Source: Candidatus Bathyarchaeota archaeon
Lineage (GTDB): Archaea; Thermoproteota; Bathyarchaeia; Bathyarchaeales; DTEX01
Direction: 5' to 3'
Assembly (NCBI GenBank): GCA_963714275.1
Contig: CAVQNT010000007.1
Coordinates: forward strand, 64,001-128,000
DNA length: 64,000 nucleotides
In this document: one piece after another, positions 1 to 64,000 of the stretch
How positions within the stretch are numbered: position 1 is the first letter of the stretch
Layout: each line of letters starts with the position of its first letter
Translations under genes and position numbers: made by a program
The notes under the pieces: model-generated
Told to the model about the DNA's origin: nothing
Databases searched by the model: none
The model's input: only the letters and a program-made list of their open reading frames with translations

Positions 1-46
1 ACACGCTGATTACTGTGATGTCGCTTGTATCTTCATTAATTGCCAT
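1..46 (-). CDS. 5' end of a gene running off the window (MAINEDTSDITVISV...)
   Basis: ATG at 46 on the minus strand, open to the window edge, divergent from nadX. Confidence 0.4.
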   Translation of the reverse strand, partial: MAINEDTSDITVISV

Positions 47-202
47 GTTGGTTTTCAGGTATAACCTACTAACGCTTTTAGGCTGGTAAAAAGCGAGTAA
101 CATTTCAAACATTCACCATCCCAATACTTTTTAGAAAACCTTATCTAAGTCACACTCGCATATTCTTCGAGAACAAAAAATCTAGATTCCCAAAGATTCC
201 AC

Positions 203-1053
203 ATGACACAAGCTGGGATAACAAGACGAAAATTGCTGCTGGATTAATCGGTTGTGGCGCCATCGGAACCGTTATAGCTGAAGCGATCGATGCAGGGAAA
301 GCTGGAGACATCGAACTTACAGCTGTATACGATCTTGTCAAAGAACACGCAGAGAAACTGATTAGCGGACTGAAGAAGAAGCCAAAAATAGCCCATGAAG
401 CGGACGACCTTATTTCAGATAGTAAAATTCAGATAGTCATAGAAGCTGCCTCGCCTGAAGCAGTAAAACAGTATTCCGTGAGACTGCTGTCTGAAAACAA
501 GGACCTGATGGTTATGAGCGCAGCAGCCCTCATTGACGAAAAACTTTTTGCTGAAATATCGAGTTTAGCCAAGAAAAAGAGGCGCAAGGTTTACGTGCCT
601 TCAGGGGCAATTGTGGGTTTGGACAACATTAAATCCGCTGCCATAGGCAAGATCGACGAGGTTACACTTACAACCAGAAAGCCGCCTCAAAGCTTCGAGG
701 GTGCTCCGCTTGTCGAAAAAAACCACATCGACCTCCACTCATTAAAAAAACCTCTTGTACTATACGAGGGGTCAGCAAAAGAGGCTGTGAAACTTTTCCC
801 TCAGAACGTCAATGTTTCAGCCACGTTAAGCCTTGCTGGTATTGGACCTGAAAAGACGAAGGTTAGAATCATAACAGACCCGGAGACAAAAGTTATTTCG
901 CACGAAATACACGTGAAGGGCGATTTCGGAGAGTTCGAAACCAAAACCATTAACCGACCTTTCCCAACAAACCCGAAGACGAGCTTCATTGCTGCCTTGT
1001 CAGCTATAGCGACTTTGAAAAAGATTAGCGAAAATATCATTATCGGAACCTAA
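203..1053 (+). CDS. nadX: L-aspartate dehydrogenase (NAD biosynthesis); start uncertain
   Basis: The frame of ORF 478-1053 stays open upstream and encodes the Rossmann motif GLIGCGAIG; also VPSGAIVGLD, FPQNVNVSA, HEI and NPKTS motifs; next to nadC. The ATG at 203 is out of frame (probable indel). Confidence 0.9.
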
Positions 1054-1124
1054 AAAGACAAGTCTCTTCAATGTGGCTTTTCATTATACTTGCAAATTTA
1101 TATCAAGTCCGCATCTAATTCATT

Positions 1125-2000
1125 ATGAAAGGGGTCACAATTATGACGATACCCAAAAAAGCCTTGCAGGATGAATTGAAAAGATTTTTGGATGAGGATG
1201 TGGGTCAAGGCGACATTACGACAAACGCGATTGTTCCAAAAGACACACACGTATACGCTCAGATAATCGTTAAGGAACCCGCCGTAATCTGCGGCATCTA
1301 CGAAGCAAAAGTTTTCTTCGAAATACTCGGAGTTAGCTTTTCAGAAAAAGTGAATGATGGAGACGAAGTTGCTGCAGGCACAGTTGTTGCTGAGGTAGAG
1401 GGCAATGGACGCCCGATTCTTACAGCAGAAAGAACAATTCTAAACATTCTCATGAGGATGAGCGGAATAGCAACCGAAACCCGAAGGTTGGTGAATGAGG
1501 TAAAGAAAACAAGCCCCAAAGTTCGGATTGCTGCAACTAGGAAGACGGCTCCCGGTCTTCGTTATTTTGATAAACGGGCTGTTATTGTCGGCGGAGGAGA
1601 CCCGCATCGGATGAGGCTTGACGACGCTGTCCTGATTAAAGACAACCACATTGTGATCACAGGCGGAATAGATGAAGCAGTAAAGAGGGCACGGGTTTTT
1701 GTGGGTTCATCCAAAAAAATCGAGGTTGAAGCCAAAACTTTGGAACAAGCAGTCCAAGCGGCGGAGATAGGAGCCAACATAGTGATGCTTGATAACATGA
1801 CCTTAAAAGAAGCTGAAGACACGATGAAGGAACTGGCTGCCAGGAACCTGAGACAGAAAGTTATAATCGAGATATCAGGCGGCATAACGCCGAAAAACCT
1901 TGTTTCCTATGCCAAGCTTGAACCTGACATTATTTCTTTGGGTTCGCTGACGCATTCAGTGAAAGCCATCGACATGAGTCTGGAAGTAGTCGAAGCATAA
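1125..2000 (+). CDS. nadC: Nicotinate-nucleotide pyrophosphorylase (quinolinate phosphoribosyltransferase)
   Basis: ED..GDIT, ATRKTAPG, HRMRLDDAVLIKDNH, MLDN and SGGIT motifs. Confidence 0.96.
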   Translation: MKGVTIMTIPKKALQDELKRFLDEDVGQGDITTNAIVPKDTHVYAQIIVKEPAVICGIYEAKVFFEILGVSFSEKVNDGDEVAAGTVVAEVEGNGRPILTAERTILNILMRMSGIATETRRLVNEVKKTSPKVRIAATRKTAPGLRYFDKRAVIVGGGDPHRMRLDDAVLIKDNHIVITGGIDEAVKRARVFVGSSKKIEVEAKTLEQAVQAAEIGANIVMLDNMTLKEAEDTMKELAARNLRQKVIIEISGGITPKNLVSYAKLEPDIISLGSLTHSVKAIDMSLEVVEA

Positions 2001-2008
2001 ACTCTGTG

Positions 2009-3236
2009 TCAATTTTTTAACGCTTCTTTGACTGCTTCCAAAACTGTTTTTGCAGGTGCGTCAGTTTTTAGTCCGCGCGTGTGGAAATGTGTAGGGCACG
2101 TTTTGAAGCCTTCTTTTTCAAGAATTTTGATAACTTTTGATACCGGAGGAATCGTGATGTTCAGTTTGTCGCTGATGTGGTCAATGACAAAAAAGGTTGG
2201 AGGAGCGTCAGATTCCGCCTTGACGAGAGTGAGGGTTTTCTTGATTCGGTCTTCTTCTCCTGTTCTCTTTTTGGAGGCTTCGTTTTCGACCAGTTCACAG
2301 AAATCCTTATCCACTATTTTACCAAGCCACAATGGTCCAGCGATTTTTAAGGGCGAACCGCATTCGTCGCATAACACCTTAACAGGTGGGATTATGCCTG
2401 AAACTGTTTCTCTGTGAAAACACGAAAAACAGTGCATGATGAAACCCATTTTTTGTAGGCTTAGACTGGCTTTTTTAGCTCCCTGATTGAGTAAAGCATA
2501 GGCACGGATGTAGTGGCTGTTTTTGTGGCTGAATATGATGTTGACTCCGATGTCGTGTTTTGCAGCTGCCGATGCGAGACAGCCTGAAAGCAACCTTATG
2601 GCAATCTCGTGCGAATATTCGGTTCTTAAAGCCAACCCGCCATATTTTCTGAGAGCCACTTTCGGATACACACCGCATAGAGGAGCAAGGTCCGTCGCCG
2701 TCAAAGCCAATAATCCACCACTTCTTAAGGCTCTTATTGCCGAGTCCAAGTATGGAATAGGCGTTCCGAAGGGGTCCAAATCGATGTAATTAAACCTTTT
2801 ATGTGGCGCGTCGTGTTGGCTGAGAAACAAGTTTGCATCCATGTTGAATAGTTTAATGACTTTATCAACCGCATTGATCTCAACATTGTGTTGCGCCATT
2901 TTGTATGCTTCTGGGTTGATGTCGTTAAGGCTAACCTCGCAGATGCCTTCCACTTCTTTAGCGAACCGTATGCCCCTTACTCCACAGCCAGCTGAAGGGC
3001 TCAGAAATTATGAGCTCTCCGTTGATCGTTCTTTGATAGGCTTGAAGAACTAGGACTGCAAGGTCTCGGTTCAGCTTCATCGCTGGGTTAAAAAAAACCG
3101 GAGCCTTCGAAGGAGCATAGTCCCAAACGTCTTTCCTGAATTTTTCAAGGTTCGGCACAACAACCTCTGCCTTTCCTTCTTTAATTCTCGAAACAGGAAA
3201 ACTGAACTCCATTTCGTAATCTACCAGCCTAAGCAA
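2009..3236 (-). CDS. trm1: tRNA (guanine-26 N2,N2)-dimethyltransferase, split by frameshifts near 2950-3010
   Basis: VFFNPAMKLNRD in the 5' ORF; NDIN, IDLDPFG, TATD, CxxC/CxxC and GPLWLG in the 3' ORF. Confidence 0.93.
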
Positions 3237-3346
3237 ATGATAATAGTTACTTTAATAAAAAAGGCATTTTGGAGCCAATTTATGAGGTCCTCCACTTTCT
3301 TTCATGAAAATGGTTTTATTAGCCTGTTCATATTCTTTACTGGAAC

Positions 3347-4354
3347 ATGCAGACTCATAGGAGAAATCAAGGATTGGATTTCATGGAGTTCGGATGGAAC
3401 GGTCTCCTCTTTGAGGTTCCCGAGGAAGTCCGCTTCACACGTTATGGTGGCAATGCGAAAAGGGGATCTTTCATGCTTGAAGCCGAAAATTACCTTATCG
3501 AAGGGAAATGGGAGCCCATTCCCAAAAGGCGTAGACCTATTTCAGTAATTGCAGCTACCCTTATCGATAAAATGGGAGAGCAATACGGTAAGAAAAAGAG
3601 ACGTATTAGGAAACAGAATGTGACGATTTTAGAAAAGAATGACGCCCGCGTTTTTTCGCACGAAGCCCTTTACATGGTTGTGAAGGCGCAGTCTGAGGAA
3701 AGGTTGTACCTATGGTATTGTGACGAAAGCAACCGTGTAGTCATTGTTCGGTTCATCTTTAAGACCTTCGATGATTCGTCAAAGAAAATAATTAAGCAGG
3801 TGCTCGAAAGCTTCGAATGCCATGGAAAAGATTCCAACGTTTGGTCGCTTCTTAACTTCCGTTTTGAGACGCCGATGGATTTTCTTTTAACTGACACCAA
3901 GATTGCGGTTGGCAGAGCTCGGTTTATTCTTTCTGGCAAAAAAGTTTCTTCTTTTACTGAAAAAACCTCAACCCTCATCGTTGAGTATTATTCTATGGCA
4001 AACGTTGTTTTTCAAGACGCACTTAACAACCTAGATGAATGGTTTAAGAAAAATTACGAGAAAGATCTCTGTAAGCAATTAAAAAAACGGCGCATAAAGT
4101 TCGTTCTTGCTGAACCAAGGAAGCTGCTGAAACATGAGTTGGTCATGAAGGAATCCAAAAGTAAATCTGGTCTGACATGGAGGGAGACAACTCGTTTCAC
4201 AAACGCAACATGGTACTGTCCAGAATCAAACCGCATTTACATAGTCACGTTTACACACAACCTTTCCCGACCGATAATCTTTAAACGGCAAATCCCAGAA
4301 TCAGAATACACGGATCCTGTGGATAACCTGCTGTCTTCGTTTAAGTGCCATTAG
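3347..4354 (+). CDS. Hypothetical protein with two tandem homologous domains (WYC.ESNR ... SF.CH)
   Basis: 335-aa ORF with a visible internal duplication. Confidence 0.8.
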   Translation: MQTHRRNQGLDFMEFGWNGLLFEVPEEVRFTRYGGNAKRGSFMLEAENYLIEGKWEPIPKRRRPISVIAATLIDKMGEQYGKKKRRIRKQNVTILEKNDARVFSHEALYMVVKAQSEERLYLWYCDESNRVVIVRFIFKTFDDSSKKIIKQVLESFECHGKDSNVWSLLNFRFETPMDFLLTDTKIAVGRARFILSGKKVSSFTEKTSTLIVEYYSMANVVFQDALNNLDEWFKKNYEKDLCKQLKKRRIKFVLAEPRKLLKHELVMKESKSKSGLTWRETTRFTNATWYCPESNRIYIVTFTHNLSRPIIFKRQIPESEYTDPVDNLLSSFKCH

Positions 4355-4397
4355 GACCAGCAGTGATTACAGAAAATACATTGAGACTTGGAGCAGA

Positions 4398-5216
4398 CTA
4401 GAGAACATAGTGTTTGGGTAACTTCACCTTTGTCCTAGTAAAGGATTCCCTTGGCCTTGCGAATGACCTAAGATTTTTCCTAATTTTACGCCAAGATAGG
4501 TATTTTGGGACGAGGTGCGAAACTGTTTCACCGTGCGAATGGTAGACATCAAACCTCGGTTCAACGATTAATCTGTATCCTCTGGCAAGCATTTCGAGGC
4601 TCCAATCGTAATCTTCGCCGCCGAACTTGCTTGTTTCATGAATTAGGTCTGGCAATTTCTCGTCGAACGGATACTTTTCCCACAGTGGTCTTCTGAAAAT
4701 GCAGTTGGTTGTCGAAAAATACGTGTCTCTTCTGTAGGCTTTGCTTGTTTCGTTAAGTTTCCTCCAACCCCAATCGAAGGCAAGTTTCTCCCAGACAGTT
4801 CCCTGTTTATGCGGAAGTGTGTACCCAGCGACTCCAGCAACTTTTTCGTCCTTAAAATGGGCGACAGCGCTTTCAAGCCACTCTCTCGAGGAGGGAAGGC
4901 AATGACCATTAATTACGCAGACAAGTTTCCCCGAAGCCACAGAAATGCCTGCGTTTGCTGAGTATGCATAAGAAAACTCGTCGTCGGTTAACGGCACAAT
5001 AACTACCTTTGTTTTATTACTGAAGAATTCGCTTTTTGCCATTCGTAAAAGGTCTGTCATCTCTTCCAGTTTGTTAATGCTGGAATAATTGTCTACGACG
5101 ACAAGTTCAGAGGGACACAAAGTTTGACATGAAAGGCTCTGCAAAAGCTCATGAAAATAACTTTCTATGTCTCTTGTCCGAATCAAAACTGAAACGTCGT
5201 TTGTAACTGTTGGCAT
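4398..5216 (-). CDS. Glycosyltransferase family 2
   Basis: VSVLIRT, VVVDNYS, GEDYDW and VYHSH motifs of the GT-A fold. Confidence 0.88.
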   Translation of the reverse strand: MPTVTNDVSVLIRTRDIESYFHELLQSLSCQTLCPSELVVVDNYSSINKLEEMTDLLRMAKSEFFSNKTKVVIVPLTDDEFSYAYSANAGISVASGKLVCVINGHCLPSSREWLESAVAHFKDEKVAGVAGYTLPHKQGTVWEKLAFDWGWRKLNETSKAYRRDTYFSTTNCIFRRPLWEKYPFDEKLPDLIHETSKFGGEDYDWSLEMLARGYRLIVEPRFDVYHSHGETVSHLVPKYLSWRKIRKNLRSFARPRESFTRTKVKLPKHYVL

Positions 5217-5311
5217 TCTAAACTCTGAAATGATGCTGTTGACTTAAAAAACTAACCGTGAAGGCTTACATAGGTTGACTAGGATTTCGTAAATGATTAT
5301 TCAAAAATATA

Positions 5312-5821
5312 TTATTGTTGTTGGACTGGTTGTTTCTTTCCTTCTTCCTTACTTTCTTTTTTGGTTAATCGGGAAGCTACGTCGTCAGGAACAAGGAACG
5401 CTATTAGTCCACGTTTGGCGAGCTCGTTGAAGTAGGAATTCAGCGATATTTCGGCTTCGCTTGGAAGCATCTTGTACATTTCATGCAGCTGTTGAACCAA
5501 ATCCTTAACGGACTTTTCGCCATCGCACATTTCCCAGACGATCGAGCCGATAATGTCAAGGTGAAACTTTCTCTGTTTAACCGGAGGAGAACTGGTTGGC
5601 ATTATGCCTCTTCGCCGTTGTCTTCTTCCTTCTTCTTCTTTTTTTGGTTCTTTCTTCTCTTCTTTAGGTTTTTCGAACTGTAGAATTAAGGTGATTTTTC
5701 CGCTTTCGTCCTTTTCAATCTTTGCAGCTGGGTTGCGGACTGGTCTAATGTTGAGGAAGTCGCCTCGTGCAATCGGTGAAGATTCCTCTTTCTTTTTTCC
5801 TCTAAGCCTGTTGAGTATCAT
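5312..5821 (-). CDS. PqqD / RiPP-recognition-element family protein
   Basis: C-terminal LD.IGS.VWE.CDG..SV..L...L...Y......F..L...GLI pattern typical of PqqD. Confidence 0.8.
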   Translation of the reverse strand: MILNRLRGKKKEESSPIARGDFLNIRPVRNPAAKIEKDESGKITLILQFEKPKEEKKEPKKEEEGRRQRRRGIMPTSSPPVKQRKFHLDIIGSIVWEMCDGEKSVKDLVQQLHEMYKMLPSEAEISLNSYFNELAKRGLIAFLVPDDVASRLTKKESKEEGKKQPVQQQ

Positions 5822-6015
5822 TTTTATTTCTTCCAAGATAACAAAATAAACGATCACCTTAAAAAATTAATCCGAACGTCCACGAAAAATCGTGAAATAA
5901 GCCACAAAAAACACATACAAAACTCGAGGTTGAAGTATCGAAAAAGGGTTCCACAAAGACTTTTTATGCAGCTGAGTATATTTCGGTTGAGTCAACGTTT
6001 CGGCGGAGAGACAAA

Positions 6016-6818
6016 TTGTCGAATTTAGGTCCCTACTCACTAAAGTTTGATTATGAAAAAACATTGAAAGAAATCTTACAATTCATACAAAAAACTATTG
6101 CTGACGCTGGGGCTTCCGGAGTGGTTGTCGGGTTAAGCGGGGGCGTAGACAGCACCTTGACAGCTACCCTTTGCACTCGGGCGTTGGGAAAAGAAAAAGT
6201 TCTAGGCGTTTTGATGCCGACTTCGTTTACGCCTCCACAGGACATTGCTGATGCTCTTGAGTTGGCTGGATTGCTTGGAACACGAACAGAAAGAGTGAAC
6301 ATCGACGGCATCTGCAAGTCCTTTATGGAAGAATTACGGGTCAAAGAAGACTCTTCGACGCACAAAATCCCACTAGCCAACATACGGGCAAGGGTACGTA
6401 TGGCAATTCTTTACTATTATGCGAACGCCAACAGCATGCTTGTGGCTGGAACAGGAGACCGAAGTGAGGCTCTGATTGGCTTCTACACAAAATTTGGAGA
6501 CGGAGCGGCAGACTTCTTTCCAATAAGGCACCTCTATAAGACCCAAGTTAGGGAACTGACGAAGTATCTCGAAATGCCTGAAAAAATGGCGTTGAAACCC
6601 AGTAGTCCCCACTTTACCCTGGGCATAAACTGTCCGATGAGGTGCCTCTCGATTACGAAAAATTAGACCCAGTTCTCGTCGGACTCTTCGACTTGGGGTT
6701 ACGTCCCAAAAAGGTCAGCGAGATGACGGAGGTTCCTTTCGATATCGTAACGGAAATTGTTAGGCGACACAAAAAATCTGAGCATAAACGAAAGCCTCCT
6801 CCTGCGATAGAGAAGTGA
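6016..6818 (+). CDS. nadE: NH3-dependent NAD+ synthetase, frameshift near 6610
   Basis: GLSGGVDS, NIRARVRM, GFYTKFGDG and LYKTQV; the alternate frame continues to SEHKRKPP and TGA at 6816-6818. Confidence 0.93.
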
Positions 6819-8727
6819 TGCACAAAATGTCGAAACCGAGAATAATTTTTCAGCCATACGGGAAAAGGTTGGAAGCGTCCACTGGCTCAACCATTCTTGA
6901 AGTAGCCAGGGATACAGGCGTAAACTTAAGTTCAGTCTGCGGGGGAGAAGGGCGCTGCGGCAAATGCAGGATCATAATACGTTCGGGAAATGAACTTTTG
7001 TCACCGCCCTCTGAATTCGAAAAACACGTGTTCTCCGAGGAAGACCTAAGCAACGGATTCAGGTTAGCCTGTCAGACAACAACACAACACGAAGGCACAG
7101 TGACCGTGGAGGTTCCAGCCGAAAGCCAAATTGACCAGCATAGACTGTTGCTTATGGGTTCAGAAAAGAAGGTGAAGCTAGCACCCGCCGTAAGGAAAGT
7201 TGTGGTCGCTCTTGAAAAGCCTTCGCTGTCGGACACCCGATCAGACGTCGATAGGCTTCTGGACGCTTTGGAGTCCAAGATTGGCTTAAGACCCATTGTT
7301 GATTATGAAACCTTAAAAATGGTGCCGCGCGTCGTTCGGAAAAAAGACTGGGTCGTTACTGTTACGCTCTGGAACGATCAGGAAATAATTGCGGTTCAGC
7401 CCGGACAAGTTTCTGGCTGTTACGGATTTGCGGTCGATATTGGGACAACTAAGCTTGCTGGATACTTACTGGATTTAAGCAATGGTAAAATTGTTGCGAC
7501 CGCTTCAGCTACGAATCCTCAAATCCCATATGGAGAAGACGTGATTTCTAGGATACGGTTCGCAACGGAAAACCCGGAGAATCTCGTGAAACTTCAGCAA
7601 ACAGTGATTGAAGGAATAAACCAACTGGTCAAACAAACCTGCAAAGACTCCGGAGTCTCACCTGATGACGTTTACGAAATGACTGTCTCAGGGAACACTG
7701 CGATGCATCACATTTTTCTCGGGATTCCCCGGACAATGTGGCTTTGTTACCTTACCCAGCAGCTTTGCAGTCGTCTATGAATGTAAAAGCAAAAGAATTG
7801 TCATTGAATTTGAATCGTGGAGCCTACGTTCACGTTTTACCTACGATTGCAGGTTTCGTGGGAGGAGACGCTGTGGCTGACGTCCTCGCAACGGGCATTC
7901 ACGAAGCAGACAAGCTTTCGATGCTGATTGACATTGGTACAAACACCGAAATAGTCCTCGGCAACAAAGACAGGCTTGCATCGTGCTCTTGCGCTTCTGG
8001 TCCCGCCTTTGAGGGAGCGCACATTAAGCATGGAATGAGGGCATCGACCGGTGCCATCGAGCAGGTTTGGATAGAACCAGAAACTTACGAGGTTGGTTAT
8101 AAGACAGTTGATGATAGTAAACCGCGTGGGCTTTGCGGGTCAGCAATTGTTGATGTGGTAGCGGAACTTTTTAAGGTTAGGTTGATTGACAAAAGCGGAA
8201 AATTCAACCGAACTCTTAAGACACCGCGATTAAGGATAAACGAAAAGTCTACCGAGTTCGTGATCGTGTGGAAAAACGAAAGACTCGACTGATACGGACA
8301 TTGTTGTAACGCAGGGGGACATCCGAGTGATTCAATTGGCTAAAGCCGCAATCTTCACTGGTGCTTCTATCTTGATGAAGCATTTGGACGTTAAGTTCCA
8401 CGAAATCCAGAAAGTCTTCTTCAGCTGGCGCTTTCGGGACATACGTTGATCCGTTAAACGCGAAGGTTATTGGCATGTACCCGGATGTGTCTCTCGAAAA
8501 GGTTCAGTTCGTGGGCAACACGTCTGGTTCAGGCGCAAGAATGACGCTTTTGTCAGTCGAAGCTCGCGAAGTCAGCTGAAAAGATTGCTAAGTTCGTTGA
8601 GTATGTTGAGTTGGGCGCTGATTCGAGTTTCCAAAACGAATTTCTGAAGGCAACCTACCTTCCGCATCAAGAGGTAAACCGATTTCCAAGCGTAGCCAAA
8701 TTATTGGGTAATAAAAACATAGGATAA
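6815..8727 (+). CDS. ASKHA-domain reductive activator of corrinoid proteins (RACo/DUF4445 type) with N-terminal 2Fe-2S ferredoxin; several frameshifts
   Basis: CGGEGRCGKC...RLAC, VDIGTT, NPQ..YGEDVISRI, DIGTNTE, GPAFEG, GLCGS, QLAKAAI and AGAFG motifs across frames. Confidence 0.9.
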
Positions 8728-8801
8728 CCTAATTTAAAGTATCCTTTTTTATAGGCTTCCTGAATATACTTAGCCTATTATATTGGCGAGAGTAAAGTGT
8801 T

Positions 8802-9971
8802 ATGAAGATTGCGAAGAGAATGCAGACGATTGAGCCTTCTGGCACGATAGTTATGGCTGAGAAGGCTCGTGAAATGCAGCAGGCAGGTCGAAAAATCCTT
8901 AATTTGGACGTTGGGGAGCCGGATTTTGACACGCCTGAACACATTAAGCAGGCAGCCATCGACGCGATAAAAAACGGGTTCACCCACTACACCTCAAGCA
9001 AGGGAACACTTGAGTCTAGACAAGCCATCGCCGATGACCTTGCGATCAGAAATATTATGACCAATCCCGAGAAGGAGTTAATTGTTACTCCGGGAGGCAA
9101 ACACGCCCTTTACTGCGCTTGCCTAGCGACCCTTGATCCCGAGGATGAGGTTCTGATTTTGGCTCCAACTTGGCCAACCCATTTCCAATGCGCCGAGGTT
9201 GCGGAAGCACATACAATAGAGGTTCCTTGTGGACCGTCGTATAACCTTGACGAGGAAGCTTTGAAAAAAGGGATTACACGCAAGTCTAAGATGATTCTGG
9301 TGGGTTCGCCGAACAATCCGACTGGAGGAGTCATGGATGCGGATGATATTAAGGCGATTGTTGACCTTGCGGTTGACCATGGTCTCCTTATTATGTCTGA
9401 CGAGATTTATGACCGCATAGTCTTTGACGACTTTAAGATTCGGAGTCCAGCCTCTTTTGATGACATTAGAGAAAGGTGCATCATCTTAAATGGGTTCAGC
9501 AAAGCCTACGCGATGACTGGTTGGAGAATAGGTTACGCGTTCGCAAACGAGGAAATTGTCGAAGCCATGGTTCGGATTCAGCAGTCAACGACGACTTGTC
9601 CAGCCAGCTTCGTCCAGAAGGCAGGCGTCGCGGCACTTAAAGGACCGCAGGACTCGATCCAAAAGATGGTTCAGGAATACGACCGCAGAAGAAAGATCAT
9701 CGTTGAGCAACTCAACAACATAGATGGAATAAGATGTAACATGCCGAAAGGCGCGTTCTACGTTTTTCCCGAAATCAAAACCCTCGGAACTTCGAGCCTT
9801 GAGTTCTGCAGCAGACTGCTTGAGGAAGAAGGTGTCTCGACCACGCCTGGTAGCGTCTTCGGAGAAAGCGGAGAAGGATACGTCCGCATGTCCTATGCGA
9901 CGAGTCTTGAAACTATTGGTGAAGCCGTAAAAAAGATTAAGGCATTCGTCAATAATTACTCCGTAAATTGA
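8802..9971 (+). CDS. PLP-dependent class I/II aminotransferase (aspartate aminotransferase-like)
   Basis: GEPDF, PNNPTG, SDEIY and SKAYAMTGWRIG motifs. Confidence 0.93.
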   Translation: MKIAKRMQTIEPSGTIVMAEKAREMQQAGRKILNLDVGEPDFDTPEHIKQAAIDAIKNGFTHYTSSKGTLESRQAIADDLAIRNIMTNPEKELIVTPGGKHALYCACLATLDPEDEVLILAPTWPTHFQCAEVAEAHTIEVPCGPSYNLDEEALKKGITRKSKMILVGSPNNPTGGVMDADDIKAIVDLAVDHGLLIMSDEIYDRIVFDDFKIRSPASFDDIRERCIILNGFSKAYAMTGWRIGYAFANEEIVEAMVRIQQSTTTCPASFVQKAGVAALKGPQDSIQKMVQEYDRRRKIIVEQLNNIDGIRCNMPKGAFYVFPEIKTLGTSSLEFCSRLLEEEGVSTTPGSVFGESGEGYVRMSYATSLETIGEAVKKIKAFVNNYSVN

Positions 9972-11077
9972 AAGGTGAACAACCCATGTTTGATAATAAG
10001 GCAATCGAATTCCTCAAAAACTTAACAGAGTCCTTCGGACCATCCGGGTTCGAAAGGGAGCCCTCACGTATAATAAAAGAATACATGCAATCCTATTCTG
10101 ATAAGGTAATCACGGACAAGCTTGGTTCAGTAGTCTTCGTGGCTAAGGGTCAAGCTGAGAAACCGCGTGTCTTGTTAGCTGGGCATATTGACGAAGTTGG
10201 CTTCGTAATCTCAGGAATAGACGAAAACTCCGGTTTTCTTTCGTTCAATCCAGTGGGCGGGTGGTGGGACCAAGTTCTACTTTCCCAAAAGGTTATTGTG
10301 AGAACGGTTAAAGGCGACCTTCAAGGGGTCATCGCGTCTAAGCCTCCCCACCTTTTGACTGATGAGGAACGCACAAAAGTTTTCACGCAAGACAAGATGT
10401 TCATCGACATCGGTGCTACGTCCAAAAAAGAGACAGAAGAGACAGGAGTGAAGGTTGGCGACCCAGTTGTGCCTTTGTCTCCGTTCAGTCTGATTCGCGA
10501 TGGAAAAGTAGCCATGGGAAAAGCCTTCGACGACAGGTTAGGCGCCTTCGTAATCATGGAGGCAATCCGATGCATCAAAGAAAATGGCATATCTCATCCC
10601 AACACGGTTTATGGGGCTGCCACAGTTCAAGAGGAAATTGGCTTAAGAGGCGCACAAACCGTTGCCCACCTTGTTGACCCAGACGTCGGCATCGTTCTGG
10701 AGGTTGACATTTCAGGCGACATTCCAGGCATAAAGCCTTTCGAGGCCCCTGCGAAGATGGGGAAAGGTCCAAGCCTGTTGACTTATGACCGAAGTATGAT
10801 TCCTAATCAGCCTTTGAAGGATTTTGTTTGGAAGACGGCTAAGGAGGCGAATATTCCGCTTCAGCTTTCCCAGGTGGCTAAGGGAGGAACGGACGCTGGC
10901 AGAATTCACCTTGACAGAGCTGGGTGCCCAAGCGTCGTCATAAGCGTTCCAACAAGGCACATTCACAGCCACGTTGGCCTGTTTAATCTTGAGGACGCGG
11001 AAAACGCGGTGAAACTTGTCATTGAACTCTTGAAGAGTCTTGACGGGAAGACTGTGAAAGGCTTCACGAAAATCTAG
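9968..11077 (+). CDS. M42 family (TET-like) aminopeptidase
   Basis: GHIDEVG, KAFDDR, QEEIG, GGTDAG and RHIHS motifs. Confidence 0.93.
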   Translation: MKGEQPMFDNKAIEFLKNLTESFGPSGFEREPSRIIKEYMQSYSDKVITDKLGSVVFVAKGQAEKPRVLLAGHIDEVGFVISGIDENSGFLSFNPVGGWWDQVLLSQKVIVRTVKGDLQGVIASKPPHLLTDEERTKVFTQDKMFIDIGATSKKETEETGVKVGDPVVPLSPFSLIRDGKVAMGKAFDDRLGAFVIMEAIRCIKENGISHPNTVYGAATVQEEIGLRGAQTVAHLVDPDVGIVLEVDISGDIPGIKPFEAPAKMGKGPSLLTYDRSMIPNQPLKDFVWKTAKEANIPLQLSQVAKGGTDAGRIHLDRAGCPSVVISVPTRHIHSHVGLFNLEDAENAVKLVIELLKSLDGKTVKGFTKI

Positions 11078-11108
11078 ACGAATGTATTGAGCTGACAAAA
11101 GTCCAAGT

Positions 11109-12578
11109 TCATCCTACCCTTTCATTTTGTTTAAAGAAGTATCGGGTCTGCCCCATCGTTTGGACGTTCATTGGCTTAACCTTAACTACGATGGGGAAGT
11201 CTTTAACCACCTTTCCAAGAACAAGACAGTGGTGCGGCGGCAGGTCTCGAACAATCGATGTTGCGGTTTCAGCGTCAACCCTTGCAGCTCGAGACACTAT
11301 TTCAAGGTCATGCTCGTTGACGAAATTGAGGAGAAAAATGTTGTCAGCTTGGCGGTAAATGTTCTCGTTGATTGTGTTCGGCTGGTTAGTCACGAAGGTC
11401 GTGAACAGTCCGAAGTGCCTCATCCTCGTGACAGCGTCGTCCCAGTAGGTTTCTCTAAGGTACAAATGCGCCTCCTCAGCGAACAGGAAAACCGCCCTAA
11501 TCTTCCATTCGGAAAGGACATCCTGAAGTTTAGCCAAAACAAACTCGACGACCATTTGCCTGTCAGCGGGGGATGTGTCGCTCAAGTTGATGACTATTGC
11601 TCCGCCACCGCTGCTTTCAGATTTCTTTAGAAGAGCCTCCAAGTCCATGGCTTCAGCCATGTTGTCTGTGAAAAACCCCGAATGAACGAGCGAGTAATAA
11701 CGCGAGTACAACGCGTCTCGAACGTGCTGGTTGCATTTCCACCTGTTGATGGCTCCGCCTAGCTCGTGCAAGGTTACTGTTCCGCTCTCTTCCAGAGCTC
11801 GCCAAATGTGACGGAATTCCCGAGTCGAGGTTCCCGGCAAACTCAACGCATAAGTCAGAATTCTCATGACAACGTACAGGTTTGTCTGGTATAGGGTTAC
11901 CTTAAAGTTTTGGCCAGGAGACAGAACGTGGATTTTTTCGTGATGTTCGTTTTTGGTTCCATCCTCTGTTAGACCAAGGTTTGTGTATTCGCCATTGATG
12001 TCCAGGACTACAATTGTGGCTCCGTGTTGAACAAGACCGAGAACGAGTAGCTTCGAAAGATGCGACTTTCCTGTGCCCTTCTTGCCCGTGATTATGTTCA
12101 GCCGTCCATCCATCTCGCACGCGTCTATGCTTAGGGGCGTCATGTCTTGGGTTGTGCCGAGGTCTATGCGTAGCCCCTTTGTTATGTTTGCCAGTTTGAG
12201 AAGAGCTGATGTTTGTAGCTTATGTATACTTGATTGCGTGCGTGAGGGAAGCCAATTGTTCTCTGGGTCGATTTTTCCATCGAACACTGTGCCGTATATT
12301 TTGCAGACAAGCAACCTTGCGTCCTGAATGTAGAGTATGTGTGACATGATGTCCATGGGATCAGCGTCTTCGCCTTTGGCTGAATCGTCAGTATCAGGGG
12401 AACGTAGAAGCTCCTCCATCACTCCTGGCACATTGGCGAACTGAACGTCGATGACTTGGGCAATCATCGCTTTTCCAGGTTTTTTGTCCTCGATGAGAAG
12501 ATATTCTCCTTTTTCGACGTCTTCACCTGGGAAACTTAACACATTCAACGTGTTGCCTACTTTTTTGAAGAGCCGCAT
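11109..12578 (-). CDS. herA: HerA/FtsK-family ATPase (DUF87); likely start MRLFKK at 12578
   Basis: N-terminal barrel region, Walker A GKKGTGKS, Walker B FAEEAH, RMRHFG and TNQP. Confidence 0.82.
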   Translation of the reverse strand: MRLFKKVGNTLNVLSFPGEDVEKGEYLLIEDKKPGKAMIAQVIDVQFANVPGVMEELLRSPDTDDSAKGEDADPMDIMSHILYIQDARLLVCKIYGTVFDGKIDPENNWLPSRTQSSIHKLQTSALLKLANITKGLRIDLGTTQDMTPLSIDACEMDGRLNIITGKKGTGKSHLSKLLVLGLVQHGATIVVLDINGEYTNLGLTEDGTKNEHHEKIHVLSPGQNFKVTLYQTNLYVVMRILTYALSLPGTSTREFRHIWRALEESGTVTLHELGGAINRWKCNQHVRDALYSRYYSLVHSGFFTDNMAEAMDLEALLKKSESSGGGAIVINLSDTSPADRQMVVEFVLAKLQDVLSEWKIRAVFLFAEEAHLYLRETYWDDAVTRMRHFGLFTTFVTNQPNTINENIYRQADNIFLLNFVNEHDLEIVSRAARVDAETATSIVRDLPPHHCLVLGKVVKDFPIVVKVKPMNVQTMGQTRYFFKQNERVG

Positions 12579-12582
12579 TTTC

Positions 12583-13677
12583 TTAATCCTCAAATCCAGT
12601 TCCATACGGTCCAAACAGAGCCTTCCGCATGCTATAGCGTGGCATAATCCTAAGTCCATACTCGTGTGTCAGGAAACTTTGGATGCCTATAACGTCGTTT
12701 GCCGTAAAAGTCGAGTAGATGTGTGCTAGGCGGAGGGATTCGGGGTATCCTTGATACAATAGTTCGTTACCGAGAAGCTTCTGAACCGACTTCATACCGT
12801 CTTCCCTCATGAGTGCTCTGTCAATATCCAGACGGAAGGCAGAACCATTGACTGCCAGCTTAGCCACGTACATCCTACCGAGTAGATGCGAGTTTTTCGA
12901 TATCGACAACGGAAGGTCCTCGACCTCGAAAAGGCACGGTCCCTCCCGTTTCGCAACCAAATCGGTGATTCGCCAACCTAAAAATCTGATTGACGTAACC
13001 TTGGAGAAGGCAAGAACCGAGTTATGCTGGCTTCTCGCTGTTTTAAGAACGTAAGAAACATCGTTTAATGTGCTTCCAGGGAAACCTGCTGTTAAGGAGC
13101 CGTCCCAAAGAATGATGCTATCGTTCGCGGAATACGAGATGCTTGCTTGAATCCACCTTTCAACCAGACTGCAAAGTCTGCCGATGGTTTCAGATAAAGG
13201 CAAAGGACGATAATTCGTTTCTGGGAAAAAACTGCTGTTGAGGTTGCTGAAGAGTTCACGTTTGTTTTCTTCCGTTATGTGGAAGGGAAAGGGACCTATT
13301 CTAAGGTGCCTGTAACGACGGTTCAGGTTCCACACAACAGCCCCTCTGACTGCGCAAAGGATGCCTGTTTCTGTTTCCCCAATCTTGATGCCGGACACGT
13401 CTATGCCGACAACGGGTGTGCCATCTTGAATAGGCTTTAATGGCGTTAAAAGTGTTGAAAGCGTTTTTCCCTCTAGGTCTAGTGGGGTGTTCGTCTGTGG
13501 CTTTTGTGCCATGTTCACTAGTAGTTCTGTGTCGAACGGTTGAAACGTTTTCTCTTTTATCGTGTGCATTGTTCTGAGGCTTGCTTCCAGCAGTTTTTTG
13601 TGAAGTTCCGCGTCGTGTTCGATTTGTGGAAAGTTATATCTTGATGTTGTTGCATACTGTAATTGTTCAATCAACAA
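12583..13677 (-). CDS. nurA: NurA-family nuclease
   Basis: VGIDVS, WDGSL, AFSK and GYPESLRLAH motifs; directly upstream of the HerA-like gene. Confidence 0.82.
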   Translation of the reverse strand: MLIEQLQYATTSRYNFPQIEHDAELHKKLLEASLRTMHTIKEKTFQPFDTELLVNMAQKPQTNTPLDLEGKTLSTLLTPLKPIQDGTPVVGIDVSGIKIGETETGILCAVRGAVVWNLNRRYRHLRIGPFPFHITEENKRELFSNLNSSFFPETNYRPLPLSETIGRLCSLVERWIQASISYSANDSIILWDGSLTAGFPGSTLNDVSYVLKTARSQHNSVLAFSKVTSIRFLGWRITDLVAKREGPCLFEVEDLPLSISKNSHLLGRMYVAKLAVNGSAFRLDIDRALMREDGMKSVQKLLGNELLYQGYPESLRLAHIYSTFTANDVIGIQSFLTHEYGLRIMPRYSMRKALFGPYGTGFED

Positions 13678-13803
13678 TATTCACCAATTTACAATTAATG
13701 CTTCATGTTGGTATATAAATATTGCGCATGTTCAACTTGAACAATACAATAAACAATATAAGTATCGGCGACCAAGGCAAAGAACAATGTACGTGAGCGA
13801 CAA

Positions 13804-14241
13804 ATGACCAGCGAAATAGGAGAAAAAACGGAAGCAAACAAGCCTTTAGTCCACATAAAGATGAAGGTCGGAAGCATAGAGTTCGAGCTGGATTGCAGAG
13901 AGGACCAAGTTCAAGAAATGGTGCAAAAAGTCCTTGCTAGCGTGACAGAATACGCAAGTAAAACCGTGAACATTCCGGTTGAAAGACCTTCGCTTCCGGC
14001 AAGAGCTGACACATGCAGGGACATTGCGGAAAGGCTTTGGAAGGACGACTTCTTTGCTGAGCCCAAGTTACTGGGGGACGTCCACGAGGAGATGACGAGA
14101 ATCGGTTACCACTTCGACCGGACAGCTGTTTCGCACGTTCTCCGCGACATGGTCAGGGACGGCATCATCACCAGAGAAGGGAAACCCCGAGGCTACCTTT
14201 ACGTGCAGAAACGTCCCCCAAGCCCAACTCCCAACAGTTAA
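13804..14241 (+). CDS. Hypothetical protein: N-terminal beta-hairpin/helix plus C-terminal winged helix
   Basis: IKMKVGSIEFEL at the N-terminus; VSHVLRDMVRDGIITREG..RGYLY wHTH-like C-terminus. Confidence 0.75.
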   Translation: MTSEIGEKTEANKPLVHIKMKVGSIEFELDCREDQVQEMVQKVLASVTEYASKTVNIPVERPSLPARADTCRDIAERLWKDDFFAEPKLLGDVHEEMTRIGYHFDRTAVSHVLRDMVRDGIITREGKPRGYLYVQKRPPSPTPNS

Positions 14242-14290
14242 CGATTACTACTTTTTCTGAGATTTTAAAAGGAAACAGAAGCCCTCAGAC

Positions 14291-14433
14291 TAACAATTCT
14301 CGCGCTCGAGCTCTGATTTGTTTAACAACCGAAAAAACATTTTGAACAACACATCGGAATAGACCTATCTGATTTGTGTAACAACAGATTTTCAATTTTG
14401 TGTAACAAATGCTTGTTAGGGGATATTGTGTAA
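14291..14433. repeat. Intergenic repeat array with TTGT-N3-ACAA core
   Basis: TCTGATTTGT(T/G)TAACAAC at 14312 and 14368; TTTTGTGTAACAA at 14396; partial copies at 14291, 14341 and 14425. Confidence 0.7.
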
Positions 14434-14471
14434 GTTCCTTTTTAACCTGAGACCAGAAGGAAAACCTTTTT

Positions 14472-14966
14472 TTATGTTGGCTGCTTTTCGCTAAACATGT
14501 CTTCGGTTTTTTTTATGCCCAGAATTGTTAGTTTGTATTCGCCTTCGATTGTTCTTTCCGTAAGTCCGTCAGCAACTAGCCTCGGTACTTCGTTTGATAT
14601 GGTTTTCCGCGCTTTTCCAGTAATCTTAGCAAGGTCGCTCGAAGACAATGACTCTACAGGTAGCTTACCAAGTTTGTATCCAACATAAGCTCCCAATAGG
14701 GTAATGCAGACTGCGTCCCTTGCTGACAAGTCAGACCCGGAAACAAGGATTGGTCCTTCAGCCGTAATTTCCACGCGTCCGACAAGTTTCGCAGCAAGGT
14801 TGGTCACATCAGGAGTGTAGACGAGTTTTCGGAGAATCTCCAAGTTGGGGTACACTTCAGACAAGAATCGAACCATGAACTCGAACGCTTGATTTACGTC
14901 GCCATCGCAGTCAACCTTAACCTCGCCAAACTCAAGGTGAACCCTAAGATAGTGCTGTTCATTCAT
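14472..14966 (-). CDS. Hypothetical winged-helix protein (paralogue of the adjacent gene)
   Basis: LS...LAKITGK..KTI...RL...GL..R...GEY.LT..G wHTH pattern. Confidence 0.78.
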   Translation of the reverse strand: MNEQHYLRVHLEFGEVKVDCDGDVNQAFEFMVRFLSEVYPNLEILRKLVYTPDVTNLAAKLVGRVEITAEGPILVSGSDLSARDAVCITLLGAYVGYKLGKLPVESLSSSDLAKITGKARKTISNEVPRLVADGLTERTIEGEYKLTILGIKKTEDMFSEKQPT

Positions 14967-14968
14967 GC

Positions 14969-15488
14969 CTAGGCGTCCTCCCTTGGTTTGAGTTTTGGAA
15001 CAATCTCATCCAGAAAGGCTTTCGTGCCAAAGGTTGTTATGCGGTATTCGCCGCGTCCGACACGCTCAACCCACCCTAAGCTTGTCAGCCTCGCTTAACC
15101 GAGCTCCGACGGTTCCGGATTTTCCTCCAGTCAAAGCCAATATTTCAGCCATCGTTAGAGAGTCTTTTTCGATTCTTCCAGTCTTGTAACCTACGTAGGA
15201 CTTGACAAGGTGCAAAAGAATGATGTCCCTTTCTCCACCTAGTTTGTCCTTAGAAACTGTAACGACAATTCCCTCGGGCGTAAAGGCGATCAATCCTTTA
15301 ATTTCCTTTAACAAGTTCTCCAAGTCAACTGTCAGGGTCAGACCTGAAACAATCTCATAACCTGGCAGAACCTGTCTAACATAATTCAGCATGGTCCTGA
15401 TAACTTGGTCTGGCTTTCCAGTGAACTTGGTTTCAATGCCCTTGTATTTTACGACGACTTCAAGGTCGCTTTCTTCTTTACTCAACAT
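14969..15488 (-). CDS. Hypothetical winged-helix protein, frameshift near 15090
   Basis: The alternate frame continues ...LTSLGWVERVGRGEYRITTFG... to TAG at 14969; similar to the 14472-14966 protein along its length. Confidence 0.75.
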
Positions 15489-15671
15489 AATACTCTCCGC
15501 CCGATTAATCAGATGTCAAAGCAAACATGTTGCTTAAGACATATTTGTGTCTCAATATGAAGTGCATGGTTTAAAAGATTTACCGCACAGCTGAATATTG
15601 TCGTGAAATCCTTTCTTTATAGTCATGTGCGCATTTTCGTCGTGTCATGTTTTTATGTTAGAAGATAGAAG

Positions 15672-16389
15672 ATGGTGATGAGTGAGCCAATTTTGAGCGA
15701 AGCTAAAGTGTTTCCGAGACGGCTGAGTTTCCCAAAGATATGCGACATTCTGATAGGCTACCTGAACTCTGATGCCGACAGCCAGTACGTGGGCGTAAGC
15801 GAAGTCGTCGAAAAATCCAGTGTCACACTTCACAACATCAGCCGAAACAACAACTTCCTGAAAAGCTGGAACTTCGTTGAAGAAAACGAACATGAACCCG
15901 GAAAATATAAGCCTGCGCCGCGAAGCCGCTGAATTCGCTTATGCGTATCGAATTGATCCGAACAGCGAACAGACAAGGCAGATGCTTAACAGGTTTCTAT
16001 CTAAAAACCCGGTTCTGACAGCCTTCGTTGAACGGGTTCAGCGGGAAAACCTTAGCCGAGAAACAATTCTGATTGAACTTCCTCGTGTCGTTGGCGACCT
16101 TAGAGCCGACAAGGTTGGACTCACAGCATTTCTTGACATGATTGCGTACGCTTTTCAGATTGGCGAGATATCTGCGCCAATTAAAGCCTTGAGACAGCCG
16201 AGAGAAACCAGAAGAATATCACGACAAACAACAAAGGCTAAGATTGTAACACCAAATATTGTTACACAGTCTCCGACACCGAATATTGCAATAAATATAA
16301 CGGTGAGTCCCGAGATGCCCCCTGAAAAGCTCAAAGCATACGTAAAAGCGATGCTGGAAGCCTACGACGAGTACTACAAAAAAGAATAG
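15672..16389 (+). CDS. DUF5343-like protein (wHTH N-terminus, NIAINITVSPE C-terminal motif), frameshift near 15912
   Basis: Two overlapping ORFs join at GKYK/LRREAA; the C-terminus resembles the DUF5343 tail as recalled, not searched. Confidence 0.6.
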
Positions 16390-16484
16390 AAGAATTTGCG
16401 AACTGGTCGTTTATAGTTTTCCTCTTGCGTTTCAGCCATATCTAGAATCTCTTTTGGTGCCATGCTTTTTAATGGGGTGCTCCT

Positions 16485-18383
16485 TTACTTGTTTTTGGGC
16501 AATTTCTCCTTAAGGGCTCTACTAACTTGTTCAGGCTGAACTTTACCCCTGTATTCCCGCATCACGAGACCCATAAGAAACCCGAAAGCATCCGCACCCC
16601 TTTCTCCTACAACCTCATCATTCTTGCTCACAATGTCATCGATTATACGTGCCAATTCCTGTTCAGAAATCATTGACAAGCCCAAAGCCTTGACAGCTTC
16701 AGAAGGGATGCTGCCTTCGTGTTGAGCAAGCCACGAAATGATGTTCGGGACTGCTTCTTTTGGCGTCTTCCCCGCGTCCACGAGCTGAAAAACCTCCATT
16801 AACTGGTCATCAGAAACCTTGCCAACCTCGACTCCGTCTCTCTTTAGGGCTTTAAAAGTCTCCGTGAACGCAGCGGCAATAAAAGTGGATGATACGCTAG
16901 TCTTTCCCGCAATCTCCTCGAAAAGGTTCAGATACTCGGAGTCTTGAATCTGTCGAGCTATTTTCTCGTTTAAACCGTAATTCTTGATGATTCTTTGAGC
17001 CATCTTCTCAGGTGGTTCAGGAAGCCTGGAACGTAACTGCTTAATGTAATCGTCAGTGATTCCGATGGGCGGGACATCCGTCTCAGGATACATCCGAGCT
17101 GCGCCGGGTCTTGGTCTCATGTAACGCGTTGTTCCATCGGGATTCGCTGCACGGGTCTCCTCTGGAACGCCCTTTAGAGCTTCTCGGGCTCTTTCAACCG
17201 CTGCACGCAATGCGTCAACTGCGTTCTCTTTAGTATCAGCAACCAAAACAATGGCATCAACCATTTCAGCGTTCAACGTTTGCCTGAGTTTACGTATCTC
17301 GTCGTCAGATACTCCATACGAGGGAAGTTCGTCCGTGTGGAGGATGCCGCCTACGCGCCCCCAGAACCTCGCCCGATCCGCAATTTCGGTTCCTAACCTC
17401 AAGTTTGGCACGAGTTCGGTTCCCAGCAGACCCGCGAATTTGGGCAGCTTAACAGCAAAAACCCGTTTTCCTTGACCTAAGGCTTTTTGTATGATGTGGC
17501 AGTCAGTTTTTATGAAGGCTGAAGTTACATCGACAAGGTCCTCCGAAAAACCATCTTGCTGCAGTCCACGTTTCTTCAATTCATCCCTTATTTCGAGAAG
17601 CTTGATCTGGCGTTGGACCTCAAGTTTAACAACAAGCGCAATGATCTCCAGCTCTTGGACTCCCTTTATTTCGATCAATGTGCCGTCTCTGATTGACACG
17701 TTAAGGTCTTGCCTTATCGTCCCGAGACCCCGCTTTACTTTTCGGGTAGTCCGTAAAATCCGTCCTACTGCCAGAGCCACATTTTCCGCTTCTTCAGGCG
17801 TGTATATGACTGGACCCGTCGTTATCTCGATTAAGGGCACGCAAAGCCTGTCGATGCGGTAACGAACCGTTAAACCTTCTGCTCCCGTCTTCCGCGCAGC
17901 ATCTTCCTCAAGGCTTACGTGCTGTATCGGAATCTTTTTTCCGTTAACCGTTATGGCTCCGTCCAATCCGACGACGCACGTCCGCTGGAAGCCCGTTGTG
18001 TTTGAGCCGTCGATTACAACTTTCCGCATCACGTGAACCTCGTCGACTGGTTTCACGTCCATCATCAAAGCTGTCACAAGCGCGGTTTCAAGGGCTTCGC
18101 GGTTCAGCTCGTGCGGAGGCTCCTCGTCCATCTCCACGAGGCACGACGTTCCGCTGTCCGCTTCGTACAATATTTTTAAGCCCTTCTGAAACTCGAAGAA
18201 GGCAGCTGGGTCGGTTTGCCCCAGTTCGCTTTGGGTCGGTCTGAGTCTCCGCAGAAACGTGATTTCGGGTTCTCCCTTGAAAAGGTTAGGTTTGCAGGCG
18301 CAAAAGAGCTTCTCGCGCGTGGCGAGCTGCTGGTGACATTCCAAGCCAACCTTCAAGCCGACAGCGGAAAAGTCGACGTTCAA
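16485..18383 (-). CDS. gatE: Glu-tRNA(Gln) amidotransferase subunit E
   Basis: GLECHQQL, IDGSNTTGFQRT, RGLGTIRQD and RPGAARMYPETD motifs. Confidence 0.97.
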   Translation of the reverse strand: MNVDFSAVGLKVGLECHQQLATREKLFCACKPNLFKGEPEITFLRRLRPTQSELGQTDPAAFFEFQKGLKILYEADSGTSCLVEMDEEPPHELNREALETALVTALMMDVKPVDEVHVMRKVVIDGSNTTGFQRTCVVGLDGAITVNGKKIPIQHVSLEEDAARKTGAEGLTVRYRIDRLCVPLIEITTGPVIYTPEEAENVALAVGRILRTTRKVKRGLGTIRQDLNVSIRDGTLIEIKGVQELEIIALVVKLEVQRQIKLLEIRDELKKRGLQQDGFSEDLVDVTSAFIKTDCHIIQKALGQGKRVFAVKLPKFAGLLGTELVPNLRLGTEIADRARFWGRVGGILHTDELPSYGVSDDEIRKLRQTLNAEMVDAIVLVADTKENAVDALRAAVERAREALKGVPEETRAANPDGTTRYMRPRPGAARMYPETDVPPIGITDDYIKQLRSRLPEPPEKMAQRIIKNYGLNEKIARQIQDSEYLNLFEEIAGKTSVSSTFIAAAFTETFKALKRDGVEVGKVSDDQLMEVFQLVDAGKTPKEAVPNIISWLAQHEGSIPSEAVKALGLSMISEQELARIIDDIVSKNDEVVGERGADAFGFLMGLVMREYRGKVQPEQVSRALKEKLPKNK

Positions 18384-18388
18384 CCTTA

Positions 18389-19748
18389 TTATGTCTCCTT
18401 CTGTGTTTGTTTCGTGTCTGGCGACTTCGACTGTTCAATTGATCTTTCGGAAATTTCGTGGACCAAGTTTGTTGTGAGAAGCTTCTTGGCTTCATCAATG
18501 TCCTGTTTTTGCCCTAGGCTCCACATGAGCTTGACAAGAGCTGTCTCCGTCAGCATGTCCTGAAGCGGGATGACGCCCATCGCGACTAGGTCTCGACCGT
18601 TAGTGTAGACATTCATGTTCACCCTTCCCCAAATGCACTGCGAAGTCATGGCAACTATCACATTGTTGCCAATGGCTCTTTTGATAGAGGAAAAACATTC
18701 TTGGCGAACGTGTCCAAGCCCTGTTCCTTCTATAATGATGCCTTTGTAGCCAGCCTTCGACGTGCCAATCGATCACCTTCGGGTTCATGCCGGGGTAAAA
18801 TTTGATTAACGCAACTTTCTCTTCGAATTCAGGCTTCAAAACGAGCTTTCGTTCTTTGCTTCTCGGCTGGTAATCCTCAGTTAACATCACGATTTGACCG
18901 TTTGAGACTTTGGCGACTGGCTGAGCGTTCACGGTTTTGAAGGCATCACGTCGGCTTGTGTGAAGCTTCCTCACTTTTGTCCCACGATGCAACACAACAG
19001 CCTCGTCGGAGACGGACTCGTGCATGGCAACAGCGACCTCAGCAAATGGTGCCTTGGAAGCAGCTAAGACGGCGCCGACGAGGTTTAGGGCTGCGTCTGA
19101 GCTCGGTCGGTCCTCGGACCTCTGTGCGCCAACAAGAATAACGGGTACAGGAAGGTTCTGAAGCGCAAAGCTTAGGGCTGCTGAGGTGTAGCCCATAGTG
19201 TCGGTGCCGTGGGTCACCACTACCCCGTCTGTCCCGTTGCGGATGTGTTTTGCCACTGTTTCAGCGGTTTTTATCCAATGCTTTGGCGTCAGGTCTTCGC
19301 TGAAGACGCTGAAAAGTATCTCTGTGTCTACCACCGCCAAGTTTGACAGTTCGGGCACTATGCTGTAGAGGTCTCTCGCTGAGATTGCGGGTCTAACGGC
19401 GCCTGTCCTGTAATCCACCCTGCTGGCTATGGTTCCCCCCGTGCTGACGATTGTTACTTTAGGAAGGCTTCGGTTCTGTTCAGGCAAATCTGGCGGCGTG
19501 AAGGATGGTCTTCTTTCGGCGCCAATCTTCGTAATTTTTGTTATAGACGTTACTTCGACTCCGACATTGTATCCCGATTTTATCTTGATCACGACGTGTT
19601 TGTCGTCTCCAAGTTCCGACCTTGGAATCAGGATGCCTTCATACGTGGACTTATCTTTGGTTACGCGTATGAGGTCTCCTACCTCAGCTTTGGAGTCAAG
19701 GAGAACATCTAGCGCCCTTCCTTTATAACCTAGAAGTTTTTCGCTCAA
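18389..19748 (-). CDS. gatD: Glu-tRNA(Gln) amidotransferase subunit D, frameshift near 18750
   Basis: TGGTIASRVDYRTG, HGTDT, GAQRS.DRPSSD and VRKLHTSRRDAF; C-terminus DMLTETALVKLMW in a second frame. Confidence 0.95.
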
Positions 19749-19913
19749 ACTTCATTCTTCCGTAAAGGTTCAAACGTTGCGTTTCATGATATATTGGATG
19801 GTTTATTCTTATATGGATAAGCTTAAAAATATCCAATAGAGTTTTGCGACTTCCAAGAATGCCATAATTTATTATTGAATGACGCTGAGCCTTAATGTTG
19901 TCGAAGCAAGGAC

Positions 19914-20180
19914 TTAGGCTTGTATGACTTTGTAGACTGCGTCACCTTCTCTGACCCTATTTGCCACTTTAAGTCCTATACTTTGACCCGCCTGAGCTGA
20001 GGGCATGTTCGTGTGTTCTATTTGCATGGAGGACACTGTTTGTTCGAAGTCGGTTGTTGAGCCCTGTAACACAATTCTGTCACCAACCGTTAATGTTCCG
20101 CTTAACTCTATCACTGCGACTCCGATTTTCGTGAAGAAATGACCAACCTTGCCGATTTTCTTTAACTGCCTTTCAGACAT
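19914..20180 (-). CDS. Small translation-elongation-factor domain II-like beta-barrel protein
   Basis: IGKV.HFF.KIGVA...L.VGD.I...G.TTDFEQ.V.SMQI pattern. Confidence 0.75.
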   Translation of the reverse strand: MSERQLKKIGKVGHFFTKIGVAVIELSGTLTVGDRIVLQGSTTDFEQTVSSMQIEHTNMPSAQAGQSIGLKVANRVREGDAVYKVIQA

Positions 20181-20352
20181 GTCATCTACCCTACGTTTCT
20201 GATTATCTTGAATTGTGCTTAAATGATTTACCATTCCTAAACTTTGTTTTATTGGCTATGTTTGTTTGCTGTTGAGTAATTTTATTGTTAAGCTAATATC
20301 GATAACCTTAAAGCCAAATATAATAAAATTTAATGAATGTAAGTGACCATTT

Positions 20353-20601
20353 ATGTCCGCAGAAAAGGATGTTCTCCCAAAAATGAATGAGGAATGCGCC
20401 AATGTACTGAAATCCATAGTTTTGGCTCTTGACAGTCCCCTTTCGTACCAGCAGACTCAGGCACGGGCACTATTGGATGTTCTGTACGAAAAGAAATGCA
20501 AAGAAGCTTTAGGCTGGATACACGAAAAATACGGTAATCACCCAGCGGTTCATGTGCAAAAAATCGCTAAACGGGCTCAAGAATTCTATAACCGCCTATG
20601 A
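20353..20601 (+). CDS. Small helical hypothetical protein
   Basis: 82-aa ORF with an AT-rich upstream region. Confidence 0.6.
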   Translation: MSAEKDVLPKMNEECANVLKSIVLALDSPLSYQQTQARALLDVLYEKKCKEALGWIHEKYGNHPAVHVQKIAKRAQEFYNRL

Positions 20602-20901
20602 AAAACAAACGGTACAAACGATGCTGGTTCCTGTTCTCCGAATTTTGTTACTATAGGGACTAGACAAATTTTTTAAAATATAATAAAGCTAAAAAAAGTG
20701 ATGGCGTATAATATTTTTTTTGTTATAAAGGATGCTACTGCCTGAAGGTTTGTGTATCGTTCGACGAACTGGTTGCCTTTATCGGTCGTCTGTATCCTTC
20801 TTTCCACTCACCATATTTTGGAAATAGTAAAACCGTTTTTCCATGCTTCGCAACGCCATTATTTTGATTCACATTCCTAGGTATTTTCATTTGTGCTCTT
20901 G

Positions 20902-22278
20902 TCATGTTGTTATTCGTAATGCTATATCCTCCTTGTAATCTGGTGAGACAAGGGTCTTGTTCCCACTAGGGTGGTCGAACTCTTCGGTCTTCTCCATTCT
21001 TCCAGTTTTCGTGTTTACCCATTCCGCGCAGTAGTGACCTTTGGGGAGACTTATTTTCAACTCGACCTTGGTGCCACCATTGACGTAGATCGCATACTTT
21101 TTACCTACCTCAACTAGGGCACGAGCCGTGATGTTGGCTTGGGCAGGAGTTCCCGACAACGGACTGCTGATCTGCCCGCCTTTGATGATGGAGTTATCAG
21201 GCATCATCCTGACGAAATTGAAGCTGTCGATGAAGTCTTTCAGAATTTTCAGTTGTTGACGCAGGCTTGGGCTGCCACCACCAGGAGAGTTGTATTCTAG
21301 GAATGTTCCTCTCGGATGCTTGTACGTGAAGGAGTAATCCAGATTATTGTAAAGTGCGCCGCTTGCGATGATGAAATCCCAGCCTTCGGTGCGGTAAAAC
21401 ACATCCTCTTTACCGCAGAAGCCTGTCTCATTTTCGCCTATTACTTTATTCAAGCCATAATTCATTTCGACCGTGTCAGGCGGATGGCAATAGTGGAAAT
21501 TAAAGATAGATACTGTGGGGTGAGGATTCTGAACCTTCGCCTTTCCGTTGGCGATATTCATTGAAATCAGGTGTTTGGCTGCGAAATCCTTTTCCTCATT
21601 AACGATTGTGTTAATGATGTGGTGCTGCCACGCCATCGTCACTGCGCTGGCATAGGGCTCGTTGCAGACCTCGTAGTAAAGGTTATCGAATTTTTCGAGT
21701 TCCTTCACGATTTTGCGGGTGACGGCTTCCTGCACCGTGGTTAAGTCTTTATGCTTAAGGGTGTAAACCTCTGTGCCGTCGCAGAAGCCTATACCGTTAA
21801 TGTTGTTAGCTGTGTTCATGGGGTTGGCTTTCCAAAGATCTTTAGTGTAGAAGGGGCAGAACAGGTTCATTTCCACAATAATGCTCAGCTGGCTTGCCTG
21901 AGTCATAAAATTTTTTAGGCGTTCAAAGTATGAATCGTCCCATTTGGTTAGGTCGAATTTGTTACCGCCATCGTAATAGCCTGGCTTATCGCTTCGCGTC
22001 CAAGGGCAAATGTAGCGGTTTGGGTGGGGTGCAAGCGTGTTATCTACGATGCCAAACGAGTCCGGGACTTCGCGATAGACTCCAGAAAAAAGGCGCGTGT
22101 GATTAAGGTGATGGACTTGTAGTTCCTTAAGATAAGCAACATAATCAAAATCGAGGTTTAACACTGCGCCATAATGCTCGCCTGAGGTGATGAGGACAGC
22201 AGGTTTCCCTCGAAACAGGAAATAATGGGGATTTTCGGGATGAAGTTGTAAAGGCTTGAAGTTCCGTTTATTCATCAT
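20902..22278 (-). CDS. Clan GH-A (GH5/DUF4038-like) glycoside hydrolase with C-terminal beta domain
   Basis: YYEVCNEP acid/base motif and IGENETG nucleophile-like motif; no signal peptide. Confidence 0.7.
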   Translation of the reverse strand: MMNKRNFKPLQLHPENPHYFLFRGKPAVLITSGEHYGAVLNLDFDYVAYLKELQVHHLNHTRLFSGVYREVPDSFGIVDNTLAPHPNRYICPWTRSDKPGYYDGGNKFDLTKWDDSYFERLKNFMTQASQLSIIVEMNLFCPFYTKDLWKANPMNTANNINGIGFCDGTEVYTLKHKDLTTVQEAVTRKIVKELEKFDNLYYEVCNEPYASAVTMAWQHHIINTIVNEEKDFAAKHLISMNIANGKAKVQNPHPTVSIFNFHYCHPPDTVEMNYGLNKVIGENETGFCGKEDVFYRTEGWDFIIASGALYNNLDYSFTYKHPRGTFLEYNSPGGGSPSLRQQLKILKDFIDSFNFVRMMPDNSIIKGGQISSPLSGTPAQANITARALVEVGKKYAIYVNGGTKVELKISLPKGHYCAEWVNTKTGRMEKTEEFDHPSGNKTLVSPDYKEDIALRITT

Positions 22279-22383
22279 TCTTTCTCCTCATTTTATGATA
22301 TAATACGTTTCATCAATTATCAGGCTAAGTTTAGATTAAAGAATATTAGCGCGCGCGCTCAGTCAGTTTCAGCTGACTAGCTT

Positions 22384-24516
22384 TCACGGATTAGGTTCGA
22401 AGGTTATTTTGTAAGGCGTTCCCTGTTCAGCAGTGAAACTTATGAGTCCTTTGTTGAGCTGAAAACTTATCGGCTCCGTTTTGCTGTCTTCGCCGAGCTT
22501 AAGAACCTTGATGCCTTGTTGTTTTTCCCAGTGTCTAGGAATGGGATATCTGAAAAGACCACCATCTCTGCTGTATCCCAGACAAACATTGTCTCCTTTT
22601 GGGATGAAGCACGTGAAGTCCTTTGAGATTATCTCACCGTTCACTTGCACAACATATTTTTCCGCTTCAGAATCGATTTCGACGTAGCTTCCGTCTTCAT
22701 ATGTAACTTTCTCAACGGTTCCTTCCTTGAGATAAGAGGCCATGTTCTTCCCGTAAAGCTTATTCCAAGGCAAAATTACGAGGTAGTACCTGTCAGTTAT
22801 ATTGTGCATGTTTATGAAAGGCGCCCTCAAAGACCGAAAAGTTGCGGCGCCATAAAGCAAGCTCTTCATGATACCTGATTTACCGTCTCCGCCTAGCCCG
22901 CCGTAGCCTGCCTTGCTGTGGTATATGAATGGGATGAGAGGTATTTCCTCCTCATTTCGGTAGTACACGTTGTCGCGCACGCAAAGGTTCAGGAACCAGC
23001 TTACCTGCCCTATGAAAAGGCTGCTGAAGTCTTCCGTGGTAATGTCTACCCCATGTTTGTTGAACTCTTTTATTATCATGAATTTGCCTTCTAAGTTCTT
23101 TTTGGCGGCAGCTGGGCTTTCAGGGTTGAAATCGTACCTTCTTCCTCCTTTGAAGCTCCCAGATAGCACATCGATGTGGTACGAAACTCTTATCGGATAC
23201 CGTTTCAGCGTGTCACGCACTCTTTGCAGACCGCTTTTTACGGCATACTTGTAGTTGCTGATTAAGTAGGATTGGCCTGAGTTCCAAACACCCGCCGCCA
23301 TTAGGTGCCCTTCTGAGTCCCTAGAGATGGTTTCGGGGTCCCATCCTGGATTTGACATGTAGGCATCGTCGTAATTGTCGTGAAAACTTACTACGACATT
23401 GAATTTGCTTGCTTCCTCCATCAGCTTGACAAGACTTTTATATCCTCCGAGTTTTTCATTGACTTTGTCAACAGCTGGATAGCCTGTATCGTGGCCAGTG
23501 TACTGCCATCCGACAAGATACACGATTTGTGGCGCAAAGTCAGTAAGGTATGCGATTTTCGTGAACAATTCCAGGGCTTCGAGAAACGTGGTGATGTCCT
23601 TTTGTCCCGGTTCATCCAGAAAAATCTTGTACATTAATTTGTCAGTGTACAACGGATTAATTGAAACATTGATTTTGTCTCTAATGAACTTGGCAGCGTC
23701 CACCCACGAGGTTTCGCCGTCATTGTCGTAGTCGCCTATGATGGAAATCGACGCTTCAGAGGATTCTTGAACCAAAAGGTGATATTTAGGTTCACGGGCT
23801 GGAATTAGATGACCGTATTCTACTAGATCATATTCTCGTAATCTATAGATAAAATCCAAAGACAATGAACAGTACCGTTTATCGTCCGATCCATAAATGC
23901 TATTTCTCATCTGGTTCTCCAAAGAATCGGTTTCAAGTACACCTATAACCTTATCGTTGTAAACAAACTCAGCAAGCAACGGGTTAAGCCAATCAATCTT
24001 GAACTTCACGCTCCCGTTTGGAGCCGTAGTGACTTCAACAAGCCGCCCAGCCTCAGCAGGAAAACCGAGTTTCGACTGTTTTCCCTCAGCCTTAACCGTG
24101 ATGAGGTTTGGCATACTGATGTTGATGAGGTGGAAATCCCCGTTTTCGACGACGTTGCCGAATTTGACGGATAAACCGTTGTCTGTCAGTTCATAAAAGA
24201 GGTCAAGCTCTACCGCCTTGTCTTTTTCGTGGGTTACAGTGACGTGATAGTTAGCTGTGTCTTTAGTGAATTTGGGCTTAAAAGAAACCTCCATGAGATT
24301 AGTCGGAATAAGGTCTGCTTGTTTACATACTGAAAGTCCGATAGAGGATCTTCGGGGTAAGTAAACTTCGCCTAGGAGTTTGCCACGTGATGGTTTATGA
24401 AGGTATTCATGTATTATTGGTTCTTTTTTTCCTACTGTTATCCTTACTTGAGAGTTTTCTAAGAAAACTACCTCGCTATTTTCTATAGTCATTTCAAGTG
24501 TCACTGGACTTTCCAA
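22384..24516 (-). CDS. GH101-like (endo-alpha-N-acetylgalactosaminidase family) glycoside hydrolase
   Basis: YLVGWQYTGHDTGYP, SFHDNYDDAY, YHIDV and TTED motifs. Confidence 0.7.
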   Translation of the reverse strand: MESPVTLEMTIENSEVVFLENSQVRITVGKKEPIIHEYLHKPSRGKLLGEVYLPRRSSIGLSVCKQADLIPTNLMEVSFKPKFTKDTANYHVTVTHEKDKAVELDLFYELTDNGLSVKFGNVVENGDFHLINISMPNLITVKAEGKQSKLGFPAEAGRLVEVTTAPNGSVKFKIDWLNPLLAEFVYNDKVIGVLETDSLENQMRNSIYGSDDKRYCSLSLDFIYRLREYDLVEYGHLIPAREPKYHLLVQESSEASISIIGDYDNDGETSWVDAAKFIRDKINVSINPLYTDKLMYKIFLDEPGQKDITTFLEALELFTKIAYLTDFAPQIVYLVGWQYTGHDTGYPAVDKVNEKLGGYKSLVKLMEEASKFNVVVSFHDNYDDAYMSNPGWDPETISRDSEGHLMAAGVWNSGQSYLISNYKYAVKSGLQRVRDTLKRYPIRVSYHIDVLSGSFKGGRRYDFNPESPAAAKKNLEGKFMIIKEFNKHGVDITTEDFSSLFIGQVSWFLNLCVRDNVYYRNEEEIPLIPFIYHSKAGYGGLGGDGKSGIMKSLLYGAATFRSLRAPFINMHNITDRYYLVILPWNKLYGKNMASYLKEGTVEKVTYEDGSYVEIDSEAEKYVVQVNGEIISKDFTCFIPKGDNVCLGYSRDGGLFRYPIPRHWEKQQGIKVLKLGEDSKTEPISFQLNKGLISFTAEQGTPYKITFEPNP

Positions 24517-24630
24517 TGCTTTTTAGATATAAAAGCTTCTTCGTGAAAAAAAAGATTCTTTTTCCTAAATCTGACACTAAATTAGTTTATTAACATAAAT
24601 TAAAGCCACCAAAAACCTTAATTTTTAGAC

Positions 24631-24638
24631 TTAAATAA
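24631..24638 (+). promoter_or_regulatory. TATA box of the tRNA-Leu gene
   Basis: TTAAATAA 23-30 nt upstream of the mature tRNA 5' end. Confidence 0.5.
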
Positions 24639-24660
24639 ACGGTTAATCTCAGTACAACAA

Positions 24661-24743
24661 GCGGGGGTGTCCGAGTGGTCAAAGGAGGCAGGCTTAGGAC
24701 CTGCTGGCGAAGGCCTGCGCGGGTTCAAACCCCGTCCTCCGCA
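24661..24743 (+). tRNA. tRNA-Leu (anticodon TAG), CCA not encoded
   Basis: Acceptor GCGGGGG/CCTCCGC, anticodon stem GCAGG-CTTAGGA-CCTGC, long variable arm, T-loop TTCAAAC. Confidence 0.95.
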
Positions 24744-24844
24744 CTATAACGAATTATATATAAGTTCATGAGGAAAAGTTGAAACCATCATCCAATAATG
24801 CGACTTCTTTTTTCTCGTTGTCTTAATAGTGTGCAATTAGTCAA

Positions 24845-25678
24845 TTAACGGAGCGAGCTGAACTTCCCATGGTACACGGGATAGTCGTGCTCTCTTACGA
24901 ATCCGACTTTCTCCGCGACACGTTTGGACGCCGAGTTTTCAGCGTTGCATTCCCAGTTCGGTTTTATGCTTCTTGCTTTACAATGTTCCACGAATGTTGA
25001 GGCAGCAGATATGGCGAGTCCCTTGTTCTGGTAATCTTGCACGGTCTCAATTCCTATGCCGCATTTGTCCTTACTCATGTACTCGGCTGTGCACCAACAG
25101 ACCACTTGTCTTCCGGTTACAAGGCTGAACCCAAACCCGAAATTGATGAATCTATCAATTGTGGGCCACATCTGTTGAATCTCGTCCAAAACAAACTCCG
25201 TATTTTCATATTGCGCTTTGTAAAGGAAATGTTCATCAATCTGCTTAAGACATAAACCTTCTGGCATGTTGCTTCGCCAGTCTTGCTCGGTAGGCTTTTT
25301 GTGGGTGTGAAAAATATATTGTCCCCGCGATAGATCAATATCCGCAAAGATTGAAGGCAGCATTTTTTCCCAAGGTTCGGAAGTGGAACGTAATCTAAAA
25401 TGTAACCTGCGCTGAAGTTGGAGTTTAGGAGCAATCTTTCGACCTAATAGGGCACGAAGCTCACGGTTAAACTGAATATTGCTTTCCTCACCAGCCAAAT
25501 AGAACACGTTGTTTGCTTTGTCCCACAGAAAAACCGATTTTGGCTCAAACTTATCGTCTACCCACACTTGTGCAAGGCTGTTGCCTTCTAGGATGGAGGA
25601 TAATAGCAAATCGAACTCTAAGCCCTCGAAAAATGGCTTCACCATGTAATACTCTTCAAACAGTAGTTCGCTGACCAT
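24845..25678 (-). CDS. GNAT family N-acetyltransferase
   Basis: IGIET..DYQNKGLA and W.C...N.AS.RVAEKVGF motifs. Confidence 0.88.
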   Translation of the reverse strand: MVSELLFEEYYMVKPFFEGLEFDLLLSSILEGNSLAQVWVDDKFEPKSVFLWDKANNVFYLAGEESNIQFNRELRALLGRKIAPKLQLQRRLHFRLRSTSEPWEKMLPSIFADIDLSRGQYIFHTHKKPTEQDWRSNMPEGLCLKQIDEHFLYKAQYENTEFVLDEIQQMWPTIDRFINFGFGFSLVTGRQVVCWCTAEYMSKDKCGIGIETVQDYQNKGLAISAASTFVEHCKARSIKPNWECNAENSASKRVAEKVGFVREHDYPVYHGKFSSLR

Positions 25679-25936
25679 ATTCGCAGATACCTCACTCTAG
25701 AACATAAGTTTCGTAACACTCAATAGTATTTTCGGAAAAAAAATATTAGTAATAGAAAGGGCAGTCCCAGAAACCCATTTACTAGCCAAGGTAATCCCCA
25801 GTAATAGAATTCTTAAAGGAAAACAATGATGAAGGCAAAAAATACCATAAAAAGAGGATTCGTGAGAGATGTCACTAGATTTGGTGGATTTCGAGTCCCG
25901 TCATTCCAATAATTTTTTTAGGTGGAATTCGATTTT

Positions 25937-27682
25937 TCACTCAAACTTGTAGACGCGGTACGAGTTGGGAAATGTAAACGTTGGGAACACCGTTTGTTCT
26001 CCTCGTGCGATGCTGCTGGGTTCTCTGCCGAAGAACCATTCTCTTGTTGAAAGCAGGTCGTTTAGTTTAGCTTGCTTTTTGTTGACGACGATGTTGCATC
26101 TTACCATGTGCGGGAGGAAGGACTCAACAACGAAGGCGTCATTATCGTACATAAACAGGCAAATCTGGGCTGGACTTTCCACGTAAACCTTGGAATCCTT
26201 CATCAAGAAACGTTTCATGTTAGAAAGCGTTTCCTGTGGCAAATGGTACAAGTCGCCAAAATTGTCTGGTATTGTAAGAACGAACAGTGCTCCTTGGCCA
26301 TAACGGGCTTGAAGGAGGAAGGGGTAGCCTGTGGCTTCGTCTAGACATGTGATGGGGTCTAAAACGTCGTTTGTGGCGCATTGAATCTGCGGAACCAGAA
26401 TGTCCTTGTCAGAGTGATAAACGTCCATGAAGTGCATGAACTTGTTCACCAAGGCTTTTCTGCCCGTGCATCTGATTTCAGCGATGTCTTCGATGCCTTT
26501 ATCCTGCAACGCCTTCAGCAGCCCCGAGGTTATGATGACGGTCTTGCCTTTGATTAGCTGCCCTCGGATTTTTTCGACGATTTCTTTATCGAACTTTGCG
26601 CTTTCAGCCAGAAAGACGGTGCTGCTTTCGTACGGGAATTCAGGAACCATTTCGATGGGAATGCCCAACATTCCGATGTAGTTGTGCAGGAAATCTTCGC
26701 CTGAAGAGTTGTACGGTTTGTAACTTGGTATCCCGCATGGTTCACCGAGTTTGTCAAAGAATGAGTCAGCCTCTTCGAACACGTTTTCGAGTACTGGGGC
26801 AACGTTACCTATCGTTTTTTCTGACCCACCAGGCTGCTTAATGGATTCCACCAAATCAGCGTAACAGAACAACGTTACCTCTTTGGATTTAGCGAACAAG
26901 GTCAGCCTGACTTGTTCCGCGAACCGGTCCAGATACCGACGACCATAGGGATCAATCCAGCCTCCGCCATTCTTTCCAGGTTTAACGTTTTCCAAATACC
27001 TCATAATTGAGTAGCTTTGGTACTGCTGCAGATGCTGCGTAGTGTATTCAGGGTCTCTCGTTTCTGTCCCGGTGTAGATCATGTTGAACAGTTTTGATTC
27101 AACATCCAAATTATACCCCAGAAACTGGTAGTACTCGTACCAATTTGGATATTTGATAATCAAGTTCACATCAGGATTGATACTTTTGGCGGGTTCGATG
27201 ACCAATTTTTCAGCTACTTCCTTCATGAGCTCTAAACGGAAGTCCGTCCAGCTCCTGCTGCCTTTGGCTTTAATGCACGCTTCGCATTTGCAGTTCGTGA
27301 AGAACCAGTCGTCTAAAATGATTTCGTCGAACAGTTCAGCCGTGAATTGGACGATGTCTTTGGTTTTTTGGCGGTGTTCAGGCTTAGTGTAACACAAAGT
27401 CTGGAGTTGGCGTTCAGTGCTTGTGGGAGCGATAGCGCCTGAAGTTTTCACTCCTTTGCTTTCGAAGAAAGCCTTGATTTTTTGCACGGACTCTTTGTCG
27501 ACTAAAATCATGTCTCGATACGTTTCGAGGTAAATTTTGTTGACCTTCAAGTATCTTTGTATCGCGGTGAAACTTTGTTCAAGCCATTTCAGGTCTCCCA
27601 TTTTTTGCACATCGTATACTCGGCAGTAAACTGCGACCCCAAAATTTCTATAACTGACATTGGTAGGATTCATTTTGACCAT
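25937..27682 (-). CDS. Hypothetical TIM-barrel glycoside-hydrolase-like protein
   Basis: 581 aa; IILDDWFFTNCKCEAC motif; fold inferred; sits among other glycoside hydrolase genes. Confidence 0.55.
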   Translation of the reverse strand: MVKMNPTNVSYRNFGVAVYCRVYDVQKMGDLKWLEQSFTAIQRYLKVNKIYLETYRDMILVDKESVQKIKAFFESKGVKTSGAIAPTSTERQLQTLCYTKPEHRQKTKDIVQFTAELFDEIILDDWFFTNCKCEACIKAKGSRSWTDFRLELMKEVAEKLVIEPAKSINPDVNLIIKYPNWYEYYQFLGYNLDVESKLFNMIYTGTETRDPEYTTQHLQQYQSYSIMRYLENVKPGKNGGGWIDPYGRRYLDRFAEQVRLTLFAKSKEVTLFCYADLVESIKQPGGSEKTIGNVAPVLENVFEEADSFFDKLGEPCGIPSYKPYNSSGEDFLHNYIGMLGIPIEMVPEFPYESSTVFLAESAKFDKEIVEKIRGQLIKGKTVIITSGLLKALQDKGIEDIAEIRCTGRKALVNKFMHFMDVYHSDKDILVPQIQCATNDVLDPITCLDEATGYPFLLQARYGQGALFVLTIPDNFGDLYHLPQETLSNMKRFLMKDSKVYVESPAQICLFMYDNDAFVVESFLPHMVRCNIVVNKKQAKLNDLLSTREWFFGREPSSIARGEQTVFPTFTFPNSYRVYKFE

Positions 27683-27813
27683 ACCCTTTTATTGTTTCTT
27701 TTTTTATTATTACAAATTTTAAAATATAATACTATTGATTAAAACGTCCCAAAAAAGTAAAAAGCATCTTATAAAAAAGTGTTTAAAAAAGGAAGGTTGA
27801 TTGATTATCAGCG

Positions 27814-28599
27814 TCATTTGGTCATATTAAGGCTAGCCTTGTAAACATACGTTCCTTTGTATGGTATGACGACGGGCTTGATGTCCGTGGTTTCTTTAAA
27901 CAGTTCGATGAATCTTTGCGGGTCTATGGTTCTGTCGCTGAAGCAGTCGTAATGGCATGGTATGACGACCTTGGGTTTCACAACCAAAGCAAACTTGAAA
28001 GCGTCCTCGGGCTTCCGTTGAGGAGTGTCCCCAATGATCGGGAACATGGCGATGTCGGGTGAAGCCTCAGCAACTTCGCGCAGCAGAGACTTTGGGTCGT
28101 CTGCGACGCTTTGGAAGGTGTCTCCCATGTTGTAGATTCTTGTGCCTTCAGTTTCGAAAACATAGCCAAAATGGGTCGTGTCAGCCTCTTCTGGCGGAAC
28201 AGAATAATACGACGTGACCATGAAGCCTTGAAACTTATAGACAGCCTTGGTTTTTAACGGCTTTAACTGAACCTTTTCCACGCCTAGTTCTGCGAGGCGG
28301 CGGCACGTTTCTTGAGGACCCAAGATGACCGTGTCTGGAAAATTTTCTGCTATGATGGGAAGAGCAATCGGGTCCGTGTGGTCCCAGTGGTCGTGTGTGC
28401 AAAAAACGTAATCTACCTTGAAATCTTCAGGTTTAACGGGTGACTCTTGGCGGATGTGGCGGATTCGTTTGTCCCTTGAAAGATAAGGATCAATGGCAAC
28501 GGTTTTTCCTTTGGACGTTTTTAGGACATAGGAGTTTTGTCCTAGCCAGAGGATTCCGATTTCGCCCTTTTTAAGTTTAAGATTGTGTATGGCTTCCAT
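27814..28599 (-). CDS. MBL-fold metallo-hydrolase (UlaG-like)
   Basis: WLGQ, IDPY, THDHWDH, MGDT and PCHY motifs. Confidence 0.9.
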   Translation of the reverse strand: MEAIHNLKLKKGEIGILWLGQNSYVLKTSKGKTVAIDPYLSRDKRIRHIRQESPVKPEDFKVDYVFCTHDHWDHTDPIALPIIAENFPDTVILGPQETCRRLAELGVEKVQLKPLKTKAVYKFQGFMVTSYYSVPPEEADTTHFGYVFETEGTRIYNMGDTFQSVADDPKSLLREVAEASPDIAMFPIIGDTPQRKPEDAFKFALVVKPKVVIPCHYDCFSDRTIDPQRFIELFKETTDIKPVVIPYKGTYVYKASLNMTK

Positions 28600-28928
28600 A
28601 GAATTAATTCACCTTATAAAAATTATGTTATTCCTAATTATAGATTAATCTTATGTTCGGTTTCGAAGAAAAAGCACCGTAAGTAAAGAATTTTTGATTC
28701 TTTCATCAATGCATGTGTGGGTATAAGGAAAACATGATATGATTCCGTTTATTCAATAAAGTTTGATGTAAATTTGTTATTGAAACATGTTTGTGGCGAG
28801 ACACCGCTGCCTTTTTGTTGTGGTGAATAACCTTGACTGGAAAATTGCAGTCTGTGATCTTTAAACCATCTTTTGATGTAGGTACAGCATGGGTAAGACT
28901 TAAGTTTAGATAGTGTATTTCTATAACC

Positions 28929-29228
28929 ATGTCTTCGCTTTCAGAAGATGAGATTCGGCTGCGCATTCTGCATCTACTTGACAAACCGCCCAGAAAAGGA
29001 TCTACAGTTTGGGGAACCCACAAAAGCATCGTCCAAGAGGCAATACCCGTGTCAGAACGAGCCATAGACGTCAGCATCGCCTATCTCGCAAGGAACGGGC
29101 TGGTAAAGCTTGTTCAAGTCCACGGTGCCGATTGGCTATGGGCAAAAATAACGCCGGTAGGTTTGGATGTGCTTCAAAACCCGGCGCGGTACGAAGAACG
29201 ATACCCGTTTCTCACGTCTAGCAAGTGA
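28929..29228 (+). CDS. Small winged-helix hypothetical protein
   Basis: IR..IL..L ... YL...GLV ... AKIT..G.D pattern. Confidence 0.65.
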   Translation: MSSLSEDEIRLRILHLLDKPPRKGSTVWGTHKSIVQEAIPVSERAIDVSIAYLARNGLVKLVQVHGADWLWAKITPVGLDVLQNPARYEERYPFLTSSK

Positions 29229-29362
29229 TAGAAACAGCTGAAGTTTCTAGGGAACCGCATGACAGTTAAGAAGTGGGTTTTATCAAGGTTTACTTGAATG
29301 CACCGTTTCAGCTAACTAGCTATAATAATTCAAAGAAACATAATACTTGAACGTGACTAAAA

Positions 29363-29686
29363 ATGGGAAAAGAACTGTTGGGACCCTGCGGCGAACTATG
29401 CGGTTTATGCCCATACTATAAAAGCGAGAAAACCCCGCACTGTAACGGCTGTGGCTACCAGAAGGGGCACCTGTTCCACGGCGAATGCCGAGTGTATTTT
29501 TGTGCAGAAAAACATGACGTTGAACATTGTGGACTCTGCCCTGAATTCCCATGCGACCTTTTTGTTGGACAATTTGACACCGAGGATGGACCGAAAAGCG
29601 CCTTTTTCAGAGCTGGGCTTCTGGCATACAGGAAAAAACACGGAACAACTAAATACGTCGAAATAGTCAAAAAACTAAAAAAATAA
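29363..29686 (+). CDS. Cys-rich DUF3795-like protein
   Basis: PCGELCGLC, CNGC, C.V..C and HCGLCPEFPC motifs. Confidence 0.8.
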   Translation: MGKELLGPCGELCGLCPYYKSEKTPHCNGCGYQKGHLFHGECRVYFCAEKHDVEHCGLCPEFPCDLFVGQFDTEDGPKSAFFRAGLLAYRKKHGTTKYVEIVKKLKK

Positions 29687-29925
29687 TAAACCTCGCATAA
29701 AAAAACTGTCACACTTTACAGAACAGACAATGTTTGCGCTGTAAATCAGACAGGTCTTCACGGGCAATGGCCATTGTTATGCAAACGGATAATCCTATTG
29801 TCAAACAAAACAGGCAGCCTCTAAGACGACAATATTTGTTATTTAAAACGTAGATTCGGTTGTTGAACGAATCCCGTTGACTCAACGGTTTTTCGCTTCA
29901 TAAACAATAAAAGGAGAGTGAAAGA

Positions 29926-31122
29926 ATGTTGAAGTTGAACGGGAAAAGTATGAGTCATCAAAAAGATAAAGCATTCATTCAATGGCTTGAAAGTATAAGT
30001 TCAGAAGAATATAAACGAAGTTGTCAGAAATCGTTTTTAACCTTCTTGGATTTCTTGAATGAACAAGGATGGGAAAACATAAGTGGAGACATGATTCTTG
30101 AAAGACACAAGCAGAACCGAAAATCTGACGATAATAAAATCAAGTATGAAATAGATGATTTTGTTCCTAAGTTTGTTCAATGGCTTAAAGAACAGAGAGG
30201 ACTAAAACATAATTCCGCAATAAACACAAGCGTCCCAATCAGAGGGTTTTTCAAGTATCATAGAGAATCTTTAAGGATTCAGAAATCATCAAACACAATT
30301 TACAAAGAAACAAAGAAGAAGTTTCACATCTTCACGCAAGAAGAATTATCAAGAATGGTAAAACTTGGAGATGTAGAAGAAAAAGCTATCATCCTTCTTG
30401 GAAAAGACTTAGGAATCCGTGTTGGTGACTTCATTGAGTTAAAGCGTTCTCCAATATTGGAAGCCTATAAAGACCAAAAAGGAGAGTTTCCAATCGAGTT
30501 TGAAATAGAGACCACCAAGGAAGGTGTTGTCTCAATCGGTCATGTCACTCAAGAAACCTATGAAGCCTTAAACGATTATTGGTCTAACATGCCACAATCA
30601 GAATACGCATTTCCTTCCAACGGTTCACACATTTCGGAAGACCGAGCCAATTATGTCATCAAAAATACTTGGTCAAGAGCCTATCCAGACCGTCAAGATG
30701 TTCAAACAAGATTCCATGAACTAAGAAGTTTCAAGATGGCCGTTTTAAGCGATTGCGGAATCAACGAATGGCACATTAAACGAATGGTTGGAAAGAAACT
30801 TAGTTCAGACATTTCAACATATTTGAGAGGGATAAACCTTAAAGAAGACTTCAGGAAAGCCATGCCCAAAATTCAACTTTCTGGCTTAATAACCACTAAT
30901 CACGAAAAAATTGAAGGACTAACATTAGCCTTGAAGCAAATTGAAAGAGAAAACCATACCTTCAAAACCAGAATCGAAGCCATGCAGAATACCATTGAAA
31001 GGCATGAACAGTTGTTAAGAGATAACAATATTGAATTTCAACGCATGTTCACCAACTTCAACGATAGACTGAATTGGTTTGAAAACAGGGCAAAAAAGAA
31101 AGAAAAAGTTATATTTGATTAA
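29926..31122 (+). CDS. Tyrosine recombinase/integrase with C-terminal coiled coil
   Basis: LGIRVGD (R), TTKEG (K), FHELR (HxxR), MVGKK and STYL (Y) motifs. Confidence 0.88.
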   Translation: MLKLNGKSMSHQKDKAFIQWLESISSEEYKRSCQKSFLTFLDFLNEQGWENISGDMILERHKQNRKSDDNKIKYEIDDFVPKFVQWLKEQRGLKHNSAINTSVPIRGFFKYHRESLRIQKSSNTIYKETKKKFHIFTQEELSRMVKLGDVEEKAIILLGKDLGIRVGDFIELKRSPILEAYKDQKGEFPIEFEIETTKEGVVSIGHVTQETYEALNDYWSNMPQSEYAFPSNGSHISEDRANYVIKNTWSRAYPDRQDVQTRFHELRSFKMAVLSDCGINEWHIKRMVGKKLSSDISTYLRGINLKEDFRKAMPKIQLSGLITTNHEKIEGLTLALKQIERENHTFKTRIEAMQNTIERHEQLLRDNNIEFQRMFTNFNDRLNWFENRAKKKEKVIFD

Positions 31123-31339
31123 TATCAGATTCAACATCCGAATAAACAACCACTACAACAACACTTAAACCAATAATAATACCAATAACACCATCAATAT
31201 CTGGGTAAATTAACTAAGTATAGCTAAGCTGACTTTTAACTCCTATAATGGCATGAGGGATTTTCCGAAGTGTTTTTGTAACAGAATAATGTACTCTAGA
31301 CAAGTATTCACTTCAAACAGAAAAGGAGAATGAACGCTG

Positions 31340-31690
31340 ATGGAAAAACCGCAAATTAGGACAAAGGAAGACATCATTAGACTCCTCCAGAACAAGACAG
31401 AGTTTGAAAGAACCGTTCTCGTCAAAACCTTCGAGATACCCAAAGGAAAAGTCTCCACGTACAAGAGGATAGCCGCCAAAATCGGCAAACCACGAGCATA
31501 CCGGGCAGTAGCAAACGCTTTGCACAAGAATCCGCTTACGCCAGTTGTTCCATGCCAAAGAGTGGTCAGGTCAAACGGCAATATCGTGGGCATGAAAGAA
31601 GCAATCGAAGCCCGGAGAAGTCTGCTGGAAAAGGAAGGAATCCCGCTTGAAGGCAACTGCGTCAAACTCAGCCCAGAAATCCTATACTAA
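31340..31690 (+). CDS. O6-methylguanine-DNA methyltransferase (MGMT) C-terminal-domain protein
   Basis: IPKGKVSTY..IA, AYRAVANAL..NP and VPCQRVV (active Cys retained). Confidence 0.88.
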   Translation: MEKPQIRTKEDIIRLLQNKTEFERTVLVKTFEIPKGKVSTYKRIAAKIGKPRAYRAVANALHKNPLTPVVPCQRVVRSNGNIVGMKEAIEARRSLLEKEGIPLEGNCVKLSPEILY

Positions 31691-31784
31691 CCCGACAATG
31701 TTTCATCCATGATAAAGGTTTAATAGACTGAGGACTGGTAATTAAAAACTAAGTCTAACTTACCAAATTAAGAGGAGAAAAAAA

Positions 31785-32399
31785 ATGAGCCAAGACCAAG
31801 CTGAAAACCTCTACATTCCGGGAGCCACAACCGTAGGAGTAGTCTGCAAAGACGGCGTGGTTCTAGCCTCAGAAAAAAGGGTTTCATACGGCGCATTCGT
31901 CATGAGCAAAGCAGGAAAAAAAGTGTTCAAAATCTCCGAAAAAATAGGCGTAGCCTGCGCTGGACTAGTTTCAGATATGCAAATGCTGGTCCGAGAGATG
32001 GAAGCCTACATAAAACTGTTCAAGATTGAAGCAGGTCGTCCCATGTCGGTCAAATCAGCGTCCAAGATGATGTCGAACCTCCTTTTCAACAACAGACTCT
32101 TCCCCCTCATAACACAGACAGTTATCGGCGGAGTAGACGATGAAGGACCAGCAATGTACGTGCTTGACGTGCTGGGATCAAACATACCAGACAAATTTAC
32201 CGCTGTGGGATCAGGCGCAGAGATAGCCATAGGAGTCCTTGAAGACCATTATAAAGAAGGCTTAACGGTCGAAGAAGGCAAAGAACTGGTCACGACAGCC
32301 ATAAAATCAGCCATAAGCCGAGACGCATTGAGCGGAGACGGTATAGACTTCCTCATAATAACCAAAAACGGAACAAAAGAAGAATCCACAAAATTCTAA
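31785..32399 (+). CDS. psmB: Proteasome beta subunit (Thr1 apparently replaced by Ala)
   Basis: G-ATTVGV..KDGVVLASEKR, GSG and RD..SGDG motifs. Confidence 0.93.
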   Translation: MSQDQAENLYIPGATTVGVVCKDGVVLASEKRVSYGAFVMSKAGKKVFKISEKIGVACAGLVSDMQMLVREMEAYIKLFKIEAGRPMSVKSASKMMSNLLFNNRLFPLITQTVIGGVDDEGPAMYVLDVLGSNIPDKFTAVGSGAEIAIGVLEDHYKEGLTVEEGKELVTTAIKSAISRDALSGDGIDFLIITKNGTKEESTKF

Positions 32400-32435
32400 A
32401 ACCTACCAAAAAAAGAAAATAGGGATTCATCTCGA

Positions 32436-33093
32436 ATGTCTTTCACCTTAACACCAGATGAAGGAAATTTCTTAGTTAAACTCGCAAGGAAAGCCGTAGA
32501 AGAGAACCTGAAAGACGGACGAATAATCACGCCTCCAAAAAATGTTTCTCCGAAACTCCAAGAACGAAGCGGCGTCTTCGTAACCATAAACTCAGTTAAA
32601 GGCCAAAAAAGAGACCTCCGAGGCTGCATCGGATTTCCATACCCAACCCACCCGCTGATAAGAGCAGTAATCGAAGCAGCAGTTGAGTCAGCGACAGGAG
32701 ACCCCCGTTTCCCGCCCATGAAACCACGTGAGCTGGACCATGTCGACTTTGAGGTCAGCGTGCTCACCCCTCCACAACTAGTCACGGCGGCTTCGCCAAA
32801 GGAGTACCCATCCAAAATCGAGGTAGGAGTCGACGGGTTAATCGTAGAAAACGGACTGTACAAAGGACTTCTGCTTCCTCAGGTGCCAATGGAATGGGAA
32901 TGGGACTCAGAAGAGTTTCTGTGCCAATGCTGCTTGAAAGCAGGTTTGCCCCCGGACTGCTGGGTGATTAAAGGAACAAAAATCTACAAGTTCACATCAA
33001 TCATCGCCCAAGAGACTTGAACCGAACGGACAGGTAGCCACAATTGACCTTCGCGAAAAGGGCGGCGGAGAAGAACTGAAGAAGCTCCACTAA
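32436..33093 (+). CDS. AMMECR1-domain protein (TIGR00296-like), frameshift near 33016
   Basis: GVFVT, LRGCIG, DPRF, EVSVLT and GLLLPQV motifs. Confidence 0.9.
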
Positions 33094-33124
33094 GCATAAA
33101 AATAGAACTATCTTTTTTATGTGC

Positions 33125-34328
33125 CTAAATCTCGAGTATAACAGGCATGTCAGTTAGGTTGTTGCAGCCCTTTTTCGTAATTTCGACGATGTCTTCTATC
33201 CTAACTCCGCCAATTTCAGGATCGTAAAGTCCAGGTTCAACTGAAACCACAGAGTATTCATTCAGTGGTTCACTATTGTATTCGCTCATCGTCGGATTTT
33301 CGTGGATTTCTAAGCCAACACCGTGCCCGAGACTGTGAACAAACCCTTTGGTTGCCTTCTTGCCACCTCTCAAGGTGTCGTATCCAGCCTTCTCTAAAAC
33401 GTCACAACAAAGATCGTACATTTCATTTCCTAAAACTCCGGCATGCAAAGCCTCGACGCACATGTCCTTAGCCTCCGAGACAGCGTCAAACATACGCTTA
33501 ACAGCATCAGAGGCTTTCCCCTTAACAATAGTACGGGTCATGTCCGCCCAGTAACGGCGGTTTATGCTTCTGGGGAACAAATCAAGAACTATAGGTTGGT
33601 CAGCCTTAATTTTGTCTTCAGCGACTCCGTTGTAGTGCGGGTCTGACGAAGCGGGACCACAAGCAACAATAACCTCCTCCTCAACAGAACACCAGCTGTC
33701 CAGAAACCTGTGCCCTATGAGATTCTTCAGATCGCCCGCAGTCAAGGGCTTTTTCTTTCCATCTGTTTTTTGAACCAAAGTCTTGTTTGGTCCAACTTCG
33801 CAGCTTGCTACGAGGTCAATAGCTTCTAACATGACTTTTTCGTTAACCCTTTGAACCTTCGCAATTTCGTCGATTTCTTCAGTTTCTTTCGTTTCCCTCG
33901 CCCTTTCGACAACGTCAAACATGGGCTGTATCTTCAAACCTTCTCGCCTAAGCGCGTCAGCAAACATCAAAGGAAAGTTGAATGGCACACAAACAACCGT
34001 TTCCTTACCTCAGCTCACACTCCACAACTGATGCTAAAAATTTTAGAAAGCCAAGTCTCGGCTCTTTGGCTGCCTTCACAACTTCGGCATAGTTGTAGTC
34101 CACGTATGATCTCACGTCCTTAACGACAGATTCCTTCTGCGCCCTCAGAAACTCCATGGAATTAAGAACGACTAATGGTGGGCAGTTTACCTTTTTTAAG
34201 AAAATGAACGGATCCGGAGCCAAGAACTTTGTCAAGTAAAACATGTTAGGGTTCTTAAAGCTCTCAGAATAAAGCAGCAGTCCGCCTGCTCCTTTCTCAG
34301 CCATAATCACGTCAAGGTCTTTTCTCAT
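33125..34328 (-). CDS. M24 Xaa-Pro peptidase, frameshift near 34000
   Basis: DPH, D.FP, DMTRT, HSLGHGVGLEIHE, EPGLY and GVRIED motifs. Confidence 0.9.
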
Positions 34329-34472
34329 TCTTTCATCCTCCTAGATGCCAAGCTGATGTGTTAAACAGTTCAGTATGATTAGTTTTCTCATAACATAAAA
34401 GGATAGGTGAGCAATTGAGCTTTTTCATTGCCACCATAATACGGTTTAAAGATGTTAAAAAAGCTGCATAAA

Positions 34473-34596
34473 TCACCAGTGTTCAAACTTTATTATCTCA
34501 TTAAGCGGCTTCCGGTTAGTCACAGGACCTTTTTCCTCCGCAGGATAACCCAAAGGTGTCATCACAACAACGCGGACGTTTGGAGGAATACCAAGG
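34473..34596 (-). pseudogene. 3' part of an interrupted nitroreductase (LGIPPNVRVVVMTPLGYPAEEKGPVTNRKPLNEIIKFEHW*)
   Basis: Translated by hand; typical nitroreductase C-terminus that continues the 39394-39790 half. Confidence 0.9.
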
Positions 34597-34927
34597 AAGT
34601 AATGTTACGACAAAAGGTTAAGGCATGAGTAGAAAGGCTTGATTTAATTCGCCTATTATCTTTTAATAGTAAGAAATACAGATTAAAAACTCCATGTGTG
34701 AAAAAATTTGGGGGCATTCATTTAATGTTACATTATTATTGAGTAATGGGACTAAATAACCTTAAAAAACGATTATTTTTTTTGTTAAGGAATCCCAGTA
34801 TACATTCCTCAACGCAAGGTTGTTAAATGTTAAATTATTTTACGATATTACGATATAGAGATGAAAGAGAAACATGGACACCAAGAATCGCAGTTTTGCT
34901 GTAAAGAGGAAACAATAAAATTACGTA

Positions 34928-35575
34928 TTATCTTGCTCTGTTTAAAGCAAAAACATAAAATCTAAGATACTCTAAATATTCACCTTCGTTAGTAGTGATT
35001 TCCATTTCTCTGAATTTGCCATCCAAGTAAGCTTTTAGTACTATTTTATTTTGTGCATAACGATTCTCAAACGAAATACTCTCTGAAGAGTCTTTCTTAC
35101 TTACTTCCACTTCATTCTAAACACATAAGAACTTTTGAGTATACGCTAAGAATAAGGCTGCTACGTCAAGTGCATCTTCCACTTCTTCCTTTGTAGGTTT
35201 CCTATATTCGTGTTCTAAGAAGTTTCTTTTTTGATTAATCTTGCCCAATATCCTAGGTGTAATTATTCCTAGATTATTCAAAACTTCAAGCTTTCTTGGG
35301 AAATTCCATTCTTCCTTTTTAGATTTTTTATATAAGCCAAATGCAAATAATAAAGTATCCATTTGGCAATCAATTGCCCTCTTAATATTTGAAAGAGAAT
35401 TTATTAGATTATGTTCATATTTGCTATTCAAATCATTTTCTGCAAATTTGAAAAACTGCATAGTTCTTATTTAAAAAGGAACTTCGATTTCTTCAGAAGA
35501 AATAGTTCCTAAAACGATTATATCTTTAAAGTCACTAAAGAACTCTCTTAATAAATCAATACAAACTTTGCCCAT
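34928..35575 (-). CDS. HEPN-domain-like protein, frameshifted
   Basis: NSLSNIKRAID...KRNFLEHEY (RX4H motif); pieces 35575-35470, 35461-35117 and 35110-34928. Confidence 0.6.
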
Positions 35576-35858
35576 ATCTGACTATATGCGATTTAGCATA
35601 GATAATATTTCCGTTTGGGTTTGGAGTTAAAATTTAAACGCTGTCAAAGACATTCTTTTTATAAGGTCTCAAAAGGGATCTACCTTTAATTATTTCTTTA
35701 AAATACAGATTCAAAATCAATACATAATCAACTATATAACTTAAAATTCGAAAAAATATATGGTTTATCACATTGAAGTATATTTGGTTGTGAAAACCAT
35801 CGTTACACATAAGTATAAATAACACTTTCTTTTAACTTCCTTACGGATGTTTTAAAAA

Positions 35859-36748
35859 ATGTCCATGACTATCTCGGTGGGGGATTATCCTTCTTCTGCT
35901 TTTCGTTATGCTCTTTTGGAAATAAAGCCTATTCGTTATGAGGAAAAGTTTAAAGTCGGTTCTCTTCGCTTTAAAAGAACAAAGATTGCCTACGAACAAA
36001 AGAACAAAATAGAAAGTTATGAAGATTATTCTAATTTGCGTTATTCGTACATCTTTTCAGATATGCCTATTCCTTCTATTTTTTCAGAGAAAAGAGTTTT
36101 CAATCATTTCCTTGATACATCCATAAAAAATTATCACGAAGATAAAGAATTTCAGAACGAGTTAGTACGATAGAAACAAGACATTATTAGGACTCGTGTC
36201 TTTCATTCAAAATAGATTTGAAGATGACTTAGAATCCTATTATTTATCAGAGGCTTTTCGTTTCTATCACTCAAATTTTCCTCTTTCCTTTTTCACGAAG
36301 ACCGCTATGAATATTGATACAACACAAAAGTTTCTGTACCTTATTAGAAGGATTGTTAGACGCTATGAACTTAATAGTCTCTAGGCCAGGAGTCAGGTTC
36401 CCATTTGAACACAGAAAGTACGAAATGCAAATCATGCAAGAATCATTATCACCACTCATTGACCGAATGGATTTACTTAGCAGAGCAGTCTCTCAATTAA
36501 AATTATATTCATCTATTTGGTCAGCCACAAATTTTGAAGAAATAGATTGCCCGAAATTTTTAGATATAAATAAATTAGATATTAAACAATTTGAGGAATT
36601 TAACAAAAATTATGAGTCAGAGCTTGAATGTATGAGAAGAATGATTTATGAGGCTTCAAGAGAATATGATAAGGAAATTTTCAGTGAAGCAAAGTCATCA
36701 GACGAACATACTTACTCAATGTTGAGTAATCTTCTTCTATCACATTAG
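35859..36748 (+). CDS. Hypothetical protein (three frameshifted pieces) upstream of the PIN gene
   Basis: Consecutive co-directional ORFs 35859-36173, 36196-36384 and 36314-36748. Confidence 0.55.
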
Positions 36749-36758
36749 GTTTTTAGGG

Positions 36759-37529
36759 ATGTCTTTTTATTTGACTAAGATTTCAGGATGTTTTTATGTT
36801 GATTCATGTGTAATTCTTTCAGAGATTCTTGGTCAAAATCAACAAAAAATGAAAAAACTTAGAAAGGATATTCTGACAAATGGAATCGATTGCTTCATTT
36901 CGAAAAGCGTGGCTGATGAAGTAACAGAGAAAATTCAAAGCACTTCAAATTTTCTGGGAAATATTTTAAAGGAAACTATAATTGTTTATCTCGAGGATTC
37001 AATTACAAACCCTCGAGATTTAACATCTATAAATCCCACAAATAATGATTTACACATATTAAAAGAAGCCTTCTTAACTGTAAATATAAACATAAAATAC
37101 CTAAATTTAATTACTGATCCTTTTCGAATGGTTGAAGAATGGCTTGTTGAAAAGTTTGATGATGAGATATCTAAAAATACAAAACAAACAATTGGAAACA
37201 TCATAATAAATCTTACCAAAATAATATTGCAAGAAGTTGTAAAAATTAATATGAATTATGAAAGGATTGTGCAATTAGAAGCCAATTATATTCACAATTC
37301 AAATCAAACTCCTGATAACAATACAAATAGAGAGTTACAAACATTAGGTATTCATAGACCAGATTCTGACCATATTTCCGTCATAAAATCACATTTCATA
37401 AATACTAAAGAAAATGCTATTTTTCTTACATTAGACTTCGGAATAATCAAAAAGTGGAATCTGATAAAAAATGTTTTCGATATAATAGTATGTGATCCTA
37501 TATATGGTCTCAGCCATCTTAGGAAGTAG
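36759..37529 (+). CDS. PIN-domain-like nuclease with a large helical insertion
   Basis: FYVDSCVI, ISKSVADE, PDSDHI and FLTLD acidic PIN-like motifs. Confidence 0.65.
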   Translation: MSFYLTKISGCFYVDSCVILSEILGQNQQKMKKLRKDILTNGIDCFISKSVADEVTEKIQSTSNFLGNILKETIIVYLEDSITNPRDLTSINPTNNDLHILKEAFLTVNINIKYLNLITDPFRMVEEWLVEKFDDEISKNTKQTIGNIIINLTKIILQEVVKINMNYERIVQLEANYIHNSNQTPDNNTNRELQTLGIHRPDSDHISVIKSHFINTKENAIFLTLDFGIIKKWNLIKNVFDIIVCDPIYGLSHLRK

Positions 37530-37561
37530 CAAACAATTATTCTGAGAATAAGATTTTAAAT

Positions 37562-37729
37562 TTATTCTTTTATGTTATTTGCCATATAGCGTTTACATTT
37601 TGGGCAAATCCAGCCCGCTTTTTTTAGCTGTCTTCCACTCTGAGTGTATAACCTTCGCATATGTTGTTTTTTTCCGCTTTTTGTTCTACAACCATTAGGA
37701 CAGATAGGACTTTCAGATCTTCCACTCAT
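37562..37729 (-). CDS. 55-aa zinc-ribbon protein (CPNGC...CPKC), below the ORF-track cutoff
   Basis: Intact ORF MSGRSESPICPNGCRTKSGKKQHMRRLYTQSGRQLKKAGWICPKCKRYMANNIKE, divergent from the integrase. Confidence 0.7.
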   Translation of the reverse strand: MSGRSESPICPNGCRTKSGKKQHMRRLYTQSGRQLKKAGWICPKCKRYMANNIKE

Positions 37730-37766
37730 ACACCAAGAATTGTTTTGTATGTTATTTAAGATTTCT

Positions 37767-37815
37767 TTTACTATAGTAAACGGTAAGGCTTATATTTCCC
37801 TTTTACTACAGTAAA
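37767..37815. promoter_or_regulatory. Pair of palindromic operators flanking a TATA-like box
   Basis: TTTACTATAGTAAA (37767-37780) and TTTACTACAGTAAA (37802-37815), each followed by CGG; TTATAT lies between them. Confidence 0.7.
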
Positions 37816-37836
37816 CGGCAACAAAAGGGGTTTAAC

Positions 37837-39027
37837 ATGGTAGGAACGGATAAACAAGTTTTCAGCGAATCAATTGATCTTCGAGTTAAGACTAATGGAA
37901 GACCAAAAGTAAACCGTGAACTTGCGGTTCAGCTTATGAAATCTAATTATTCTACCCGATACATCAGAAAAGTTTTAAAATGTAGTCCCCGAACCCTGAG
38001 CTAGCATAAGAAAAGAAAATAATGTTTCTGATGTTAAGATAAATCCCGAAAGGCTTGAAAGGTTAAGCATAAATTTTGATGAAGAATGTAAAGAAGCTGT
38101 CGGGATCTCTTTTTATGAATGGCTTAAAAATAGAGCTGTGAATTATGTTGTTCTTTTTAATTTCTGTAAAAAAGTTTATGAAGATGTTTGGAATAAGCCA
38201 AGTATTCTTTTGTTAAGAGATCCGAAAGAAAAGTTTGGGGATCAAGTATGCTCTAAATTCCTTTCAGTTTTTCAGGAAGACGAAAAAAGGATCAGAAGAC
38301 GAAAGAAAATAATAAGGTATTTCTTCCGTTTCATAGGGCGACAGGATCTTAACGAAAGATACTTAACAGTAAAAAAAAGCCGAGATCTAATAGTGAAACG
38401 GGATCTTCCTGTAATAACGAATATGGATTTTCCCGAAAAGGTAGATCAGCTTATCGGGATGGTTCAAAAGAATTTAGGGGAAGAATACGCATTAGCCTTA
38501 CGCTTTAAACTTGTTACTATGATGCGAACAGGAAACAGGAAAGCAGAAAAAGAGCTTTTAGGATTAAAAAAGGATCTTGGTAAATCTTGGATCTCTTTCG
38601 AGAATAAAGACAGGTTCAAGGGAAAGATCTTAGGGAAGGGCATGGAAGAATGGGGAATAGATTGGCTACCTATAACAGTAAGACACGAAATTTTTAGACT
38701 ATATTCTTCCCGAAAGATTGGGGAATACCTGTTTAACATAAATGAAAAAACCTTACTGAAAGAATTAAGGAAAGATTGTTTAGCGTTAGGACTTCCCCCC
38801 TTAAGATTGCATGATTTAAGGAAAGTTACAATATCTTGGTTTTGGGTTTTTGGGATAGATCTTTCGATAGCTACAGAGTTAACGTGGGATGGAAGGATCT
38901 TAACACAGTTAAAGACCATTACCTAACGATTAATGAGCTGATCCGAAGAACGGACAGGAAATTATACAAATCAGCGATCCCCGAATGGTTCAAGGAAGGA
39001 TTAGAAGAATACCTACCAATATTTTAA
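37837..39027 (+). CDS. Tyrosine recombinase with N-terminal HTH, frameshifts near 38000 and 38880
   Basis: TMMRTG (R), LHDLRK (HxxR), VGWKDL (W) and DHYL (Y); N-terminal GRPK...HTH-like segment from ATG 37837. Confidence 0.82.
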
Positions 39028-39339
39028 GCCTTAAAACTATAGTCTGTTTAGTTATATTCTTAGTTAAGCTAATTATAGCTATTTAGATGTATCCTTAATT
39101 GAGTTAATTATAATTGATTTATTGCAAAAAAAGATGGGGAGACAGAAAGAAACCAATTAAGCTAGATGGTTTGAAACGCATGGTTATAAAGTAATTCATA
39201 AGGGTTTTAATAATCCTGATGGGGAAAGCAAAAGGTAGTCACCGAGGAGCTACCGATATTCTTAAAATGAACCCCTTTTCTTTTATGGGGGTTTAAACGG
39301 AAAAATATTTTTTAGGTAGCTACCGTTAAACGAACCCCC

Positions 39340-39362
39340 CCTTATTGCATACCTTATTGCAT
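39340..39362 (+). repeat. Tandem CCTTATTGCAT x2 near the right end of the element
   Basis: Exact 11-bp copies at 39340 and 39352. Confidence 0.7.
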
Positions 39363-39393
39363 GGATTCCATGCAGAAACTACGTTAATTAAGA

Positions 39394-39790
39394 ACCAAGG
39401 GCTTTTTTAACCTCGTCTTCAATGAAGGCTCCAATCCAGCATGTTCCCAACCCCTCTTCCCATGCAGTCAAAACAAGAGTCTGCATAGCAATAGCGATGT
39501 CAACTTTCCAGTATTCTTCTCCGTCAAACTTTTTCCAAGCTTTTATCCAAGTGTGCACATGCCACAATGATTACGGGTGCAGAAATGAGCCATTCACCGC
39601 CATAAGCTGGTTTGAGCTTTTGTTTTATTTCAGGGTCTGTTACGATGATGAAGGTCCATGGTTGAAAATTGACCGCTGAAGGCGAAAGCCTAACCGATTC
39701 AAGAACCCTCATGAGCTTCTTTTTTGTTACAGGTTTACTCTTGTATTTCCTGATGCTTCTTCGAGTTCTGATTGCCTCAGATACGTCCAA
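39394..39790 (-). pseudogene. 5' part of an interrupted nitroreductase (additional frameshift near 39542)
   Basis: RRSIRKY, SPSAVNFQPW, DIAIAMQ.L.L.A...GLGTCWIGAF.EDEVKKALG, then TCT TAA inside the element. Confidence 0.9.
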
Positions 39791-39878
39791 CTTTAATCAC
39801 ACAACTCATATTTTACGTGGACACAAAAAAAGTTTTTTCGATATTCAAGCCTGTTTTTAATAAACTAGGTGGGAGAGG

Positions 39879-40370
39879 GTGAACACCACCCTTAATTACA
39901 GCCCTTTTCACAATTGTAAACGGAAAAGTATGCGCGACATTGAAATGGCAAAAGAAATCCTAGGCAATAAAGGAGTTTCATTAGTAATAGTCAAGGAAGG
40001 ACAAATCCTTTTCGAGTCGGATTCGTCAGGAATCCGTGGACTGCTTCAATCTATTGAAAAGCTGAAGATAGAAATGTATGGCTCCTCAGTTGCAGACAGG
40101 ATTGTTGGAAGAGCAGCCGCCCTTTTATTAGCATATTCCCGTGTAAACGAGATTTATACATCTGTCCTCAGCAGAGGAGGATTGGAGGTGCTTGAAGAGA
40201 ACCGCATAAAAGTTGAATGCCAAAACTTAGTGCAAATAATTCTTGACCAAACGGGAAAAAACATCTGCCCCTTCGAAAAGTTCTCGTCCGAAATCAAGTC
40301 TTTGGACAAAGCCTTCGAACAGCTGAAAGACTTCGCTGAAAAATTTTGGAAATCAAAACAATGTTCTTGA
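39879..40370 (+). CDS. DUF1893-family protein (TM1506-like)
   Basis: GIRGLL, VADRIVGRAAA and ICPFE motifs. Confidence 0.8.
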   Translation: MNTTLNYSPFHNCKRKSMRDIEMAKEILGNKGVSLVIVKEGQILFESDSSGIRGLLQSIEKLKIEMYGSSVADRIVGRAAALLLAYSRVNEIYTSVLSRGGLEVLEENRIKVECQNLVQIILDQTGKNICPFEKFSSEIKSLDKAFEQLKDFAEKFWKSKQCS

Positions 40371-40406
40371 ATTAGCTTTTCTTCAAACAGCTTTCGTTAG
40401 GGTCTT

Positions 40407-40706
40407 TCAACTAATCAGGCTTTTTTTCTCCATAAGCTTGGATAGTTCTTCCATTAGTCGTTCCATGTACGTTATGCCCTTAAACTCAAGACCGTAATTC
40501 CTCAAAACAAAGGCGATGGACATGAAACTCCTTGTTCGCCAGTGTTCTTTCACTGCATCATAATCTTCGGAGGATATGGCGTCCACTAAGCGTTTGGCGT
40601 CCTTTTGAACCTCAGCCTCGTTGACATATCCCTCAAGTCTAAATGGATTTTTCTTAGCTTCTGACCTAAGGAACTTTTTGAATGCTTCATCAGACATTTT
40701 ACTCAA
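40407..40706 (-). CDS. Small hypothetical protein downstream of the MCM-like ATPase
   Basis: 99-aa co-directional ORF. Confidence 0.65.
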   Translation of the reverse strand: MSKMSDEAFKKFLRSEAKKNPFRLEGYVNEAEVQKDAKRLVDAISSEDYDAVKEHWRTRSFMSIAFVLRNYGLEFKGITYMERLMEELSKLMEKKSLIS

Positions 40707-40758
40707 TCTCTTTTTGACAAAGATTCACAATATAAATGAAGTGATACTCCACGTCATC

Positions 40759-42555
40759 TCACGGATTGTCCTTGAAGACTTCTTCCAGAACTTCCTTTGG
40801 TTCAAACGTTTCCTCAGACCTCACTGAAGCTTCCTCGACATAAAGTCGAGTCGCATACCTCAAAGCCTCTTTACTTACCGGCACGAAATCTGTGTCTGCG
40901 CGGAAATACTCCATTAAAGAAGCCGCGGAGGCAAACCTGAGCGCCTTGTCTTCCAGCCTTGCTGAAAACTTGACAACTTTTTGGGGAATCCTTTCAAGGA
41001 TTGCTACCCTAGCCTTTCCGATAATGTCGAAAACCTGCGGAGTGATCATGACAGGTTTGAACCTGAAACGGTTCTTTATTAAGGGATGCCCAGTTTCTAT
41101 GGCGTAGACCAGAGTTAAATGGTCTCGGATTTTCTGTGCGTCCTTTTCTATATCTATGGCTCCAAGCGCTAACTTCATTTGGCTCTTCGTTAACTCAATG
41201 AATCGCTCCTTTGTTAATCGGTGCAGACGACAAAGCATCCTGTCCTCTATTGCGTTAAAATTTGGGTCCTGAATGGTTACTTCGTAGCCTCTGTCATGAA
41301 TTGCCGCGTTATAGTTCACAGAAAAGAACGAGGTGAACCTGTACGGTCCAACGACTTCAGCGTGGGTCTCATACATTATCTCGCCCTGCTCCATCGCAAT
41401 CTTCAGTGGCTCCACCATGCCCTTGTACCTAAAAAAGTCGTTAAACTCGGGCACAATAAAATTATAAACTTTGCCGCTGTAGGCTTGACCGATCCTTATG
41501 AAACGCGCTGGAGTAATTCCTCCACAATACCTGTTTCTGCCCGGAATACCGTGCGCACCTATCTTGGCTCTGGGGCTTCCAAGAATCATGTCTCTCGTCG
41601 AAAAGCTTTTTCCAGTGCCTGGATCACCGAACAAAGCCAGAGACCAGCCTGTTCTTTTTCCTGTTCCGCCGTGTTCGTGGGTGATCTCGATGTTCGCAAG
41701 CCCGTATTGCTGGGTAATGCTCAATAAACTGTCAAAGTAGAGGACTTGCCCGAAAAGATTCTGTAGGTAACTTGACAGGTACTCGAGGTTGAACTCTTTC
41801 CCAAACTTTAATGTGCGGTCAAGCCTGTGCTTCAAGACATCTTCCAAGTACTCATCGAACCCTTGGTCCATTTCCTCGACCTTTTTCTTTTCATCAAAAA
41901 GGTGGTCAACAACTCTGGATTTTTCTTTAGAAGCAACTTGAGGGAAACGGTCTGTAAGTTTTACGACTGGTCTAATTGGTTTAGGCGGCTTTTTTCTTAT
42001 TCCAAGTTCAAACTCTATGATGGGAACTGTCTCGTCGAGAATTTGCCATTCTTGGTATTTGTCGCCCTTGTATGATGTGACTATTAGTTTTGACCTTTCA
42101 AGCTCATCCAAAACCTCTCGGAGTTCATCCGTCTTAACTTGCCTCTTCATTTCTTCGAAGCTCACGGGACCATGACTTTTCATCAAAGCCTTAAGGATGG
42201 AGATTGTAAACGGACCATATCGGGCTTTGGCTCTGCGAATACCATTCTCAACTGTTTTAGAGGCTGTTTCTTTCAACAAAATTCCATCCTCAAACGTGTA
42301 AAATCTTCCTCTAAAGATTGCCCAGTCTCGCGGTTTAAATTTATTTAGAACCTGTTGAAGCCCATCATCATCCAATTCCTGAGCAATTATGAACGATGTC
42401 TCTTCTTCATTCCCGATTTTCCATTTATTTGCCAAGTCCTTAAAGCAAGATATTTTTATCCATTTGCCGATGCTGAAAAGGTCAGCTCTTGAAAAAACTC
42501 TTTTCAGAAGCATGGCTCTTTCAATTAACTTTTCGTTTTCTTCGAGATCAGACAA
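40759..42555 (-). CDS. Divergent MCM-like AAA+ ATPase with a non-MCM (wHTH-like) N-terminus
   Basis: LFGDPGTGKS, IVPEFND, AMEQGEI, IEDRM and FSARL motifs. Confidence 0.75.
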   Translation of the reverse strand: MSDLEENEKLIERAMLLKRVFSRADLFSIGKWIKISCFKDLANKWKIGNEEETSFIIAQELDDDGLQQVLNKFKPRDWAIFRGRFYTFEDGILLKETASKTVENGIRRAKARYGPFTISILKALMKSHGPVSFEEMKRQVKTDELREVLDELERSKLIVTSYKGDKYQEWQILDETVPIIEFELGIRKKPPKPIRPVVKLTDRFPQVASKEKSRVVDHLFDEKKKVEEMDQGFDEYLEDVLKHRLDRTLKFGKEFNLEYLSSYLQNLFGQVLYFDSLLSITQQYGLANIEITHEHGGTGKRTGWSLALFGDPGTGKSFSTRDMILGSPRAKIGAHGIPGRNRYCGGITPARFIRIGQAYSGKVYNFIVPEFNDFFRYKGMVEPLKIAMEQGEIMYETHAEVVGPYRFTSFFSVNYNAAIHDRGYEVTIQDPNFNAIEDRMLCRLHRLTKERFIELTKSQMKLALGAIDIEKDAQKIRDHLTLVYAIETGHPLIKNRFRFKPVMITPQVFDIIGKARVAILERIPQKVVKFSARLEDKALRFASAASLMEYFRADTDFVPVSKEALRYATRLYVEEASVRSEETFEPKEVLEEVFKDNP

Positions 42556-42725
42556 TCCGCAGATTCCTCAAGCCTATACAATTGTCATGTAAGAAACATT
42601 CTTCCTATTATTTATGGAAAAGAAACGCTTTAAACTTAACGGGGTTTCGAATTCAAAAAATGTTTCTATGCTATGTAAAGATTGGGCAAGCTGGGATTAC
42701 ACTCGGTATTTTCATACAGTATAAC

Positions 42726-44364
42726 CTATTCAGTCATAACATTACTTAGAATGTTTTCCTTCTCTTTTAGACTCAACCAGCCTTCACTTTCAAGCTCAGC
42801 CAATCCTTTAACGATATGCCCTTTTAATTCTGGTTTTGTAAGAATATTTGCTGAGTATGCAGCTCTGGTGATTTGTTCTTTCAAGTCCACGTTTTTGGAG
42901 AGGCATTTCTGAAGATTGCTGAAAAATGCTTCGTTCAGGGCTGTTGATCTTGGGGTCAGAAGAAGTGCATTTTAGATTCTAAACTAAACGTTAAGACAGC
43001 TTTCTGAATTTTCCTCATTATGCCTTCATAGTCTGCCGCTGTCATCGGAGGATAAAGATCTATTCTGGTTGTTTCTCGCAGTCGATATTGTATGAAATAG
43101 AAAGGAATGCTTATGAGCAAAGGCTCGTTAGTCTTTGAGCGTAAGCGTCATGTTCTCAAGAGTCTCTGCGTCTTTGACCTTTTGAGTGATGAGATTACAA
43201 ATTTGGACTTCAATTTTTAATGAAAGATCCTCTGTGCCTTTTATTTCATTCGTTTTCTTCGACATCTCAATGTTCCTAGAATGTTCCAGAATCTCAAGTT
43301 TCTCCGTCTCTTTAGCAGCAAGATTCTGGAATTTTCCCTCAATCTGTCCAAGTTGCTGTCGACCATTTATTCGTGCTTTTTCTTGCAGGTCTAAAATTCG
43401 ATGAATTTCGGAATTCAATCGTTCAATTTTTTCTTGTGACAAAGAGATTCTATTGTCAATTCGTGTTGTGCTTCTTTTTGGATAATTATGTTTCTGAATC
43501 CTTTTTTGGGCAAGGATCATTTCAAGAGAATGGTGTAGTCCATTAGTCTTTTACGCACCTTCTTCTCTTCGATGACAAGTTTTTCTATTTCTTTTTCAAT
43601 AAGTCTCTCTGCCCTCGCAGTCTCTTTCATCCCTTTTTTTTCAAATAACTTGACCTTTTTTTCTACAACTTTCCTGATTTCGGAGATTCTTCTCTCATAG
43701 CTTCCCCAAATCAGGTCAAGTCTCTATTGAGGCTTTTTCTTTATGATGACCGATTTCTTCCTCTAAGATTTTAAGAGCAAACCGTAATCCGTCAATGTCT
43801 GTCTGTATCCTCTGCCATTCATGGAGCAAATTTCCTGTAACATTCTCTGACTTTGCCCTGTCATAAGTTTCTGGAACAACAGCAACATCGGTTTCTAGCA
43901 ACTCATTTTTCGGTTCACATCTATCAATAAAATGGGAAAGAGCATCGAGGATAGAACTGTCTGAAACCAAAGCTTTCAGTTCCACTTTCTCAGGCTAAGG
44001 AGAATCTCTCAAACATGTGTTCATGCTTCTCAAGAGTCTTCTTAAAAAGGCTGAATGAAGTGTTGCTTCTTTCCAAATCCTCAGCGAAATCTTGGACCCT
44101 TGGAATCTGATCATAAGATAAGGTTGTTGATGTTAAGCCAAACCCGTCGACAACGACGCATCTTTCATTCCAAGGCACCGCCCACAAAGGATAACCCAAC
44201 TTTGCGATGCATTCTATTTCCTCAGCAGAACCTCTTAGGAGGTATGGTTTTTTCCTTTTTATTTCAGAAAGGCATATGATAGCTGCCTTTTCCATTTCTT
44301 GAGTGAAGGCTTTTTCCCTGCTGGGTTCTTCGATAACGAAGGGTGTGACGATCATAAGCAGCAC
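42726..44364 (-). CDS. Long coiled-coil hypothetical protein, multiple frameshifts
   Basis: Chain of co-directional ORF pieces; globular N- and C-termini (YPLWAVPW; IPFYFIQY) around a heptad-rich core. Confidence 0.6.
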
Positions 44365-44436
44365 GTTTTATAATTTGTTGTGCAAGGTCATAAATTTTTT
44401 CAAGGTTCGTATTGACAGGTCATTGATCAAACTTTT

Positions 44437-45190
44437 TTAGGCTATTTTTTTCGAAAAGTGTTTGTCAGCTTCATGGTAGCTTTCGAGCCTGCCGATGTCG
44501 AACCACACGCCTTCAAACACGTAGCCGTATACTTTGTCGTTTTTGTATAGCCATTCGATAAAGTGCCCCATCTTGTCAGGCTCGTTTCCTTCGTCCAAAT
44601 ACCGATGCAAGTTTCTGACACCGTCCCTCGAAAACGCGTAACAGGCGGTTGACACAAGTGTAGTTTTTGGTTCAGCGGGTTTTTCCTGAAAATCAACAAT
44701 CCGACAGTTAGAATCGATTTTTACAACGCCATAAAATCGCGCCCTGCTAATTGACTTTAAATCAAACAATGCGACAGTGTTTGCTTTTTTGAGCCCAAAG
44801 AAATTTACAAAATTTTCAATGTTGAAGCTGAAAAATGTTGTCGCCACCAAACACGAGTATCTCATCGTTTACACTGCATTTCTTGATTAGATGGCCTAGT
44901 GCACCTACGCTGCCCAGCTTTTCCTCTTCTTTGCGACTGTCCTCGATAAACAACGAGACATTCTTCTTGGTCTCGACAGTGTCCAAATATTCTCTGAAAT
45001 GACGCTCAAAAGCAGCATTCGTCGAAATAAAAACTTGATCCACCATGCTTAGAGGTTCAAGCTTCGCTAAAATATAATCCAACATTGGCTTGCCAGCTAC
45101 CTGCAGCAGATGTTTTGGCTTGTCCCTTGTTAGAGGCCACATTCGTTTTGCGAAACCTCCTGCAAGAATCACCGCAATCACAGCAAACAC
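44437..45190 (-). CDS. Sugar-phosphate nucleotidyltransferase, frameshift near 44830
   Basis: ILAGG.AKRM.PLT..KPK.LL, GDN, FQEKP and WFDIG motifs. Confidence 0.9.
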
Positions 45191-45345
45191 CTAGTGATAG
45201 TATGGTGTTTTTTACCACATAAAAATTGTGTTTAAAAATTACAAATGAAAGGTGAATTTTCGAAAATGATTCTTAAAAAATGCTATTTACAGTCTGTTGC
45301 CTAGAAGAATAAAAAATTTTTGGAAAAAGGGACTATAGGTTGATG

Positions 45346-45661
45346 TTACTCTTTTTTGGGAGGCTCTTTTTCTGTGGGTTCCGGCTTCTCTTCCTTTTCT
45401 TTTTCTGCTGTTTCTGTGGATTCTTCTGTTTCTATCTCTTTTTCGAGTTCTTCTATCGGTTTAGGCGGTGGCGTTGTAGCCATTGTCCAGCCAATCCAGG
45501 CTCCTATTCCTAGTATGCCGAGTATGGCAATGAAGCCAGTTAGTCTTTAATACTAGTAAGCTCCAGCCAGGCAAGATGTCGAAGACAAGACAACCGTAAA
45601 CCAATATTCCTGCTACGCAGGCAACGAGGACGACAGCGCCTATAGATTGATCTTTGCTCAT
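45346..45661 (-). CDS. Small two-TM membrane protein with acidic tail, frameshift near 45545
   Basis: MSKDQSIG...WIGWTMATTPPPKPIEE conserved archaeal pattern. Confidence 0.7.
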
Positions 45662-46070
45662 GTATTCTCTCTCCGTAATGATGCAAGATTAACATTTGAA
45701 CGTTTATAAGTTTTTTGTTTAATTAAATTGTGCAATGACAGAGACATGTTGATCGAAAAAACGTTTTGACAGTTAAATAGTCATTTTTCCGTGTTTATTT
45801 CGGATTTGTGTCCATCTTAGGCTTAAGGTCAGGTTTTTGAATGATACTATATTAATGGAGGTTATTGGTTCCATTATGTTTCTGGCTGGTCTGTTTTATG
45901 TGACAAACCAAAATTGTGAAAAAATTTACTATTTCAAAACATATTTATCTTGCAGTTTTTGAACAAACAAACCGAATTGTGAATTGGTCTCCTCGTTAAA
46001 CAACATTCTCTTTTATGGTAAAATACCTTTAGAGTAAAGGATTTTTTTGCACAGTTTTTATTTCACGATC

Positions 46071-46790
<720 letters not shown>

Positions 46791-46851
46791 TTAAATCCTA
46801 TAAGCGTGTTGGTGCCTTTTTGCTTTTCTGAGTGACGCATCGCTGTTTCTT

Positions 46852-48630
46852 TCATCCAATGTAATAGTATTGGTTTGTTTCTTTCTGTATCCTGTCCAAT
46901 TGGGAGTCTTCTTTGTTGACCCTTGGTCTCTTCGTGGCTTGGTCTCTTCTGAAAGTGATACTCATCTCTTTGAGGAACATGTTCATCCCATTCATCAGGT
47001 CAGTCGGCGCTTTGGCTGAGCCCTTTGTTCCGGGTTCGCCGCTAAAAACCATAAGCCTGTCAGCGATGAAATCTTGTGCGACAACGTCGTGTTCAACAAC
47101 GAAGGCTGTGACGTTTCTACCCTCAATGATCCGCCTGACCGTTCGGGCAACAATCAGCCTTTCCTCAACATCCAGATAGGCGCTCGGTTCATCTAACAGA
47201 TACAGGTCAGCTTTCCTTGAGAGACAGGTTGCGATGGCAACCCTCTGGAGTTCGCCACCACTAAGTTCCTTGATTTGGCGTTCCAAAAGCGGGTCCATGT
47301 TAAGCGGAGCCATGATTTCGCTTTGGTGCCACCCCGATGAATAGTCCTGTTTCGCGATGGTTCTAAGCAAGTCCTCCACGGTTCCATCATAATCCGAAGC
47401 GATGTATTGCGGCTTGTAGTGAACTTCCAGTAAGCCCGTCGTAAGCGACTCTCCAGAATCAGGCTTCTCAATTCCTGCCAGAAGCTTCATAAAGGTTGTT
47501 TTCCCGATTCCGTTTGGTCCAAGTATTCCGATGACTTCGCCTTGTTTGGCATCTCCTAGTTCAACTTCCAACGAGAACCCTTTATAAGCCTTCGTCATTT
47601 CGCCCCAACTTAACAACGGCGCTGCGGAAGACTTTCCTGTTGGCGGTGGCTTAACGTGGAACCGTATTGGCTCTTTCCTGAACCGCATGTTTTCGTCGGA
47701 GATGAAGCCTTCAAGGTAAATGTTGATTCCTGTTCTGACGCCGTGAACATGGGAGACGATTCCGTAGACGCCGGGTTCGCCGTAAAAAACGCAGACGTAA
47801 TCCGAAAGGTAGTCGAGAACCGCGAGGTCGTGTTCCGCCACAACGATAAATTTGTTTTCATGCCTGAGGCTTCTAATCGCTTTTGCCACCTCAATCCTCT
47901 GCTTAACGTCGAGATAGCTCGAAGGCTCGTCGAAAAGGTACACGTCAGCCTCCTGGCACATTGTCGCTGCAATGGCGACTCGCTGCAACTCGCCTCCGCT
48001 GAGAACGTTAATATCCCGGTCCCAGACTACGTGGAGCTGAAGCCCCTTCAAAATTTCCGCAAGTTTTCCTCTCTCGTCCACCTTTTCCAGCAAATCTTTT
48101 ACTATGCCACTTGCGACCTTCGGAATCTTGTCAACGTACTGCGGTTTGTGAACGACCTTGAGTTCTCCCTGGCTCATTTTCTGATAGTAAGTCTGGAGGG
48201 TTGAACCTCTTAAGTACCTTATGATTTCGAGCCAGTCTGGCGGATTAGAAAATTCTCCTAGGTTCGGCTTTATGTCGCCGGAAAGAATCTTAAGCGCGGT
48301 TGATTTTCCGATTCCGTTCTTTCCAACCAACCCAAGCACACTGCTAGAAGAAGGAACTGGGATGCGGAAAAGCTTGAAAGTGTTCGGTCCGAACCTGTGG
48401 CTGCAGTCTTTTTGTAGCTCGTCGGGAACGTTGACGATTGATATTGCCTTGTATGGACATTTTTTTATGCATATTCCGCATCCGACGCAGAGAACTTCAG
48501 AAATTACGGGTTTACCTGCTTCGAACCTTACGGCTTCAACGTTACTTCTCACCTGAGGACAAAACCGATGGCACTCTCTACTGCAACGTTTTGGCTTGCA
48601 CCTTGCCAAGTCGATGACAGCGATTCTGAT
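46852..48630 (-). CDS. rli1: ABCE1/Rli1 ribosome-recycling ATPase
   Basis: Two Fe-S Cys clusters and two ABC cassettes (GKNGIGKS, LSGGELQR); the frame extends upstream to RIAVID. Confidence 0.96.
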   Translation of the reverse strand: MRIAVIDLARCKPKRCSRECHRFCPQVRSNVEAVRFEAGKPVISEVLCVGCGICIKKCPYKAISIVNVPDELQKDCSHRFGPNTFKLFRIPVPSSSSVLGLVGKNGIGKSTALKILSGDIKPNLGEFSNPPDWLEIIRYLRGSTLQTYYQKMSQGELKVVHKPQYVDKIPKVASGIVKDLLEKVDERGKLAEILKGLQLHVVWDRDINVLSGGELQRVAIAATMCQEADVYLFDEPSSYLDVKQRIEVAKAIRSLRHENKFIVVAEHDLAVLDYLSDYVCVFYGEPGVYGIVSHVHGVRTGINIYLEGFISDENMRFRKEPIRFHVKPPPTGKSSAAPLLSWGEMTKAYKGFSLEVELGDAKQGEVIGILGPNGIGKTTFMKLLAGIEKPDSGESLTTGLLEVHYKPQYIASDYDGTVEDLLRTIAKQDYSSGWHQSEIMAPLNMDPLLERQIKELSGGELQRVAIATCLSRKADLYLLDEPSAYLDVEERLIVARTVRRIIEGRNVTAFVVEHDVVAQDFIADRLMVFSGEPGTKGSAKAPTDLMNGMNMFLKEMSITFRRDQATKRPRVNKEDSQLDRIQKETNQYYYIG

Positions 48631-48962
48631 CTCTGTTCGCCTCTGGGACTCACGTAAAAAGATGGACGCACACTAATAAATTTGTTCAGTTTCCTGCTTC
48701 GATTGGGAGAACAAATAAATAATGGTGAAATGTTAGGGTTTCTCGGGATGATGTGTGGCGACGGCGTGGAGCTTCAGCTGTGACACGTAGTTTCTTCACT
48801 GACCACCAATCTTCTCTTATTATGGCTAAAAAGCTTATAGATTCATGAAGAACCCTGATCTTCAGAAACATCAGTCAGAATTTCAGGAATTAGTTGGCTA
48901 AGCGTGAATAAATTAAACATTATGACCCGAAAATGTTTTTACAAACCATATGGTCAATGTGA

Positions 48963-49514
48963 GTGGTGTTTATGGTCATCTGCGATTTTAACCTACTTGT
49001 TTCAACTCCGAGAATGCTGGAGAACGATGCGTGTTCAGAAGTCTGGTTTCTGCTGAACGAGGTTGGTGACCATGAACCAGTTTCGGAAAAAATAGGTGTC
49101 GCTGGATTGATTGTCGCCAAGACCATGCTTGACCCATTAACGGTTATTAAAGAGCTCAGAAAGATGCTGAAGAATCAACCAGAAGAATTTCGGTATACAC
49201 TTCGGGTCGTCCCAATCGAAGCTGTCGTTTCAACGAAACTCAAAAACATCAAAAAAGCAAGCCTTGAGCTTTCCGCACGCATAAAAGAAGACGAAACATT
49301 CAGAGTCACCGTCGAGAAAAGGCACACAACCCTTTCCTCAAAAGAAATCATTGAAGCGGTTGCAGAAGAAATAGACAAGAAAGTGGACTTACTTAAGCCA
49401 AACAAGATTGTTTTGATTGAAGTTTTAGGCGGGGTAACTGGTGTCTCCGTCATCGAACCTGAAGACATACTTTCGGTTGTGAAACAGAAAAATCAACTAA
49501 ACTTGCGTGGTTAA
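48963..49514 (+). CDS. THUMP-domain RNA-binding protein
   Basis: ETFRVTVEKR and VDL..P...V.IEVLG motifs. Confidence 0.85.
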   Translation: MVFMVICDFNLLVSTPRMLENDACSEVWFLLNEVGDHEPVSEKIGVAGLIVAKTMLDPLTVIKELRKMLKNQPEEFRYTLRVVPIEAVVSTKLKNIKKASLELSARIKEDETFRVTVEKRHTTLSSKEIIEAVAEEIDKKVDLLKPNKIVLIEVLGGVTGVSVIEPEDILSVVKQKNQLNLRG

Positions 49515-50054
49515 GAGGGCAGCACGTTCAATCAAAAGACTCAGAATTGCTTGTTCTTTCGATTCTCTCATTATTGCCTTAATTTCGTTTTCTTTTATGC
49601 CAAATGTAGATATTATTTTGGGAATTTTCTTTTCCGTTAGTTCGATTATTTCGTCGCATTGTTCGCCTTTCAGCAGCCTTGAAACTTTCTTCATAGATTC
49701 CATTGCCTTCTCGTGTGTTTCAGCAAGGACCAGAACAGCCACTTCTTGAGAGTCGGGTTTGATGCCTAACAGTTGAATGGCTCTGCTAATTTGATGTTGA
49801 CCCGAAGCGTAAAGTAAAAATTCAACCGCAAGGTCCTTCGAAATGTTCCTCTTAGAATCAAAGGCTTTCAAAGCGTTCAACGTTGCGAAGAAGAGATGAT
49901 CGAAACCAGCGACAAGGCTTGGGTCGAACAGTTGGACGCAGCAATCGTTTATTTGCGCCTTAACCTTCTCAATGAGTTTCTGTGTGTCCGCGAGTTTTAC
50001 GTTTTTGAAGCCTTCGAGAACTATATGTCTTCCGTTAATCTCTGCTTTTCTCAT
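49497..50054 (-). CDS. cgi121: KEOPS complex subunit Cgi121
   Basis: HL.FA..NA, E.LLYASG..QI..AI..LG motifs. Confidence 0.88.
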   Translation of the reverse strand: MRKAEINGRHIVLEGFKNVKLADTQKLIEKVKAQINDCCVQLFDPSLVAGFDHLFFATLNALKAFDSKRNISKDLAVEFLLYASGQHQISRAIQLLGIKPDSQEVAVLVLAETHEKAMESMKKVSRLLKGEQCDEIIELTEKKIPKIISTFGIKENEIKAIMRESKEQAILSLLIERAALLTTQV

Positions 50055-50653
50055 CCCTTTTCTTCCTTTGAGACTTCGCTGATGAAGCGGTCGATTATAC
50101 GTCTGTCCATTCCGCCGTCTGCAAGTCTGTTCTTCACTTTTTCTATCGGGATTCCTTCTTTTCTGCAGTCTTTTAATAAACTTCTAATAGTTTCTTTGCG
50201 TTCCCACGGGAAGACAACCCAGCTTCTGGTCTTTGTGTCATAGTAGTCTGGTTCAATGATGCTCCGCAGCTTAAAGAAAATCACTGCGGTCTTCACGCTT
50301 TTCGCTCCGTTTATGATAAGGTGGTCTTTCACTAGACGGAGGCTTTTCCCAGTGTCAGCCACGTCGTCAAACAACATGACGTCTTTGCCTTCAACCGACA
50401 TTGAAACAGGTTGGGTGATGAACGGTTCATCCGAAGGTTTGGCTATTCCCACGTAGAACTCAACAGCCACGTTCGCAAGCTTCGTGTTGCCAAGCAGGTC
50501 TGACATCACTCTAGCAGGTGGCCATCCTCCGCGCGAGATACCCACGATGACATCTGGGTGGAAACTGTCTTTCCGTATCTTCTCAGCAAGATTCAACAGC
50601 ATTTCGTAAATTTCGTCCCACGAGGGAACCTCAAAAGCGATGTCTAGGCCCAA
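50051..50653 (-). CDS. Purine phosphoribosyltransferase (type I PRT)
   Basis: GISRGG, LFDDVADTGKSL and WVVFPWE motifs. Confidence 0.9.
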   Translation of the reverse strand: MGLDIAFEVPSWDEIYEMLLNLAEKIRKDSFHPDVIVGISRGGWPPARVMSDLLGNTKLANVAVEFYVGIAKPSDEPFITQPVSMSVEGKDVMLFDDVADTGKSLRLVKDHLIINGAKSVKTAVIFFKLRSIIEPDYYDTKTRSWVVFPWERKETIRSLLKDCRKEGIPIEKVKNRLADGGMDRRIIDRFISEVSKEEKG

Positions 50654-50752
50654 TCCTCATTCCTCAAGGTCACCAATAAAAACAACCTTTTCAGTCTTAA
50701 ACTTTATCGTAGATTTGTCAGAAAAAATTGAAAAGGATTTTTCATTGTGCAA

Positions 50753-51721
50753 CTATGGCAGCTGCTGTAGTGCCCTGAGCCTTTTTACCATATTCGGATG
50801 CGTCGAGAAAAGCTCAGCAAACGTGTCCGTTGAGGTCACTCTTCGATTCATGTATCTTGCCACTAGGTCTTGGTCGCTTCTCCAAATGTTCGTCTGATTA
50901 ATCTCCTTGAGGTCCCTTGCCGCGTTGTCAGGGTCAGAAATGAAAAGCGTCTTGAGGGAACTCATATTATATGTGTTGCGGTTTTGCCTTCGAGTCCTTT
51001 CAGTCCACTCCACTATCTTGACGAGTCCTTCAGAAAGTTTTCTCGACCCGTCGTCGACCACGGTTGTGCTGTGCCTGTCAGCGTAATACTCTCTTAGGCG
51101 GCTGAGGTAAAGCGTGAAAAAGGTCAGTACCCAGTAGAGTAGAATGCTCAATAATCCGATTAGTACCAGAGAGTTGCCTCCGTCTCTTTCACTTCTTCGG
51201 CTGTACGCTGATGACCACATCATCGAGAATCCGAGGTAGTAGAAGAGGGCTGGAAGAATCGACACGAACATCATCACCTGAACGTCATGATGCCTCAGAT
51301 GCCCAAGTTCATGACCTATGACAGCCTCAATCTCCTCATTTTCTAGGGTGTTCAGCAACCCGCTTGTTATAGCAACACGGGTTCCAGACAGCGGAGAACC
51401 ATATGCGAATGCGTTTGGGATTGGAATTTTGGCGATTACGAGTGTTGGAGGTTTAATATTACTTTTTTGGCTCAGCCTATCAACCATGTTGTAGAGCTCA
51501 GGTTCCTCTACCCTTGACACCTTCCTAACCCTGTACATGGCATCGATCAAATATGGCGCAATCAGCCATTGAAGAACATTGATGAAAACTATTGTTAATG
51601 CAAGCGTGTAAAGATTCAACGCGTCGAATAACGATAGAATGATGGTGAGGAATAACGTTGAAAGCCCAATAATGGCAGCAACCGTTCCAACCATCGAAGC
51701 CCGTAATTTTACGGCGCTCAT
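50753..51721 (-). CDS. htpX: Zinc metalloprotease HtpX (M48)
   Basis: PNAFA.G, HELGH, SRLREY.AD and FSTHP motifs; TM helices. Confidence 0.93.
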   Translation of the reverse strand: MSAVKLRASMVGTVAAIIGLSTLFLTIILSLFDALNLYTLALTIVFINVLQWLIAPYLIDAMYRVRKVSRVEEPELYNMVDRLSQKSNIKPPTLVIAKIPIPNAFAYGSPLSGTRVAITSGLLNTLENEEIEAVIGHELGHLRHHDVQVMMFVSILPALFYYLGFSMMWSSAYSRRSERDGGNSLVLIGLLSILLYWVLTFFTLYLSRLREYYADRHSTTVVDDGSRKLSEGLVKIVEWTERTRRQNRNTYNMSSLKTLFISDPDNAARDLKEINQTNIWRSDQDLVARYMNRRVTSTDTFAELFSTHPNMVKRLRALQQLP

Positions 51722-51867
51722 CTTATCACCAGAAACTACTAAGAAACAAAACCTTAGATATAATTGTTACTCTGAAACCATTTTCGAGAAACAACTTTGA
51801 CAGAGATAATGAATGAATCACGCAGATTCGAAAAACTGTTCGCCAAACAAACAATCCTTGGTCACTA

Positions 51868-52912
51868 CTATTTCTTCGTTACTCGGAAAAGTCCACCTTT
51901 TTTCTCAACCCTAAATTCAACACCTAGGATGGTTGATGCGAGCCATAGATTTGATTCAACGTGTTCCGTAATCATGCGTATAAGATACTCTGATTCCCCC
52001 TTCGCCAAAGATGTGAACGGGATAAGCATGTCAGCAAGATGAACATCGACGGTTGCCTTTGCCCCGATTTCTTCAACCAAGTTCCCGACAGCCTCTTGCG
52101 CCACAGCCTCGCTTGTTTTACGCAGTTCACCGATCGCATCGCTGCCTAGCAGTACCCCTGTGTCAGTCTTGCACCACAGAACCAAGGAGCTTCCTTTCTG
52201 CAGAGGATTCGAAAAGTCGTTGACCACCTCAATTCTGGGCTTGAGGTTTTTCACTGACAAAAGCTTTTCCGCCTCTTTCGCCTGACGTTCCGCAACTTTT
52301 CTGTCAGCTAGGAAAGTGCATACCGATACGCCTTCTACTGTAGTGATTTTACCAAATTCAACACGTTTAATTGGCGATACATCTTTGCACGGTTGAACCT
52401 TTAACCTGATTTCGCCCATGCCTTTTGGGTAGTAGCCATACTTATTGACCTCGATTGACGCTTTCGCTCCCATCTTCTCCAACAAGGGCAGCAGTATGAA
52501 CCGAAGATAGTTTATCGTAGGCGAATGGCTGACATCAGTTCCCCCTTTTGTTATCAATAGGTCCACAGGCTGCGATGCAAACATGCACAACGGCAAAACT
52601 GTTAAAATTAGCATCGGAATGCTGCCAGCCGTCCCAATCTCAGCTGTCACTTGTCCACCCCGAATTTTCTTAGGCTCAAACCACAGTTCTTGGGAACCCA
52701 AAGAAGCGCCTTTCACAGTTGCGTCGCAAATCTTTGCTGCGGTAAGCACAGACTTCCAAGTGTTGGGGTCTCAGCCCAGGTTCACTTCGTCTCTTACGAA
52801 CGTTAAAAAGGTGCAGCGGCTCACCCGTTATTCCTGCAAGGGCGACAGAAAGCCGAAGGATGGTTCCGCTACCGCTTTTTTGGCTTCCATCAATTTCCAG
52901 CATGGCAATCAT
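51868..52912 (-). CDS. rtcA: RNA 3'-terminal phosphate cyclase, frameshift near 52755
   Basis: IDGS..SGSG.ILR, PGLRPQHL, GGTDV, GYYPKG.G and VDVHLAD motifs. Confidence 0.92.
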
Positions 52913-53046
52913 CCTTAGAATGTTAATGGAGTCTAGTTTTTATTATAGTCGAGAAACTGGCTATTACAATGCAGTGTTACCCTTATCGTTTTTGTACATG
53001 AAGCGAGGAAAAAGTTGAGACTAACTCTATGAATGCAGACAGGTGC

Positions 53047-53592
53047 CTATTTTGTATTAAGCAGTTCATTGCATCTGGATTTGACTGTTTCATAAATTTT
53101 TTTGTGGAGAGCTTCGCCAATTAGTTTTGTTTCACGGATAACTTTTAGTTTCTTTGCCAGTTCAATGTCACCAAGAGAAGCAATCCACGTTTCAAAGTCT
53201 CCTCTTTTAGTATGAAACTCAACTATTATGGCATCCACTGTCATAAGTTTCTCACAAAAATCTGTGAGGCTGTCTGACGTTACTCCTGTGGGTTGGTCGA
53301 TTCCCTTATAGAAGTGGAAAGCCTTTTCTCGTGAGGTTTTACCTAACACTTTTTTGGCAAATTTCTCATCGGTCTTAGGAAATCCAATTGCTTCTCTGCC
53401 TAAAGACGTCAGGGTATATTCGTGAAATTGCACCTTTGTAATATATCCATCTTTAAGAAGCCACCTTATATGCATGTTTGTTGCACGTGGTTTTAGCCCC
53501 AATTTTTCAATAATCTGTTTGTAATGAACCGGATTCTCATTAACCTGCATTAACTCTAGAATCTTTACTTTTGTTTCAGTCATTTTTACCAT
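53047..53592 (-). CDS. wHTH plus DUF5752-like domain protein
   Basis: N-terminal HTH; AFHFY......TG...SL..F...L......EFH..RGDF..WI motif. Confidence 0.75.
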   Translation of the reverse strand: MVKMTETKVKILELMQVNENPVHYKQIIEKLGLKPRATNMHIRWLLKDGYITKVQFHEYTLTSLGREAIGFPKTDEKFAKKVLGKTSREKAFHFYKGIDQPTGVTSDSLTDFCEKLMTVDAIIVEFHTKRGDFETWIASLGDIELAKKLKVIRETKLIGEALHKKIYETVKSRCNELLNTK

Positions 53593-53778
53593 TTTGGTTT
53601 TCCCCCACTTTCCTAATTTAAGTTTTATTAATTATGAAGTATTAATGCAGCTATTAAAGTCAGCTTAGTTAGCTTCTGTGACTCGAAAAAAAGTTGATGA
53701 GGATTAGTTAAAATACCTCATTGTGAATGACTGACGAAAGTGAACAAAAAACAATTTATCTATTTTTCAACGTAGAAC

Positions 53779-54036
53779 TTAGCTGTACATGCTTAGTACT
53801 TTTCTGATTCCGTTGATGGTAACGTGGAACCTTTCTAATCCTTCTCTGAAAGTTTTTTGTACATAATTGGTGTTGACTAGCTTATCAAGTTGTGTTATCA
53901 CTCTTTGAGGTTCCATGACTGTCCAACGAGCTATTTCATCCAATGTCAACGATCTCTCAGAGCTTATGGCGCCAACATTGTGGAGTAAACACAGAAAGTA
54001 AACCTCATCCGGCATCGAGTAGCCCCTTAAACCCAT
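53779..54036 (-). CDS. Small winged-helix protein
   Basis: LTLDEIA...L.KL...YV......F.VT..G pattern. Confidence 0.65.
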   Translation of the reverse strand: MGLRGYSMPDEVYFLCLLHNVGAISSERSLTLDEIARWTVMEPQRVITQLDKLVNTNYVQKTFREGLERFHVTINGIRKVLSMYS

Positions 54037-54042
54037 ACAGCG

Positions 54043-55209
54043 TCACCATTCACAGGCTCGTTCATACACTTTAGTTACTTTTTTGGCAACGGATTCCCAG
54101 CTATACACTTCATCAACCTTCTTTTTAGCGTTTTGGGTCAACCAGCCAGAATATCCGTCATCCGACAGGACCTTACTTACGCACCAAGCTATAGATTCAG
54201 GATTCTCTTTGTAGGCAAGTATTCCAGTTCGGTCGTGCTCAATGATTTCAGACAACCCGCCTACGTTTGAAGCGACAATCGGTATGCCAGCTGCCATGCC
54301 TTCCAAGGCTACTATCCCGAAGGGTTCATAAATTGACGGAATCACCAATGCGTCCCCGCTTTTTAACAGTTCTACACGTTCATAATCTGATATGAAGCCG
54401 AGGAAACGTATCTTGTCACCATGTCCCGTTGATGCTGCCATGTCTTCTAGGTGGCTTCGGGACCAACCGTCTCCAGATATGAGAAATTTGGCTTCGCCAT
54501 GTTGCCTAACGATGAGAGGAACCGCTCTTATCAGGTGTTCAACGCCTTTTTGTGGAACCAGTCTCCCAATGTACACGACAAGTTTATCGTTTGGTCCAAT
54601 TCCGTAGTGTCGTCTCACAGCCCCTTTGTCCACGTTTCTGCTGTATTCAGATGCGTCAATCGCGTTCGGTATGACGTTCACTTTTTCAGAGGGCAAATGG
54701 AAATGGTCGCTGATTTCTATCTTCATGGAGTTGCTGCACAACATCACCAATTTTGCTTCGAACATCATCCACCATTCTAAGCTGTCAATCATGTACGAGT
54801 CGGGGCTGCGGAGCTCCTGCACGCGCCCAAGTTCAGTGCTGTGAACGGTGCAGATAAAAGGCTTGTTCAGGAAGTTTTTTGTAGCTATGCCAGCTGAGGT
54901 TGTTAACCAATCGTGAGTGTGAATGACGTCAAAATTTACTTGGCGACTTAACGATGCGACTTTTTTTTCCATAAAATGGTTGAAAATAAAAGTCCAAGTG
55001 ATGAAGTTGGGGTGCCCAAGTTCAATTTTTATGCGGTGGACCTTTACGCCTTCTCCGTCCTCAAATTCGGGGGCTCCCGGAAACTCCAAAGTTACCACGT
55101 GGACTTCGTGACCCAGTTTAGCCAGAGCCTTCGTTAAGCCGTAACAGTGCCGAGCTATGCCACCTACGATTCTTGGAGGAAACTCCCATGTTAACATGCA
55201 TACCTTCAT
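54043..55209 (-). CDS. GT4 glycosyltransferase (glycogen-synthase-like)
   Basis: WEFPP..VGG, HTHDW, HSTE.GR, GRLV.QKG and YEPFGIVALE motifs. Confidence 0.92.
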   Translation of the reverse strand: MKVCMLTWEFPPRIVGGIARHCYGLTKALAKLGHEVHVVTLEFPGAPEFEDGEGVKVHRIKIELGHPNFITWTFIFNHFMEKKVASLSRQVNFDVIHTHDWLTTSAGIATKNFLNKPFICTVHSTELGRVQELRSPDSYMIDSLEWWMMFEAKLVMLCSNSMKIEISDHFHLPSEKVNVIPNAIDASEYSRNVDKGAVRRHYGIGPNDKLVVYIGRLVPQKGVEHLIRAVPLIVRQHGEAKFLISGDGWSRSHLEDMAASTGHGDKIRFLGFISDYERVELLKSGDALVIPSIYEPFGIVALEGMAAGIPIVASNVGGLSEIIEHDRTGILAYKENPESIAWCVSKVLSDDGYSGWLTQNAKKKVDEVYSWESVAKKVTKVYERACEW

Positions 55210-55280
55210 TCTGGTTTAGCCACATCTTATGTTGTGGGCATTAATGTAAATAGTTTATTGCCATTATATTTTTCTGGGAA

Positions 55281-56702
55281 TCATTGTGTCTCTGACATCT
55301 TCGGTAATAAAAGAGCACCTAAGTCTTTCGAGATTTCTTTAACGCGACCGTCCGTAAGGTACGTGTATACTTCTTTGTGTGCATCGGCTCTTTTCTCCCA
55401 GTCCCATATTTTCTCCGCAGTTTCTCTGCAGTTTCGGGCAATTTCCTCTGGTCTTCTGTTTTTGTAGGCGCCTTTTTGGTACTGAATTATCTTGTCAGCA
55501 GTTTCCTGTACGTTGTTGGGATTTATCCACAAGCCGTTAAATCCGTCAACGACCTTTTCTCGGAGTCCACCTAAGCCGACCGCTGGAACCACTCCACACG
55601 ACATGGCTTCGAGGTCAACTTGCCCCTGAGGCTCGTATCTTGAAGGAACAAGAGTTAGGCTCCACGAATTGATTACCTTAATCTTTTCTTCCCCAGTATA
55701 GAAGGTGTTGTCAACAAGCACAACATCGTTGAGACCAGCCTCCCGTATTCTGTCCATGAGGCTCAGATAGTAGGGGTTCTGCGGTTCAGTTTTGGTTACA
55801 ACGTGGAATCTGACTTCAGGGATTTTCTTTACAAGCATGGTGGCTAGGTCCGGTATTATGTCTATTCCCTTTACTGGGGTGCATCTTCCGATGAAGCCTA
55901 TTGTGAATCCTTTCTTCTCAACGTTCAGCATGGGTCTGAACTCGTTTGTGTCCACCCCGTGGTATATTGCGAAAACTCTATCCTTGACCTCTCCGAGCCT
56001 CATTCCGTGAGCTCTTAAGCCGAGAAGATACTCTTTCCTGTGTATCTTGCTGACTGTAAACAGGGCTGAATTGGGCAGCCTTTGGAGAATCTTGAACGTC
56101 AGTGGGAACTCGAGGTCACGAATCAAACGGAGCCCTTGATAGAATGAACCGCCATATTCTCCTTTCACCATCAGTTCAAAATCTGAAAGGTCCAGCTTGT
56201 CCGTGGTCCCGTTTATGTTGTTGTGTTGGATTCCGCCGATTCTTCCAGGTTCAGTCGAGTGGATGAAAATTGCTTGAACGAGGTTCGGGTGCAGCATTGC
56301 GTTCAGTGCGCTTCTAACAATTGACATCCAGTCGTTAGGAGCGAAAAGGTCCGCTTCCGTCATCCTGAATGGGGACGGAACGACCCCGAAATTCGTGAAG
56401 TACCTGGAAACCACGAATATTTCCGTAGGCGTCAGGTAATCAACGTTGATGCCATATTGACGGAGTATGTCGTATGTCCAAGCATAGGCTACGTCAAGGT
56501 CTACATCTGTTGATGGTCGCCTTATGATTACACCCTTAAAATCTTCTCTGATCGGAAGTTCAGGATTAAAGCGCATCGAAAAAGTCTTTACGTCGAAGCC
56601 TCTTTTTACGAGTCTGGGGTAAAGGTAATTGTGAAATGTAGATAAACCGCCTACAGCTCCAACCCCAGCCTCGTAGGAGTCAACTCTTAACCTGATTGTC
56701 AT
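55281..56702 (-). CDS. Divergent GT4 glycosyltransferase
   Basis: VGGL, PNDW, HSTEPGR, GR...KG and PSRYEPQG..LEAM motifs. Confidence 0.85.
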   Translation of the reverse strand: MTIRLRVDSYEAGVGAVGGLSTFHNYLYPRLVKRGFDVKTFSMRFNPELPIREDFKGVIIRRPSTDVDLDVAYAWTYDILRQYGINVDYLTPTEIFVVSRYFTNFGVVPSPFRMTEADLFAPNDWMSIVRSALNAMLHPNLVQAIFIHSTEPGRIGGIQHNNINGTTDKLDLSDFELMVKGEYGGSFYQGLRLIRDLEFPLTFKILQRLPNSALFTVSKIHRKEYLLGLRAHGMRLGEVKDRVFAIYHGVDTNEFRPMLNVEKKGFTIGFIGRCTPVKGIDIIPDLATMLVKKIPEVRFHVVTKTEPQNPYYLSLMDRIREAGLNDVVLVDNTFYTGEEKIKVINSWSLTLVPSRYEPQGQVDLEAMSCGVVPAVGLGGLREKVVDGFNGLWINPNNVQETADKIIQYQKGAYKNRRPEEIARNCRETAEKIWDWEKRADAHKEVYTYLTDGRVKEISKDLGALLLPKMSETQ

Positions 56703-57031
56703 ACAGATTTCAACTCATTTCATAGCGATTCGTGAAAGAACATAAGACAACTAACTTATAAAATTAATAATAACATAATAGTTAGACATCTAAGTATTTT
56801 TAATTCATATATAATGATTTTCCTCACCATTTTCTGTCCCAAACTTACTGAATTTAATAGGTTTTCTACATAAATAATGATTGGTTTGTTTGTTTTTGAA
56901 AAATATCCAAGTACCAATCTATTTCATCACTAGGACTTTGTTTTTTAAAAGAACACCAATATAAAAGCATTAACTTTCATTTTTTTTAATGTTTAGTTAT
57001 ATTACTACCCCCCTGCCCTTACTCTCACAGA

Positions 57032-57274
57032 TTGCTTATATTCAATTTTGATAGAGGGTTTTTTTGGAGGTTGCTAAGGTTGGCGGTTCAGGTCTTTGAT
57101 TTGTCTGAGGTATTAGTTTTTGATAAACCATTCAGAATCCACATCCAGTTCGGTGCCGACGTTAAAAGAGACCAGCGTGAAGAAACATTTGTAACACTGA
57201 GAAATATTGGGTATAAACAAGTCGGCAACACGTCCATATGGATTCTGAGTCGAAAGCCGTTGGAGACAGACTAA
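57032..57274 (+). CDS. Small hypothetical protein
   Basis: ORF whose stop overlaps the next start (TAATG); start uncertain. Confidence 0.45.
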   Translation: MLIFNFDRGFFWRLLRLAVQVFDLSEVLVFDKPFRIHIQFGADVKRDQREETFVTLRNIGYKQVGNTSIWILSRKPLETD

Positions 57275-57429
57275 TGCAGAAGACAGATTGCTGTAACTGC
57301 TTCCACTTTTATGGATACCACTGCAACCTCCAATTAGGTAAGGACCACATTTGGGAATATTGTAAGAAGTTTAAGCCAAAAAATAAAACATATACTTTAA
57401 AAGAAATAGAAAATGAAACTCAATTATAG
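57274..57429 (+). CDS. Small Cys-rich protein (CCNC...C...C)
   Basis: ATG overlaps the upstream stop; putative metal-binding motif. Confidence 0.5.
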   Translation: MQKTDCCNCFHFYGYHCNLQLGKDHIWEYCKKFKPKNKTYTLKEIENETQL

Positions 57430-57496
57430 CAAAGGTGACTTTAATCAATTTAAATAAAGGTTTGTATTTAGCTAGGAGTGTAAATGGTAATCTTCG

Positions 57497-58006
57497 ATGT
57501 TATCCGAAACCGCTCTTTTAACTATGGTGCAAGTAGGAGTTACTGGAGCAGGGCTCGTATTAGCAATTTATACTTTAATTATTCCTATATCCAGAAGAAT
57601 GTTCAATTATCGAGCAAAATTACTTTATAAACAAATTACGGAATTTAAAAAGCAGAATTATACTCTTACGCCTGAAGCTACAAATAAAGAGTTTAAACGC
57701 CTTCGTCAACTTTCAAAGAATATAAGGGAAACTAGAATTTTTCCAAGATATCTGGGTGTTGGTGTGCTTTTTACTTTCTTTTCTTATATTCTTCTAGCTT
57801 TATTGGGATTTGTGGCGTTAAATCCAATTAATCGCACAAATGAAATCGAATTTTTTATTGCATTAATTTTTTTTGTTGCAATTTTTTCATTTCTTTCGCT
57901 CGGAATTTTTACAATCTATGATATTTCTAATACAATGAAAAATGAATATGAAAGAATAAAGAAAAAGATTGAAGAAGATGAAAAAAACATTCTGCTAATT
58001 AAGTAA
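57497..58006 (+). CDS. Membrane protein (3 predicted TM helices)
   Basis: Hydrophobic segments visible in the translation. Confidence 0.7.
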   Translation: MLSETALLTMVQVGVTGAGLVLAIYTLIIPISRRMFNYRAKLLYKQITEFKKQNYTLTPEATNKEFKRLRQLSKNIRETRIFPRYLGVGVLFTFFSYILLALLGFVALNPINRTNEIEFFIALIFFVAIFSFLSLGIFTIYDISNTMKNEYERIKKKIEEDEKNILLIK

Positions 58007-58176
58007 CTGAATTTGGAAAGGCGAAACAGCATCTTGGTTTGATATAGATACTAGTCAGCAAAAATAAGCCCAAAAACAGCATGTAATACTACTAAATTAT
58101 CGTTTATCTAAAACATTTATACAAACCATTAAACTAAACGGTATTCATTCTTTAATCTTGGCTTTGAAGGTCTTTA

Positions 58177-58377
58177 TTAGTTAGCTGGCTTTTTATCATG
58201 TGGAAGAACAAGACCAAGAACAAAAGCAAAGAAACCTAGACCTCCTAGAAATAAAATATACATCTGATATTGCAAGGCGAGGTTTGATGTTGCGAGGAAT
58301 CCGAAAAGTAATATAGCCGCAACCATCATAAAAAACCCTAAAACAAAGAGAAAACTTTTGGTCAGACTACTAGCCAT
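58177..58377 (-). CDS. Small two-TM membrane protein
   Basis: MASSLTKSFLFVLG... with two hydrophobic segments. Confidence 0.55.
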   Translation of the reverse strand: MASSLTKSFLFVLGFFMMVAAILLFGFLATSNLALQYQMYILFLGGLGFFAFVLGLVLPHDKKPAN

Positions 58378-58511
58378 GTAGTTCCCCAATGAAATATATA
58401 GGCCAACATCCTTATATTCATTGTAACAAAAGGTATTGGCTGAAAAGAGGCTCAGGCACCGCGAAGTAAGGGCTGTCATAACAACTTTAAGGGACATAAC
58501 ATCACTTTTTC

Positions 58512-59404
58512 TTATTTCCACCAATCAAGAATCAACAACTGGTCAATCATTTCATGCAATTTCTGTTCTCTATTTAATGAATCAGTCACTAGACTCCTAA
58601 CCTGAGGAGCATTATTTCTAAATCCTTTTTCTATTTCCATCCTTTGAGTGTCGCATTTCTTGATGAAGTTGTAGACTTTCTTCACTCCCTTACTTCTTCT
58701 GGATGTAACAACGTTAATTGGCCACTGGATTTTGTTGAATCCCATACCTCTGTATTAAGCCTTTCATCCCATTCGACAAATGTTTTTAACTTAATGTCTT
58801 CTAACTCATCGTGCAACAATTTCATTAGGTCGTTCCTAGGTTGTTCTCTTTGGCCCTTTACGCTTAATATGTCGAATCCAGTCTTTTCAGCCTCTTTCAA
58901 TTCCCTGATTATAGTATCACGGCATTCATCGAGAGAATCCTTGAAAGGCACATAGACTATTCCTTCTATGTCTGAAGGTCTTTCAACATCCTCTTTCAAC
59001 AAACAACATACTCTTCTGCGTCTAAGAAGCCCCCAAAAATAGCCCATCTCAAAGATTACATTTTGACGAGCGCGAGGTTTCAGTTTATTCAGAAGAACTC
59101 TGAAGTCTCCTATTCTACTTATAGCAGCATGAAATTTCATTTTTTCGATTATAGTTTTTTCACAGCCAACATCGTCAGGAGTTAGAATCACAAAAGTGAA
59201 TCCTACATCTCCTGCGTATTTTTCGAGTTTCTCAGCAAGAGTCAAACCGCCACTCGCTTTTTCATGAAGAACTATAGGATTTAAACCAAAGTCCTTTAAC
59301 ATTGCCTTTAATTCATTAACAGGTTCGATATCGTGACCATGAACGATAAAGGCATTCTTGCTTGAAAAATCAGAGTCTAATGTCAAGATTCTCGGTTTCT
59401 CCAC
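58512..59404 (-). CDS. TIR-like nucleotide-binding protein (CAP12/Pycsar-type TIR) with helical C-terminal extension, frameshift near 58690
   Basis: FIVHGHD, ILTPDD, RARQNVIFEMGYF and PSDIEG motifs. Confidence 0.85.
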
Positions 59405-59560
59405 CTATATTATAATAAAAAAAACAGTTATAAAAGAATATAATTGACTGAGTCTATTACATTATATTTTTGAGACGTTGATAGACGGTTCGACTTCGAC
59501 AATGCAATTGGAACTCCCTCGCACCATCTTCGGATAGCAACCACATACCAATGGTATCGT

Positions 59561-59614
59561 CCTCGCATTACTATCGCTTCCCTATCGTATTCCCTTCGTA
59601 TTTTATCGTAATTT
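59561..59614 (+). repeat. Five degenerate ~11-bp tandem repeats (TATCGYATT-like)
   Basis: TCG cores at 59563, 59574, 59585, 59596 and 59606. Confidence 0.55.
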
Positions 59615-59727
59615 GGGCTTTCTGAGAGTAAAACATAGATTCCCAGAATAAAACATGCTAACTAGTTTATCAGGACGAGACCAAAAGACGTTTATCTAAC
59701 ATCTCTTAAGGATTTATAGGATGTGAA

Positions 59728-60481
59728 GTGAGGAAAAGCACAACGTTATTATTCTATACCTTTCTTGTTTTTCTTTTGCCTTTGTGCATCATTGGGTCCG
59801 TACAGTCTCTCGCCAGTTTTATCGAACCTATCGCTAAAATAAATAGGTCTGAGACAATAGTATATTCGAGAGGAGAAGAGAACTTGACAGAAACCCCAGC
59901 CTATCTCCTTCAACTATTCAGTGACAAGGCCCTATACGACAAAGGAGACAAGGTTCTGATCAGTGTATACATTACTGGTGCAGGAGGCATAAATGAGAGC
60001 GCAATATTGGGACATGTCCCACAGAACATAATGTCTGGCAATACGAACATTGTCTTGTTTAAATTCGCTAAAAGTTCTGAATGGGAGGGTTGGAAACCTG
60101 TGTTTCCTCAAGAAGAATTTAAAATGGAAAACCGCTTCGTTGGAATTCTATCGCCTGGATATTTCTCAATCAATCCTGCTGTCAGACCAATGCTTTGGTC
60201 AGAGAACGTATCTTGAGCCCCGACACCAACAAAAAGTATCCCCGATTGCCTTCAGCTTTGAAATCAATCAAGATGCTCCCTCAGGCGACCACAAAATCGA
60301 GTTTGCCTTCAAATACAAATCTGGGGATGGCGAATGGTCAATTTGCAAAAGAGGCCTTATTACCATTCATATAATCGGTTTTGTCGAAAAATACGCCTTG
60401 GGTCTCACAATAATTTGTTCAGCGATCATCACAGTGTGCATCTCAGTACGTATTTTGGATCTTGTCTCACACTTGATGTAA
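59728..60481 (+). CDS. Secreted, C-terminally anchored beta-sandwich-like protein, frameshift near 60215
   Basis: N-terminal signal peptide; DAPSGDH.I.F.F.Y segment; C-terminal TM helix. Confidence 0.6.
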
Positions 60482-60609
60482 GCGAATCCCAGACATCTAA
60501 CCGTTTGGGTTTGGGGATTAAATTTTAATCTTTTTTTTTCTTCTGCTCAATGAATTATTTAAGCTTAAATATTCACGCGCACTCACTTATTCTTAGCGGG
60601 TGATTTGTC

Positions 60610-61041
60610 ATGTCAGCAAAAGAAAATAAGGCGCTCGTGCATCGTTTTTTGAGGAGTCGAACAAGGGGAAGGCAGCCGCCATGGCCGTAATGGACGAGTT
60701 ATGCGCCACTAACATCGTCTATCACGGTGGCGCGGCAGGAAATACGTGGCCTCAAGGACTACAAACAAATGAGCGAGTTGTACAGCGCGTTTCCCGACAT
60801 TCATTTAACCATTGATGACATGGTCGCCGAAGGAGACAAGGTAGCGGTGCGCATTACAATGACTGGCACACACAAAGGTGAATTTATGGGCATCCCTCCT
60901 ACCAATAAGAAGGTGACGATTTGGGCGATCAACATCTACCGCATTGCTGGCGGCAAGATCGTGGAAGAGCTGGGAAAGGCGGATACCTTGGGCTTGATGC
61001 AGCAACTCGGCGTTGTACCCACGCCGAAGAAGGAAAAATAA
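60610..61041 (+). CDS. SnoaL-like ester cyclase, 5' frameshift(s)
   Basis: MSAKENKALV.RF; AFPD......D.VAEGDKV..R....GTH.G.FMGIPPT.K motif. Confidence 0.85.
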
Positions 61042-61126
61042 CCTCCACTAATCGTATTCCGATTTCAGCTTCCCCTCTTTTTCTGTTCGTATAAAGTTTT
61101 TGTTTTTGTGTATTTTTGTTACCCTA

Positions 61127-61422
61127 TCACATAGCAGCTGATAGTTGTCCAGTATCTGCTCTAGCTCTGTTCAACACTGGGGGAATAATCCAGTATTTCA
61201 TGCCGTCTTCACAAAAGTAATACCTGTAGGTCCACTTCTTATGTTTTCCATAATTCCGTGTTTTTTGATTAACTCTTGCAGTTTATCATAGAGTTCAGGA
61301 TACTTGTTTCTAATGATGTATTCGTGACTGTTACCTTGTGTTGACCTGTGCCATTCTGCTTTAGAGAGTTCGTCAATAAGACTCTGCATTTCAGGAGAAA
61401 GTTTCCGTTTCACTGGCTTCAA
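61127..61422 (-). CDS. Small hypothetical protein (HEY..R ... KYW....LNR), frameshift near 61240
   Basis: The alternate frame continues to TGA at 61127. Confidence 0.5.
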
Positions 61423-61643
61423 AATTTAAGCCATCCTTTTATTACCATTTGGTATAATTTTATATCCATTTTTAAACATATATACTTAATGGTTATTCCG
61501 TAGAGTGTTCTAACTAAAAATCAGCAAAAATCTGAAGATGCATATAAATTAATAAAAAAACTAGCTGAGCTAAAAAACTAGATTAAACTTTAATAAAATC
61601 GGTAACTTTAATTCAATAACTAGTTACTGAGAGGTGAATAAGA

Positions 61644-61919
61644 ATGTCAGAAAAAGATTCTGTAGAGTTTAAATGGCTGGATGCTAAACCGATAGGTAAT
61701 CAAACAGTTGTATTTAATTTGGAAGATGGAACGCAAGTAAGGATTAGAGTAGATATAAACAGAGCAGGTGTCGCTATTAACTCCGTCAATCCTGATGGAA
61801 GCCCACAATACCATTTTGATATAGGTATAGCTCAGCAAATAGTTCCTGCACAAAGAAAGTTCAAGTTGCCCAAACAACAAATTGGTCTTCCTAAACCAGA
61901 AAAAAATATCATCGTTTGA
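61644..61919 (+). CDS. Small beta-rich hypothetical protein
   Basis: 91-aa ORF with GAGGTGA ribosome-binding site. Confidence 0.65.
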   Translation: MSEKDSVEFKWLDAKPIGNQTVVFNLEDGTQVRIRVDINRAGVAINSVNPDGSPQYHFDIGIAQQIVPAQRKFKLPKQQIGLPKPEKNIIV

Positions 61920-62244
61920 GCTAGAAACTGAGGGGGTACTATAGTTATCCGAGCTGCAAATCCTTAAAAACTCTTATTTCAATATTAAATCTGTGAACTG
62001 GCTGACGGATTGGTTTGTTATATACCTCCTTCTTGTTCCCTTATTGACTGTTGTGGTTCTATGCTTAAGCTTTTAAATTGTATATTAAGCAAAAAAAGAA
62101 GTGGTTAAGGGATGAAGAAGTAGAAAAGTAGCTAAGTTGAGTTGAGAAAGTGTCTGATCTTTTTTTCTAAGCTATTCCAAAAGCGAAAATAGAACACCTG
62201 CATTTTAAAGCGAAAAACTATATAATTTATATATGTCCAGATAG

Positions 62245-62430
62245 GTGAAGAGAATGATGACTTGGGATAACCCAATTTTACCTTTACTTTTCACTATCGT
62301 AATTATATCTGGTATTTTAATTCCTCTTCTTATTGTGTTAATATCTTACATACGAATGAATTTGAACAAGAAGAAAAAAGAAAAAATAAAGAAAAGAAAA
62401 TCTCTTAGTTCTAATTTTATTTCGTCATAA
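62245..62430 (+). CDS. Small single-TM protein with basic tail
   Basis: Hydrophobic helix followed by a Lys-rich tail; AGGTGA RBS upstream of the internal ATG. Confidence 0.5.
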   Translation: MKRMMTWDNPILPLLFTIVIISGILIPLLIVLISYIRMNLNKKKKEKIKKRKSLSSNFISS

Positions 62431-62549
62431 GTTTGAAGCGAAAAAGCTAGGGGTAAATGCTTAAAATCGATTCAAAATATTGAGTTATACTTCATAAGAG
62501 TAATTATAATAGTTTCATAAATATATTCTGCTAGTTAGGAGAGAATTTT

Positions 62550-62690
62550 ATGGAAGTAGGTGAACACGAAATAAATAAAGATAAAAAACTTACAATAAAA
62601 GATAAATTATCAATAACAGCACAGGGCATGTTAATGATGGCATCTGCCTTTGAGGTTTTATGGATATACAAAATTTTTTTGGGATTCTAG
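62550..62690 (+). CDS. 46-aa putative membrane peptide
   Basis: AGGAG RBS; hand-translated ORF with a hydrophobic C-terminus. Confidence 0.4.
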   Translation: MEVGEHEINKDKKLTIKDKLSITAQGMLMMASAFEVLWIYKIFLGF

Positions 62691-62744
62691 TCACTAGTTT
62701 AAAAGTAGTCTGGTAATAGTTCCATATTTCTTTTAATGTTTTGG

Positions 62745-62790
62745 TTCCTTTATGTCCTTGTATTCTTATATTCCTTTATGTCCTTGTATT
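62745..62790 (+). repeat. 20-bp exact direct repeat TTCCTTTATGTCCTTGTATT x2
   Basis: Copies at 62745-62764 and 62771-62790. Confidence 0.85.
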
Positions 62791-63704
62791 GTATGATTCT
62801 CCGAAAGTATCCATCTATCATGAATATCTCTTTTTATTTTTGCGTCTGTGATTACTCTCACTTCAAACAAGATTCCCTTATTTTTAAGTTCGTTCCTCAA
62901 ATCTTTAAACAATTTTCTGAAGGTCTCATCAGATTTGTCTACAAGCATAAGTATTTTAATTTCCTTTATTTTTCCAGGGTCTAAGGAGGATTCGGATATT
63001 AATTCTAACCCAGGTTTTGTGAAGTATTTGTCTACCCAATGTATGTGGCCTTGGCATGATTTAAGAGTATCCCAAAATACTTTTTTGTTTGTGAATGGTG
63101 TGTCAGGTGATATTAGGGGAGGTCCTTTTTTAATATTATTAAATCCCAAATGTTGTGCTATTTTTGAAATTATTGTTTCTTCTCTCTTAGCGAGGAAGGC
63201 TTCGAAATCGTCAGTTAGCATGTGTTTGAATGCTTCTTTGCTAATTAAGTGAGTTTCAAGAACTTCAATGAATTTTTCTTCGTTTCCTGCAAATTTCTCT
63301 GAGATTATTTGTTTAAGGTAAGTTGAAGGTTTACTGTAACCTTTGACTTGGTTTGTATCTCTCGAAAGCCATGTCATGTTTAGTACTGAATTTATATATT
63401 TTGTTGGCCATTGAATTTGATTTCCAGATTTAGGGAAGATGTGGTCTTGGTTGTGTTGTCTTGCGTTTTTAAGCATTTGCCAAGTTATAAAATCTTTAGC
63501 CCCTTCAAGTGCTATTAATGACATTACGCCCTTATATTTTGAATTGGATTTCGTTTCAGTTTCCTTGAGATGCAGATTTGGGAATTCCTCTTTCATTTTA
63601 AGTATTGTTTTTGGTATTTTACCCCCCCCCTCTTGGATAGCTATTTTTGCGTATCTTGGATTTAACGCCGTAAAAGTGCCTTTAAGAGGCGGTCCACGTG
63701 ACAT
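62766..63704 (-). pseudogene. Fragment of a GmrSD/DUF262-like restriction protein (HNH-like DHIFP..N..N) fused to a PLD-like WVDKY/HDRW domain
   Basis: DHIFPKS, NSVLNMTWL...TN, WVDKYF and IHDRWI motifs; lacks the N-terminal DUF262 domain. Confidence 0.65.
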
Positions 63705-63919
63705 TAACAGTTCAACGTAGCAGTTTGGGTTTTGTTCTAGGATGCTTGATTATGTTAGCATACGTGTTCATACCTCTATAGTAGTTATGCCTAATACTGG
63801 TAGTACTTTAAGGGGTTCAAACAAATAAAAGAGAAAATTGAAATGAACATTGGCACATGATATTATAAGAGTAATAGGCAGCAAATGTCAATAGAATACA
63901 TGTAAGAGAAGGAATCATA

Positions 63920-64000
63920 ATGGTAGATTTACCAAAAACCATGAAAGGGTTGGTTGTCTATGCACCAGGGGATTATAGGCTTGAAGAAGTCCAAGTCCCA
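63920..64000 (+). CDS. 5' end of a zinc-dependent alcohol/polyol dehydrogenase
   Basis: MVDLPKTMKGLVVYAPGDYRLEEV, a typical MDR N-terminus; runs off the window. Confidence 0.7.
   Translation, partial: MVDLPKTMKGLVVYAPGDYRLEEVQVP

Follow-up and report, generated by a model that had tools for sequence, protein, structure and literature searches.

Here, we describe an insert of 4,804 bp (positions 34597-39400, one copy of a 7-bp repeat included) that splits a minus-strand nitroreductase gene in a Bathyarchaeia MAG that is 91% complete. All positions refer to the window, by which we mean the whole stretch of 64,000 nucleotides that was analysed. The insert is very probably a small cryptic integrated mobile element that entered site-specifically by means of its own integrase, as an incidental, strain-specific insertion and not as a domesticated switch. 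It is a clean insertion of an already described kind, namely an archaeal element in the 3'-distal part of a protein gene with a short att site, as such elements are presented in PMC6563490 and PMC8371274.

The interrupted gene and its junctions

The 5' part of the nitroreductase gene lies at 39401-39790 on the minus strand with a TTG start at 39790, and its translation ends in ...EDEVKKALG, followed by a serine and a stop, at 39391. The 3' fragment at 34473-34596 on the same strand holds the last 38 codons and the stop, after the L-G codons that fall within the repeat. Read from 34601 to 34473, it translates as LGIPPNVRV...KFEHW-stop and is collinear with the C-termini of orthologues. The cut is located at codons 130-132 of about 170, i.e. 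at 77% of the gene. Two 5' pieces match PF00881 (E 5.8e-18 and 1.1e-10) over profile positions 1-65 and 114-153 of 167, and because they stop at around position 153 the cut falls within the domain. The intact orthologue scores below the cut-offs of the nitroreductase-type NCBIfam models and hence a specific enzyme name is not justified. The target gene looks dispensable: about ten matches to the nitroreductase family occur in this genome, and the syntenic gene of another genus is a truncated copy of 105 aa that contains no element.

Both junctions carry the direct repeat ACCAAGG (plus strand, 34590-34596 on the left and 39394-39400 on the right), a putative att core or overlap whose seven letters fit either side of the joint. 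The right copy was read directly in the sequence and in the contigs of public sequencing runs. The sequence, the translations and these contigs together bear out the original prediction of an integrase element splitting the gene at a 7-bp direct repeat. The body of the element (34597-39393) is present in single copy in the genome, and it is AT-rich as predicted (GC 0.26-0.38 in the insert versus 0.41-0.48 in the flanks). ACCAAGG is a common 7-mer, found 14 times on both strands of the window where 7.2 occurrences are expected. The weight of the repeat would come from its exact placement at two independently defined junctions, where at least seven matching bases would arise by chance at about 4^-7. 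When the insert and one repeat copy are deleted, the gene reads ...KKALGIPPNV... and is collinear with the intact orthologues of the same genus; the predicted restoration of the frame is thereby met again in nature, as this joined form is present in 4/4 public runs. Identity between attB and attP amounts to 7 bp only, and the arms of the core show weak dyad symmetry (5-6 of 9 positions at best), a combination that is unusual compared to well-studied tyrosine recombinase sites. A search of the locus matched no tRNA gene or Rfam family.

The integrase and other contents of the element

The insert encodes an HTH-tyrosine recombinase (37837-39027, plus strand) whose gene is distributed over three frames. 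These comprise the HTH part (37837-38004), a middle part with the core-binding domain and the bulk of the catalytic domain, including RTG and LHDLRK (38024-38926), and the GW...HY tail (38836-39027). The window copy carries RTG, LHDLRK and GWKDLNTVKDHY over two frames and aligns collinearly with full-length relatives of 398-442 aa. The family is small: 23 proteins in 5.8 billion are found at E<=1e-3, the window's own product counted, and it occurs in 4/401 genomes of the class and on 66 metagenome contigs. The fragments of the window alone gave no match to Pfam, and the integrase profile found none among the PDB sequences at E<=1. Among 15 full-length relatives, 13 match PF00589 at E<=0.01 (best 1.9e-7), and R239, K276, H334, R337, W361 and Y371 are invariant in all of them. 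The AlphaFold model of P0005, the closest full-length relative used, has a pLDDT of 78, and its top Foldseek matches are archaeal XerA (4a8e), XerH, lambda Int, Tn1549 Int and Cre. Catalytic residues, PF00589 matches of the relatives and the predicted fold agree that the protein is a divergent HTH-fused tyrosine recombinase; a tyrosine recombinase was named in the original prediction. That prediction also proposed testing whether homologues of the integrase sit in nitroreductase genes, and none of 67 loci of relatives adjoins one.

The three integrase fragments are grouped within the element, and the junctions are located outside the gene, which ends 367 bp before the right repeat. An SSV-type element was rejected on these grounds. 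The SSV-type (suicidal) integrases are likewise archaeal tyrosine integrases of small elements, but they split their own gene on integration in the description of PMC7253208, whereas here the gene is contained entirely within the element.

Several smaller features surround the integrase gene. A 55-aa ORF (37562-37729, minus strand), divergent from it, has two CxxC pairs and is zinc-ribbon-like; it matched none of the family profiles and might be a regulator or directionality factor. A spacing of 35 nt separates two 22-nt direct repeats (37765-37821, plus strand; family D5, 91% identical) in the divergent promoter region ahead of the integrase gene. There is a perfect 14-nt palindrome in the first, from which the second deviates by one base, and the pair are candidate operators. 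Two tandem 34-nt repeats (39044-39112, plus strand; D1, 79%) directly downstream of the gene are candidate arm-type binding sites. As a separate observation, an 83-nt piece similar to this repeat region adjoins a different integrase on contig C5.

The cargo is largely without family assignment. A 256-aa protein (36759-37529, plus strand) is probably PIN-like, judged from a PIN_3 match below cut-off (E 0.0047) and from conserved D/E/D positions, as read by eye. A search gave ten such proteins, the window's own and nine unannotated metagenome relatives. Three overlapping or adjacent ORFs of 104, 62 and 144 aa (35859-36748, plus strand) occupy three frames and have no family match; possibly they are one gene of ~295 aa broken by assembly indels. 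A 114-aa ORF (34928-35461, minus strand), whose frame runs 60 more codons past one stop, weakly resembles DUF4145 (E 0.0047, 17.4 bits, Pfam cut-off 23.1). Finally, a cas1/casposase 3'-end remnant of ~38 nt (34857-34894, plus strand) contains RDERETWTPRIAV and matches two cas1 tails, G000 C6:417914-417949 and C7:144197-144235, with 85-89% identity. Family searches recognised neither a transposase, Cas1 or casposase ORF nor an Xis-like or other directionality-factor family in the element, and it has no recognisable virion or replication gene.

Origin and fate of the insertion

The original prediction proposed to look for an intact nitroreductase between the DUF1893 and M24 genes of relatives, and we found it in two genomes of the same genus. 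The syntenic orthologues measure 172 and 170 aa, are flanked in both genomes by an M24 peptidase and a DUF1893-like gene, and read ...KKALDIPPNV... and ...KKALGVPPNV... at the site. In addition, contigs of the four public runs, which stem from four studies, join 34589 to 39394 with seven shared letters and skip 4,804 bases, exactly the element. Left of the joint they differ by one other letter over 172-316 nt, and in most bins coverage of the element is nil or close to nil. The strains in all four runs are near-identical to the host and lack the element; the insertion is strain-specific. Since these empty sites come from element-free strains, they are not excision products. A source population was not found among the public runs, none of which held at least half of the sampled words (best 0.17), and the 22-mer at the right end had no exact match in viral_contigs and genome_contigs.

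Archaeal iMGEs of the att-flanked cryptic kind have an integrase near one end and direct repeats at their borders, while close relatives have the site empty; all three features are present here. We infer that the integrase made the insertion. A circular element would have been integrated into the chromosome through conservative site-specific recombination, with its own HTH-tyrosine recombinase of ~400 aa as the catalyst. The exchange would take place between the ACCAAGG beside the integrase gene on the circle and the same 7 bp present by chance in nitroreductase codons 130-132, and these 7 bp would be the crossover region. By detaching the last 38 codons the insertion would inactivate this paralogue in this strain, and the truncated nitroreductase is presumably inactive. 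The 7-bp core is missing at 9/9 orthologue sites inspected, which together with the strain specificity points to an incidental insertion. It would be recent and would most likely concern a low-information or secondary target.

It is also conceivable, although unlikely, that the insertion is dead, i.e. that after one integration the integrase has decayed by frameshifts, the nitroreductase is decaying and no movement is left. As assembled, the integrase needs two frame changes, the 5' part of the nitroreductase is thrown out of frame by one surplus base in the T run 39541-39544, an in-frame stop interrupts one cargo ORF and three frames are spanned by another region. However, 67/164 conserved orthologues are frameshifted in this assembly, with 0.44 frame switches per kb, and broken frames at this rate in a genome that is 91% complete are not credible as biology. 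The two breaks in the integrase compare with 0.53 expected for its length (P ~0.10), so that some real decay of this gene may have occurred. Besides the single break in the nitroreductase there is one in the neighbouring M24 peptidase (at ~34011). Direct reading of the sequence revealed that one base is lost in an A run at 38885 and one gained in a T run at 39541; such one-base changes in homopolymer runs are typical of long-read errors. The base at 39541 is missing in 3/3 runs that cover the position, and each of the three single-base differences in the flanks is a base that the window has in excess over independent short-read contigs. As frameshifts are found genome-wide, the breaks in the integrase, nitroreductase and peptidase cannot be read as decay, and confirmed integrase frameshifts, which the original prediction would have counted against a switch, are of no use for this purpose. 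As a practical caution, frameshifts in this genome should not be taken as evidence of pseudogenes.

The incidentally inserted element may still be able to excise. That it is an active, reversible element, with an integrase from a new HTH-fused family of sediment archaea that needs only 7-bp identity and so enters and precisely leaves coding sequences, seems improbable to us. If true, it would mean heritable yet reversible knock-outs of accessory genes in Bathyarchaeia populations, comparable in archaea to the "active lysogeny" or gene-intervening elements of bacteria, and the first minimal tyrosine-recombinase att site in archaea open to biochemical study. We give still less credit to a genetic switch, in which the element would be kept in the gene and, in certain conditions, would leave it so that the nitroreductase is restored. 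In favour of this, the allele rebuilt by excision at the repeat would exactly equal the open one found in nature, no catalytic residue of the integrase is missing, and the zinc-ribbon ORF and the palindromic repeats upstream of the integrase could be control parts. Known domesticated switches are, however, fixed in their lineages, whereas this insertion is absent from the four other populations and from 2/2 sister species with the syntenic gene. Also against a switch, the core is not conserved among orthologues, no directionality factor was recognised among the ORFs of the element, and the target is one of about ten nitroreductase-family matches and truncated in another genus.

Very improbable is transposition, in which a transposase or casposase supplied in trans would have created the 7-bp repeat by duplicating its target site and the integrase would be cargo only. 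With a single copy of the element, an att core and a 7-bp target-site duplication cannot be separated; target duplications can have a length of 7 bp, and casposase (Cas1-solo) genes and their remnants abound in the genome, one remnant lying inside the element. However, terminal inverted repeats are absent (alignment score 13 versus a shuffle mean of 13.9, with 338/500 shuffles reaching 13), and the element encodes neither enzyme. Its ends have no match elsewhere in its own genome, where the only full-length match is the element itself, and casposon target duplications measure 14-15 bp. A DDE/TIR transposon or a casposon proper was rejected, given the missing inverted repeats and a 38-nt cas1-tail remnant in place of a Cas1 ORF. 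An assembly artefact, in which a chimeric join put foreign DNA into the gene, can practically be dismissed: the assembly is error-prone at base level, but junctions that meet precisely in a single codon, with 7 bp duplicated and host bases neither lost nor gained, are not what a chimera would yield, and the element carries an integrase as expected of a real insertion.

Relation to known elements

Next to nothing is known of non-viral mobile elements in Bathyarchaeia; the literature we found on this class covers viruses and proviruses, and small integrase elements in protein genes were not found in it. In bacteria, the nifD element is a recombinase-bearing gene-intervening element that is fixed and excised during development with a directionality factor. 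Skin/sigK, SPbeta/spsM and gin/gerE, as treated in PMC4191935 and PMC5595907, resemble the present case in that a recombinase element lies in a coding sequence and precise excision would rebuild the frame. Skin, SPbeta and gin are lineage-fixed and have developmental excision and directionality factors, whereas fixation was looked for here and not observed.

The original prediction regarded a protein-coding target as noteworthy for archaea, and in this respect PMC6563490 and PMC8371274 had already reported such targets. For thaumarchaeal elements, PMC6563490 lists 14/68 as lying 3'-distally within protein genes, and the att sites there measure at least 8 bp (median 17). Short direct repeats, a 3'-distal site in a protein gene and borders checked against the empty site of a relative are common to those elements and ours. 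By that account the differences are the host class, a repeat of just 7 bp, the loss of 38 residues inside a Pfam domain instead of a short tail, and a divergent HTH-fused integrase whose window copy has no Pfam match. NitEve-E2, described in a Zn-finger protein gene (Krupovic et al. 2019, PMC6563490), is similarly small and has a tyrosine integrase as its sole recognisable hallmark.

The locus is fully delimited, is matched by a natural empty site, and combines a very short core with an integrase from a family near dark matter. Occupied and empty site form a substrate pair that could be used to test how a non-tRNA target of low dyad symmetry is recognised by an archaeal integrase, a question described as open in a 2021 review (PMC8371274). 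The same review places Halorubrum virus BJ1 in an HMG-CoA reductase gene and Msmi-Pro1 in a cation efflux gene. As presented there, both are archaeal tyrosine-recombinase integrations into coding sequences known, like ours, from sequence comparison alone, but they are proviruses with virion genes. Yucahu-i and other elements of Atabeyarchaeia (Asgard) from wetland soil (PMC11529989) are tyrosine recombinase elements of a likewise wetland or sediment archaeon. In that report integrated, excised and circular forms occur in the same samples, whereas here only element-free strains from other samples were seen, and neither a circular (attP) form nor a population mixed for occupied and empty sites. 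Their reported att sites are short and AT-rich (11 bp) and, as in our case, there are populations with and without the element.

A split nitroreductase gene and its uninterrupted allele

The minus-strand nitroreductase gene is split by a 4,804-bp insert (34597-39400). The 5' part of the gene (39790..39391) encodes the first 132 residues and is matched by PF00881 in two pieces (E 5.8e-18 and 1.1e-10), the second of which stops at profile position 153 of 167, and the reading then enters foreign DNA as ...KKALG-S-stop. The 3' part lies 4.8 kb away at 34589..34473, is preceded by the L-G codons and supplies the last 38 residues, IPPNVRV...KFEHW-stop. Direct copies of the 7-bp core ACCAAGG sit exactly on both junctions, at 34590-34596 and 39394-39400. 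The 7-mer itself is common, with 14 copies in the window against 7.2 expected; it is its position that matters, since both junctions, each fixed independently by protein alignment, are hit exactly. The GC content of the insert is 0.26-0.38, compared with 0.41-0.48 in the flanks. Translations, repeat coordinates and base composition thus confirm the original prediction of an AT-rich insert that splits the gene and carries ACCAAGG at both junctions.

A search of the N-terminal nitroreductase piece against 40 related genomes recovered syntenic orthologues. The intact gene that the original prediction had suggested looking for between DUF1893 and M24 genes is indeed present in two genomes of the same genus, where nitroreductases of 172 and 170 aa are flanked by M24 peptidase and DUF1893-like genes. 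Across the insertion point the sister proteins read ...KKALDIPPNV... and ...KKALGVPPNV..., and compared with them the window shows neither loss nor duplication at this point except for the repeat.

A public sequencing run with the whole stretch was not found; the best of the 18 listed contained 0.17 of the sampled words and none reached half. The contigs of the four best runs, from four studies of wetland and sediment metagenomes, were compared with window positions 32000-42000. All four runs contain a contig in which 34589 is joined to 39394, each omitting exactly 4,804 bases, with the 7 letters fitting either side. On the left flank the joined contigs differ by a single letter over 172-316 bases, on the right flank by 2-14 letters, and in most bins the runs have no or almost no depth across the element. 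Partial depth over small stretches of the element in three of the runs (X1, X2, X4) was rejected as a sign of its presence, as it stems from conserved pieces that are short and loose-ended; at 34857-34895 it reflects cas1 tails from other organisms. The empty attB junction that the original prediction had proposed to map is therefore present in contigs of four runs, but it comes from near-identical strains without the element and not from excision in the carrier population. Their contigs are proof that the gene occurs uninterrupted in nature. An exact search with the right-end 22-mer of the element gave 0 matches in the viral and genome contig collections.

The integrase and its probable mode of integration

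The window copy of the integrase has no Pfam and no PHROG match. A protein search (5.8 billion) returned 23 proteins, among them the product encoded in the window itself; the full-length relatives measure 398-442 aa. Three window pieces in three frames are collinear with these relatives. The N-terminal piece is a helix-turn-helix (37837-38004), and it is followed by the main body (38024-38926) and the tail (NVGWKDLNTVKDHY..., ~38885 to 39027). R239, K276, H334, R337, W361 and Y371 are invariant in the 15 full-length relatives, 13 of which match PF00589 and 3 HTH_23. The integrase profile found no solved structure via sequence. The model of a 69%-identical relative (pLDDT 78) matches archaeal XerA first, followed by XerH, lambda Int, Tn1549 Int, IntI and Cre. 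Catalytic residues, PF00589 in the relatives and fold agree that the window integrase is a divergent, HTH-fused tyrosine recombinase, the enzyme type originally assigned to the insert. An SSV-type integrase is ruled out, because integration leaves the integrase gene unsplit. Junctions, empty site and recombinase family together support the reading of an integrase element inside a coding gene.

How did the element enter the gene? It has no terminal inverted repeats, family searches found no transposase or casposase in it and no tRNA or Rfam family, and one junction lies 367 bp beyond the end of the integrase gene. These features fit conservative site-specific recombination, which would have been carried out by the element's own integrase. 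The 7 bp would then be the strand-exchange region, as classical overlap regions are of this length. attB shares with attP, the junction of the circular form, no more than these 7 bp, and there is little dyad symmetry (5-6 of 9 arm positions at best). By simple arithmetic a 7-mer is expected hundreds of times per 2.6-Mb genome, so the choice of target is loose unless flanking sequence adds specificity.

Two sets of repeats may serve as accessory sites. Two tandem 34-nt copies directly follow the integrase gene (39044-39112), and two 22-nt copies lie in the divergent promoter region (37765-37821); the first 22-nt copy contains a perfect 14-nt palindrome, and the second has one base different. 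Divergent from the integrase gene is a 55-aa ORF that resembles a zinc ribbon; a role in directionality is a guess. An 83-nt stretch with the 34-nt repeats recurs with 83% identity on another contig of the same genome (C5:113237-113319; L002:1501-1583), where it directly follows the gene of another, unrelated tyrosine integrase. It may be an arm-type or host-factor binding module common to two element families. The cargo has no match in PHROGs, PADLOC or NCBIfam, and its only Pfam matches are sub-threshold (PIN_3 and DUF4145). The structure model of the 256-aa cargo protein is of low confidence (pLDDT 55). A relative of the cargo protein (P0025, 82% identical) is encoded on contigs of up to 4.6 kb, about as long as the element, and three integrase relatives (P0002-P0004) are 70-74% identical to the window copy.

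The integrase family is rare in genomes, with members in 3 of the 301 examined in the order and in 4 of the 401 in the class, the genome studied here being included in each count. It is more frequent on sediment metagenome contigs (66 loci). Loci of relatives were searched with an alignment of full-length relatives alone, leaving the window fragments out. With this alignment no relative was found in the viral contig collection and one distant relative (27% identity) in the genome contig collection. The two intact nitroreductases and seven element ORFs served as tblastn queries (E<=1e-3) against 67 integrase-relative loci, most of them on short contigs. In this check, which follows the original proposal to compare the insertion sites of integrase homologues, no nitroreductase was found beside an integrase relative. 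The element ORFs had no match either, apart from the HTH piece; it gave 34 matches, but this piece is part of the integrase itself. The long contigs look like free elements. Their genes are co-directional, and 1 of 10 large ORFs has a Pfam family. One locus (L052) extends into host genes (MaoC, KaiC-like). On metagenome contigs of 10-16 kb (L048, L049, L062, L067-L070, L077, L081) the integrase relatives lie in co-directional arrays of genes that belong to no known family, some of them ORFs of 500-730 aa; the arrays probably represent undescribed viral or plasmid genomes of sediment archaea.

Integration into protein genes has precedents. In Thaumarchaeota, 14 of 68 integrated elements lie in the 3'-distal parts of protein genes, with att sites down to 8 bp, and most of these are "cryptic integrated elements" defined by their integrase alone (PMC6563490). 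Further protein-gene targets are compiled in a review of archaeal tyrosine recombinases, which points out that none of them has been tested and treats their dyad symmetry as an open question (PMC8371274). Elements of Asgard archaea in wetland soil carry an 11-bp att and exist side by side in integrated, excised and circular form (PMC11529989). Unlike in the thaumarchaeal elements, the core described here measures only 7 bp. A survey of Bathyarchaeia viruses mentions integrases, in the part cited, just in proviruses (PMC10541130), and our literature search found no comparable integrated elements of Bathyarchaeia. The element, with its unusually short core and poorly known integrase family, is the first base-delimited small integrase element of Bathyarchaeia that could be found.

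Accidental insertion, switch or decay

The evidence points to an accident of insertion. The insertion is missing in every other population and species examined. The core is species-specific: on the coding strand it reads CCTTGGT, and none of the 9 genomes inspected has this sequence at the orthologous position; the two sister species, for instance, carry CCTAGAT and CCTAGGC there. No integrase relative lies beside a nitroreductase, and a search with the nitroreductase N-terminus gave 10 matches in the genome. The syntenic nitroreductase of another genus in the family is cut to 105 aa and abuts the M24 peptidase (L016, G008:C28, 1435-1752). This truncated copy, which contains no element, likewise argues for an accident; the paralogue was lost independently in that genus. 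The original prediction had proposed that excision might turn the nitroreductase on or off. The element may be reversible. The reading as a switch is unsupported; for gene-intervening switches our literature search returned, among the papers listed, bacterial cases only and no archaeal one.

Frameshifts might suggest a dead insertion instead. Reading the integrase through takes two frame changes, the T run 39541-39544 in the 5' part of the nitroreductase is one base too long, and the neighbouring M24 peptidase is broken at ~34011. To place these breaks against the background, 232 ORFs of at least 200 aa from 400 kb of a sister genome (G002) were compared with the genome studied here, and 164 orthologues were kept (identity >=60%, coverage >=80%; 68 dropped). 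The frame changes at least once in 67 of the 164, and the total is 90 switches over 203 kb (0.44 per kb); 65 count as split if the best single match must cover less than 90% of the length. The two integrase breaks are not significantly over this background (0.53 expected, P ~0.10), and the four breaks in three genes are marginally so (1.25 expected, P 0.04). Short-read contigs have one base fewer at 33015 and 34011 (4/4 runs) and at 39541 (3/3 covering runs). The simplest reading is an unpolished long-read assembly. Frameshifts in this genome thus say nothing reliable about decay and are no evidence for pseudogenes, and the original proposal that integrase frameshifts would help to identify a dead insertion cannot be applied. 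Pseudogene calls in this genome need polishing first. The breaks at ~34011 (M24 peptidase) and ~38000 (integrase) share a CTGAG context, which might be a systematic base-calling error.

cas1 remnants and the mobilome of the genome

Inside the element, 38 nt (34857-34894) resemble the 3' end of cas1. The genome has three cas1 genes that are full-length or nearly so (C7:144193-145224, C4:100207-101235, C2:934181-935180) and more than 20 scattered cas1 3'-end fragments. The last 68 Cas1 residues give 27 matches here, 19 in a well-assembled genome of the same family (G010), 5 in G002 and 4 in G030, a further related genome. No Cas2 gene was found in the genome, nor were CRISPR arrays in a scan for exact 18-mers with at least 3 copies 50-95 nt apart. 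One of the cas1 genes has a PolB gene at a distance of 9 kb. The cas1 genes and fragments look like casposases and casposon scars. The remnant was rejected as primary att site of the integrase family, as Cas1 tblastn against the 67 loci gave a best E of 0.09; no link between casposon scars and the integration mechanism was found in this search. The similarity break after the P-R codons also occurs between full-length cas1 genes and hence carries no information on a crossover. We treat the ACCAAG hexamer common to core and cas1 tail as coincidence.

A repeat of ~600-740 bp with 78-84% identity is found at window positions 60531-61119, where it overlaps a 104-aa ORF that is SnoaL-like by eye, and at C7:138.7-139.4 kb, C10:14.8-15.5 kb and C3:3.9-4.6 kb of the same genome. 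A cas1-tail fragment adjoins it in three copies. With 20 PF00589 matches in ~16 places and a size of 2.64 Mb, compared with 1.1-2.2 Mb in relatives, the genome appears to harbor an unusually large mobilome.
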